A DNA stretch of 54,851 nucleotides from a virus (lineage: Duplodnaviria; Caudoviricetes). The notes below the pieces were generated by a model. That model made no database searches. It saw only the letters and a list, made by a program, of their open reading frames with translations, and was not told the DNA's origin. Below are positions 1 through 54,851 of the stretch, in pieces. Within the stretch, counting starts at the first letter, position 1. Every line of letters begins with the position of its first letter. The position numbers and the translations under genes are program-made. Location of the stretch: the IMG/VR virus record IMGVR_UViG_3300027733_001467, positions 1 through 54,851 of that record; one strand, written 5' to 3'.

Positions 1-8335: not shown

Positions 8336-9568
8336 ATGGGACTGGTTAATAGTAGAATAGCAAATTCTAATAATTTACAAAATAATACAGAAATAATATC
8401 TAAAAAAACTGGATATGTATATGATGTTATTTTAGATGAAACACATGAGTATGCAAAAAGTAAGGGATATGGTTCTGCTGTAATTGGTTCTATTTTATTT
8501 AGAACAACTGATATGCTGGATATACCATCTGCACAATTACCATTAGCACATCCAAGTGATAAAAACTTTATAAATATTCCTGTTGTAAATGAAATTGTTG
8601 AAATATATGAATTTGCTAGAGGTTCGTATGCATATAGAAGAATAGGAAATTCTCCAAATCCATCATTATCGGCATCTGATGATGCAATAGCAAGTCATAT
8701 AATATCAGATAAAAAAGATAGTGCTGGTACAAAAGATGATTATCAAAAAGTTTCTGAAACTGGAATTTCAAAAAGTAATTCTAATAATTCAAAAAAATAT
8801 AATGGATTTGGAAAATACTACAATCCTCAAGAATCTATTCATAAATTAAAATTATATGAAGGAGATTCTTTAATTGAAAGTAGGTTTGGCCAATCAATAC
8901 GATTTTCTGGATTTAATAATTCTGAAAATAAATTTTATCCAACTTTAATAATAAGAAATTTACAAAGTTCAAAATATAAAACAAAAGAACCTGGCCAATC
9001 TGTAGAAGAGGATGTAAATACAGATGGCAGTATTATAGCAATGACATCTGAACAATTTCCATTAGGATTTTTACCAGGTGTAGTTGATGATAAAGGAAAA
9101 TCAGATTTTCAAACAAAGCCAGATTCATTTATGGATTATCCATCTAAATTAATTGGAGACCAATTGCTTTTAAATTCTGGTAGAATAATAATATCTGCAA
9201 AAAACGCAGAAATGATATTTTATTCAAAAAAGAATTATGGATTTATATCAGATGGTGCTATGTCAATAGATAATAAGTTGGGAATTGATGTTAGTGTTGG
9301 TGATGATATTAATATTATTACAAATGATAGAGATATACAAATGATAACTGGAAATGGTTCAATTATTTTAGGAAGTAAAGATTTAGAACCAATAGTTAAG
9401 GGACAGCAATTAGTTGATATTTTAGCAGAACTAATAGATGCAATAACTCAACAAATTTTTTTAACGCCGGCTGGACCAACAGCGGTAGGGCCCACAAATA
9501 TATCAGATTTTGGTTCAATAAAATCAAAGTTAAATAATATTCTTAGTAAACTGAATCAAACATCTTAA
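8336..9568 (+). CDS. Putative baseplate hub/spike (gp5-like)
   Basis: N-terminal OB-fold-like segment (IPVVNEIVEI), YEGDSLIESRFGQSIRF, short beta-repeat C-region; located upstream of gp25 and gp6. Confidence 0.6.
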   Translation: MGLVNSRIANSNNLQNNTEIISKKTGYVYDVILDETHEYAKSKGYGSAVIGSILFRTTDMLDIPSAQLPLAHPSDKNFINIPVVNEIVEIYEFARGSYAYRRIGNSPNPSLSASDDAIASHIISDKKDSAGTKDDYQKVSETGISKSNSNNSKKYNGFGKYYNPQESIHKLKLYEGDSLIESRFGQSIRFSGFNNSENKFYPTLIIRNLQSSKYKTKEPGQSVEEDVNTDGSIIAMTSEQFPLGFLPGVVDDKGKSDFQTKPDSFMDYPSKLIGDQLLLNSGRIIISAKNAEMIFYSKKNYGFISDGAMSIDNKLGIDVSVGDDINIITNDRDIQMITGNGSIILGSKDLEPIVKGQQLVDILAELIDAITQQIFLTPAGPTAVGPTNISDFGSIKSKLNNILSKLNQTS

Positions 9569-9569
9569 T

Positions 9570-10883
9570 ATGTCTTGGCAGATATTTAAAAATAGTATAT
9601 TATCAGTTATTAAAGCAGGTGATGCTTTAAATAGTGTAGATGAAATGGCCACTTTATATGCAACTGCATATGATACTGCTATAAAAAGTGGCGGAGATAC
9701 TGTAAATAAAATAAAAATAAAAAATGGTAATCTGCCATTAATGATTCAATTATTTAAAATAAACTTTTATACAGGGCAAGCATCTATGGTGCCGTATGAT
9801 TGGGTTGGTGGAATGAAGCCCGGAATACTTACATATTGGCAAGGAGCTGAATTAGAAACAGCACCCATACCAATAATACCTGCAATTGGGTCTGTTGTAA
9901 ATATAAAAAATGTGTCTGGTACAGTTACTACGCCAGGCGATTGGCAACCCGGTTCTCCATTACCACCTAATAGCAATCCGAATTTAATTATAGATGCATT
10001 TATAGTAAACGCAATTGCACATTTACAAACTGTAAGTGGTATTATAAGTACTATATCCTTATACCCACCATTGGCAACTCCGGGTCCTGGTATTGTAAAT
10101 TGGTCTGGCTATTTTGTAGAACCAGCATCGCCGGGATTATCGATAATGGTAGATGAGCCATCCACAGAAGCATTATTAGAAACAATACCAGACGATAATA
10201 ATACGGTAGAAGGAGCTAAAGCTGTGGTTGCAGAAACTGGAGCTGAAGTTTTAACTGATGGTGGAGAAGATGGCGGCGAACAAATAGAAGCAATCAAAGA
10301 TGAATTACCACCTGATAATCCACCATACGAAGAAGTTCCAGAGGAGGAAGCTGAGGAAGTTAGTACAACCGAAGAAACAACTAATGAAGAACCAACTCCA
10401 ACAAATTGTAATTTTGGTTCTATAAACTATAATATGAATTTATCTCCAAATTATAGATTAAGAGATTTATCAATTGGATGTGTGTTTGCTCATAAAATTA
10501 AAGCACAGGTTGGTTTAAGTGAAAAAGATATTATTTGTAATTTAAGAAATATAGCAGTTAATATATTAGAACCATTAAGAGAAAGATATCCAAATATTAG
10601 AATAAATTCGGCATTTAGAGGTACGGCTAGTATACCAGGTGGAGTATCTCAGCATCAAAAAGGAGAAGCGATTGATATTCAAATACCAGGCGCATCTCCT
10701 AAACAATATATACCATTAGCAAATTGGATAAGAACTCATTTACCATTTGACCAATTGATATTTGAACATGGAAACACAGTGTGGTTACATATAAGTTGTA
10801 AAAAAAGTTCAGGACAAAGAAAACAACTACTTACTATGTATAAAGGTAGATATTCCAGTGGTTTAAAGCTATACTATGTTTAA
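9570..10883 (+). CDS. Protein with C-terminal M15 Zn peptidase (peptidoglycan hydrolase)
   Basis: INSAFR, SQHQKGEAIDI (HxxxxxxD) and WLHIS motifs after an acidic linker. Confidence 0.85.
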   Translation: MSWQIFKNSILSVIKAGDALNSVDEMATLYATAYDTAIKSGGDTVNKIKIKNGNLPLMIQLFKINFYTGQASMVPYDWVGGMKPGILTYWQGAELETAPIPIIPAIGSVVNIKNVSGTVTTPGDWQPGSPLPPNSNPNLIIDAFIVNAIAHLQTVSGIISTISLYPPLATPGPGIVNWSGYFVEPASPGLSIMVDEPSTEALLETIPDDNNTVEGAKAVVAETGAEVLTDGGEDGGEQIEAIKDELPPDNPPYEEVPEEEAEEVSTTEETTNEEPTPTNCNFGSINYNMNLSPNYRLRDLSIGCVFAHKIKAQVGLSEKDIICNLRNIAVNILEPLRERYPNIRINSAFRGTASIPGGVSQHQKGEAIDIQIPGASPKQYIPLANWIRTHLPFDQLIFEHGNTVWLHISCKKSSGQRKQLLTMYKGRYSSGLKLYYV

Positions 10884-10906
10884 TTCCCAAAAATACTCAA
10901 TTCAAA

Positions 10907-10914
10907 TATTTATA
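10907..10914 (+). promoter_or_regulatory. TATTTATA putative late-promoter motif
   Basis: Intergenic octamer before ATG 10943. Confidence 0.6.
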
Positions 10915-10942
10915 AACATAACAAAAACAATATATTATCAAT

Positions 10943-11446
10943 ATGGACACAGATAAACTATTAAAAGCTATACAAATCCTTATAAAAGAGGAATTGAAGG
11001 AGCAATTACCTGCGTTAATCAAAGAATCCGTAAAAGCGGAAGTAAAAAGATTATTAAGTGAAGGTAAGCAACCAGCTCCAAAAAAGGAATCAACTGGAAT
11101 TTCAATGGCTAAAGCTATATTAGGGGATGAATCTATTCAAGAATCAATAGCACAAAATGTAACACCACAAAAGCAATTTAGCAAAAACCCAATGATTAAC
11201 CAAATCTTAAATGAAACAAGAGGAGGAATTCCACAGGGTGATGGTGGGTTCAGAACAATGAATTTTGGACAAGGTGATATGGGTTCAATTGCAGGTAGAA
11301 CTGCAGTTGCTGAAAAAATGGGTTATGGTGATTTAGCAAAAGGACCTTCTCCAACTGGATTAGGTGTTCAGACTGGCGTACCTGAATTAGATAAAGCGTT
11401 GAATAGAGATTATTCAGAACTTGTAAAAAGATTTAATAAAAAGTAA
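10943..11446 (+). CDS. Hypothetical protein (IKE/LKE/LSE/LNE-rich)
   Basis: 167-aa ORF whose stop overlaps the next start. Confidence 0.8.
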   Translation: MDTDKLLKAIQILIKEELKEQLPALIKESVKAEVKRLLSEGKQPAPKKESTGISMAKAILGDESIQESIAQNVTPQKQFSKNPMINQILNETRGGIPQGDGGFRTMNFGQGDMGSIAGRTAVAEKMGYGDLAKGPSPTGLGVQTGVPELDKALNRDYSELVKRFNKK

Positions 11447-11874
11447 TGGCAATAATATTAGGTAGTAAGTTAGTTAATGATACAAAAGAATTTAACGATT
11501 ATGCGGTTGGTATATCTTTACCAATTCAAATAGGAAATACTGCCTTTAACCAAAATTTTACAACCGAAGATGAAGTAAAAACAAATATAGTAAGTTTACT
11601 ATCAACTAAACGAGGAGAAAGAATAATGCAACCTCAATTGGGAAGTGGTTTACAAGAATTGTTATTTGAGCAAAACGATGGTACGTTAGCTGATAGAATT
11701 GAAGAAGAAATAAATAATACTATTGAGATGTGGTTACCATTTGTTAATGTAGAACAAATAAATGTAGAACAATCGGATTATTTAAAAGATACTAATACAG
11801 TTAATGTAAATATTACATTTACAATTGGTAATAATCCTCAGTTAAGTAATGTAACTTTTAATATAACACAATAA
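11446..11874 (+). CDS. Baseplate wedge subunit, GPW/gp25 family
   Basis: LLSTKRGERIMQPQLGSGLQELLFE and IEMWLPFV motifs. Confidence 0.9.
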   Translation: MAIILGSKLVNDTKEFNDYAVGISLPIQIGNTAFNQNFTTEDEVKTNIVSLLSTKRGERIMQPQLGSGLQELLFEQNDGTLADRIEEEINNTIEMWLPFVNVEQINVEQSDYLKDTNTVNVNITFTIGNNPQLSNVTFNITQ

Positions 11875-11880
11875 TAGGAA

Positions 11881-13923
11881 ATGGCAATTAATACAATAAA
11901 TAAAAATTTTAAAAACAAGGGAAAGGATATAAAGTACCTTAATAAAGATTTTGCGGATTTTCGCCAAAACCTTATTGATTTTACTAAAACATATTTTCCA
12001 AAAACATATTCTGATTTCAATGAGACATCACCTGGTATGATGTTTATAGAATTATCATCTTATATTGGTGATGTTCTTTCATACTACATAGATGATACTC
12101 TTAAAGAATCTATGATGTCATCAGCTGAGGATATTGGTAGTGTTATTGCATTAGCTCAATATTTGGGATACAAACCAAAAGTAACTGGAGCAGCAATAAC
12201 AACATTATCTGTATATCAATTAGTACCATCTATTGGTAGTGGTATTAATAATAAACCTGATAGTAGATATTATTTAAGAATAAAAAGTGGAATGAAATCC
12301 ACATCAAAAACAAATTCAATAGAATTTGTAACAACCGATACTGTAGATTTTTCCGATGAAATGGATAGAGAAATAACAGTATATCAAACCGATTCTATTA
12401 CAGGAGAACCTTTATTTTATTTACTTAAAAAGTATGTTCAAGCAATATCAGCAACTCAAAAAAGCTTAGATATATCCTTTGGTTCGTATCAATCATTTCA
12501 AACAATAGATATTACTGATACAAATGTAATTCAAATTTATGATGTTAGGGATTCGAATGGTAATAAATGGTATGAAGTTCCTTATTTAGCACAAGAAATG
12601 GTTTTTATTGAACAACCAAATACAGAATCAAATGATCCTGATTTATATCAATTTAAATCAACTGTTCCTTATGTTTTAAAAACTATTAAAACTCCAAAAA
12701 GATTTACTACAAAAATAAATCAAGATAGTACAACAACTATTCAATTTGGAGCAGGTGACCCATCTGCCGCTGATGAGATGTTGATACCAAATCTTAAAAA
12801 TGTTGGATTGGGATTACCCAATTCTATTAGTAAGTTAGAGGAATCGTTTGACCCAACAAATTTCTTAAAAACAAAAACATATGGTACATCCCCATCGAAT
12901 ACAACTATAACAGTAACATATTTGGTAGGAGGTGGAATTAGTTCAAATGTAAATAGTGGAGAACTAACAACAATATCTGGTATTTCATATGATGATGATA
13001 CAACAAATTTAACTCAAGCAGAATTACTAACATATAATACAATTAAAAATTCTGTAGCTATTGATAATGAAGTACCTGCCGTTGGCGGTAGAAACGGAGA
13101 TACATTAGAAGAAATTAGACAAAATGCATTGGCAAATTTTGGAGCACAAAATAGAGCAGTAACTGCAAACGATTATCAAGTAAGAGTATTATCAATGCCA
13201 TCCAAATTTGGAGCAATAGCAAAAGCATATGCAACTGCCGATGGTACATTAGATAACAACTCACCATCTTCTATATTAGCATCACCAAAGCATTTGCAAG
13301 AATTTACTGATTTGGTAATGGGATTTGTAAATACAACAGCTACTGGAACTAAACCAACTACTCAAACTATTCAAAATGATTTAAAAAACTTTTTTATAGG
13401 TAAGGTTGCAAATCAAAGTGAAAAGAATAATCCATTTGCAATTAATTTATATTTGTTAGGATATGATAATAACGGAAATTTAACTAATATTAATAGAGCT
13501 GTTAAAGAAAACCTTAAAACATATTTAAACGAATATAAAATTTTAACTGATGGTATTAATATAATAGATGGGTTTATTGTTAATATAGGAATTGATTTTG
13601 AAATAATTGCTTATGAAAATTATAATAAATCCGAATTATTAACAAAATGTATATCCGAACTAAAAGATTATTTTAGTATAGATAATTGGCAATTTAATCA
13701 AACCATTAATTTAAGTGAGGTTGAATTGTTATTAGCAAATGTAGAGGGTGTATCATCTGTTCCAAAAGTACAATTAACAAATAAATGCGGTGGTACTAAT
13801 TATTCACCAAATTCATATAATATAGAAGCGGCAACTAAAGATAAGATTGTGTATCCATCGTTAGACCCTTGTGTTTTTGAAATAAAGTTTCCAAATCAAG
13901 ATATAAAAGGTAGAGTAAGATAA
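11881..13923 (+). CDS. Baseplate wedge subunit, T4 gp6 / baseplate J-like
   Basis: KDFADFRQNL..F...Y.DF, ALAQYLGYKP, IQFG, GG...D.LEEIR and QNRAVTANDY motifs. Confidence 0.9.
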   Translation: MAINTINKNFKNKGKDIKYLNKDFADFRQNLIDFTKTYFPKTYSDFNETSPGMMFIELSSYIGDVLSYYIDDTLKESMMSSAEDIGSVIALAQYLGYKPKVTGAAITTLSVYQLVPSIGSGINNKPDSRYYLRIKSGMKSTSKTNSIEFVTTDTVDFSDEMDREITVYQTDSITGEPLFYLLKKYVQAISATQKSLDISFGSYQSFQTIDITDTNVIQIYDVRDSNGNKWYEVPYLAQEMVFIEQPNTESNDPDLYQFKSTVPYVLKTIKTPKRFTTKINQDSTTTIQFGAGDPSAADEMLIPNLKNVGLGLPNSISKLEESFDPTNFLKTKTYGTSPSNTTITVTYLVGGGISSNVNSGELTTISGISYDDDTTNLTQAELLTYNTIKNSVAIDNEVPAVGGRNGDTLEEIRQNALANFGAQNRAVTANDYQVRVLSMPSKFGAIAKAYATADGTLDNNSPSSILASPKHLQEFTDLVMGFVNTTATGTKPTTQTIQNDLKNFFIGKVANQSEKNNPFAINLYLLGYDNNGNLTNINRAVKENLKTYLNEYKILTDGINIIDGFIVNIGIDFEIIAYENYNKSELLTKCISELKDYFSIDNWQFNQTINLSEVELLLANVEGVSSVPKVQLTNKCGGTNYSPNSYNIEAATKDKIVYPSLDPCVFEIKFPNQDIKGRVR

Positions 13924-14996
13924 TGTATAACTTTTTAACAGCATCAAAAGATGCATCGGTTTATTTACAACAACCTAATCAAAATACTGGTTTAGACCAA
14001 ATATTGGAAGTTAGTAAAGTTTATTATGGTGGTATTAAAGAGATATCAAGAGCTTTAATTAAGTTTGATATATCTTCATTACATACTGGTTCTCATATAT
14101 CAGAAGCTTCTCTTTTACTCAAGGAAACTAAGAGCGAAGAAATTCCATTAGAATATACACTATATGCACATCCAATTTCACAAAGTTGGGAAATGGGTAT
14201 AGGTACTAGATTTGATGATATTTCAACCGAAGGTATTTCTTGGAGATATAGAGAAGGTAACTCAAAGATAGATTGGTTGAATGATACAACAAACGATGGT
14301 ATAACTACGAATTTTGCAGCAGGTTCTACTGGTTCTTATGCAGGATATGGTGGAGTATGGTACACTAACTATCAATCAACTAAATTATATTCATATAATA
14401 CAGCTGATGTAGTTATGGATATTAAACCAATGTTAAATGCATGGATTAGTGGTTCTATTCCTAATGATGGATTAATATTAAAGCATCAAAATAGTTTAGA
14501 AGATAATACCGAAGATTATGGTATATTAAAATTCTTTAGTAAAGAAACACATACAATATATCAACCAAAAATACGAATTGGCTGGGATGACCAAACATTT
14601 GAAACTGGTTCATTAACTGCATTAACATCTGAGCAATTTAAAATTGGTATAACAAATAGTAAAAGTGAATACAAAGTTGGAACATCTCCAAAAGTTAGAA
14701 TATTTGGTAGAGAAATGTATCCATTAAAAACATTTAATAATTCATTTAATCAATATACTCAAATAAATTATTTACCAATTACATCGTATTATCAAATAAT
14801 TGATTTTGAATCTGGAGATGTAATAATTCCATTTTCAGAATATTCTAAAATTAGTTGTGATGCAAACGGAAACTATGTTCAATTGGATTTGAGAAATTGG
14901 GAAACTGATAGAGTTTATAAAATAGAGTTTAAAATAACATTCAATGACGGAGATGTTTATTTTGATAATGACATAACATTTAGCGTTGTAAAATAA
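13923..14996 (+). CDS. Putative baseplate/tail structural protein (beta-sandwich, DNRLRE-like)
   Basis: ASKDASV..Q.PNQNTG, RALIKFD, W......NDGLILK and F.SKE motifs; lies in the baseplate operon. Confidence 0.65.
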   Translation: MYNFLTASKDASVYLQQPNQNTGLDQILEVSKVYYGGIKEISRALIKFDISSLHTGSHISEASLLLKETKSEEIPLEYTLYAHPISQSWEMGIGTRFDDISTEGISWRYREGNSKIDWLNDTTNDGITTNFAAGSTGSYAGYGGVWYTNYQSTKLYSYNTADVVMDIKPMLNAWISGSIPNDGLILKHQNSLEDNTEDYGILKFFSKETHTIYQPKIRIGWDDQTFETGSLTALTSEQFKIGITNSKSEYKVGTSPKVRIFGREMYPLKTFNNSFNQYTQINYLPITSYYQIIDFESGDVIIPFSEYSKISCDANGNYVQLDLRNWETDRVYKIEFKITFNDGDVYFDNDITFSVVK

Positions 14997-14997
14997 A

Positions 14998-16086
14998 ATG
15001 ATAAAAACAGGATTACAAAATGAGCAGTTGGTTAGTAATCTTTTGATTAGTGGTTCTTTAGGAATCAAATCAAAAAATACTAATGGTATTAATTTATTTG
15101 AAGAATTAGACGTAAATGATGGTGTCATTTCGGCAAAATTAACAAAACCAAATTATGATAATACTGAACTTAAAAAATCAATAGATACTGTAATTGTAGA
15201 ATTAATACCAATTCAAGCACCTGATTTACCTGATACAGTATTACGTTCTGTTTATAATCCAGTAACACAATCAGTAATTGATTTAACGGCTGAGGTTGTA
15301 ATATTAAATAATAATATAGTAGATTTAAGAGCAAAAGTAAGTTCATTGGAAATTGTAACACAAAGTTTAAGAGTTGAAATAGATAATCAAAAAATTATTA
15401 CAGCAACATTCCAAAACCAAACCCAATTAGCTAATTCTACAATAGAAACATCAATAGTTGATTTACAAAATTCAATACAAAAAGCAACATCTGAAGCAAT
15501 ACAAAGAGTTTCATTGACTGCTAGAAATCAATCATTAGAGCAAGAAATATCTTCACTTAGAATAGATATATCAGCAAAAGAACAAGCATTAACAGCTGGT
15601 GCAGTTTCAACTGGACAAATAGCAAGTATATTATTTGACAAAGGAGACCCTACAAAAGAAACTACTAAGCAAATGATTGGTATGGATTATGGTGGAGGTA
15701 ATGCACCATCCGGTCAATTTGGAGCATGTGGTAACGAATATCAAAAAACATTTAGAAGTTACTTTGAAGTAATAGCATCATCAGCTCTTACCGGAACAAA
15801 AGAAATCTCTCTTGATTTAAAATTTACAGGTAGAGCAACACAATCTCCTTGGGATTTTGGTGTAACATTTCCTCTTAAATTAAAAAATGGTGAAACTAAA
15901 AGATTTGAATTTAAAAAAGCTTCAGATTATTGGAAAAACTCACAAGGTCAATATGATGTTGGTTGGGGTCCTTGGAAAAGTTGGAAACCGTCTGAATGGG
16001 ATTTTACAATGAGTGTTATTGTAACTGATAGCGAAGGTAAAACTGAAAATAAAGATTTCACATTCCATATATATAAATATCAATAA
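14998..16086 (+). CDS. Putative structural protein with central coiled coil
   Basis: Heptad-like segment at about aa 90-200 and a beta-rich C-domain. Confidence 0.7.
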   Translation: MIKTGLQNEQLVSNLLISGSLGIKSKNTNGINLFEELDVNDGVISAKLTKPNYDNTELKKSIDTVIVELIPIQAPDLPDTVLRSVYNPVTQSVIDLTAEVVILNNNIVDLRAKVSSLEIVTQSLRVEIDNQKIITATFQNQTQLANSTIETSIVDLQNSIQKATSEAIQRVSLTARNQSLEQEISSLRIDISAKEQALTAGAVSTGQIASILFDKGDPTKETTKQMIGMDYGGGNAPSGQFGACGNEYQKTFRSYFEVIASSALTGTKEISLDLKFTGRATQSPWDFGVTFPLKLKNGETKRFEFKKASDYWKNSQGQYDVGWGPWKSWKPSEWDFTMSVIVTDSEGKTENKDFTFHIYKYQ

Positions 16087-16099
16087 ACATATACAATAA

Positions 16100-17296
16100 A
16101 TGGCAATACAAAATTTTAAAAATATAGTTGATTCAAAAGCGTATAGAGTTGATAGTAAAGATAGAGAAATCTTTGAAACAGGAGATTTACAATCTTTTTT
16201 TGGATTAAGTGATTCAGATTCTATTGAATTTATAATATATGATGCAAACGATAATCAATTACCGCAATCAAATTATGGATTGGTTAGATATGTTCCATTA
16301 ACAACTCAAAATATTAGAGATTACTTTCTTATAGCAGATGGTACTGTATTTCAGCGTTTTAATTTTCCAAACGAATATTTTATTGATGTTGAACGATTAT
16401 TAAAAGAAGCTGGATATAATAATGGTATATTTAAAACACAAATTACTTTAATTAGTAATAGAATTGGTAGTAATTCAAAGTATGATAAACTTTGGATTTC
16501 TGAAATATCACCATCAAGAACAGAAATAAGATTACTACCATTAAAAAGAAAAGAAACTGAAAATACTGATTTATTTCAAAGATTCGGTGTAATGATACAT
16601 GATGGTGAATTTAGAGATGATACAATTTACTATGCAATTGAATTTATTGAAAAAATAAATCCAACTCAAATATCAATTTATATAAAAGAAAAGTATTCTG
16701 AAAATTGGTTTAATAAACTTAATGCAGAATATAACATAAAAGGATTTGAAACATTTACAACAAGTGTTTATACTAAGTTTATGCAATCGGCATTGTATGA
16801 ATTTACAAATAGAATATCGGATATAAGAAATTTAGAATATGGTAATCCAAAACCAACTAAACCACCATTACAACTTTCAAAAGATACTATTCAAGATACT
16901 TGTTATAAACTTTTAATAAAAGCAATTGATTTTTATTTATTAACGCCAACGTTTAGCGAAAACTCAACATATGATACTCAAACAGATGATAGTATGGATA
17001 TTGTTGGGCAGGTTTTACAAAGAACTGAATCAGATACTAAAATAGATACAAAAGATCCTGTTATTAAAAAGGCTGAGATAGTTAAAGTGAACGATGTTGA
17101 AATGGATGTATTATTGGAAAAAGAAAAACCAATGCCTGATGATAGAAACCCAGAACCAGCACCTGAACCAACAAAGCCAACACCTGGAGGTGGAGGTAGT
17201 GGTGGAGGTAGTGGTGGAGGTAGTGGTGGAAATCCTTGGGATTCTAATTATGGTAATAGAGTAGATAGACCGGTAGAAAACGAAGCATTAAAATAA
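16100..17296 (+). CDS. Putative structural protein with Pro/Gly-rich tail
   Basis: 398-aa ORF with ISEISPSRTEIRL; C-terminal PEPAPEP and GGGS repeats. Confidence 0.75.
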   Translation: MAIQNFKNIVDSKAYRVDSKDREIFETGDLQSFFGLSDSDSIEFIIYDANDNQLPQSNYGLVRYVPLTTQNIRDYFLIADGTVFQRFNFPNEYFIDVERLLKEAGYNNGIFKTQITLISNRIGSNSKYDKLWISEISPSRTEIRLLPLKRKETENTDLFQRFGVMIHDGEFRDDTIYYAIEFIEKINPTQISIYIKEKYSENWFNKLNAEYNIKGFETFTTSVYTKFMQSALYEFTNRISDIRNLEYGNPKPTKPPLQLSKDTIQDTCYKLLIKAIDFYLLTPTFSENSTYDTQTDDSMDIVGQVLQRTESDTKIDTKDPVIKKAEIVKVNDVEMDVLLEKEKPMPDDRNPEPAPEPTKPTPGGGGSGGGSGGGSGGNPWDSNYGNRVDRPVENEALK

Positions 17297-17311
17297 AGTA
17301 ATTGTAGAGAA

Positions 17312-20300
17312 ATGATAAATTCAGATGAAATATTATGGGGTAACTCTGTAAATAATGAAAATGGTATTGATTACATAACACCAGCTTATGGCGGTGGTGG
17401 TGCGGCAGGTGGTAGCACATATACTCCTATTGCAGTTGGTACTTACAATGGTACTGTAAATTCTGATATAAATGCATTCTTTTTTATTAAAGCAAATGTG
17501 CCTGGTGTTAGTATATATTTAGATGGAGAGTATATAAATAAAGAAGCACCATATAAAATTAATATTCAATTAAGTGATATAGTTGGAAAGGCAAGAGGAT
17601 ATCGTGAAATTACGGTTAAAAAAACGGCATATAATTCACTTGAAAAATATGTAATATATGCATCAATAAATCCTGATTATGGTAACGATATATATTACAC
17701 TGATGCAGCCCCATTAAGTTCTACATATAATACCACCTCACCATATTTAATTTCAATAAAAAAATATGTAAATGATGTAGACCAATTTTTTCAATACGAT
17801 AATTCGATTATTCAACAAACATTAGATTTTAGTTTAACAGAACAATCCATTAAAGATGATGAAGCAATTTCTTTTAAAAAATTAACAATAACCCTTGATA
17901 ATAATTATGTTAAATTAGTAAAAGATAAATCAAAATCAATACCATTAGTTACTGGTGTTAATACAATAGATGCTGAATTTGGTTCAACCTTTTCAATAGC
18001 ATCATCAGATATAACAAAATATAAAATTAAATCTATAACTTTAAGTGGAGTTGGTAGAAAACAAAAAGTATTAGAAGCGAAAGAATTAGAAAGTATATCT
18101 ACAAGTATTGCATTAGATTATGATACAAATGTAATAATAGTAACAGAAAAATTAAAAGTACTTGCTAAAAATATTCCTGGCCTTGAATTAGTAAATTCCG
18201 AATCAAGCAGAATTTATAATATAAATAGTAAAAAAGATGCACCAATTGGAGTAAAAAAAATTGGAACTGTTGAAAAAATTACAGCATATGTAAATAATCA
18301 AAAATATGAATTTGCTGATTTAGGAAATACAACATCAGAAATATTATTAATTCCAGCAAAAGCATTTTCAGTAATAGGTAATTATAGAATTCTATTAGTA
18401 CCATCAAATTCAGAAGGAGATGGTGATATTATTCAATTAATGTATAATGTTGTTGATGATGTTTATGTAGGAGTTCCTGATATTAGGAATATACAATATC
18501 CATCTGAATTAAGAGGACCTGATTATGTTGGAACTAATGTTGATTTTACTATATCCTATGACTCGATTGATACAACTTTTGTAAGACTTTATGCTGGTAA
18601 AGCTTACATGCAATTAAACTCAAAAGGTAAGCAGGTTTTAAATATAGAAACTCTATTAGGATTATATGATACACCACCTGCACAAGATGGAGAATATATT
18701 TCTTTAGAATTAAAACTTATACCATATAATACAAGTGGAAAATCCGAAGTTATTGGTAAAGCTGAATCTGTATTTATTAAATTTATAAAAAGTAAATTAC
18801 TGATTCCTAGAACTGTAGCTATTAATAGAATAGCTGAAGCTTTTAAGTATCAATTTAAATCAATCGTAGTTCCTGATGACTCATCTAAATATCTTACACA
18901 TTTATTACATTTAGGAGATGGAAACAATAAAGTAATTACAACTTGGACTGGTAGTCAAGAATCTCTTATTTTAAAATTATACGAACCTGTACCAACCGAT
19001 ATCCAAACAAATCAATTAGTATGGATATCTAAATTACAAGCAAATCCAATTATTGAAACAGTAACTTTGCTTGGAACAAGTGAACAATTTTGTCCTCCAT
19101 TAAAAGGACCAAATTTTTCAATAGAAGCTGATAATGGTATTGGGTATAAAGTATATGATGATTTATTAGCTAGTGGGTCTAGTACATCTACGGATTTATT
19201 ATTTAAATACTCTCAGCAAAACGGAATAGATACAACTAAATTAAATATTCAATATGTAAGTGGTTCTGATTATCAGTTTCAAAACTTTGTAAATTTTGGT
19301 TCAGCTGAAGAAAGAATTAATAATTTCTTTTATAAAATACAATTAATAGAAAATTATGAAAGTACTTATACAAAATTAACAAATGGTACTGATTGGACTG
19401 GTTCTATATCAGTTGTAAATGAAGCATCTAAAGTATTAAGTTCTATTAGTGAAATTAAAAGAGCATTTGACGGATTTGAAAATATATTATATACATCATC
19501 ATCTATATACACAACATCAACAGTAGAATCCATATCATATCCATACAGCGGAAGTTCTAGATTAAATACAACTAGTAGTATAGCTATTAATTGGTATAAT
19601 TCTGTAGTAAATATTGCATATGAATATGATAAGTACAATAAGAATTGTTTAATAAATAATTTACCAGAATTTATAAAAGAAAATTCAGAAAATGAAGATT
19701 TTGCTACTTTCTTAGACATGATTGGTAATCATTATGATATAATATGGTCATATATAAATTCAATAGGTAGTAATAAAGTATTAGAACATAAGCAATTAAA
19801 TGGTATAGCAAATGATATGGTATATCAAATGTTAAAATCATTGGGTTGGGATGGTAGAAAAGCATATGATTCTCAATTTCTTTGGGAATATGCATTTGGA
19901 TTGAATAAAGATGGTACGCAAAAATATGGAAAGGATTTTGGAACTGAACCTGTATCTTTAAAAAGTGCTAATGAGGAAGTTTGGAGAAGAATATTAAATA
20001 ACTTACCTTATTTACTAAAACATAAAGGTACGGCTAGAGCTATGAAAGCTATTATGGCTTGTTATGGTGTACCTCAATCTATGTTGACTATAATGGAATT
20101 TGGAGGCCCTCAAAACCCAACTGAAGGAGCTGTAACTAAATTTACATACGATGACAGAACAGCTGCTATTTCTTTAGTTGAAACTTCATCTATAATAGTA
20201 CCTTGGCATACAACACCAAGTACAAGTACATATCCAAATGCAATTGAGTTAGCATTTAAACCATCGGAAATAACTTCAAAAGCAACTTTAATTTCTGGCA

Positions 20301-22285
20301 GTGAATTTACATTAGATTTGGTTAAAACAACTGGTTCATATGGTACTTTACAATTAAATTTTGGTGGTGATGCTTCTACAAGTACATACTTTGAAACAAG
20401 TGGAACTTACTATCCATATATTAGTATCATATATGCATATGGTCCTGATTTAGTTACGGGTAGTTTAGATTTTCCAATATCAACGGAAAATTATTCTCAT
20501 GTATTAATTAATAGAACTGATATAGGAAGTGGAAACTCTCAATATGATGTTTATTTAAATACATCAAATGGAACTAGAATAACAACAGCAGTTCATTTAT
20601 CTATTACTGGTAGTAATTCTCAATGGGAATCTGGTAACAGTATTTTAATAGGAGGCGATGGATTTATTGGTGAATTGGATGAATTCCGTTTATGGAATAA
20701 CCAATTACAGGTTTCTAAATTTAATAATCACACATTACATCCAAACGCTATCAATGGTAATCATATATCTTCATCATCCGATGATTTAATATTTAGATTG
20801 GATTTTGAATTACCTAGAAATAGAAAGGCTGCAGACAATGGACCTTTGCCCAAAGATGTATCTGATATATATATAAATAATGTTGCTATAAGTAACGAAT
20901 ACGGAGCAAACCATGCAACCGCAAGTAATTTTTATTCAGCAAATACATATCCATATCAATATGTTCCATATGATAGAACTGTAACTGCGAATGTTCCATC
21001 TGTTGGATTTGGATATGGTAATAAAATTAGATTTGAATCATCAAGTTTAATGCCTGGTAGAGATTTATCTTATAAAGTTAGAGCAACTCAAAAATCATTT
21101 GATAGAGCTCCTATTGATTCAAATCGTTTAGGTTTATTTCTTTCTCCAACTAAAGAATTAAATATGGATATCCTAAAAGCATTTGGAGATTTCAATATTG
21201 ATAATTACATTGGAGATTATGGAGATGAATATAAAGATAGTTATTCTGAATTAGATAAATTAAGAGTTTATTATTTCAAAAGATTAAACAGAGATATCTA
21301 CGAATATATAAGATTAGTTAAGTATATTGATAAATCTTTATTTGATGTATTGCAAGATGTTGCGCCGGCTAGAGCTAATGTTTCGAAAGGATTATTAATC
21401 GAACCGCATTTTTTAGAAAGAAATAAAACTGTATGGAATAAACCTGAAACAGATTATAAAGATATTAAAGGATTAATTGATACAACGGATTCAAAAAATA
21501 TTGAAATGGATGTGCCTATGCAAGATGCACATCTTGATGCAACTGAAATAGCAATATTTGATTTTGAATATGATAAAATTGATGGCTTAATAACATATGA
21601 TGATTTATATGTTTTAGATGGTACAACTCCATTCTATGATGGTGAATTAGAAAATTCATTTAGTGGTTCATTAATAGGAACAGTACCAATGTGGGCTGCA
21701 TCAATACAAACACCTGTAACTGGTAGTATTATAGCTGAATTATTTGGAAATTTCCAAGCGGTTGGTATGGAAATCAATAATGGGTTTGGATTTTATGGAG
21801 AAAATTCAGTAAGTATTGTTACTACGATAGATATTCATGGAAATATAAATAAAAATAGAAAAATAATTAATTTACTTAAAAAATCATATATAGAAAATGT
21901 AAAAACCCAAATTTCAGGATATCCCACAATTGGTGCATTGCCAGGAGAGCAAGTAGTTTATGATTATCTTCCTATAACAAAATATAAATACGAAGTTAAT
22001 ATATTACCATTTGCAACTGGCTCATATGGAGTACCTGTTACACCAAGTATAGGTGGTGATGTAGTATCTGTACTTCCTTTGAATAATTATTTTTATACTC
22101 ATTATAAATATAAAAACAATTTGGGAGAAGGTATGATTCGTTCATTCTGGAAAGGTTCTATTCAAGATTCCACAACAACACCGGATGGATTAGATGCGGT
22201 TGAAACATTTAGTACTAATGCTAACATTCTTAGAGTGGCTAAGACTGGAAGAGGTAGTGGAGAACCAATATTGGAAGTGGATTAA
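17312..22285 (+). CDS. Large baseplate/tail protein (tail-protein-I/gp7-like segment plus LamG-like domain)
   Basis: FLDMIG..YD and RILNNLPYLLKHKGTARA segments; LamG-like F.GELDEFRLWN. Confidence 0.75.
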   Translation: MINSDEILWGNSVNNENGIDYITPAYGGGGAAGGSTYTPIAVGTYNGTVNSDINAFFFIKANVPGVSIYLDGEYINKEAPYKINIQLSDIVGKARGYREITVKKTAYNSLEKYVIYASINPDYGNDIYYTDAAPLSSTYNTTSPYLISIKKYVNDVDQFFQYDNSIIQQTLDFSLTEQSIKDDEAISFKKLTITLDNNYVKLVKDKSKSIPLVTGVNTIDAEFGSTFSIASSDITKYKIKSITLSGVGRKQKVLEAKELESISTSIALDYDTNVIIVTEKLKVLAKNIPGLELVNSESSRIYNINSKKDAPIGVKKIGTVEKITAYVNNQKYEFADLGNTTSEILLIPAKAFSVIGNYRILLVPSNSEGDGDIIQLMYNVVDDVYVGVPDIRNIQYPSELRGPDYVGTNVDFTISYDSIDTTFVRLYAGKAYMQLNSKGKQVLNIETLLGLYDTPPAQDGEYISLELKLIPYNTSGKSEVIGKAESVFIKFIKSKLLIPRTVAINRIAEAFKYQFKSIVVPDDSSKYLTHLLHLGDGNNKVITTWTGSQESLILKLYEPVPTDIQTNQLVWISKLQANPIIETVTLLGTSEQFCPPLKGPNFSIEADNGIGYKVYDDLLASGSSTSTDLLFKYSQQNGIDTTKLNIQYVSGSDYQFQNFVNFGSAEERINNFFYKIQLIENYESTYTKLTNGTDWTGSISVVNEASKVLSSISEIKRAFDGFENILYTSSSIYTTSTVESISYPYSGSSRLNTTSSIAINWYNSVVNIAYEYDKYNKNCLINNLPEFIKENSENEDFATFLDMIGNHYDIIWSYINSIGSNKVLEHKQLNGIANDMVYQMLKSLGWDGRKAYDSQFLWEYAFGLNKDGTQKYGKDFGTEPVSLKSANEEVWRRILNNLPYLLKHKGTARAMKAIMACYGVPQSMLTIMEFGGPQNPTEGAVTKFTYDDRTAAISLVETSSIIVPWHTTPSTSTYPNAIELAFKPSEITSKATLISGSEFTLDLVKTTGSYGTLQLNFGGDASTSTYFETSGTYYPYISIIYAYGPDLVTGSLDFPISTENYSHVLINRTDIGSGNSQYDVYLNTSNGTRITTAVHLSITGSNSQWESGNSILIGGDGFIGELDEFRLWNNQLQVSKFNNHTLHPNAINGNHISSSSDDLIFRLDFELPRNRKAADNGPLPKDVSDIYINNVAISNEYGANHATASNFYSANTYPYQYVPYDRTVTANVPSVGFGYGNKIRFESSSLMPGRDLSYKVRATQKSFDRAPIDSNRLGLFLSPTKELNMDILKAFGDFNIDNYIGDYGDEYKDSYSELDKLRVYYFKRLNRDIYEYIRLVKYIDKSLFDVLQDVAPARANVSKGLLIEPHFLERNKTVWNKPETDYKDIKGLIDTTDSKNIEMDVPMQDAHLDATEIAIFDFEYDKIDGLITYDDLYVLDGTTPFYDGELENSFSGSLIGTVPMWAASIQTPVTGSIIAELFGNFQAVGMEINNGFGFYGENSVSIVTTIDIHGNINKNRKIINLLKKSYIENVKTQISGYPTIGALPGEQVVYDYLPITKYKYEVNILPFATGSYGVPVTPSIGGDVVSVLPLNNYFYTHYKYKNNLGEGMIRSFWKGSIQDSTTTPDGLDAVETFSTNANILRVAKTGRGSGEPILEVD

Positions 22286-22306
22286 TTTGAAAATAAAAAT
22301 AAGTTA

Positions 22307-22314
22307 TATTTATA
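22307..22314 (+). promoter_or_regulatory. TATTTATA putative late-promoter motif
   Basis: Intergenic octamer before ATG 22341. Confidence 0.6.
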
Positions 22315-22340
22315 GAATATAGAATAAAAACAATTCAAAA

Positions 22341-22970
22341 ATGGGATATTTAGATAATTCAACAATTACTGTAGATGCTATTCTTACCAAAAAAGGTAGA
22401 CAAAAATTAGCACAAGGACAATCTTTAAACATTACAAAGTTCGCTTTAGGTGATGATGAGATTGATTACCAACTATATGAACCAGCTCACCCAAAGGGTA
22501 GTACTGCAGCTGATTCAGCTATTTTAGCACTTCCAATTACTCAGGCATCGCCGGATGAAACGCAAGTATTAAGATATAAGATACTAACTTTACCAAAAGG
22601 TAGTACAAAAATACCAACGGTAAATATAGGTACAACGGCAATATCATCTTATCAAAGTGATGGAGGAACTTCGTTATCACCACAAACTAATCCAACCGGA
22701 AATAGTTCAGCCGGATATACCGCAGTATTAGCAGACCAAAGAGCTGGTACTTTACAAGTAACAGAAGCTACAACTGGTGGTACAACAATACCTGTATTTT
22801 TGGGAGAGGATGTAACATCAACTGCACAGGTAGTAACTGGAAAGAAATTCACATTTACACCTAATCCAAAATTAACAACAGATGTTGCAACAACAATAAC
22901 TGTTTATGGTAATGAGACTGGTGGTTCTGTTTCTATACCGGTAACTATAACGTATAAAGCAACAGTATAA
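22341..22970 (+). CDS. Putative baseplate/tail-collar structural protein
   Basis: ILTKKGRQKLA...ITKFALGD resembles the N-terminus of tail-collar fibre proteins; Thr-rich Ig-like C-domain. Confidence 0.65.
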   Translation: MGYLDNSTITVDAILTKKGRQKLAQGQSLNITKFALGDDEIDYQLYEPAHPKGSTAADSAILALPITQASPDETQVLRYKILTLPKGSTKIPTVNIGTTAISSYQSDGGTSLSPQTNPTGNSSAGYTAVLADQRAGTLQVTEATTGGTTIPVFLGEDVTSTAQVVTGKKFTFTPNPKLTTDVATTITVYGNETGGSVSIPVTITYKATV

Positions 22971-22988
22971 AATAAATAGATATAAAAA

Positions 22989-24239
22989 ATGGCACTAATT
23001 AATGACTTAAATATAACCTCCCAAATAGCTGCATTAGCTAATTCTGGACAGGTTGACACAAACCAAATCGTATCTTTACTTAATAGCGCACTTCCTGCTG
23101 GACAGCAAATTGCTAATTCGACAGGAGGAGTAACTACTGGTGTATTTAAAAGATTTGGTGATTTTGACCAAGTAAAAGCAAAAATAGAAGTTGTAACAAC
23201 TGGATTGTGGAGTGGGGATAATGGAGTATTAACAACATTCTTTACAGCATCTGCACAAGATGATAATTGGGATGCTACTATAAAAAGCACTCAATATTAT
23301 TTAAATGTATATGAGTATAATCCTCAATTAAGTTCATCTGCAGAAATTAACTTTGCAGTAGCTTATGGACATTATCATGGTAGTGGTTCTAGAGATTATT
23401 CAAACCAAGATACTTTGGTAGCAACTAAAGGAACATATTTCCAATACAAATCAATGTTGTTGGAATATGGAGAAACAAAATTCTCATTTAATAATAGTGT
23501 AGGAACTACAACAGATTCTAACGATATTTATATAATTAATGTTGATAGAGGCCGTTTTAGAGAATCGATGGATCCGGGTAACTGGCAATTGTCATTAAGT
23601 GGTTCTAATGGATTATTTCATTTCATTGATGATAGTGATAAAAAATTCTCTGATACGGCTGGTAAAGCTGGTAGAGTATTTAATGTTGTAAGTGGTTCAT
23701 TGAATTTAGGTACTGAAAATTTAGCAACGGTAAAGGCAACAACCGACGCAACTACTGGATTAGGATTCGGTAAATTCTATCCTGATAGAGGTATTATAAT
23801 TTTAAATCCAAAAGCAGTGGGTTCTATGATTGGTACTGTTAAAAGTACTGGTGGGGCTTCTTTAGGAAACTTAAGTGGTTCGTTATCAACTGCAGCTGAG
23901 CAATATAATCACAAAAGATTATTATACGCAATAAGTGGGGGATATGATGGTGGTGTTGATGAGGGTGGATTTATGGCTAGAAGAACTGAAAATGTATCTA
24001 CACAACATTTCTTTGTAAGAGCAACAAATAGAGAATTTAACTATTCTAACAATCCAACTTATGTAAATACTGATGGTACATTTGTAGAAACTTCATTTAA
24101 TACTGACCCTTATACATATGTAACAACTGTAGGTCTTTACAATGATTCAAACGAATTAGTTGCAGTGGCTAAAACATCTCAACCAATTCCTAAATCATTT
24201 GATAAAGAAATTCTTATTAAAGTTAAATTATCATTCTAA
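22989..24239 (+). CDS. Putative baseplate structural protein
   Basis: C-terminal YVTTVGLYNDSNELVAVAKTSQPIPK, paralogous to the next gene. Confidence 0.75.
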   Translation: MALINDLNITSQIAALANSGQVDTNQIVSLLNSALPAGQQIANSTGGVTTGVFKRFGDFDQVKAKIEVVTTGLWSGDNGVLTTFFTASAQDDNWDATIKSTQYYLNVYEYNPQLSSSAEINFAVAYGHYHGSGSRDYSNQDTLVATKGTYFQYKSMLLEYGETKFSFNNSVGTTTDSNDIYIINVDRGRFRESMDPGNWQLSLSGSNGLFHFIDDSDKKFSDTAGKAGRVFNVVSGSLNLGTENLATVKATTDATTGLGFGKFYPDRGIIILNPKAVGSMIGTVKSTGGASLGNLSGSLSTAAEQYNHKRLLYAISGGYDGGVDEGGFMARRTENVSTQHFFVRATNREFNYSNNPTYVNTDGTFVETSFNTDPYTYVTTVGLYNDSNELVAVAKTSQPIPKSFDKEILIKVKLSF

Positions 24240-24260
24240 TTTAAAATAATATAAATTAAG

Positions 24261-24284
24261 AAACCCCCTCATTGGGGGTTTTTT
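24261..24284 (+). terminator. Rho-independent terminator
   Basis: AAACCCCC-TCATT-GGGGGTTT followed by TTT, after the stop at 24239. Confidence 0.85.
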
Positions 24285-24294
24285 GTTAAATGAA

Positions 24295-24302
24295 TATTTA
24301 TA
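24295..24302 (+). promoter_or_regulatory. TATTTATA putative late-promoter motif
   Basis: Octamer after the terminator, 3 nt before ATG 24306. Confidence 0.55.
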
Positions 24303-24305
24303 GAT

Positions 24306-25292
24306 ATGTTAAAGGAAATACCAAAATCGGATATTATTGTTAGACCTTTCAAAGTTTACAAAGAGTGGCTTGGTACATCACAAGATGATACTCCTGTTGC
24401 CTATGGTACTAAAGTAACAAATAAAGCGTTTAATGCAGATACCGATAAATATACTATGGTTGATAATTGTAAAGTATATGAAAAATTATTATATAATTCA
24501 GTAGCGGCACAATTTTATAAAAATCCAGCAACCGCATCTATTTTTTCAGAGGTTGGTAATAGAATATCATACGCATCAACATATGAGAGAGTTATAAATA
24601 ATACTATTGCGGTAATATCAATACCTCAACAAAAATATGGGGAGGGAATAAAGCCGGGTTCTGTTGTTTTAACAAATGACCCAAATGGCACTGGTGAAGT
24701 ATATACAGATGATGGTTATTCTAATTTAATAGATGGATATATTACAGTAAATGGTAAAACTATTCCTAATGTATATGGTAATATTTTCTATGATAGAGGA
24801 TTAATTGTACTTACTAAAGATATTGTTAGTGGTTCTACCTTTGTTAGTTATTCATTGGATTTCCGTTCAAGTAAAACTATATATGAGAATGAAATATTTA
24901 TATCTGTATTAGAAAATGAATTTAATGTATCAACAAATCCATCTTCATATCATGAGGATGGTGGATATAATTATGTTGCGGTAATTAATGACCCGAATGA
25001 TAATTCTTTAACTGAAACTTATAATAAAACTATTCACGTTGATGGTATTAGGTATATTGCAAACACAAATAGACCATTTACCTCATCGTTAGATAATACT
25101 AAAAGATTTAGTTTTGATGATTATATAGAAAGTAGTTCTTTAGACCCTACTGGTTCATTCTTAGCACCATATATTACAACAATTGGGTTATATGATAATG
25201 AATTAAATATGGTTGCAGTGGCTAAATTACCAAAACCAATAAAATCATTACCAGACTATCCAGTAAACTTTATTATTCGTTTTGATACATAA
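24306..25292 (+). CDS. Putative baseplate structural protein (paralogue of the previous gene)
   Basis: Shared E.I.PG, DD, G..FY.RG.I, EFN.S.NP and YITTIGLYDNELNMVAVAKLPKPI segments. Confidence 0.75.
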   Translation: MLKEIPKSDIIVRPFKVYKEWLGTSQDDTPVAYGTKVTNKAFNADTDKYTMVDNCKVYEKLLYNSVAAQFYKNPATASIFSEVGNRISYASTYERVINNTIAVISIPQQKYGEGIKPGSVVLTNDPNGTGEVYTDDGYSNLIDGYITVNGKTIPNVYGNIFYDRGLIVLTKDIVSGSTFVSYSLDFRSSKTIYENEIFISVLENEFNVSTNPSSYHEDGGYNYVAVINDPNDNSLTETYNKTIHVDGIRYIANTNRPFTSSLDNTKRFSFDDYIESSSLDPTGSFLAPYITTIGLYDNELNMVAVAKLPKPIKSLPDYPVNFIIRFDT

Positions 25293-25297
25293 CGTTA

Positions 25298-25305
25298 TAT
25301 TTATA
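25298..25305 (+). promoter_or_regulatory. TATTTATA putative late-promoter motif
   Basis: Intergenic octamer before ATG 25326. Confidence 0.6.
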
Positions 25306-25325
25306 CATAGAAAACAATTTAAGAT

Positions 25326-25544
25326 ATGTCATTAGTTGATTTATACACAAAGAGCACTCCAAAGACTGCAAAAATAGATGCAAAGGGTAAAGATAAAACA
25401 CCAATAGGTGTGGAATATCCATTTAATGGTTCTAAAGATTTAATGAAGTCTGACCTTTCTAAAGCAAGAAACGGCGCAATAGGACAAGGAGCAGGTGGAT
25501 ACGATAATAAAAAAGTATATTCTACCTCTATAAAAAACAAATAA
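25326..25544 (+). CDS. Small basic hypothetical protein
   Basis: 72-aa ORF preceded by the motif and abutting the next gene. Confidence 0.7.
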   Translation: MSLVDLYTKSTPKTAKIDAKGKDKTPIGVEYPFNGSKDLMKSDLSKARNGAIGQGAGGYDNKKVYSTSIKNK

Positions 25545-25958
25545 GTGAGCTGGAAATTTAATGGAAATATTGTTACAGAAGAAACCACACCAGAAGGTGC
25601 GGTTGGATTTGTCTATAAGATAATTGATACTAGAACTAATAGATTCTATATAGGAAAGAAATCCTTATCTCAAACCCGTAGATTGAAACCCCTTAAGGGA
25701 AAGACTCGTAGGAGGGTTGTAAAGAAAGCATCTGATTGGGAAAAATACTACTCATCAAACGAATGGATTAAATCGGAAGTAAAAGCTGGAAACGCTGAAT
25801 ATTTTGAAAGAGAAATCATTCAATTTTGTTTCTCAAAAAAATCCTTATCATATTACGAAATAAAATGGCAGTTTCATTACGATGTCCTTGCCAACGAACA
25901 AGCAATAAACGAAAACCTTATGGGAAAATTCTTCCGTAGGGATATTATAAACCCATAG
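25545..25958 (+). CDS. GIY-YIG-like nuclease domain protein
   Basis: GFVYKI...FYIGKK, conserved E in YYE and C-terminal N; GTG start. Confidence 0.75.
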   Translation: MSWKFNGNIVTEETTPEGAVGFVYKIIDTRTNRFYIGKKSLSQTRRLKPLKGKTRRRVVKKASDWEKYYSSNEWIKSEVKAGNAEYFEREIIQFCFSKKSLSYYEIKWQFHYDVLANEQAINENLMGKFFRRDIINP

Positions 25959-25960
25959 TT

Positions 25961-26161
25961 ATGACAATACCTGAAATCGCAAAAAAGTACGGAATATCCG
26001 AAGCTTACTTAAACGCAAAAGATGATGCACTTCAAATAGCAGCTGCATCTTTAATAGACCTTAAAGGAATGTTGGAAGCAAACCAACCAAAAGCTCCAAT
26101 TGCAGCAAAAATGCAGTTTTTAGCTGATTTTCTTTACGATGTAAAGAATTCTAATCATTAA
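25961..26161 (+). CDS. Small hypothetical protein with HTH-like N-terminus
   Basis: MTIPEIAKKYGISEAYL resembles a helix-turn-helix. Confidence 0.6.
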   Translation: MTIPEIAKKYGISEAYLNAKDDALQIAAASLIDLKGMLEANQPKAPIAAKMQFLADFLYDVKNSNH

Positions 26162-26193
26162 TTTGGCAAATCCCCAAAAAAGTTGTATATTTG
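26162..26193 (+). promoter_or_regulatory. Bacteroidota-type housekeeping sigma promoter (-33/-7)
   Basis: TTTG (26162-26165), 20-nt spacer, TATATTTG (26186-26193), upstream of primase. Confidence 0.8.
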
Positions 26194-26210
26194 TATAGAA
26201 TATACTAATA

Positions 26211-27149
26211 ATGGTATCTGGGAAGAACAAACTAACAGTCATTAACATTTTAGACACCGCTTTGGGTGTAGGTTCATCCTTAAAGGGAAACGAACAGGCC
26301 CATCACTGTCCATTTTGCAATCACCACAAAAAGAAACTACAAGTAAACTTAGATACTCAAAGATGGCATTGCTGGGTATGTGATTCTAAGGGTAGAAGTA
26401 TCCAATCCCTCCTTCGCAAACTCAATGTAGATATAAGAGACCTCAATAGATTGAAAGATATCTATGGTGAGGATGATTATACATTAGTTGAGAAAGATGA
26501 GTATGTAGCTAAGTTACAATTACCATCAGAATTCAAACAATTACACTTCAAACCAAAAGGATTCCAACCTGAATACAATCAAGCACTTAATTACATTAAA
26601 GAAAGAGGTATTACTCAAGCTGATATCGTTAAATACAACATCGGATATTGTTCTGATGGATTGTACTTTGGCAGAATCATTGTACCTTCGTATGATGCGA
26701 ATGGTGACTTGAATTACTTTGTAGCTCGTTCATATTACAAAGAGGAACGAATGAAGTATAAGAATCCGCCGGTTAATAGAGATGTGATTGTGTTTGAAAA
26801 TCAAATCAATTGGAACGAACCTATTACTTTGGTAGAGGGAGTATTTGATTCATTTTCAGTTAAACGAAATTGTATTCCTTTACTTGGTAAATTCTTATTG
26901 AATAAATTAAAGAACAAGATTATAGAGAACGGAGTTAAGGATATAACAATACTACTGGATTCAGATGCTATTGCAGATTCCACAAAGCATACTGATTATT
27001 TTATAAAGAATGGTATTAATGTAAAGAATATTATACCAAAAGGAAAGGATGCAGGAGATATGGGATTTAAAGCAGTTAGAGAATTATTAAAAGGAGCAAC
27101 ACAAACTGGATGGGATGATTTAGTTCTATCCAAACTAAATAATATATGA
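26211..27149 (+). CDS. DNA primase (Zn finger plus TOPRIM)
   Basis: CPFC...CWVC Zn ribbon, RIIVP, KYKNP, EGVFD, LDSD and KD motifs. Confidence 0.9.
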   Translation: MVSGKNKLTVINILDTALGVGSSLKGNEQAHHCPFCNHHKKKLQVNLDTQRWHCWVCDSKGRSIQSLLRKLNVDIRDLNRLKDIYGEDDYTLVEKDEYVAKLQLPSEFKQLHFKPKGFQPEYNQALNYIKERGITQADIVKYNIGYCSDGLYFGRIIVPSYDANGDLNYFVARSYYKEERMKYKNPPVNRDVIVFENQINWNEPITLVEGVFDSFSVKRNCIPLLGKFLLNKLKNKIIENGVKDITILLDSDAIADSTKHTDYFIKNGINVKNIIPKGKDAGDMGFKAVRELLKGATQTGWDDLVLSKLNNI

Positions 27150-30100
27150 GGTTAAAGAGAATTTATCACATTGCGGATATACACATTCGTAATATAAAAA
27201 GACACAAAGAGTTTAGAGAAGTATTCTACTCAATGTTCGAAGAAATCAAAAAGAGAGGAACTGAAGATTCTATTATCTACTTAGCTGGAGATATCGCTCA
27301 CGCTAAATTAGAAATGAGTCCCGAATTAGTTAGTGAGATTAGCTGGTTGTTTACGGAATGTAACAAACTATGTCCCACTATTGTAATCGCTGGTAATCAC
27401 GATTGTAATATGAACAATTCGGACAGATTAGATGTACTTACTCCAATCGTTGATGCATTAAAGTTACCAAACCTAACGTATTTAAAGGATACGCAAGTTT
27501 ATGGAATAGGTGATGTTGATTTTGCAGTATTTAGTATATTTGATAACAAAGATAATTGGCCTAAAGCTAATACTTTATTTGGTAATAAGAAGATTGCACT
27601 ATTTCACGGACCTGTTGATAACTCTACAACCGATGTGGGGTATGTGGTTAGTAGTAGACATTTTACAACTGAAATATTTGATGGATATGATTTAGCCTTA
27701 TTAGGAGATATACATAAAAGACAAGAGATGATATCACCAAGCGGATGTAAGGTAGTGTACGCCGGCTCTTTGGTACAACAAAACTTCGGTGAGACATTAG
27801 ATAAGCACGGATTCTTAGTTTGGGATTTAGATACAATGACCTATGAGGAAGTTGATATCCAAAACGATTATGGTTATTACACGTTAGATATTGATGGTGG
27901 TATTGTGCCGGATGTAACTGATATGCCGTTGTACCCTCGTTTAAGAGTAAGGATATCTAATACGGATACCGCAGATACAAAGAGAATGATGGCTGATATT
28001 ACGGCAAAGTATGGTGTGGAGGACTTTACAATCATTAGAACGGATACATTCAATAAGAAGAAAACCAACGATAGAGAAGCAAGGTTAGAAGTAGATAGCA
28101 TAGCTGATATAAACCATCAAAACTCTTTAATAGGGGAGTATATTGAACGTATGATGCCATTCGTAACGAAAGAGGACTTAGCTGGAATAGAGAAAATCAA
28201 TCGTGACATTAATAGTAGAATACAACCATCAGAACTACAAAGAAACATAAGCTGGAAACCAATTAAGTTTGATTTCAGTAATATGTTCTCATACGGAGAG
28301 AGAAATGTTATTAACTTTGATAAGGTAACTGGATTGATGGGATTATTCGCACCAAATGCACAGGGTAAATCATCCCTATTTGATGCAATCTCATTTTGTT
28401 TATTTGATAAGTGTAGTAGGGCTTACAAAGCATCTGCTATTATGAACAATCGTAAATCTGATTTCCATTGCCAATTAGAATTCTCCGTAGATGGAGTTAT
28501 CTATGGTATTCGTAGAGAGGGTAGAACAATCAATAAGGGAAAGAACGTAAAAGTGGATGTTGATTTTTGGAGAGAGGGAGATAGTGGTAGGGAATCACTT
28601 AACGGAACGGAACGTAGGGATACAAACCAAGTCATTGAAACCTATGTGGGTAGATATGAGGATTTTATTATGACAGCCCTTTCACTACAAAGTAACAACG
28701 CACTATTCATTGATAAATCACAATCCGAAAGGAAAGATTTGATGGCTCAGTTTATGGGCTTGGATATATTTGATAAGCTGTATGATACTGCTACCAACGA
28801 TATCAAAGATGTGAACGCACTTATCAGAAATTTTAGAAAGACCGACTTCACTTCGGAATTAGCCCAAAAAGAAAACGACTTGAATTCAAAGAGAGAGGAG
28901 TATGATAGTTTAGATGCGGATAAAATAGAATTAGAAAAAAGAAAAGGTGAGTTTGATGAGCAAATAATAAATCTATCTCAACAAATCGTTCCAATTCAAG
29001 GAAACTTAAATATTGATACTTTAAACTCAAAACTTAAAACAATTGAAGGTGATTTAACAACTTGGGGTGATACTAAATCCAAATTAGTTGAAAAGCATAC
29101 GGAAGTTAAAGAGTTGGTTAGAGAAGCCAAAGAAATGATTGATTCCAAAGTTACTATAAACGGAACTGATATTAGTGAAGCACAAATCCAATTAAATTTA
29201 GTTAAAGGACAAATCAAAGATACTTTACATCAGATTGAATTATTAGAACAATCAATTGAAACTAACAAAGAGAAGTTATCACATTTAGCAGAGCATGAGT
29301 ATGACCCTAATTGTAACTTTTGTATGAACAATGTATTCGTAAAAGATGCACGGGAAACCGAAAAGAAATTAGGAGAGCAAGGTAATCAATTAGAAATACT
29401 AAACATATTACATGGTGCTCTTATAACTCAATTAGGTGAATTGGCTGGAGTTGAAGACCAATTCCGTCAATGGAAACAATGGACTGATGAGCATAGTAGA
29501 TTAATTACATTAAGAGAAAGATTAGAAGCCGATGGTAAAACCGCAGAATCAAGAATTGAATTACTACAACATCAATTAGAAACAGCAAAAGCTGATATTA
29601 AAAGATATAATGATAATGTAGAAACAATTACAAACAATACTTCTTTAGTAAATCAAATTGAAAATATTAAAGAGGAAAAGCAAGGTATTGAAACTCAAAT
29701 ATCTAATGTCAATAAAAAGATGCTAAAATTAATGTCGGAGGTAGGTGCAACAAAAACCTACATTGATAATATGGTAGCTAAAATGGAAGAAGTAAAAGAA
29801 TTGGAAAGTAAAAACCAATTATATACATTCTACTTAGATGCGGTGAAGAAAGATGGAGTACCTTACGAACTAATATCCAAAGCACTTCCAGCAATTGAAA
29901 ACGAAGTGAACAATATATTAGGACAAGTGGTAGACTTCTCAATATCTATGGATACCGATGGAAAGAACATTAACGCTAGAATCGTTTATGAGGACCAGGA
30001 ATGGGCTTTAGAGATGTGTAGTGGTATGGAGAAGTTCATATCGGGATTAGCAATTAGAGTGGCTCTAATTAACATATGCAACCTACCCAGACCAAACTTC

Positions 30101-30289
30101 TTAGTTATTGATGAAGGATTTGGAACATTGGATGCGGATAACCTATCATCCCTATTTATGATGATGCAATATCTTAAAACTCAATTTGATTTCATTTGGG
30201 TAATATCCCACTTAGAACAAATGAGAGATATTGTGGATGGACTTATTGAAATTAAAAAAGTAAATGGGTTCTCTAAGATTAATTTCTAG
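27146..30289 (+). CDS. Fused Mre11/SbcD nuclease and Rad50/SbcC ATPase (gp47-gp46-like)
   Basis: ADIH, AGD, GNHD, HG and GDIH nuclease motifs; Walker A APNAQGKSS, coiled coil with CNFC hook, CSGME signature, VIDEGFGTLD Walker B/D-loop, ISH. Confidence 0.92.
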   Translation: MRLKRIYHIADIHIRNIKRHKEFREVFYSMFEEIKKRGTEDSIIYLAGDIAHAKLEMSPELVSEISWLFTECNKLCPTIVIAGNHDCNMNNSDRLDVLTPIVDALKLPNLTYLKDTQVYGIGDVDFAVFSIFDNKDNWPKANTLFGNKKIALFHGPVDNSTTDVGYVVSSRHFTTEIFDGYDLALLGDIHKRQEMISPSGCKVVYAGSLVQQNFGETLDKHGFLVWDLDTMTYEEVDIQNDYGYYTLDIDGGIVPDVTDMPLYPRLRVRISNTDTADTKRMMADITAKYGVEDFTIIRTDTFNKKKTNDREARLEVDSIADINHQNSLIGEYIERMMPFVTKEDLAGIEKINRDINSRIQPSELQRNISWKPIKFDFSNMFSYGERNVINFDKVTGLMGLFAPNAQGKSSLFDAISFCLFDKCSRAYKASAIMNNRKSDFHCQLEFSVDGVIYGIRREGRTINKGKNVKVDVDFWREGDSGRESLNGTERRDTNQVIETYVGRYEDFIMTALSLQSNNALFIDKSQSERKDLMAQFMGLDIFDKLYDTATNDIKDVNALIRNFRKTDFTSELAQKENDLNSKREEYDSLDADKIELEKRKGEFDEQIINLSQQIVPIQGNLNIDTLNSKLKTIEGDLTTWGDTKSKLVEKHTEVKELVREAKEMIDSKVTINGTDISEAQIQLNLVKGQIKDTLHQIELLEQSIETNKEKLSHLAEHEYDPNCNFCMNNVFVKDARETEKKLGEQGNQLEILNILHGALITQLGELAGVEDQFRQWKQWTDEHSRLITLRERLEADGKTAESRIELLQHQLETAKADIKRYNDNVETITNNTSLVNQIENIKEEKQGIETQISNVNKKMLKLMSEVGATKTYIDNMVAKMEEVKELESKNQLYTFYLDAVKKDGVPYELISKALPAIENEVNNILGQVVDFSISMDTDGKNINARIVYEDQEWALEMCSGMEKFISGLAIRVALINICNLPRPNFLVIDEGFGTLDADNLSSLFMMMQYLKTQFDFIWVISHLEQMRDIVDGLIEIKKVNGFSKINF

Positions 30290-30452
30290 TAACTGGTAAT
30301 ACATTTTTAGGTGTGGTCTTATTCAAAGACTGCACCTTTTCTTTTATAAGGGTCTCTACTAACCCATTTATTTTATATCCTTTCTCTTTACAAAATTCCT
30401 TTAATGCTTGATGTATTTCAGCATCTATTTGTATCATTGCGTACTTTTTCAT
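30279..30452 (-). CDS. Ribbon-helix-helix DNA-binding protein, 57 aa (not in the ORF track)
   Basis: Hand translation MKKYAMIQIDAEIHQALKEFCKEKGYKINGLVETLIKEKVQSLNKTTPKNVLPVTRN* shows a beta-strand/helix/G/helix pattern and fills the intergenic gap. Confidence 0.75.
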   Translation of the reverse strand: MKKYAMIQIDAEIHQALKEFCKEKGYKINGLVETLIKEKVQSLNKTTPKNVLPVTRN

Positions 30453-30455
30453 AAC

Positions 30456-30480
30456 TTTCTTTAGTTTTCTTTAGTTTTCT
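30456..30480. repeat. Tandem 10-bp direct repeat (2.5 x TTTCTTTAGT), candidate operator
   Basis: TTTCTTTAGT TTTCTTTAGT TTTCT lies directly upstream of the RHH start codon. Confidence 0.7.
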
Positions 30481-30495
30481 ATATATAATTATAAA

Positions 30496-30521
30496 GATAA
30501 ATAATTATTGGAATATTTATC
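30496..30521. promoter_or_regulatory. Back-to-back TATTTATC motifs (divergent promoters)
   Basis: GATAAATA (30496-30503), 10 nt, TATTTATC (30514-30521), between the divergent RHH and tail fibre genes. Confidence 0.5.
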
Positions 30522-30542
30522 ATAGAATAATAGAAACTATAC

Positions 30543-33500
30543 ATGGCAAGAATTAAAAAATACTCCCCAACGATTGACCCGCATTTAAAATACTACGAAA
30601 CATTTTTAGTAGATACTGCGCCCAATTCAAGATACTTTAAGATTACAGAGTTTAAAGATACTTTTACTGGTGGTAAAAATGGATTTTTAATTGAAGGTTC
30701 TCCTGAACTTTTGGAGTCTACGGAAATTAAGATTGAAATTTTAGATGTTGAAGGAAACCCAATTTATTTTGAACCAGGTAATGGTATACCTGAATACTAT
30801 GAAGGTAATTCTAAAGTTATAGCAGTTTATGTTTATGAGGATACCCCAATAGGTACGGCTGATATTACTATATTAGGTGAATTAAAAAAATATTATGATG
30901 GTGTTCAATTAAAAGATATACCTGATGAGTGGAAAGGTATTTATAATGTAAAATGGCAGAGAGATTTTAAAGTAAACAAATTACTTTCAAATGAAGAAAA
31001 AGTAAGATTTTATAAAAGACCTACCATTACTATTACTGAAATTGTTAAACCTTTATTTACAACAATTTTACAACCAACTGTATTAAATGGGTTTGTTAAA
31101 GGGACTCCAATAGCACCATCTAATGAAACCTATTTAAAAGATTGGACATTACCAACGTACTATAAACTAACGGCTGAAAATGATGGAACTAACCCCGCTG
31201 TATTTTTTACAGGTTCTATGGTAGGTACAAAATTAAATTTTAGTCATCAAGTTTATGATGATATTAAAAACTTTAATCTTCCATACACCGACCCAATATT
31301 CGCTGCAGTAAATAGCTATTCACCAACTGTAGTAGAGGTATTAAACTCTACTGAAATATTAGTAACCCAACCATTTACGATAGATAATAAATTTGGAAAT
31401 CCATTTGTACAACCACTTCCAATTACTTTTCCAAAAAACCCCTTACCTTATGATTATAATGGCGATGGTACTAATGATTCAATTGGATTTACTCAACAAG
31501 CCTTGGGTGTACCATTTACCGCATCTTTTATTGATACTAAAAATATTATTAATATAGCAAGTGCACTAACTGGTTCATTTGCAAAAATAGATATAAGAGA
31601 ATTAAGGACATTTACAGGTGATGTAGCTAGAGTTAGGATATTCAGAAAATCTCAATCAGATGTAGGAAATTATCAATTTACTCAAGAGGTGTTATTGGAA
31701 TCAAATGAACTATTAGTAGATTATACTGTAGAAACAAAAAACCAAGAAAATTATGGTATATTTACAGAACCAATTATAACTGATTATTGGGATGCATCGG
31801 CTGGATTGACTACAACATTTAATCAAGATTATTTATACGATTCCGTAGAATTGGATGCTGGGTCTGTACCTAAATATTTTAGTACAAAAGATACATTTAC
31901 TTTAAATGAAGGTAAGGAATATGCTTTAAGTTTTAATATTAGAAAAAACGGAATAGATGATACAAGTTATTTAAGAGCATTTATAAGTGGTTCAAGACAA
32001 GTAACAACAAACGGAGTAACAAAAACAATACAAATTCAGCAAGATTTTGTAAAAATATATACTGACCCCATTATATTACAAAAAACTACATCTACTAATA
32101 ATATAAAAGTAGAACAAATAGATAATGCAAAACTTTATTTTGAAGTAAGAGGAACTAATTGGTATATAGCAAATGTAAGTTTAGTTGCTGCACAAGAAAC
32201 AGCATTTTCTCCTGATGAAATAACATTTATACAATCAGTACCAAGAACATTAACAGCAGAAACTTTTGATTATCGTTTTGAATTTTATGATATAAATAAT
32301 AACTACATACCTGTAAAAGTTGAAACTCAAAAACTTTTTACTGGTGGTAATTTACAAGCAATTAAAAAGGGTATTTTCTTTAATCCAAAAATTTTAACAT
32401 TTACATTTGATTCGGCATCCCATCCAGTACCACCAACTACACAATCATTTAATGTAGAAAAGTTTTTAATTACTGGTTCTATAACTTATACATCACAATC
32501 TTATGATTATAATGGTAATTTATTATCTGGATTAGATTATCTTACTGCAGAAGGAATGCCTGGTTTATTAGATTTGTTCGACCCATTATCAGCATCTGAT
32601 ATAGATAATCCATCTATGACAGTAAATCATTTTACAGGTTCAAACGCAGATAAAACAGTCCAACTTATTAAAATTACAGGAACAACTGAAGGTTATTCAG
32701 ATACAGTTACCTATGTTAGAATATTGGATGGGTTTGGTGGAGTAAACCATATTATTAGACCTTATAGAGGAACACAAATTAGAAACAGTAGTACTCAAAG
32801 TTTAGAAGTACAAGCAATTAGAATAGATGGTATAAATGATATAGAATTAAGTGCAGCATCAAGACCTGATAAAAAATGGAATTTAATCCAACTGCATGTA
32901 CTGAGCGGTTCACAACCTTATCAAAAATTTATTAATTTAGAGAAAGCAAATAGTAGCGGGTTTGTGCAAGGATTAAGTGTTGGTGAATTAGGTAGTAAGG
33001 AATTAAACTTTAATGCCGTATTTAATCGTGATTCTATCAATAAAAGAATAACGGTATATATGATTGATTCTGCATCAGCAGCATACGATTGGGCATATAA
33101 TACATCTGGTTCTGTTTTAGCATCTCAAATATTAGAAGATTTGCAAGATGGATTGGATAGTGGTATAGTTAAATTTAATGCAGATACATTTAATATTGAT
33201 TTTAGAAATAGTCTATTATTTGCACCACCATCGGCATCAGCAACTGCGTCATTTTATATAAGGGGTTCGAATACCCAAACAGTAACTGCATCTTTCCAAG
33301 TATTTCCATCTATGTCAATTAATGATTGGTATGAGCCTGAATATTGGATATATTATACTACTCAAAGTGTGGATACTACAATATCAGTATCAGCTATTGA
33401 TGAGAAAAAAAATGTTGTTAATGCTGGGGCAATCGGTTCGTATATAGGAGCTAATAATAAACAAAGTAAAAATTTAACATTAACATTTACATATACTGAA

Positions 33501-36500
33501 CCATATACTAATGCAACTGCAAATATAGATAAAACATTTACTATTGTACAAAGTGGTAAACCTGGAGATGAAACTATAATATTTGAAGTAACCCCTGCTA
33601 ATGTAACATTAAATGCAAATTCAAAAGGAACGGTATTGGATTACAAACCATCAATTACTGATATTAGATTAAAGCAGGGGTCTAGGTATCTATTGTTTAC
33701 CGCTAGTGCTGGTAATCCTGGTAAAGGAAACGATGGTACATTCCATATAGCTCAAAATCAAATAACATCAATAAACATAAATTCTGGTAGTGTTTATTTC
33801 AATAATTCATATACATCATCTTTAAGTGCTAGCGCAGCATCTAATTTTGTTCAATTAAGTGGTAGTATTACATATCCACTAATCATACATCCTTATTACA
33901 CATCATCAATTTATACGGCAAGTGTTGTACAGCAATTTACAAAAGCTGTAGACGGAGCACCACCAATTCAGGTAATAATAAATCCTGCAAATGTTAATTT
34001 AGGAGCAGACCAAATTGGTATTGTTAAAGATTATAATCAAGCAAATACAATAATCAAATTAAAAGAAGGAACTGATTATTTAGTATATACAAATACTCAA
34101 CAACCTGGTACTTTTAGAACATCATCGGTTACACAAACAAATATTAGTGTATCCACATTAACAGCAGACCCATCCGATACAACAAATTTAATTGTAAGTG
34201 GATATAGTGCTATGAATTCTAATAGTGCTAGTATTCAATATAATTTTGATGTATATCCATACTCACTTTTACCTGGCCATAGAACTGGTTCAATTGCAGT
34301 TAGTGGTTCTCAATATTTTACAAGAACGAAAGATGGGCAAACTGCAAGAAGTGTAACTCTAACAGCAAATTCTTTAGTAATAACTTTTGATGGAGATTCT
34401 TCGAATCCTGATCCTGGTACTATTACATTAACAGCAAAATCATTTGGAGTAACTGGTTCGGCATACTATCAATTTTTTAAAGATGGAATTTCATTAGGTG
34501 CACCGCTTACCGGCACTACAAAAAATTTAAATTCATCATATCTTCCTATTGCTAATGCTAAGTCTGTATATAAAGTTGAATTAAGAGATGGCTCAGCCAC
34601 ATTACCTGTTGCAGCAACTGCCGAAATTACAATAGCTGGTGTTAAGGCTGGTGGTGATGGTTATACTGTAACTTTAACAAATGAAAATACATCTATTGTA
34701 TATAAAGTATCTGGTGCAACTACAACAACGGGAACTGGTACAAGTATATTAGCAAGTAAAGGAACAACAGCATTACAACATGTATCTACATTTAATAATC
34801 AAACCTATGATAATGATGGAACTTATATAGGTTCTTTAGGGCAATATAAAGTTACAATAGATAGTAAATCTGGTTGGTTGGCTTTAGCTGGTAGTCTTGT
34901 ATCTGGGAGTACTGTACCAACTGTTTCAAATGTAGCTGTTCTTGGAGACATATCAGGATATACAAGTCCTAATTTATATCCAACGGCAAATATAGTTTTT
35001 AAAGTAGATGTAGAGGATGGTAGAGCAGTATATTATAAAACAGAATCAATAGCAGTTCAGTATGAAGGAAACACTGGACCTGGTATAGTAATGAGAGGAG
35101 TTTATAAAGCTACAACAAATTATATTGGTAGTGTAGAAACAACAAACTATCGTAGAGATGCAGTAATATATCCAGACCCAACAACTGTAGTAGATGGTGT
35201 AACAACTTACTATGCAGCTGTTAGTGGTAGTGGGCCTGCAAGTAGTGTACATGCACCAAACGCAGGTGGTAATAATGATTGGTGGCAGTATTTAGGAACT
35301 CAAGAATTCTTCATAGCAGCTAAGATTGCAATATTTGATGAATCGTATGTAAAGAATACAATTAATGTTGGTACTTACGCAGATACTTCAAAATTTGCAA
35401 ATGTAATTATAGCCGGCGGTAGAACTGACCCATATATCGCTATTGGGCAGCATGGTACATATGGAACTGGTAGTGGTGGGTACTCACCAACAGACCCTGC
35501 TATTATTGGATATGGACAAGAGGGTATTTATTTAGGAATATACGAATATCCAGCAGTAAACGGAACTACTGGTAGATTCTCAATTAGTAATGCGGATGGT
35601 AGTAAGGCACTTAAATGGGATGGTTCTCAATTAATTATCAGAGGTTCGATAAAACAAACTGACGCTGGTGCAAATGAACCAACATTAAAAGGAGTTTGGG
35701 CATTCGGTATTACTTACTATAATAATGATGTAGTTAGTTATGATGGAAAATCTTGGATATGTACATCTGCAACATCTCACTTTTCAACTAATAATACAAA
35801 TAGTACAACTGGATATCCTGGCTTTGGTCCTTGGAGTACATATATTGATAAAGGTGATACTGGAGCTGGTGTAGTATATAGAGGTCCATTCACAATAGGA
35901 ACGGCATATAGTAGTAGTGCGGTTAGAAAAGATGTTGTACAAGGTATTGACGGTGCATACTATCTATCTAAATTAACATATATACCAGCTAATACTGATT
36001 CAAGACCTGGAGTAGGGCAAACTGCACCAGCTGGTTCAACCGCTGGTACATATTGGCAAACATTTGGAGCAACATTTAGCTCAGTAGCAACTGATATATT
36101 ATTAGCACAAGAAGCTACAATAACAAGAGGATTAGTTATGGGTAGTGATGCTGGTGGTATTGGCGTAATACGTTCTGTTGATGCATATTCTTTTACATCT
36201 GGTAGTGGGTTTTTTATGGATAAAACTGGAATAGCTAGATTCGGAAATCCCGCGGGTAATCAAATAAAATTTGATGGAACTGATTTCCAAATTACTGGTT
36301 CAATAAATGCAACGGATGGACAAATTGGAGATTGGGTTATTGATGAAACTACAAGAGCATTAAGAGATAGTGATTCTCAATTAATATTTGACCCAAATGT
36401 TCCTGAAATACAATTTTATACTGGAAGTGGTGAAGGTAGGAGTAAAAAGGTAAGTATATCCCCACTAAAATTATTATCGGATTCTGGCGGCGGTTCAAAC

Positions 36501-38096
36501 ACTGTAAATTTCACAGGTTCATATTCGCCAGCAAATCCATCAATAACAACAAATGCAGGTGATGGTTCACCCGTATTTGTAACTAGTTATTCAACAAAAA
36601 CATCGACTGGTGGTTCTTCATCAAATGGTACATTTACACCAGCTGACGCAGGTGATTATCAACTAACTATTGTTACTCCTAGTTTTGCAGTAGAAACCGG
36701 ACCTGATACAATATCACATACTTCAACTGAACCAGACTTTGAAGCACCTTACGATGGATACATACATACCGGATATTCTAATGCACAACAAGCATCTGCT
36801 GTTTTATATATAGAAGCCGTAAAAGTTAGTGATAATAGTGTAGTTGGTAGTCACCTTATTGGAAGTTCTACTTCCGTTGGGGCAAAAAATGTAGCTGGCT
36901 ATTGGATTGGGTATCTTGGATATCTTTCTGTTACAGGCGATACATTAATTATAAATGAATTTGGAAACGAAGTTTATGCTAGAGATATTATTAGTGGACA
37001 AAATATAACTGCATGGAATTGGAGTGATTCGTTTAGCACATATAAAGTAGAAAATGTAAAAAGTAGAACTATTGATAAAGTATTCAAAGTTTCTGCTGGA
37101 GGTAATGAAGTAAAAGTATCAGATTCGCATGGATTTTGGTTAGATGGTAACGAACAAATCAAAGCTAAAGATTTAATACCGGGTGTTAGTAAAATAAATA
37201 TAAGAGATGGTAATACTATTAAATTAGTAATTGTAGATGATGTGGAAATAATTGAGGGTGATGAAATGGTATATACATTCTCTGTACCTGGTGTAAATAA
37301 CTATATTTCAAATGGTATAATATCTCACAATAGTCCAATGGGCATGACAAACTGGGTAGAAGTACCTGAAAGTATCAACGCAGGTGGTTATGGCGCAATA
37401 AGTGGTTATACTCAGACAATAAATATGTATATAGATTCTACAACACCAGTACAATTTAGATATAGATTTTATTATTACGCATATTCAGGAGTTCAAACTG
37501 ATATAGGAGCATCCCCACTTTCTTATACCACTACCTATTATCCTTGGACATTTAATACATGGACCACATCACCATCATTTGCTAGTTCTATTATAGTAAA
37601 AGCACCAACAAACTTTGTTGAAATTAATGCAGGTGGAATGCAAGTAGTATCAGATGAAAATAGATACGTTAAAATGGCAAGACAAGAAGTTGGAGTTGGA
37701 GTTTCCGATTTACTTAAAGTTTTGGGCGGAAATATTAAAACAGATACTATATTACCAAATGTGGCAGATACAAGTACTATTGGTACAAATGCGAATCAAT
37801 ATGGACATGTGTATGCTAATAATTTTACTAATAATGCATCTTCAGTAAGTGCAAACGGTTATACAAAATTAACAAATGGAATTATACTACAATGGGGATA
37901 TGCAACCTACACTACAACAGCAACACCTGTGACATTTCCATTAACGTTCCCCACTGCTTGTACGTCTGTACATGTAACAACAAACAGACTTACTAATGGA
38001 GCAGGTGGATATAATCATGCTGGTGATGTAACAACAAGTGGATTTAAAGCAGTATTCGATGCAGTAGGTGGATGGTGGTCGGCAATTGGATATTAA
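30543..38096 (+). CDS. Giant tail fibre / receptor-binding protein containing an intein
   Basis: Ser/Thr/Gly-rich, Ig-like and CBM-like repeats, C-terminal NGYTKLTNGIILQWG fibre-tip domain, followed by a chaperone gene. Confidence 0.85.
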   Translation: MARIKKYSPTIDPHLKYYETFLVDTAPNSRYFKITEFKDTFTGGKNGFLIEGSPELLESTEIKIEILDVEGNPIYFEPGNGIPEYYEGNSKVIAVYVYEDTPIGTADITILGELKKYYDGVQLKDIPDEWKGIYNVKWQRDFKVNKLLSNEEKVRFYKRPTITITEIVKPLFTTILQPTVLNGFVKGTPIAPSNETYLKDWTLPTYYKLTAENDGTNPAVFFTGSMVGTKLNFSHQVYDDIKNFNLPYTDPIFAAVNSYSPTVVEVLNSTEILVTQPFTIDNKFGNPFVQPLPITFPKNPLPYDYNGDGTNDSIGFTQQALGVPFTASFIDTKNIINIASALTGSFAKIDIRELRTFTGDVARVRIFRKSQSDVGNYQFTQEVLLESNELLVDYTVETKNQENYGIFTEPIITDYWDASAGLTTTFNQDYLYDSVELDAGSVPKYFSTKDTFTLNEGKEYALSFNIRKNGIDDTSYLRAFISGSRQVTTNGVTKTIQIQQDFVKIYTDPIILQKTTSTNNIKVEQIDNAKLYFEVRGTNWYIANVSLVAAQETAFSPDEITFIQSVPRTLTAETFDYRFEFYDINNNYIPVKVETQKLFTGGNLQAIKKGIFFNPKILTFTFDSASHPVPPTTQSFNVEKFLITGSITYTSQSYDYNGNLLSGLDYLTAEGMPGLLDLFDPLSASDIDNPSMTVNHFTGSNADKTVQLIKITGTTEGYSDTVTYVRILDGFGGVNHIIRPYRGTQIRNSSTQSLEVQAIRIDGINDIELSAASRPDKKWNLIQLHVLSGSQPYQKFINLEKANSSGFVQGLSVGELGSKELNFNAVFNRDSINKRITVYMIDSASAAYDWAYNTSGSVLASQILEDLQDGLDSGIVKFNADTFNIDFRNSLLFAPPSASATASFYIRGSNTQTVTASFQVFPSMSINDWYEPEYWIYYTTQSVDTTISVSAIDEKKNVVNAGAIGSYIGANNKQSKNLTLTFTYTEPYTNATANIDKTFTIVQSGKPGDETIIFEVTPANVTLNANSKGTVLDYKPSITDIRLKQGSRYLLFTASAGNPGKGNDGTFHIAQNQITSININSGSVYFNNSYTSSLSASAASNFVQLSGSITYPLIIHPYYTSSIYTASVVQQFTKAVDGAPPIQVIINPANVNLGADQIGIVKDYNQANTIIKLKEGTDYLVYTNTQQPGTFRTSSVTQTNISVSTLTADPSDTTNLIVSGYSAMNSNSASIQYNFDVYPYSLLPGHRTGSIAVSGSQYFTRTKDGQTARSVTLTANSLVITFDGDSSNPDPGTITLTAKSFGVTGSAYYQFFKDGISLGAPLTGTTKNLNSSYLPIANAKSVYKVELRDGSATLPVAATAEITIAGVKAGGDGYTVTLTNENTSIVYKVSGATTTTGTGTSILASKGTTALQHVSTFNNQTYDNDGTYIGSLGQYKVTIDSKSGWLALAGSLVSGSTVPTVSNVAVLGDISGYTSPNLYPTANIVFKVDVEDGRAVYYKTESIAVQYEGNTGPGIVMRGVYKATTNYIGSVETTNYRRDAVIYPDPTTVVDGVTTYYAAVSGSGPASSVHAPNAGGNNDWWQYLGTQEFFIAAKIAIFDESYVKNTINVGTYADTSKFANVIIAGGRTDPYIAIGQHGTYGTGSGGYSPTDPAIIGYGQEGIYLGIYEYPAVNGTTGRFSISNADGSKALKWDGSQLIIRGSIKQTDAGANEPTLKGVWAFGITYYNNDVVSYDGKSWICTSATSHFSTNNTNSTTGYPGFGPWSTYIDKGDTGAGVVYRGPFTIGTAYSSSAVRKDVVQGIDGAYYLSKLTYIPANTDSRPGVGQTAPAGSTAGTYWQTFGATFSSVATDILLAQEATITRGLVMGSDAGGIGVIRSVDAYSFTSGSGFFMDKTGIARFGNPAGNQIKFDGTDFQITGSINATDGQIGDWVIDETTRALRDSDSQLIFDPNVPEIQFYTGSGEGRSKKVSISPLKLLSDSGGGSNTVNFTGSYSPANPSITTNAGDGSPVFVTSYSTKTSTGGSSSNGTFTPADAGDYQLTIVTPSFAVETGPDTISHTSTEPDFEAPYDGYIHTGYSNAQQASAVLYIEAVKVSDNSVVGSHLIGSSTSVGAKNVAGYWIGYLGYLSVTGDTLIINEFGNEVYARDIISGQNITAWNWSDSFSTYKVENVKSRTIDKVFKVSAGGNEVKVSDSHGFWLDGNEQIKAKDLIPGVSKINIRDGNTIKLVIVDDVEIIEGDEMVYTFSVPGVNNYISNGIISHNSPMGMTNWVEVPESINAGGYGAISGYTQTINMYIDSTTPVQFRYRFYYYAYSGVQTDIGASPLSYTTTYYPWTFNTWTTSPSFASSIIVKAPTNFVEINAGGMQVVSDENRYVKMARQEVGVGVSDLLKVLGGNIKTDTILPNVADTSTIGTNANQYGHVYANNFTNNASSVSANGYTKLTNGIILQWGYATYTTTATPVTFPLTFPTACTSVHVTTNRLTNGAGGYNHAGDVTTSGFKAVFDAVGGWWSAIGY
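36927..37331 (+). other. Mini-intein / Hint domain (135 aa, no endonuclease)
   Basis: Block A SVTGDTLI, block B SDSHGF, block F VYTFSV, block G NYISNGIISHN followed by Ser(+1). Confidence 0.85.
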
Positions 38097-38109
38097 AAAA
38101 TAAAAATAT

Positions 38110-38481
38110 ATGATTTATTACGCAACATTTAATGAAACGGGAGACTATATTGGATTTTATACCAAAGAAATACATGGTGATAATATTCCAACCCCAAATG
38201 TAGAATTGACAGAAGAGCAATGGCAAGAAGCTATCACTGGTAGATATAAATTAATAGATGGGGTACATACTCATAATCCATTTACGCAGGAACAATTAGA
38301 TACTAGAGAACTATCAATAGCTAGGAGTAAACGAAACAATTTACTTAAGGAATCAGATTGGACCCAATTACCAAATAATCCACTAACAGCTGAAAAGCAA
38401 GAGGAATGGAATGTATATAGACAAAAATTAAGAGATATACCAGAAACAATACCATATGTATTTCCAAATCCACCACTTTAA
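38110..38481 (+). CDS. Tail fibre assembly chaperone
   Basis: RSKRNNLLKESDWTQLP...W..YRQKLRDIP...FP.PP motif, directly after the fibre. Confidence 0.9.
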   Translation: MIYYATFNETGDYIGFYTKEIHGDNIPTPNVELTEEQWQEAITGRYKLIDGVHTHNPFTQEQLDTRELSIARSKRNNLLKESDWTQLPNNPLTAEKQEEWNVYRQKLRDIPETIPYVFPNPPL

Positions 38482-38510
38482 TAAATTTGTAATAAAAAGT
38501 AAAAACTATA

Positions 38511-38518
38511 TATTTATA
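38511..38518 (+). promoter_or_regulatory. TATTTATA putative late-promoter motif
   Basis: Intergenic octamer before ATG 38535. Confidence 0.6.
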
Positions 38519-38534
38519 TATATAAAATAATATT

Positions 38535-38819
38535 ATGGCAATAAAAACTGAAAAATTAGAGCAAGAAGTTCTAGAAAATATAACTTCTTTACAAAACAAA
38601 GCAGCAGAACAAGTGCATGTTTTGGGTGAATTTCACATTAGACTTAGAGAATTAGAGGCTGAAAAGAAAAGAATGCAAGAATTTGTATCTACAATTGAAG
38701 CTGAATATGACAAGTTAGCTACCACTTTAAATGAAACTCTTAAGGGATTGGAAACAAAATATCCTAAAGGAGAAATTGATTTAAAAGAGGGAACTGTTAT
38801 ATTTGATGATGGTCAATAA
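38535..38819 (+). CDS. Small coiled-coil protein
   Basis: Heptad helix ending KYPKGEIDLKEGTV; paralogue of 42257-42652. Confidence 0.8.
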   Translation: MAIKTEKLEQEVLENITSLQNKAAEQVHVLGEFHIRLRELEAEKKRMQEFVSTIEAEYDKLATTLNETLKGLETKYPKGEIDLKEGTVIFDDGQ

Positions 38820-38825
38820 AATAAA

Positions 38826-38857
38826 TTTGGCAATTTAAAAAAAGTTTCGTATATTTG
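38826..38857 (+). promoter_or_regulatory. Bacteroidota-type housekeeping sigma promoter (-33/-7)
   Basis: TTTG (38826-38829), 20-nt spacer, TATATTTG (38850-38857); same ATTTGGCAA context as at 26161. Confidence 0.8.
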
Positions 38858-38865
38858 TTACAACT

Positions 38866-41058
38866 ATGAGTAAAAAGAAATTACTGTATATTTGTCCGCA
38901 TCTTTCTACCGGCGGACAACCTCAATACACTTACAAGCAGATAAAGCAATTTATCAATGATTATCAAATAGAAGTTGTTGAAATAAACAATAGTGGTGGA
39001 AATGCGTTTGTAGTACAAAAGAATAGAATCAAAGCATTAGTTCCTGTTCATACATTAGGGGATAACAGAGCAGAAATAATTGATATCATTAATACTTTCA
39101 AACCTGATATTATACATTTTCAGGAGATTCCACAACATGATTTATCAACTGATATTTTAGATAGAATATTTTCGGATAAAAGAAAATATTTTATTGTAGC
39201 ATCTACACATGGGTCTTTAACAAATCCTGAAGAAATAATTTACCATCCCGATAGATATATTTTAGTATCCGAATGGAGTAGACAAAAGTTTATTGATACT
39301 GGTGTTGAAACTGATATATGGGAATATCCAATCGAAGAATATGTGTTTGATAAAGCAACTGCACAAAAAGAATTAGGATTTGAATCTGATTGGAAGCATG
39401 TACTTAATGTTGGATTATTTGCACCAGGTAAAAATCAAGGTGAAGTATTTGCAATAGCAAGGCAATTAGAAAAATACAAAATTAAATTTCACTTTGTAGG
39501 AAATCAAGCTGGAAACTTTGAACATTATTGGGGAGATATAATGAAATACAAACCTGATAATTGTATTGTTTGGGGAGAACGGAATGATGTTGATACTTTT
39601 TACGCAGCATCGGATATGTTCTACTTTAGTTCTATAATTGAATTAAATCCGTTATCAGTTAAAGAAGCATTATCATACGGACTACCATCTATATTTAGAA
39701 AGTTACCAACTTATTTAGATACATACGATAATAATCCATTGGTTACATACATTGGTGATGATTTAAAAGTTACTAAAAAAATTATATTAGAAACTTTACA
39801 ACCTGAATTCAATGAGATACCGGGTTGGTTTGTTTATGATACTATGTATGATGATATGGTTAAGAATGCTAAAGGTGGTGAAACTTTTGTTGAGTTGGGT
39901 TCTTGGTTTGGTAAGTCTACAAATTATATGGCAACTAAAATTAAAGAATCTGGTAAGAATATAAAATTCACAACAATAGATACATTTAAAGGAACTGCAG
40001 ATGAAGGGTTGCATAATACAATAGTAAATGGTTCTTTTGATGGAGATATATTTTATGAATTTATAGATAATACAATCATATCAGATAACTACGGAACATT
40101 TGATATCATAAAAGATACATCACATAATGCTACCAACCAATTTCAAAATAACAGCATTGATTATATAATGTTAGATGGTGGGCATAGTTATGAGGATGTA
40201 AACGAAGATATAAAACTTTGGTATAATAAAGTAAAACCGGGTGGATATATTTCTGGAGATGATTATGGTGGTAGTTTCTTTCCTGGTGTTACTAAAGCAG
40301 TTGATGAATATTTTTATAATCAATGTGAAATTGGATTTAGAACTTGGAAAATGAAAAAACCAAGAATACAAATAAAGCATTTATTAACAAGACCTGATGA
40401 TGCTAGAGAAAGAGTAAGTATTCAATCATTAAAGCAATTATCAAAATACGGAATGGATTATGTACAAATGATAAATACTCCATACGAAGGATTAGCACCT
40501 GTTGAAAATTGTAGAAGACCTGAAAATGTTAGTAAAGATAATAAGCCGGGTGAATTATATCCGGGAGCAGGTATTGGATATATTACGGGTAGACACTATG
40601 GTTGTTATCTAGCACATAGAGGAGCTTTGGAATCTATTGATGATACAAATTATGATTATACTTTAATATTTGAAGCAGATGCTTTTATTAATGTAGGTAT
40701 TGAGGAGTTTGTTGAAATAGTACATAGAGCTTGTTTCATTTCACAAAGAGATAATGTTTATTATATAGGATTCGCAAATAATCCTTCTTGGAATAGATGG
40801 GGAGTTGATGAACTATTTGCAAAAACTGATTTTAATCAAGACCTTGCACATTGTTATTTAATTCCAAATCGACACAAGCAATTCTATATGGATAGACTGG
40901 AAGATATTGGATGGGATGTTGGTGATTTATGGTACAACCATGTATTCTATGACCATAGACATTTGAGATATACAACTAATAAAAATTATAGTAAGCAAGC
41001 TGAGGGCTATTCTTTATTAGATGAAAAAATAAAAAGTTGGAAAGAAAATTGGAACTAA
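38866..41058 (+). CDS. Fusion of GT4-like glycosyltransferase, SAM methyltransferase and GT25-like domain
   Basis: PHLSTGG, VG...PGKNQ and E..PLSVKEALSYGLP (GT-B); VELGSWFGKS, LDGGHSYE and KPGG.I.GDDY (methyltransferase); GCYLAH and LIFEADA (GT25-like). Confidence 0.85.
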   Translation: MSKKKLLYICPHLSTGGQPQYTYKQIKQFINDYQIEVVEINNSGGNAFVVQKNRIKALVPVHTLGDNRAEIIDIINTFKPDIIHFQEIPQHDLSTDILDRIFSDKRKYFIVASTHGSLTNPEEIIYHPDRYILVSEWSRQKFIDTGVETDIWEYPIEEYVFDKATAQKELGFESDWKHVLNVGLFAPGKNQGEVFAIARQLEKYKIKFHFVGNQAGNFEHYWGDIMKYKPDNCIVWGERNDVDTFYAASDMFYFSSIIELNPLSVKEALSYGLPSIFRKLPTYLDTYDNNPLVTYIGDDLKVTKKIILETLQPEFNEIPGWFVYDTMYDDMVKNAKGGETFVELGSWFGKSTNYMATKIKESGKNIKFTTIDTFKGTADEGLHNTIVNGSFDGDIFYEFIDNTIISDNYGTFDIIKDTSHNATNQFQNNSIDYIMLDGGHSYEDVNEDIKLWYNKVKPGGYISGDDYGGSFFPGVTKAVDEYFYNQCEIGFRTWKMKKPRIQIKHLLTRPDDARERVSIQSLKQLSKYGMDYVQMINTPYEGLAPVENCRRPENVSKDNKPGELYPGAGIGYITGRHYGCYLAHRGALESIDDTNYDYTLIFEADAFINVGIEEFVEIVHRACFISQRDNVYYIGFANNPSWNRWGVDELFAKTDFNQDLAHCYLIPNRHKQFYMDRLEDIGWDVGDLWYNHVFYDHRHLRYTTNKNYSKQAEGYSLLDEKIKSWKENWN

Positions 41059-42206
41059 TGATATACGATAATTTAAAAAAGAATTTAAATAACATAATAC
41101 AAATAAAAAACAAAGTAATTGTACACTTTGTTAGAGGACCTTTTGTTGAAGTAAAAGGAAATACAAATGCTGAGTATCGTATTGAATTTATAGATAGAAG
41201 TACTGGAAAAGTTATTCACACTGGAAACATAAAAAATAATATGTGGAGTAAGTGTAATATAGAATATTTTGTAAATTGGCAAATAAAGATATTCGAAAAT
41301 GGAAAATTGTATGAGGAACATAACTACGATGCAACTGGTAAAAGAGTTTATATAGCTATGGATTCAAGAGCATTAGGTGATACATTGGCATGGTTTCCAT
41401 ACTTTGAAGAATTCCGAAAACAATGGGGATGCAAATTAATAGCATCAACCTTTATGAATGACATGTTTAAAGATGAATACCCAGATATAGAATTTGTAAA
41501 TCCTGGCTCTGGTGTTGAAAATATATACGCAATGTATGGAGTTGGATTATATTATAAAGAAAATGATGAATATAATGAATATAAAAATCCAAATAATTTT
41601 AGAGAGCAAACAATGCAAAAAATGGCATCTGATATTTTAGGATTGGAATATAAAGAAGTTAGACCAAAAATAAAAAAGAGAGATGTTAAAATAGATAAAC
41701 AATTAAAGCAAGTTTGTATTGGTGTATTTGGAACGGCTCAATCTAAATTTTGGAATAACCCAACAGGATGGCAGGATGTTGTAGACTGGTTGAATACTAG
41801 AGGTTATACAGTTAAATTAGTATCTAAAGAGGGAGATGACTATATGGGTAATAAACTACCAACCGGAATAATTAAACACCCAGAAGGACCATTAGAATTA
41901 GTTATGGATGAAATGAAAAAATCAAAAGCATTCATTGGAATTGGTAGTGGGTTGAGTTGGTTAAGCTGGGCCCTAAATGTTCCTACTGTATTGATTAGTG
42001 GATTCTCATATGATTGGGCTGAAATGCAGGATTGTGTAAGAATTGCGGCACCTAAAGGTAAATGTGAGGGTTGCTTTAATAGGATTAGATTAGATGCTGG
42101 GGATTGGAATTGGTGCCCTGACCATAAAGGTACTCATAAACAATTTGAATGTACAAGAACAATAACTTCAGATAGTGTGATAAAAGAATTGGAAAAATTC
42201 TTATAA
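41058..42206 (+). CDS. Autotransporter O-heptosyltransferase-like protein (TibC/Aah family, GT-B)
   Basis: LGDTLAWFPY, AQSKFWNNPTGW, FIGIGSGLSWLSWAL..P.VLISGFS and Cys cluster CEGCFN..WCP.H....FECTR; ATG overlaps the upstream TAA. Confidence 0.88.
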   Translation: MIYDNLKKNLNNIIQIKNKVIVHFVRGPFVEVKGNTNAEYRIEFIDRSTGKVIHTGNIKNNMWSKCNIEYFVNWQIKIFENGKLYEEHNYDATGKRVYIAMDSRALGDTLAWFPYFEEFRKQWGCKLIASTFMNDMFKDEYPDIEFVNPGSGVENIYAMYGVGLYYKENDEYNEYKNPNNFREQTMQKMASDILGLEYKEVRPKIKKRDVKIDKQLKQVCIGVFGTAQSKFWNNPTGWQDVVDWLNTRGYTVKLVSKEGDDYMGNKLPTGIIKHPEGPLELVMDEMKKSKAFIGIGSGLSWLSWALNVPTVLISGFSYDWAEMQDCVRIAAPKGKCEGCFNRIRLDAGDWNWCPDHKGTHKQFECTRTITSDSVIKELEKFL

Positions 42207-42256
42207 AAATTTAAAAACAATATAGTTATATATATAAACAATAAAAAACATAAATT

Positions 42257-42652
42257 ATGGCAGAATTAGATAACATTCCACAAACACAAACAGTGGAATT
42301 AGCACAAGTTAAATTAGATGACAGTACTTTTGAAAAAATTAAAGAGCTGAACAGTAGAGTTCAAAGTTTACTTTTAGAAGTAGGCTCTATATACATCAGA
42401 AGAAAAGAAATGGAAGAGGAAATTCTTAGAATGGCAGATGTATTAGAAGCTCATGAAAGTGAAATTAAATCATCTAATCTACAATTAAACGATATGGCAT
42501 CTGAAATTGATGACAAATATCCTCAAGCAAGAATCAATGTAGCTGATGGTACTGTACAATATCAACCAGGTGCACCTACTAGAAAGCAACAACAAGCTGA
42601 ACAGGCACAACAACAAAGTGGAGCATCTGACTTCAAAGTTGTAAAAGAATAA
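42257..42652 (+). CDS. Small coiled-coil protein (paralogue of 38535-38819)
   Basis: KYPQARINVADGTV motif; preceded by the TAGTTATA variant at 42223-42230. Confidence 0.8.
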   Translation: MAELDNIPQTQTVELAQVKLDDSTFEKIKELNSRVQSLLLEVGSIYIRRKEMEEEILRMADVLEAHESEIKSSNLQLNDMASEIDDKYPQARINVADGTVQYQPGAPTRKQQQAEQAQQQSGASDFKVVKE

Positions 42653-42659
42653 TCTCATA

Positions 42660-42667
42660 TATTTATA
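42660..42667 (+). promoter_or_regulatory. TATTTATA putative late-promoter motif
   Basis: Intergenic octamer before ATG 42689. Confidence 0.6.
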
Positions 42668-42688
42668 TGATATAAGATATATCGTATA

Positions 42689-45091
42689 ATGAATGAATTA
42701 TCAAATTTTTTAGTAGAATCAATATTATTGGAAGCGGCCTCTATAAACAAAGTAATTGTTGTTTATTCTGGCCGCTTTCAACCTTTTCATAAGGGCCATT
42801 ACGCAACTTATGATAATTTAGTACGCAAATTCGGAAAGGATAGTGTGTATATCGGAACTTCTAATGTTACCGATTCAAAGAAATCTCCATTTAATTTTAA
42901 AGAGAAGAAAGCAATAATGACAAATATGTTTGGTATTCCATCAAACAAAATTGTCAATATCAGAAATCCCTATGCACCTGAAGAAATTCTAAATAAATAC
43001 GATGAAGATACAACTGGTTTAATAGTTGTAGTTGGTGAGAAAGATGAGCAAAGACTTGGTGGTAAATATTTCACACCATATAAAGGTAAAGTAACTGAAC
43101 CTTTTTTAGATAGAGGATATGTTTATGCAGCACCAGCAGAATCAAACCCAATTAGTGGTACTGATGTTCGTTATTGGTTAAGTGCTGGAAGTGCTGCTGA
43201 TAGAAAGAAAAACTTTACAAAAGCATATCCTAGATTTGATGACCAAATATTCAAATTAATTACCCTTAAGTTAAAGAGTTTAAAAGAATGTATTAATGAG
43301 GAAATTAAAATAAATGTAAAAATTGGAGATACTATTCTAATGGGTAGATTTAAAAATAAAAAAGTAGTTGTAAAAACAATAGGTACAGATGATTGGGGAA
43401 TGCCAACAATCAATGGTAAGAAGGTAGCAACATTTAGAATTCCAAAAAAAGATAATTTAAAAGAAATGGGACTTGGTGGCGGAGCTGGTGTAGGTTTAAG
43501 TTTACCGGGTGGATATATTAATGGAGCACCTGATAGTAAAGATGTTAAGAAGAATAGCAAAAAACTTAACAACAACGGAATGAGTGGATATGAGGAGATT
43601 GATGAAGAAAATAACATTTTAGAATACACTGGAAACGAAGCGTTTGATAATGATACGGGTGGCACTACTGGACACACTTGGAATAAAGATTGGGAAGAAT
43701 ATGATAAAGCTGAATATTATTTAGAAGATTTAGAAGGTTGGGAAAATATGAATCATAAGAGTGATAAAGATGACAAAATAAGAAAAAACAAAGTTCCAAT
43801 TTTTAATCACGACGATACAACTGATAAATACAATCGTATATTAAAGCATGATTTAAAATCTCCTAATGATTTTATAAAAGAATCATTAATAATGGAAGGT
43901 GGAGCTTATGGACATATGGCACATCCATTTGATATTGAGATGGGTTTAACATTTGGTGACCTTAAACAAATAGTAGTAAGAGCTCTTAATGGTGATTTGG
44001 AATTAGCAAGAGAAAAGACTGATGGGCAGGCATTGGCAATTAGTTGGGTAAATGGTAGATTGGTTGCAGCTCGTAATAAATCTCATTTAAAAGATAAAGG
44101 AGTTGGTGCTATGACAATAGGACAGGTAGCAGATAAGTTTGCTGGTAGAGGTGGATTAACTGATGCATACAATTTCGCTATGCAAGATTTATCTAAAGCA
44201 ATTGGAGCCCTATCCGAACCTCAACGTAAGAAGGTTTTTAACGATGGTAGTTCGTTTATGAACTTGGAAGTAATATATCCAACGTCTGTAAATGTAATCC
44301 CTTACAATCAACCCCTATTAGTATTTCATGGTACATTTGATTATGATATGACTGGTACTATAATTGGACAAAATCAAGACGCAGCAAAAGTATTAGGTGG
44401 AATGATTAAGCAAGTAAATGCACACGTTCAATCCAAATATACAATACAGGGACCTCCAATGCAAACACTTCCTAAAACCGAACATCTTTCTAAATTACAA
44501 GGAAAGTATTTAGGAATGATTTCTAAACTACAATCTGAATTTGGATTAGCTGACTCTGATGGTGTAGCAGATTATCACCAAGCTTGGTGGACAAATTTTG
44601 TAGAAAAGGGAGCAAAGAAATTGGATGCACAGCAAAAGATAGGACTAATTAAAAGATGGGCTTTTGGAGATAAAAGCTTTCGTATAGCGGATATAAAAGA
44701 TGATAAGATAAGAGCTTGGGCTGACCAAACAGATAAGCAAGACCAACAAAAGATATCAAAGCAAAATTTAATGAGATTTGAGGAAATATTCTTAGGTGTG
44801 GGAGCAGATGTATTATCATTTATGACATCAGTATTAACTGCAAATCCTGCAGAAGCTACTAAACAAATGAAAGCAAAATTACAAAGTACAATATCGCAAG
44901 TAAAAGCAAGTGGTGACCCTAAAAAGATTGCAAAACTTAAATTAGAATTAAGTAGAATGCAGGCTTTAGGTGGATTTGATAAAATCGTACCAAATGAGGG
45001 ATTGGTATTTGTATATGGTGGAAACACCTATAAACTAACAGGTGCATTCGCACCCCTAAATCAAATTTTAGGCATATTTTTTGATTCTTAA
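42689..45091 (+). CDS. HxGH (cytidylyl/NMN-adenylyl)transferase-like domain fused to an RNA-ligase-like KxDG domain
   Basis: SGRFQPFHKGH and ISGTDVR in the N-domain; EKTDG, ARNK, NLE, EGLVF and YK in the C-domain. Confidence 0.75.
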   Translation: MNELSNFLVESILLEAASINKVIVVYSGRFQPFHKGHYATYDNLVRKFGKDSVYIGTSNVTDSKKSPFNFKEKKAIMTNMFGIPSNKIVNIRNPYAPEEILNKYDEDTTGLIVVVGEKDEQRLGGKYFTPYKGKVTEPFLDRGYVYAAPAESNPISGTDVRYWLSAGSAADRKKNFTKAYPRFDDQIFKLITLKLKSLKECINEEIKINVKIGDTILMGRFKNKKVVVKTIGTDDWGMPTINGKKVATFRIPKKDNLKEMGLGGGAGVGLSLPGGYINGAPDSKDVKKNSKKLNNNGMSGYEEIDEENNILEYTGNEAFDNDTGGTTGHTWNKDWEEYDKAEYYLEDLEGWENMNHKSDKDDKIRKNKVPIFNHDDTTDKYNRILKHDLKSPNDFIKESLIMEGGAYGHMAHPFDIEMGLTFGDLKQIVVRALNGDLELAREKTDGQALAISWVNGRLVAARNKSHLKDKGVGAMTIGQVADKFAGRGGLTDAYNFAMQDLSKAIGALSEPQRKKVFNDGSSFMNLEVIYPTSVNVIPYNQPLLVFHGTFDYDMTGTIIGQNQDAAKVLGGMIKQVNAHVQSKYTIQGPPMQTLPKTEHLSKLQGKYLGMISKLQSEFGLADSDGVADYHQAWWTNFVEKGAKKLDAQQKIGLIKRWAFGDKSFRIADIKDDKIRAWADQTDKQDQQKISKQNLMRFEEIFLGVGADVLSFMTSVLTANPAEATKQMKAKLQSTISQVKASGDPKKIAKLKLELSRMQALGGFDKIVPNEGLVFVYGGNTYKLTGAFAPLNQILGIFFDS

Positions 45092-45142
45092 TCGTTTTTT
45101 TGATTTTGATATACTTATATATACAAATATATCGTATATAGT

Positions 45143-45826
45143 ATGGCAAAGGAATTCAATAAAAAGTTTATGCATCCAACTCGTAGAAAGTTGGTTGATA
45201 TGGTAATGCATGGTGCTGAATATGAAAAGGAATCATTTATTTCATTTTCTGGAGCAGATAAAGAAAAGGTAAAAAGAACAATTGGTGAAAAATGGACCGA
45301 TGTAGATGGTAGGTCTTGGGAACAATTAGAAGCTGGTAAAATTGAAGTTTCCGAATTGGGTGACATTATGGCTGAAACAAGAGCTTACTTAGATAAGTTA
45401 AACACTTGTAAATCGGATAATTGTAAAACAATAAAAATAGGTAGAGTTGATAAAAAATTAATATCTAAAACAGGATATTGTTTACATTGTCTTTCTTTAA
45501 GAGAAGCTCAAATTAAATATGATGGATTGTGGAAAGAATATGAAGATTATAAAATATATTCCAATATGATTGCACATGGTAAAGATGTAATTGCACAATT
45601 TCAACAAGCATATAATGACGCAAAGCAAACTTATGAAGTAGTTCAAGAAGATGGTAAAATTGAAACTTGGAGTATGGAAAGAGATGTTAATGAATTGAAA
45701 GCAGAAATAATGACGGATATTATTAATTTTGAAAAAGAAATAGAAGAAGTTACAAAATTAAGAAATGAGGCTTACAATAAACTAAAAGATAAAAATTACG
45801 ATTTAGTAAGACCTCTTAAAGATTAA
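45143..45826 (+). CDS. Hypothetical Cys4 protein preceding terminase
   Basis: CKSDNC...CLHC and a helical C-half; preceded by the TACTTATA variant at 45112-45119. Confidence 0.8.
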   Translation: MAKEFNKKFMHPTRRKLVDMVMHGAEYEKESFISFSGADKEKVKRTIGEKWTDVDGRSWEQLEAGKIEVSELGDIMAETRAYLDKLNTCKSDNCKTIKIGRVDKKLISKTGYCLHCLSLREAQIKYDGLWKEYEDYKIYSNMIAHGKDVIAQFQQAYNDAKQTYEVVQEDGKIETWSMERDVNELKAEIMTDIINFEKEIEEVTKLRNEAYNKLKDKNYDLVRPLKD

Positions 45827-45827
45827 T

Positions 45828-47423
45828 ATGAGCACTGGTATAACACAAAAGAAATCGTTAAAAGATATTATTGCCGAAGAATATAAAAAGTGTGCGGTAG
45901 ACCCTATTCACTTTATGAAGAAGTATTGTATGATTCAGCATCCTGTAAGAGGTAAGATACCATTTCAATTATTCCCATTTCAGGAAAAGACTTTAACACA
46001 ATTTAAAGACAATAGATTTAATGTAGTCCTAAAATCAAGACAAACTGGCATCTCAACACTTTGTGCTGGTTTTGCACTTTGGAAAATGATATTCAATACT
46101 GATTTCAATGTGTTGGTAATCGCAACAAAGCAAGATGTAGCAAAGAATTTAGTAACAAAGGTTAGAGTAATGCATGAATTGCTTCCAAGCTGGCTTAAAG
46201 GTGGCTCTATGGAAGATAACAAGCTTTCCCTTCGTTTACAAAATGGTTCTCAAATTAAGGCTATTGCTAGTTCTCCTGATGCAGGACGTTCTGAAGCATT
46301 ATCACTTCTTATATTTGATGAAGCAGCTTTTATTGATGATATTGATGAGATTTGGGTGGCAGCTCAATCTACACTTTCAACAGGTGGAGCTTGTATAGCA
46401 CTATCTACTCCGAATGGTGTTGGTAATTGGTTTCATCAAACTTGGTTAGGAGCAGAAGAAAGCACAAACCCATTTAATACAATCAGATTACATTGGACAG
46501 TTCATCCTGAAAGAGACCAAAGGTGGAGAGACGAGCAAGAGAAGTTATTGGGTACAAAGAAAGCAGCACAAGAGTGTGATTGTGATTTTATATCTTCTGG
46601 TGAAACTGTAATTGAACCCGAATTATTAATGTTCTATAAAGAAACATATGTAATACCACCGATTGAGAAAGGTGGATTTGATGGAAATCTTTGGAAATGG
46701 GAACATCCTGATTATTCAAAATCATATATGGTAGTTGCCGATGTGGCTAGAGGTGATGGTGGGGATTATTCTACTTGTCATGTAATTGATATTATTAATT
46801 CAGTACAGGTTGCGGAATATAGAGGTAAGGTGGATACCAAAGATTTTGGAAACTTCTTAGTTGCACTTTCAACGGAATATAATGATGCTTTACTTGTAAT
46901 AGAGAACGCAAATATTGGTTGGGCAACAATTCAGCAAGTAATTGATAGAGGATACAAAAACTTATTCTATATGAGCAAGGATTTAAAATACATTGATATA
47001 CAACATCAAATGACAAACAGATATAGAAGTGAAGAAAAGGGATTAGTAGCTGGATTTTCAACTACTTCTAAGACTAGACCTTTAATCATATCTAAATTAA
47101 CGGATTATTTTAGAGAGAAATCAATTATAATTCGTTCTGCTCGTTTAATAGATGAGTTATTTACATTTATCTATATGAATGGTAGGGCTGAAGCAATGAA
47201 GGGTTATAACGATGACTTAGTTATGGCTATATCAATTGGATTATGGGTTAGAGATACTGCACTTCGTTTAAGACAAGAAGGTATTGATTTAACCAAACAA
47301 GCGGTAAGTAGTATTACATCAAACACATCTCAAGGGATTTATGGTGGTAATGATACAATGAATGATAACCCTTGGAAAATGAGAGTTGGGGATGATTTTG
47401 AAGATTTATCCCAATGGTTGTAG
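45828..47423 (+). CDS. Terminase large subunit (T4 gp17-like)
   Basis: LFPFQ Q-motif, KSRQTGIST Walker A, LIFDEAAF Walker B, STPNG; nuclease DVARG.G.DYS and NDDLVMA. Confidence 0.95.
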   Translation: MSTGITQKKSLKDIIAEEYKKCAVDPIHFMKKYCMIQHPVRGKIPFQLFPFQEKTLTQFKDNRFNVVLKSRQTGISTLCAGFALWKMIFNTDFNVLVIATKQDVAKNLVTKVRVMHELLPSWLKGGSMEDNKLSLRLQNGSQIKAIASSPDAGRSEALSLLIFDEAAFIDDIDEIWVAAQSTLSTGGACIALSTPNGVGNWFHQTWLGAEESTNPFNTIRLHWTVHPERDQRWRDEQEKLLGTKKAAQECDCDFISSGETVIEPELLMFYKETYVIPPIEKGGFDGNLWKWEHPDYSKSYMVVADVARGDGGDYSTCHVIDIINSVQVAEYRGKVDTKDFGNFLVALSTEYNDALLVIENANIGWATIQQVIDRGYKNLFYMSKDLKYIDIQHQMTNRYRSEEKGLVAGFSTTSKTRPLIISKLTDYFREKSIIIRSARLIDELFTFIYMNGRAEAMKGYNDDLVMAISIGLWVRDTALRLRQEGIDLTKQAVSSITSNTSQGIYGGNDTMNDNPWKMRVGDDFEDLSQWL

Positions 47424-47487
47424 TGTTTTGATATTTTACGATATTTATGTTATATAATGTCAAAATAGAAAACTGATAAAATAAATT

Positions 47488-49269
47488 ATGGCAGAACAAG
47501 AATTAGATGACAGTAAAAGTTTTTTTGGTAGACTAAAGAAATTATTCTCAACAAATGCTATTGTTACCGTTGATAAAGATGGTAAGCGTAGAGTTGTTGA
47601 TACGGATGAAAAACAAATGAACACAAATTTTGTTAATCTTAGAGATAGATATACAAAATTACAAAGGTCATACTACGAAACCAATCAGGGTGCACAATCA
47701 ATGGCATACCATCAGGTTCGTAGAGAATTATTTAGAGATTATGATGCTATGGATAATGACCCAATTATAGCATCTGCATTGGATATATATTCAGATGAAT
47801 CCACAACAAAGAATGAGTATGGTGATATATTGGCAATTAAATCATCAAACGAAAATGTAAGTGCAATACTACATAACCTATTTTATGATATTATAAACAT
47901 AGAATTTAATCTTTGGCCTTGGACTAGAAATTTAGTAAAGTACGGAGATTTCTTTTTAGCATTAGAAATGGCAGAGGGTAAGGGTATTATTAATGTAACT
48001 CCATATTCTGTATATAATACGGAAAGGTTGGAAGGTACTGACCCAATGAATCAAAACTATGTTAAGTTTAAGGTTGAATTAGATAGATTTGGTAAAAAAG
48101 AATATGAGAACTATGAAATGGCTCACTTTCGTTTATTATCAGATACAAACTTCCTACCATATGGTAAGGCTATGATTGAAAACGGCCGTAGAGTTTGGAA
48201 ACAATTACAATTAATGGAAGATGCGATGTTAATTCATCGTATTATGAGAGCTCCTGAAAAGAGAATATTCAAAATTGATATTGGTAATATCAACCCTAAT
48301 GAAGTTGATAACTATATGCAAAAGATTATTAACAAAATGAAGAAAACTCCATTTGTTGATAAAAATAGTGGTGATTACAATTTAAAATACAATATCCAAA
48401 ACCTTACGGAAGATTTCTTTTTACCTGTTAGAGGTGGTGATAGTGGTACATCAATTGATAACTTAGCTGGATTAGATTATTCAGCTGTTGAAGATATTGA
48501 TTACTTAAAAGCTAAATTATTTGCAGCACTTAAAATACCTAAAGCATTTTTGGGATATGAGGAAGATGTAAATGGTAAAGCAACTTTAGCAGCACAGGAT
48601 GTTCGTTTTGCTAGAACTATTGAAAGAATTCAAAGAACAATTGTTAGTGAATTATATAAGGTAGCAATTGTACACTTAGCTGGACAAGGTATTGATGATT
48701 CTGAAATGACAAACTTCCAACTTACTTTAACAAACGCTTCTACAATATATGAGCAAGAAAAAGTAAACTTATGGAGTGAAAAAGTTAGATTGGCAAGTGA
48801 TATGAAAGCATTAAACATGTTATCTACCGATTGGGTTTATCATAATATATTTGGTATAAGTGAAGATGAGATGGATACCGAAAGAGCTAAAATGGTATTA
48901 GACCTTAAAGATAGATTCCGTTATAATTCAATTGAACAGCAAGGACAAGACCCAGCAAATCCACCACAACAACAAAATGTGGAGGAGGAGATTGAAAAAA
49001 TGAAGCAGGAGATTGTGGATAATAAAGGTGGTAGACCAAGAGAGGGAAATACTTACGGAAAGGATAAACATCCATTAGGTAGAGACCCACTGGGAAACAA
49101 AGAAAATGAGAAAGAGAGAAAGAGAGAAACTCGTACAAATGAATCAAATAAAAAAATAGCACAAGAATATATAAACGGAATTTCGGCAAAAAAGAGGATT
49201 TTAAGTGAAAAAACACAAAAAACTGACCTTTTGGATGAAAATAATTTGTTAGATGACAGTAAATTTTAA
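47488..49269 (+). CDS. Portal protein (T4 gp20-like)
   Basis: LMEDAMLIHRIMRAPEKRIFKIDIGN, EDFFLPVRG and L..ALKIP motifs; preceded by TATTTATG at 47442-47449. Confidence 0.95.
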   Translation: MAEQELDDSKSFFGRLKKLFSTNAIVTVDKDGKRRVVDTDEKQMNTNFVNLRDRYTKLQRSYYETNQGAQSMAYHQVRRELFRDYDAMDNDPIIASALDIYSDESTTKNEYGDILAIKSSNENVSAILHNLFYDIINIEFNLWPWTRNLVKYGDFFLALEMAEGKGIINVTPYSVYNTERLEGTDPMNQNYVKFKVELDRFGKKEYENYEMAHFRLLSDTNFLPYGKAMIENGRRVWKQLQLMEDAMLIHRIMRAPEKRIFKIDIGNINPNEVDNYMQKIINKMKKTPFVDKNSGDYNLKYNIQNLTEDFFLPVRGGDSGTSIDNLAGLDYSAVEDIDYLKAKLFAALKIPKAFLGYEEDVNGKATLAAQDVRFARTIERIQRTIVSELYKVAIVHLAGQGIDDSEMTNFQLTLTNASTIYEQEKVNLWSEKVRLASDMKALNMLSTDWVYHNIFGISEDEMDTERAKMVLDLKDRFRYNSIEQQGQDPANPPQQQNVEEEIEKMKQEIVDNKGGRPREGNTYGKDKHPLGRDPLGNKENEKERKRETRTNESNKKIAQEYINGISAKKRILSEKTQKTDLLDENNLLDDSKF

Positions 49270-49287
49270 CAAACATTAAAAAGTTTA

Positions 49288-49295
49288 TATTTATA
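49288..49295 (+). promoter_or_regulatory. TATTTATA putative late-promoter motif
   Basis: Intergenic octamer before ATG 49337. Confidence 0.6.
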
Positions 49296-49336
49296 TGTGT
49301 TAGTTTATGTACATAGGTTAAATTATAGGGAAATAA

Positions 49337-50218
49337 ATGAAAAAAATAAAACATTCTAAGGTTAAGAATACCGGAGTGTTATTTGAGCTTTTAGTAAGAC
49401 AAATAACATTGGAGGTACTTAATGGTGATAAGACTGAGAACGCAAAACATATAGTAAAAGAATTCTTTGCCGCAGGTACGGAATTAAATAAAGAATTACG
49501 TCTTTATGATTTATTATTAAAAGAAAAATACAATTCGGAATCAAAAGCTGAAATGTTTGTTGAGACTGTATCACAGGCTCATTCTAAATTAAATGTTATA
49601 AAGTTATCTAAAGAAAAATACAATCTTATTAAAGAAATTAATTCAAAATTTGAATTAGAGCAATTTTTAACATCTCCTATAACTAACTATAAAGTATTAG
49701 CATCAATATATAAAGTGTTTGAATCTAAGAAATCTGAAAACTACGATATTAAAGATGTATTTAATTCTAAGATTACATTAATTGAGAACATTATCTCTAG
49801 ACCTCCTCTAAACAAAACAATTGAGGTATCCGATAGTACAAAACTAATAGAAACCTATAAACAACAAGATAAAGACCTAAGATTATTAACCTATAAGATT
49901 CTTGTTGAGACTTTCAATAAAAAATACACAAATTTAGATGAAAAACAAAAGGGCTTGTTAAAAGAGTATATTAATAACATGTCTAATACATCTAAATTTA
50001 AAGATTATTTAGCAGTAGAACTTCCACAAATTGTGAAAGAATTAAAAACAATTAAATCTAAAATATCAGATAAAGTAACTACAATCAAATTGTCAGAAAC
50101 TATTTCTGTTTTAGAAAAAATGAAAATTGGTAAAACTGTATCTGATAATAATGTTTCATCTATCATGCTTTCTTATGAGTTAATCAAAGAATTAAAATCA
50201 AAGGTAAATGTCAAATAG
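49337..50218 (+). CDS. Hypothetical helical head-module protein
   Basis: 293-aa Lys/Glu/Leu-rich ORF between portal and protease. Confidence 0.8.
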   Translation: MKKIKHSKVKNTGVLFELLVRQITLEVLNGDKTENAKHIVKEFFAAGTELNKELRLYDLLLKEKYNSESKAEMFVETVSQAHSKLNVIKLSKEKYNLIKEINSKFELEQFLTSPITNYKVLASIYKVFESKKSENYDIKDVFNSKITLIENIISRPPLNKTIEVSDSTKLIETYKQQDKDLRLLTYKILVETFNKKYTNLDEKQKGLLKEYINNMSNTSKFKDYLAVELPQIVKELKTIKSKISDKVTTIKLSETISVLEKMKIGKTVSDNNVSSIMLSYELIKELKSKVNVK

Positions 50219-50795
50219 ACTAAAAGAAATAATCAGAGGGATAGTTAAAGAAATCCAAGACGAAAAGGAATTGGAAGAAATGACTGGAACTGGTGCAGTT
50301 GCTGGATACGATACTCCAAACGCATTTTCAAAACCTGGCCAAACTGCAAAGAAAAACAAAAGATTAGCTAACGTAACTGGTGGTGAGGTTGTTGATGATT
50401 TAGAAGAAGCAAAGGATTATTTGAAAAACGATGTTCCTGCTAATTCTAAAAAACCATTAGCAATAAAGCCAACGGCAATTAGTTCAGCTGATGCTGGTGG
50501 TATTGCTGATAAGAGTGGTATGATATTAGCTAAAGAGGATGAGGAAGCTAGTTTAAATGAAAATCGTTGGTTAGAAATTAAAAACGGAGATGGTTCACCT
50601 AAAGCTAAAATGAGCAGAGGTGTAACATCTATCAAACAACAATTGGGTGAAGTAGAGAAATTTGTTAACTGGTATTCTAAAATAAAAAATGAGAATGGGG
50701 TTAAAAGAGGAGATTATTATAAAAGAACAAATAAGAGTTTACATAAGATAAAAGAAAGGTTAATGAATCTTTCAGAAAAAATAAGAACTTTATAA
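50208..50795 (+). CDS. Putative prohead core/internal protein
   Basis: Leader RLKEIIRGIVKE; LEE and LNE sites between modules. Confidence 0.75.
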   Translation: MSNRLKEIIRGIVKEIQDEKELEEMTGTGAVAGYDTPNAFSKPGQTAKKNKRLANVTGGEVVDDLEEAKDYLKNDVPANSKKPLAIKPTAISSADAGGIADKSGMILAKEDEEASLNENRWLEIKNGDGSPKAKMSRGVTSIKQQLGEVEKFVNWYSKIKNENGVKRGDYYKRTNKSLHKIKERLMNLSEKIRTL

Positions 50796-50796
50796 A

Positions 50797-51471
50797 ATGC
50801 CAGCAGTATCAAAAGCACAACAACGATTTATGGGTATGGTTCATGCAGTACAAAATGGAGACATGGAAGCACCATCTAAAGAAGTTGAAAAAGCAGCTGA
50901 TTCAATGAGTAAAAAAGATGCAAAAGATTACGCATCTACATCACATAAAGGTCTACCAAATAAAAAAGAAAATATGAACACATCAATTACAAAATCAAGA
51001 CTAAAAGAATTAGTTAAGGAAGTAATGACAGAAGAAACCGAATATCAAGCGTTTTTTGCTAAAGCATTAGAAAAAGCTGGAAAATCTATTCCATCTATGA
51101 GTGATGAAGAAAAGAAAGCTTTTTTTAATAAGATTGATTCTGCTTGGAACGGTAAAGGTGATAAGAATGAAGCATTGGTTGGTGGACAAAAAGAATTAGA
51201 TGTTGATAAGGATGGTGATATTGAAGGAGATGATTTAGCAGATTTAAGAGCATCAAAAAACGAAGCTAGAGATTCTAGCGGAAATGAATTTCCTGAACTT
51301 GAAGATGTTAAAACAGCTGTTAAAAAAATAATCCAAAATAATGATGTTGAAAAGCTTTTAAGAAATAAAGTTACTGCTTATCTACAAAAAGAAAAAGGAT
51401 TTACTGGAGCTGGTAATACAAATAGTAGTAGATTATACGATAAAGTAATAAATGATTTACTTAAACACTAA
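50797..51471 (+). CDS. Putative prohead core/internal modular protein
   Basis: MPAVSKAQQRFMGMV..STSHKGLP module, internal RLKELVKEVMTE, DVDKDGDI EF-hand-like loop. Confidence 0.75.
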   Translation: MPAVSKAQQRFMGMVHAVQNGDMEAPSKEVEKAADSMSKKDAKDYASTSHKGLPNKKENMNTSITKSRLKELVKEVMTEETEYQAFFAKALEKAGKSIPSMSDEEKKAFFNKIDSAWNGKGDKNEALVGGQKELDVDKDGDIEGDDLADLRASKNEARDSSGNEFPELEDVKTAVKKIIQNNDVEKLLRNKVTAYLQKEKGFTGAGNTNSSRLYDKVINDLLKH

Positions 51472-51480
51472 GAATATATA

Positions 51481-52077
51481 ATGAAAGGACTTTTAATAGA
51501 AACAAAATTATTTGAGGGAAAAGTACAAGAAGATGAAGGTGGAAGAACCATTGTTAAAGGTATTCTACAAAGAGCTGGTGCTGAAAATCAAAACGGAAGA
51601 ATTTATCCGAAAGAAATCCTAATGAGAGAAGCTAAGAAGTATGAGGTATTCATTAAAGAGCGTAGAGCATTAGGTGAATTAGACCATCCGGATTCTACTG
51701 TAATTAACTTAAAGAATGTTTCTCACAATATTAGAGAGATTCATTGGGACGGTGATGATTTATGTGGAACTGTTGAAGTTCTATCTACTCCATCTGGTAA
51801 TATCTTAAAAGAATTATTGAAAGCTGGTATCCTATTAGGTATTTCATCAAGAGGTATGGGTTCTACTCGTAACTTATCTGGAAACAAAGTAGAGGTACAA
51901 GAAGATTTTGAATTGATTGGTTGGGATTTTGTATCTAACCCATCTACACATGGTGCATTTATGGTACCTGTAAACGAATCGGTTAATAGAGGTTTACAAC
52001 AAATAGGAACTGATGTTTGCGGAGACTTCTGTAAAGCACAAGACTTAATGAGAGAAATAATAACTGAAATAGCATAA
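51481..52077 (+). CDS. Prohead core protease (T4 gp21-like)
   Basis: NQNGRIYP, ALGELDHP, TPSG.I, GISSRGMGS and DFVSNPS motifs. Confidence 0.95.
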   Translation: MKGLLIETKLFEGKVQEDEGGRTIVKGILQRAGAENQNGRIYPKEILMREAKKYEVFIKERRALGELDHPDSTVINLKNVSHNIREIHWDGDDLCGTVEVLSTPSGNILKELLKAGILLGISSRGMGSTRNLSGNKVEVQEDFELIGWDFVSNPSTHGAFMVPVNESVNRGLQQIGTDVCGDFCKAQDLMREIITEIA

Positions 52078-52079
52078 TA

Positions 52080-52625
52080 ATGGCAAAGAACTTTGATATA
52101 TACGATTTCGTACACAACAATAAGATAACCTTAAAAGTTGATGGCAATAAAGGAACTACTGTAGCGAAAGCATACAATGATATCCGTAAAACTAACTTGA
52201 AAGAAGTAAAAATAGTTAATGGTAAATTCAGTTTAGCTGAAAACTTAGAAGATAGAAAATTATCAAATGAAGTTAAAAAACACTTCTTAGAGATTATTTC
52301 TACTTACAATACTTTCCAAGACCAAATGAGAAGACAATCTGATTTGACTGAAGTTGCAAATACTTTAGGTGCTATCGTTGAGGCTGCAAAAGAAATGACA
52401 TTAAGAGAAAGCGGTGATTGGTTTGATGCAGTGACTGTAAAAAGAAATATGACTGAATTAGATAAGTTAGGTAAATCGTTTGATAAGTTTGCTGTTGAAG
52501 CAAACTCAATGGATGAAAGATTACATTCTTTATATGAAGATATGGGTCACATCTTAAATCGTTACTATGAAATCGCTGATATCTCTGTAGATACAATGAA
52601 AGAAAGATTAGGTAAAAAGAAATAA
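52080..52625 (+). CDS. Hypothetical head-module protein
   Basis: 181-aa helical ORF with LKE, LAE and LRE sites. Confidence 0.8.
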   Translation: MAKNFDIYDFVHNNKITLKVDGNKGTTVAKAYNDIRKTNLKEVKIVNGKFSLAENLEDRKLSNEVKKHFLEIISTYNTFQDQMRRQSDLTEVANTLGAIVEAAKEMTLRESGDWFDAVTVKRNMTELDKLGKSFDKFAVEANSMDERLHSLYEDMGHILNRYYEIADISVDTMKERLGKKK

Positions 52626-52627
52626 TT

Positions 52628-53461
52628 ATGATTCGTTTAGGTGGTTTAATATCGCAAAAAGCATTTGGTAAATTTGAAATGGGTAAAGTAATTTCAAATC
52701 CATTTGCAACGGCATTCATTAAAGAAGGTGAAGGTGAAGACCATGAAGTTTCTATGGCAAACAATTCATTGGATACCATTATTAAAATGGCAACTGAATT
52801 GAAAGCTAAAATGGGAGAAAACGAAAAGGATATTCCTGCTTGGATTCAAGACCATATTACTAACGCAGCTAATTTTATTTCACAAGCATCAACTAACTAT
52901 CACGAATACGGAACAAACGAATCGGTAAATGAAGGAGCTGGTAGAGAAGCAATGGGAATTGCTAAATTTACTGGTACTCGTGCAATTGCAGTACAAAAAT
53001 TTATAGATGATTTTAATTTGAACGCTAAAAAGCTTTTTAACTTTATAGCTAAAGGAAAATTAAAAGATAGAATGGACTTTGCAACAGCAATAAGTGGAAC
53101 ACGTGGTAACAAATATCAAGGTAATTTTGTAGGTATGTTCGGAGAAGGTACACTAAACGAAGATTCTGAAACAAAGAGATTGGAAATGCTAATTAAAAAC
53201 TTGGAAGAAACAAATAAACTATTAGTACAACAACTTAAAGATAATAAAAGTTTAGCAAATAATAAAAAAGAAAATATTAAAAAATCAATAGTACTAAACT
53301 TAGATTTAATTAACTATTATAAAAAATGGTTAAAGGATTATCAATCAGCTGCAAACGAATCATTAGTAAACGAAGACGGCCCTTGTTGGAAAGGATATAA
53401 GCAAGTTGGTATGAAAGATAAGGGTGGCAAGCAAGTTCCTAATTGTGTTCCAAATAAATAA
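52628..53461 (+). CDS. Putative internal head modular protein
   Basis: Modules delimited by IKE, VNE, LNE and VNE; ends with the CWKGY...VPNCVP module. Confidence 0.8.
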   Translation: MIRLGGLISQKAFGKFEMGKVISNPFATAFIKEGEGEDHEVSMANNSLDTIIKMATELKAKMGENEKDIPAWIQDHITNAANFISQASTNYHEYGTNESVNEGAGREAMGIAKFTGTRAIAVQKFIDDFNLNAKKLFNFIAKGKLKDRMDFATAISGTRGNKYQGNFVGMFGEGTLNEDSETKRLEMLIKNLEETNKLLVQQLKDNKSLANNKKENIKKSIVLNLDLINYYKKWLKDYQSAANESLVNEDGPCWKGYKQVGMKDKGGKQVPNCVPNK

Positions 53462-53507
53462 ATTCTAAAGAAAAGTATAGTTTTTTTACGTTTTGTAAAA
53501 TTTTATA

Positions 53508-53660
53508 TATTTATTCTTAATAATAACCTATTAATTTAGGTTTTTCTATTGGTAAATGAATACTCTCGTTCTATGAGAAGTGACCAAAACGCCAATCAAA
53601 AACATACATTGAAGTCCACAAATTTAATGACTTCAGAAATCCGATAAATAAGGAAAACAA
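53508..53660 (+). promoter_or_regulatory. TATTTATT motif plus ~145-nt structured leader of the scaffold/capsid operon
   Basis: Three stem-loops readable by eye, e.g. TGAAGTC 53610-53616 pairing with GACTTCA 53629-53635. Confidence 0.5.
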
Positions 53661-54779
53661 ATGGCAAGTTCAAAATTGTTGAAAGAAGCAATTGCTGATG
53701 CTAAAGCTGTACGTGAAACTGCTATCGCTAATGCTAAAATCGCACTAGAAGAAGCATTTACTCCTCGTTTACAATCTATCTTATCTCAAAAATTACAAGC
53801 CGAAATGGAAGGTGATGAAGAAGATACGGAAGATGCAGTAAATGAAGATAATGATACTTCAAGTGAAATAGCTAAAGGTGATAACAAACAACCTGCAGAT
53901 AAAGCAAATTCAGCACAAACTGACCTAAGTGGAATCTCTAAACAATCTGGTGAGCCAGGTAGCGAAGGTGAAGAAACTAAAGTTAAAGACCTTACTGAAG
54001 GCGAAGATGAGTTTGGTGCAGAAGAAGAAATTCCTGCAGAAGAACCAGCAGCTATGGAAGGTGAAGACATGGCTCCAGAAATGGACATGGATGCAGATGA
54101 CGAAGATGAGTTAGATTTAGAATCTATCATCAGAGAGTTAGAAGCACAAATCGCAGGTGAAGAAAGTGAGGAAGAAATTCCTGCTGAAGCACCAGCTATG
54201 GAAGGTGAAGAAGCGCCGGTTGAAGAACCAGTAGCAGCTGAACCAACTGAAGCACCAGCAGTAGAGGGTGAAGACCCAGCTATGGCTGATGATGAAATTG
54301 ACTTAGACGAGATTCTAAGAGAAATGGGATACGGAGAAGATGAAGCTGAAGAAGAAAAAGCTGACGATGCAACTGAAACTCAGGCTAAAATGGAATCATT
54401 ACAGTCTGAATTAGAAGAAGCATTAGCAGTAATTAAATCTTTAAAAGGAACAATCAACGAAGTAAACCTTTTAAACGCTAAATTACTTTACACAAACAAA
54501 TTGTTCAGAAGTTATAACCTAACTAACGAACAAAAAGTTAAAGTTGTAGAAAATTTAGACAGAACTTCTAACGTAAGAGAAGTTAAATTAGTTTACGCAA
54601 CACTTTCTGAATCAATGAAATTCACAGGAACTGAAAGAAAAGTAGCTCAAGTTAAAAAGAACATTACCGAAGGTATTGCTTCTAAGGCTCAAGCTTCAAC
54701 AGCTCCTAAAAAAGAAATTATTTCTGAAAGTAATGAATTAGCAAATCGCTTTAAGCAATTAGCTGGTATCATAAAATAA
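53661..54779 (+). CDS. Prohead scaffold/core protein (gp22-like role)
   Basis: Highly acidic, coiled-coil, many LxE sites, C-terminal RFKQLAGI; sits between the protease and the expected capsid gene. Confidence 0.8.
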   Translation: MASSKLLKEAIADAKAVRETAIANAKIALEEAFTPRLQSILSQKLQAEMEGDEEDTEDAVNEDNDTSSEIAKGDNKQPADKANSAQTDLSGISKQSGEPGSEGEETKVKDLTEGEDEFGAEEEIPAEEPAAMEGEDMAPEMDMDADDEDELDLESIIRELEAQIAGEESEEEIPAEAPAMEGEEAPVEEPVAAEPTEAPAVEGEDPAMADDEIDLDEILREMGYGEDEAEEEKADDATETQAKMESLQSELEEALAVIKSLKGTINEVNLLNAKLLYTNKLFRSYNLTNEQKVKVVENLDRTSNVREVKLVYATLSESMKFTGTERKVAQVKKNITEGIASKAQASTAPKKEIISESNELANRFKQLAGIIK

Positions 54780-54803
54780 TAATCCATAAAAAAATAAATA
54801 AAA

Positions 54804-54851
54804 ATGGCAAATTTTGATTTAAGCAAACTTATGGAAGGCAAGAACCCACAA
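54804..54851 (+). CDS. Probable major capsid protein, 5' end only
   Basis: ATG after an A-rich leader, MANFDLSKLMEGKNPQ, open to the window end; identity inferred from synteny only. Confidence 0.55.
   Translation, partial: MANFDLSKLMEGKNPQ

Follow-up and report, generated by a model that had tools for sequence, protein, structure and literature searches.

A modular enzyme chain of an uncultured T4-like phage pairs a HIGH-superfamily adenylyltransferase with a ligase-type nucleotidyltransferase module and is probably an RNA-repair kit of the virion

We find that an 800-aa open reading frame (ORF; ATG start, 42689..45091, plus strand) of a T4-like phage encodes a modular multi-enzyme chain: a short N-terminal leader, a HIGH-superfamily adenylyltransferase domain (N-domain), a small beta module, a variable linker, and a C-terminal module (C-module) predicted to adopt the fold of ligase-type covalent nucleotidyltransferases. 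The protein probably serves as an RNA-repair kit that travels in the virion; the full form of this reading, in which the enzymes are head-carried and gp21-cut and the C-module seals broken RNA, we regard as evenly poised between right and wrong. The phage genome is represented by a fragment, one 54.8-kb contig of an uncultured phage, which was analysed as a whole (the window). Recomputed on the 800-aa ORF, every motif named by the initial annotation lies where it had been placed, and the two nucleotidyl-transfer domains are of the kinds it had claimed, with a HIGH fold in the N-domain and a ligase-type fold in the C-domain. Features and coordinates are collected in Table 1.

Table 1. Features of the 800-aa ORF and the presumed processing protease
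Feature	Coordinates	Strand	Residues and basis
N-terminal leader, candidate capsid-targeting propeptide	42689..42733	+	template L4, S5, F7, L8, E10 (aa 1-10); second L-x-E site aa 13-15
HIGH adenylyltransferase domain (aa ~20-200)	42746..43288	+	GRFQPFHKGH; ISGTDVR aa 155-161, nt 43151-43171
Junction after N-domain, candidate protease sites	43280..43300	+	LKE aa 198-200, INE aa 202-204; sequence positions
Small beta module, mobile mini-domain (aa ~205-255)	43301..43453	+	core G-x-PT-x-NG-K/R/Q
Candidate protease site after beta module	43457..43465	+	LKE aa 257-259; sequence position
Variable linker (aa 260-400)	43466..43888	+	Gly-rich PGGYINGAP, then spacer rich in G, N, D, K
Junction directly before C-module	43889..43897	+	IME aa 401-403; conserved [L/I]-x-E
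C-module (aa 404-800), predicted ligase-type covalent nucleotidyltransferase of undescribed family	43898..45088	+	AF2; conserved motifs; begins with GGAYGHMAHPFD
Motif I Lys K443	44015-44017	+	EKTDG from aa 442, nt 44012
Motif III E527	44261-44269	+	NLE aa 525-527
Helical insert (aa ~598-765)	44480..44983	+	between motif IIIa strands and motif IV
Motif IV, EGLVF aa 770-774	44996-45010	+	E770-G771
Motif V K782	45032-45034	+	YK aa 781-782
gp21-type prohead protease, presumed processing enzyme	51481..52077	+	Pfam Peptidase_S77 E 4.3e-27; phrog_207 E 3.9e-50

Results

The N-domain is a HIGH-superfamily adenylyltransferase

Our structural model assigns the N-domain to the Rossmann-like fold of the HIGH superfamily, in its adenylyltransferase branch, with NMN/NaMN adenylyltransferases as the nearest members. 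The HxGH nucleotidyltransferase proposed earlier on the basis of the HKGH at aa 34-37 (nt 42788-42799) is upheld by two lines of evidence that agree: Pfam CTP_transf_like scores 33.1 bits over aa 25-161, the cut-off being 21 (E 7.7e-8), and the AF2 model (pLDDT 88.8) gives 44 PDB matches at E<=1e-3, which among the matches listed are all NadD, NadM, NMNAT or PPAT (TM 0.41-0.56). The label of cytidylyltransferase does not fare as well, since it is not the nearest fold class in this PDB search; both PHROG matches of the domain, phrog_395 and phrog_3041, carry the name ‘cytidyltransferase’. Residues G28, R29, F30, Q31, P32, H37, T158 and R161 are invariant in 36 N-domain sequences, the last two lying within SGTxxR, which we take to be the second signature of HIGH nucleotidyltransferases. 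The GRFQP signature is present in 103 of 150 representatives (HxGH in 61, xGxHH in 32, other forms in 10).

The C-module has a predicted ligase-type fold with its own N-terminal element and helical insert

According to its AF2 model (pLDDT 92.2, pTM 0.88; model residues are ORF residues minus 394), the C-module has a ligase-type covalent nucleotidyltransferase fold, with structure scores that are modest. A Foldseek-independent search of 48,161 chains returned ligases in all of its top 11 rows, ten RNA or tRNA ligases and one DNA ligase, with 182-209 aligned residues and Z of 7.1-8.9, a range often reached by models without a clear match; the rows include NgrRnl, REL1, Trl1, T4 Rnl1, T4 Rnl2, two archaeal RNA ligases, and chain 3qwu from Aquifex, RNA-ligase-like and deposited under the title putative DNA ligase. 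In the PDB search by Foldseek, T4 Rnl1 is the best match (E 4.2e-3, TM about 0.24) and none reaches E<=1e-3; in BFVD, 24 matches do, five of them named RNA ligase (E 2e-4 to 1e-3) and ranked after the family's own members. RNA ligases, at modest scores, accordingly lead the comparison that the initial annotation had proposed for this domain, structure prediction followed by Foldseek, and the nearest Rnl family is not discriminated by the structure scores (Z 8.1-8.9, tied).

The residues read earlier as motifs I, III, IV and V of covalent nucleotidyltransferases (K443, E527, E770-G771 and K782) are all present and are either invariant or at least 90% conserved: in an alignment of 41 sequences (36-69% identity), E133, E376 and G377 in model numbering are invariant, and K49, D51, G52, R68, N69, K70 and K388 are conserved in at least 90%, with an ARNK at aa 461 of the ORF. 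The hhalign register sets K49 on K99 of T4 Rnl1 and K35 of Rnl2, and E133 on E159 of Rnl1, at probabilities of 0.4% and 2.5%. We infer that the C-module is catalytic and would form a lysyl-NMP at K443.

Sequence searches with the C-module against Pfam, PHROG, NCBIfam and the PDB gave no match, and the ORF did not match RNA_ligase PF09414 or RNA_lig_T4_1 PF09511 at E<=0.1. Four of 41 relatives touch PF09414 (best E 0.0057) and two have a weak match to the adenylation domain of NAD ligases (E 0.063); PF09511 and Rnl1-type ligases had no match in five relatives, where the control likewise gave none. A PDB profile search found no solved ligase, its best match being a spurious one to eS6 (E 0.007). 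Two elements are particular to the module: a highly conserved, family-specific GGAxGHxxHPFD at its N-terminus, and a helical insert of ~170 aa (model residues 204-371), flanked by strands E149-168 and E377-389. With just 182-209 aligned residues across model residues ~10-400, the ligase alignments pass over the insert. Past the motif IV-V hairpin the model has just two short helices and shows none of the OB fold that follows motif V in DNA ligases; because the chain stops 18 aa past K782, it has no OB domain.

A T4-type leader, a gp21-type protease and a conserved junction

The leader was originally taken to end in LLE. That tripeptide is present at aa 13-15 and stands as a second site, and the better candidate is the first 10 residues, ending in VE at aa 10; in the AF2 model the leader forms a helix (aa 2-14), at lower confidence. 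The 10-residue template is common to four ORFs of the window, the 800-aa ORF and three others, against 0.002 N-terminal matches expected in shuffles for a pattern that was defined post hoc, and the N-termini of T4 gp24 and Alt match it as well. Positions 4, 7, 8 and 10 of the IPIII leader govern targeting and processing in T4 (PMC9026906), and the 800-aa ORF begins with a T4-type propeptide of about 10 residues bearing these determinants. A gp21-family protease, the second mark of T4-type processed head proteins, is encoded in the window 6 kb downstream of the ORF, with 34% identity to T4 gp21 (E 2e-22). Among 46 relatives with the signature in their first 120 aa, a leader [LI]xE is present in 39 and absent in 7, the latter mostly beginning near the first strand. 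Genes for TerS-like protein, TerL and portal directly follow the gene in 79, 78 and 69, respectively, of 80 syntenic loci, which belong to one lineage and are non-independent.

Directly before GGxxGH, 108 of 140 scorable representatives have [LI]xE: P3 is Leu or Ile in 135, and P1 is Glu in 111, Cys in 15 and Met in 11. Genome bins supplied 11 divergent loci, and 9 of them have the same junction. The AF2 model leaves this segment disordered (residues 1-13, pLDDT<50), and stand-alone relatives carry non-conserved leaders of 7-29 aa that end at it, with one stand-alone relative beginning at M-GGAYGH. As Cys or Met at P1 (26 of 140) would not be cleavable by a Glu-specific protease, the tripeptide may serve a different purpose. 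The density of [LI]xE in the ORF, 12.5 per 1000 residues, is at background (window average, 12.0 per 1000), so that what is non-random is the placement of the sites rather than their number.

At the other module borders, hydrophobic-x-Glu ends the last N-domain helix in many relatives (by inspection of the alignment, uncounted). The core of the beta module, in which VKIGDTILMG starts at aa 210, occurs in 37 of 150 representatives, and 30 of these 37 have [LIF]xE no more than 25 aa after it, versus a background of 26%; the module shares 62% identity with part of LR756502.1. The linker contains 11% each of G, N, D and K, and it differs among relatives (455-1241 aa in total length) in size and content, and may contain DUF5661, or HD together with PolyA_pol. 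Taken together, the conserved junction, the T4-type leader and the gp21 homolog lend indirect support to release of the domains by the protease, and we infer that the 800-aa protein is packaged and cleaved.

N-domain relatives have been detected in purified cyanophage virions, according to the available text of two proteomic studies (PMC9146016; PMC10665884); the detections amount to 2-3 peptides, and the accessible part of the second study cautions on co-purification (PMC10665884). With the 800-aa ORF these virion-detected proteins have the N-domain alone in common, at 29% identity (E 6e-7 for S-SZBM1_140).

Relatives fuse the C-module to RNA-end enzymes

The association of HIGH domain and C-module is robust, and in divergent loci the two also occur as split adjacent genes or in reversed order. 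Pfam domains in 59 relatives include PolyA_pol with its RNA-binding domain (3), HD (2), a Zeta_toxin/AAA_33 kinase (2) and 2H (1); in a complete phage genome of 276 kb, the syntenic ortholog reads HIGH, HD, PolyA_pol, C-module. Such fusions of the C-module to CCA-adding-enzyme, HD, Pnk-type kinase and 2H domains point to RNA repair and strengthen what had been a guess in the initial annotation. The 800-aa ORF itself has no end-healing domain, and the 54.8-kb window contains no tRNA genes.

The C-module family comprises 1,785 clusters at 50% identity, is essentially viral, and is found on at least 570 viral contigs; it occurs in just 3 of 50,697 deposited phage records, and is almost absent from cultured phages. 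The S-PM2 591-aa protein matches the C-module model structurally (E 2.8e-6). S-SZBM1_139 was considered as a split-off C-module and rejected (hhalign probability 0.08%). An ESM Atlas lead to Pfam DUF6267 was likewise discarded, as this model has no match to the 800-aa gene; its sole weak match in the window lies at 16607-16801 (E 6.4e-4, below cut-off).

Discussion

Our analysis suggests the following route. The 10-residue leader would direct the precursor into the core of the prohead, as in T4; cleavage by the gp21-type protease would then follow the Glu of [L/I]-x-E where modules meet, the clearest case lying immediately before GGAxGH; and the released enzymes would travel in the head and enter the cell alongside the DNA. 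There the C-module may seal broken RNA, most likely tRNA cleaved by host defence nucleases, and the adenylyltransferase may assist some nucleotide-dependent step. It is possible, and we put it forward tentatively, that a large and scarcely studied group of aquatic T4-like and jumbo phages pre-load their capsids with an RNA-repair polyprotein that counters tRNA-cleaving defences before phage expression, the NMNAT-like domain acting on RNA chemistry, perhaps by adenylylating a 5'-phosphate as it would NMN or by regenerating the ligase cofactor.

The C-module resembles ATP-dependent RNA ligases (T4 Rnl1, Rnl2/REL1, Trl1-LIG, Rnl3, Rnl5/NgrRnl) in its predicted fold and in the order of KxDG, motif III Glu, EG and motif V Lys, and its relatives resemble RNA-repair systems in pairing it with kinase, phosphoesterase and CCA-adding domains. 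It differs from RNA ligases in three respects: it inserts ~170 helical residues between motifs IIIa and IV, where RNA ligases append a domain C- or N-terminally; it has no significant sequence similarity to them; and it has its own GGAxGHxxHPFD element. The N-domain shares the HIGH fold and the GRFQPFHxGH and SGTxxR signatures with NadM, archaeal NMNAT, NadD and PPAT, whereas the leader of 15-20 aa, the ligase-like fusion, and the lack of Nudix in the ORF and of NadV in relatives set the protein apart from NMNATs. Like T4 internal proteins, gp24 and Alt, the ORF has a leader with hydrophobic residues at 4, 7 and 8 and Glu at 10, a gp21 homolog and a location in the head module; unlike gp24 and Alt, its presumed cargo strings several enzymes together in the manner of a polyprotein, with a number of candidate sites inside the chain.

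Two further comparisons concern injected and virion proteins. Polyvalent proteins combine unrelated enzymatic domains in one chain with predicted early injection (PMC5512222, Iyer et al. 2017), and as far as the available text describes them they resemble the present protein in being multi-domain, variable between relatives and encoded beside virion genes. Their hub domains (MPTase, ArdC-N, MuF) were absent by Pfam from the ORF and from 59 relatives, and their release is by an in-chain peptidase, whereas here it would be by the prohead protease; the available part of the same paper reports no link of polyvalent-type 2H domains to RNA ligases (PMC5512222). The ‘cytidylyltransferase’ virion proteins of cyanophages (S-SZBM1_140, S-CREM2 ORF154 and the S-PM2 591-aa protein) have a homologous N-domain. 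Unlike the 800-aa ORF, S-SZBM1_140 has no C-module, and the adjacent S-SZBM1_139 shows no relationship to that module; in their accessible text, the cyanophage papers treat these proteins as NMNAT/TagD-like metabolic enzymes and mention no ligase-like part (PMC9146016; PMC10665884).

An alternative is that the protein has an RNA-repair role as an ordinary cytoplasmic enzyme, neither packaged nor cleaved, with [L/I]-x-E-GGAxGH as a part of the enzyme, e.g. for nucleotide or metal binding, and the N-terminal helix for folding or oligomerisation. We consider this rather unlikely. In its favour, GGAxGHxxHPFD right after the site is itself highly conserved, so that site and element together could form a single functional motif; P1 is Cys or Met in 26 of 140; the density of [LI]xE is at background; the plus-strand late-promoter consensus TATAAATA is absent upstream of the gene (26 copies in the window vs 17.9 +/- 4.6 expected, no enrichment), and the RNA-repair enzymes of T4 itself, Pnk and Rnl1, are not known to be packaged. 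A built-in functional motif is harder to reconcile with a junction that is disordered in a confident model, at which stand-alone leaders end and one relative starts with GGAYGH, and a folding helix with a leader that other, unrelated ORFs of this phage also carry and that is dispensable for the fold in relatives starting at the first strand; the fixed position of the gene at the head-gene block also speaks for carriage in the head. Whether packaged or not, the C-module might join DNA ends, act like a capping enzyme or serve as a protein/nucleic-acid AMPylase, rather than seal RNA: its fold is common to DNA ligases and capping enzymes, which were also found at Z 5-7, and its N-terminal motif and helical insert are without counterpart in known RNA ligases. 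As RNA ligases rank above DNA ligases and capping enzymes in three structure searches, the OB domain is absent, and the fusion partners in relatives are RNA-end enzymes, we hold this to be distinctly improbable.

The role of the N-domain allows two other proposals. It may be a true NMNAT that rebuilds NAD+ against NADase defences, or that recycles NMN for an NAD+-dependent C-module, and its nearest sequence and structure matches are indeed NMN/NaMN adenylyltransferases, its GRFQPFHKGH is of the NadM/archaeal type, and the NAD-ligase adenylation domain is weakly matched in the two relatives mentioned above. NAD restoration, which had been suggested in the initial annotation, is nevertheless improbable: NCBIfam NMNAT models, whose cut-offs span 127-449, score the ORF at no more than 35 bits (best 35.1 bits against 397; TIGR01527, 25 against 181); PPAT fits the domain about as well as NMNAT; the xGxHH variant changes the signature in 32 of 150 representatives; a Pfam scan of the ORF found no Nudix domain; and NAPRTase/NadV was found in none of five relatives, three of them complete genomes. 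In the survey of PMC9503650, as far as its available text goes, all NadM-bearing phages also have NadV. A Trl1/Tpt1-type pathway, in which NAD serves 2'-phosphate removal, was rejected, PF01885 being found in none of the five relatives with a control that was positive in three genomes. Alternatively, the N-domain could make a nucleotide sugar, e.g. ADP-heptose, for the glycosyltransferases at 38866-42206, as a heptosyltransferase-like gene of the GT9 type is found 0.5 kb upstream and is syntenic in 23 of 80 loci. This is hardly credible: among relatives for which 5 kb or more upstream is available, many keep the N-domain but have no GT9 gene, the PDB matches listed include no sugar-nucleotide or cytidylyltransferase structure, and the constant partner of the N-domain is the C-module.

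RNA ligases, HIGH adenylyltransferases and T4-style head targeting are each well known, which does not hold for their combination; the literature searched yielded no description of an RNA-repair enzyme as virion cargo. The C-module is widespread, yet has been without a family assignment. If the reading as a virion-borne RNA-repair protein is correct, ejection proteins would gain a new class, and RNA ligases a new family set apart by the unusual helical domain inserted into it; the ‘cytidylyltransferases’ that recur in cyanophage virion proteomes would also acquire a concrete function. The cultured Microcystis phage Mel-JY01 has a full-length relative, which makes the idea directly testable.

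A predicted ligase-type family at the C-terminus

The single 800-aa ORF studied here lies on an AT-rich phage fragment of 54.8 kb whose + strand carries nearly all genes, and recomputed positions place every motif named in the initial annotation where that annotation had put it. Its C-terminal part (C-module, aa ~404-800) gave zero matches in Pfam, PHROGs, NCBIfam or the PDB sequences. In an exhaustive search, 1,785 representative clusters match the C-module at E<=1e-3, of which 540 reach E<=1e-30; a word-based search yielded 4,515 matches among 8,000 candidates scored. The C-module is a discrete, very common unit: in 132 of 141 representatives (relatives that carry it) the protein stops no more than 30 aa beyond the module's end, and free-standing copies, as proteins of 390-435 aa, exist as well. 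It is essentially viral: in 185,579 species genomes only 12 loci turned up, each from a metagenome-derived bin or assembly, with TerL adjoining six of them; its Atlas neighbour clusters are 98-100% viral; and it is present in 3 of 50,697 deposited phage records, one of them cultured (Microcystis phage Mel-JY01, PP395634.1).

The AF2 model of the C-module, built on 41 sequences, has high confidence (pLDDT 92.2, pTM 0.88; model numbering is aa minus 394). In a comparison with 48,161 chains made independently of Foldseek, the top 11 rows are all ligases (NgrRnl, T. brucei REL1, three of fungal Trl1, T4 Rnl1, two of T4 Rnl2, an archaeal RNA ligase, a DNA ligase, and Aquifex chain 3qwu, deposited under the title of a putative DNA ligase), with Z of 7.1-8.9 over 182-209 aligned residues; the alignments run over model residues ~10-400 and bridge a helical insert of ~170 residues. 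In a Foldseek search of the PDB, RNA ligases came first, led by T4 Rnl1 (E 4.2e-3, probability 0.96); there were 0 matches at E<=1e-3, and TM was ~0.24. A search of viral models returned the module's own family, then distant structural relatives (an S-PM2 ‘cytidyltransferase-like’ protein, a SET-domain fusion and a PA5oct protein); entries with the name RNA ligase came after these, at E 2e-4 to 1e-3.

In the family alignment of 41 sequences, K49 (K443), D51, G52 and K388 (K782) are conserved at 90% or more, and E133 (E527) and E376-G377 (E770-G771) are invariant. The hhalign comparisons with T4 Rnl1 and Rnl2 are statistically weak (probabilities 0.4% and 2.5%); their register puts K49 on Rnl1 K99, the mutated residue in the title of PDB 5tt6, and on Rnl2 K35, and E133 on Rnl1 E159. 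Pfam RNA_ligase is touched by 4 of the 41 relatives (best E 0.0057). The C-module has an inserted helical domain and a family-specific GGAxGHxxHPFD at its start, and lacks an OB domain. We conclude that the C-module probably represents a new family in the superfamily of ligase-type nucleotidyltransferases, with RNA ligases as its closest kin; the basis of this predicted assignment is a fold ranking with modest scores, motif conservation and domain fusions, without significant sequence similarity. The original pairing of an HxGH nucleotidyltransferase with an RNA-ligase-like enzyme is supported.

The HIGH domain, domain fusions and RNA repair

The N-terminal domain (aa 25-161) matches Pfam CTP_transf_like above cut-off, as well as PHROG ‘cytidyltransferase’ families. 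Both of its signatures, GRFQPFHKGH and ISGTDVR (aa 155-161), are conserved, and T158 and R161 are invariant in an alignment of 36 sequences. The AF2 model from that alignment (pLDDT 88.8) has 44 PDB matches at E<=1e-3; those listed are all NaMN/NMN adenylyltransferases (NadD, NadM, archaeal NMNAT) or phosphopantetheine adenylyltransferase, with no cytidylyltransferase structure among them. As the listed matches are all adenylyltransferases, the modelled domain is best described as a HIGH-superfamily adenylyltransferase. In 32 of 150 representatives (P0173-P0200 and others), GRFQPxGxHH replaces GRFQPFHxGH; this shift of the signature may reflect a changed substrate or mechanism in the branch concerned.

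Two roles had been suggested for the protein, namely restoration of NAD and repair of RNA. The former is not supported: the N-domain scores 35 bits against NMNAT equivalog cut-offs of 127-449; Pfam finds no Nudix domain in the 800-aa protein; and NadV was found in none of the five relatives searched, three of them complete genomes of 245-276 kb, while every phage NadM reported in PMC9503650 is accompanied by NadV. RNA repair, on the other hand, gains support, the main new evidence being the fusion partners of the C-module. Of 59 relatives without a strict HxGH motif (Pfam scan at E<=1e-3; four further ones left out for size), 15 carry CTP_transf_like, three a PolyA_pol head with its RNA-binding domain (best E 1.6e-64), two an HD domain, two a P-loop kinase (Zeta_toxin/AAA_33), one a 2H phosphoesterase and four zinc fingers of the Ros/MucR type. 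In RNA-repair systems, end healing and 3'-end repair are commonly the work of partner enzymes of these kinds (PMC7824862, PMC9503650). The C-module follows a CCA-adding-enzyme-like unit (PolyA_pol, RNA-binding, HD) in P0144 and P0165, a kinase and then a HIGH variant in P0183 and P0173 (called by Pfam in P0183, by the signature motif only in P0173), and HIGH and a zinc finger in P0216; in a complete phage of 276 kb, the syntenic ortholog (1735 aa) has the order HIGH, HD, PolyA_pol, C-module. The 800-aa protein itself has no end-healing domain.

The commonest partner is the HIGH domain, the GRFQP signature being present in 103 of 150 representatives (HxGH 61, xGxHH 32, other 10). In two genome-bin contigs the arrangement varies: in L089, HIGH and C-module are separate adjacent genes, the latter with a leader that ends in LVE, and in L090 a single open frame encodes the C-module first and HIGH after it. 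A complete 271-kb relative (G002:C1:174079-176158) carries a separate 246-aa PolyA_pol-type ORF and, ~1.3 kb away, a 138-aa ORF for an AAA_33 kinase; these may form an RNA-repair pair in trans.

Gene neighbourhood, packaging and processing

The gene stands directly before the head-gene block (see table), and this order recurs: in 80 syntenic viral loci, which represent one lineage, the C-module gene is followed by a TerS-like gene in 79, TerL in 78, a portal gene in 69 and a protease gene in 32, the last number being limited by contig ends. No late promoter was callable upstream of the gene.

Features of the window
Position	Feature	Remarks
294-731	ORF	leader template; tandem
736-1044	ORF	leader template; tandem
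1041-2267	ORF	leader template; tandem
6797-7069	ORF	9-residue leader variant at start
7070-7885	ORF	begins MKLSE, then Cys
9570-10883	ORF, 437 aa	C-terminal Peptidase_M15_3 domain, E 2.9e-5
16100-17296	ORF	weak Pfam DUF6267 match at 16607-16801, E 6.4e-4, 13.6 bits, below cut-off
	glycosyltransferase/methyltransferase gene	upstream of 800-aa ORF
	GT9-like gene	upstream of 800-aa ORF
	131-aa coiled-coil gene	upstream of 800-aa ORF
42689-45091 (+)	800-aa ORF	HIGH domain, linker, C-module
43301-43453	beta module	within 800-aa ORF
	227-aa gene	directly downstream; small-terminase position
	T4-type large terminase	after 227-aa gene; Terminase_6N; phrog_2, E 5.5e-49
	T4 gp20-type portal	after large terminase; E 3.8e-65
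51481-52077	gp21-type prohead protease	6 kb on; Peptidase_S77 E 4.3e-27; 34% identity to T4 gp21

The first 10 residues (leader) of the 800-aa protein fit the template L4, S/T/K5, I/L/F7, L8, E10, as do those of the three tandem ORFs; the window holds four exact matches, all N-terminal, where shuffles expect 0.002 for this pattern, which was defined post hoc. None of the three, nor the two ORFs at 6797-7885, has a Pfam family; they are candidates for internal head proteins that the prohead protease would process. T4 gp24 and Alt have 10-residue N-termini on the same template (deposited T4 record). For T4 IPIII, PMC9026906 reports that the first 10 residues suffice for head targeting, that targeting depends on residues 4 and 7 and processing on residues 8 and 10, and that Asp10 blocks cleavage while targeting is kept; it also gives LIE-9 in T4 gp21. 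In the window protease, similar tripeptides lie near the N-terminus (LIE, residues 5-7; LFE, residues 10-12), which suggests self-processing.

[LI]xE occurs in the leader of 39 of 46 HxGH-bearing relatives, and a few begin at the first strand instead. The S-SZBM1 ‘cytidylyltransferase’, homologous to the 800-aa protein in the N-domain (29% identity, E 6e-7), is reported from purified virions with 2 peptides (PMC9146016), and S-CREM2 ORF154 from a virion proteome with 3 peptides; the authors of the latter study describe such proteins as frequent in cyanophage virion proteomes and warn that co-purification is possible (PMC10665884). Head packaging and proteolytic processing of the 800-aa protein are plausible predictions.

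The junction before GGxxGH bears on the processing. Of the 140 representatives whose junction could be scored, 135 have L or I at the third position before GGxxGH; at the position adjacent to GGxxGH, 111 have Glu, 15 Cys and 11 Met. The complete [LI]xE is present in 108 of them, and in 9 of 11 divergent genome-bin loci too. This stretch is disordered within the otherwise confident C-module model, and stand-alone C-module proteins have short, poorly conserved leaders ending at the junction site, one beginning M-GGAYGH. Cys or Met in 26 of the 140 junctions, where a Glu-specific protease would need Glu, is a weakness of the cleavage reading.

The beta module, a mobile mini-domain, is found in 37 of 150 representatives, sometimes directly before the C-module, and hydrophobic-x-Glu follows within 25 aa in 30 of the 37 (background 26%). 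The huge-phage record LR756502.1 contains a stretch with 62% identity to the beta module. Elsewhere in the window, the product of the ORF with the Peptidase_M15_3 domain is possibly a virion-associated cell-wall hydrolase.
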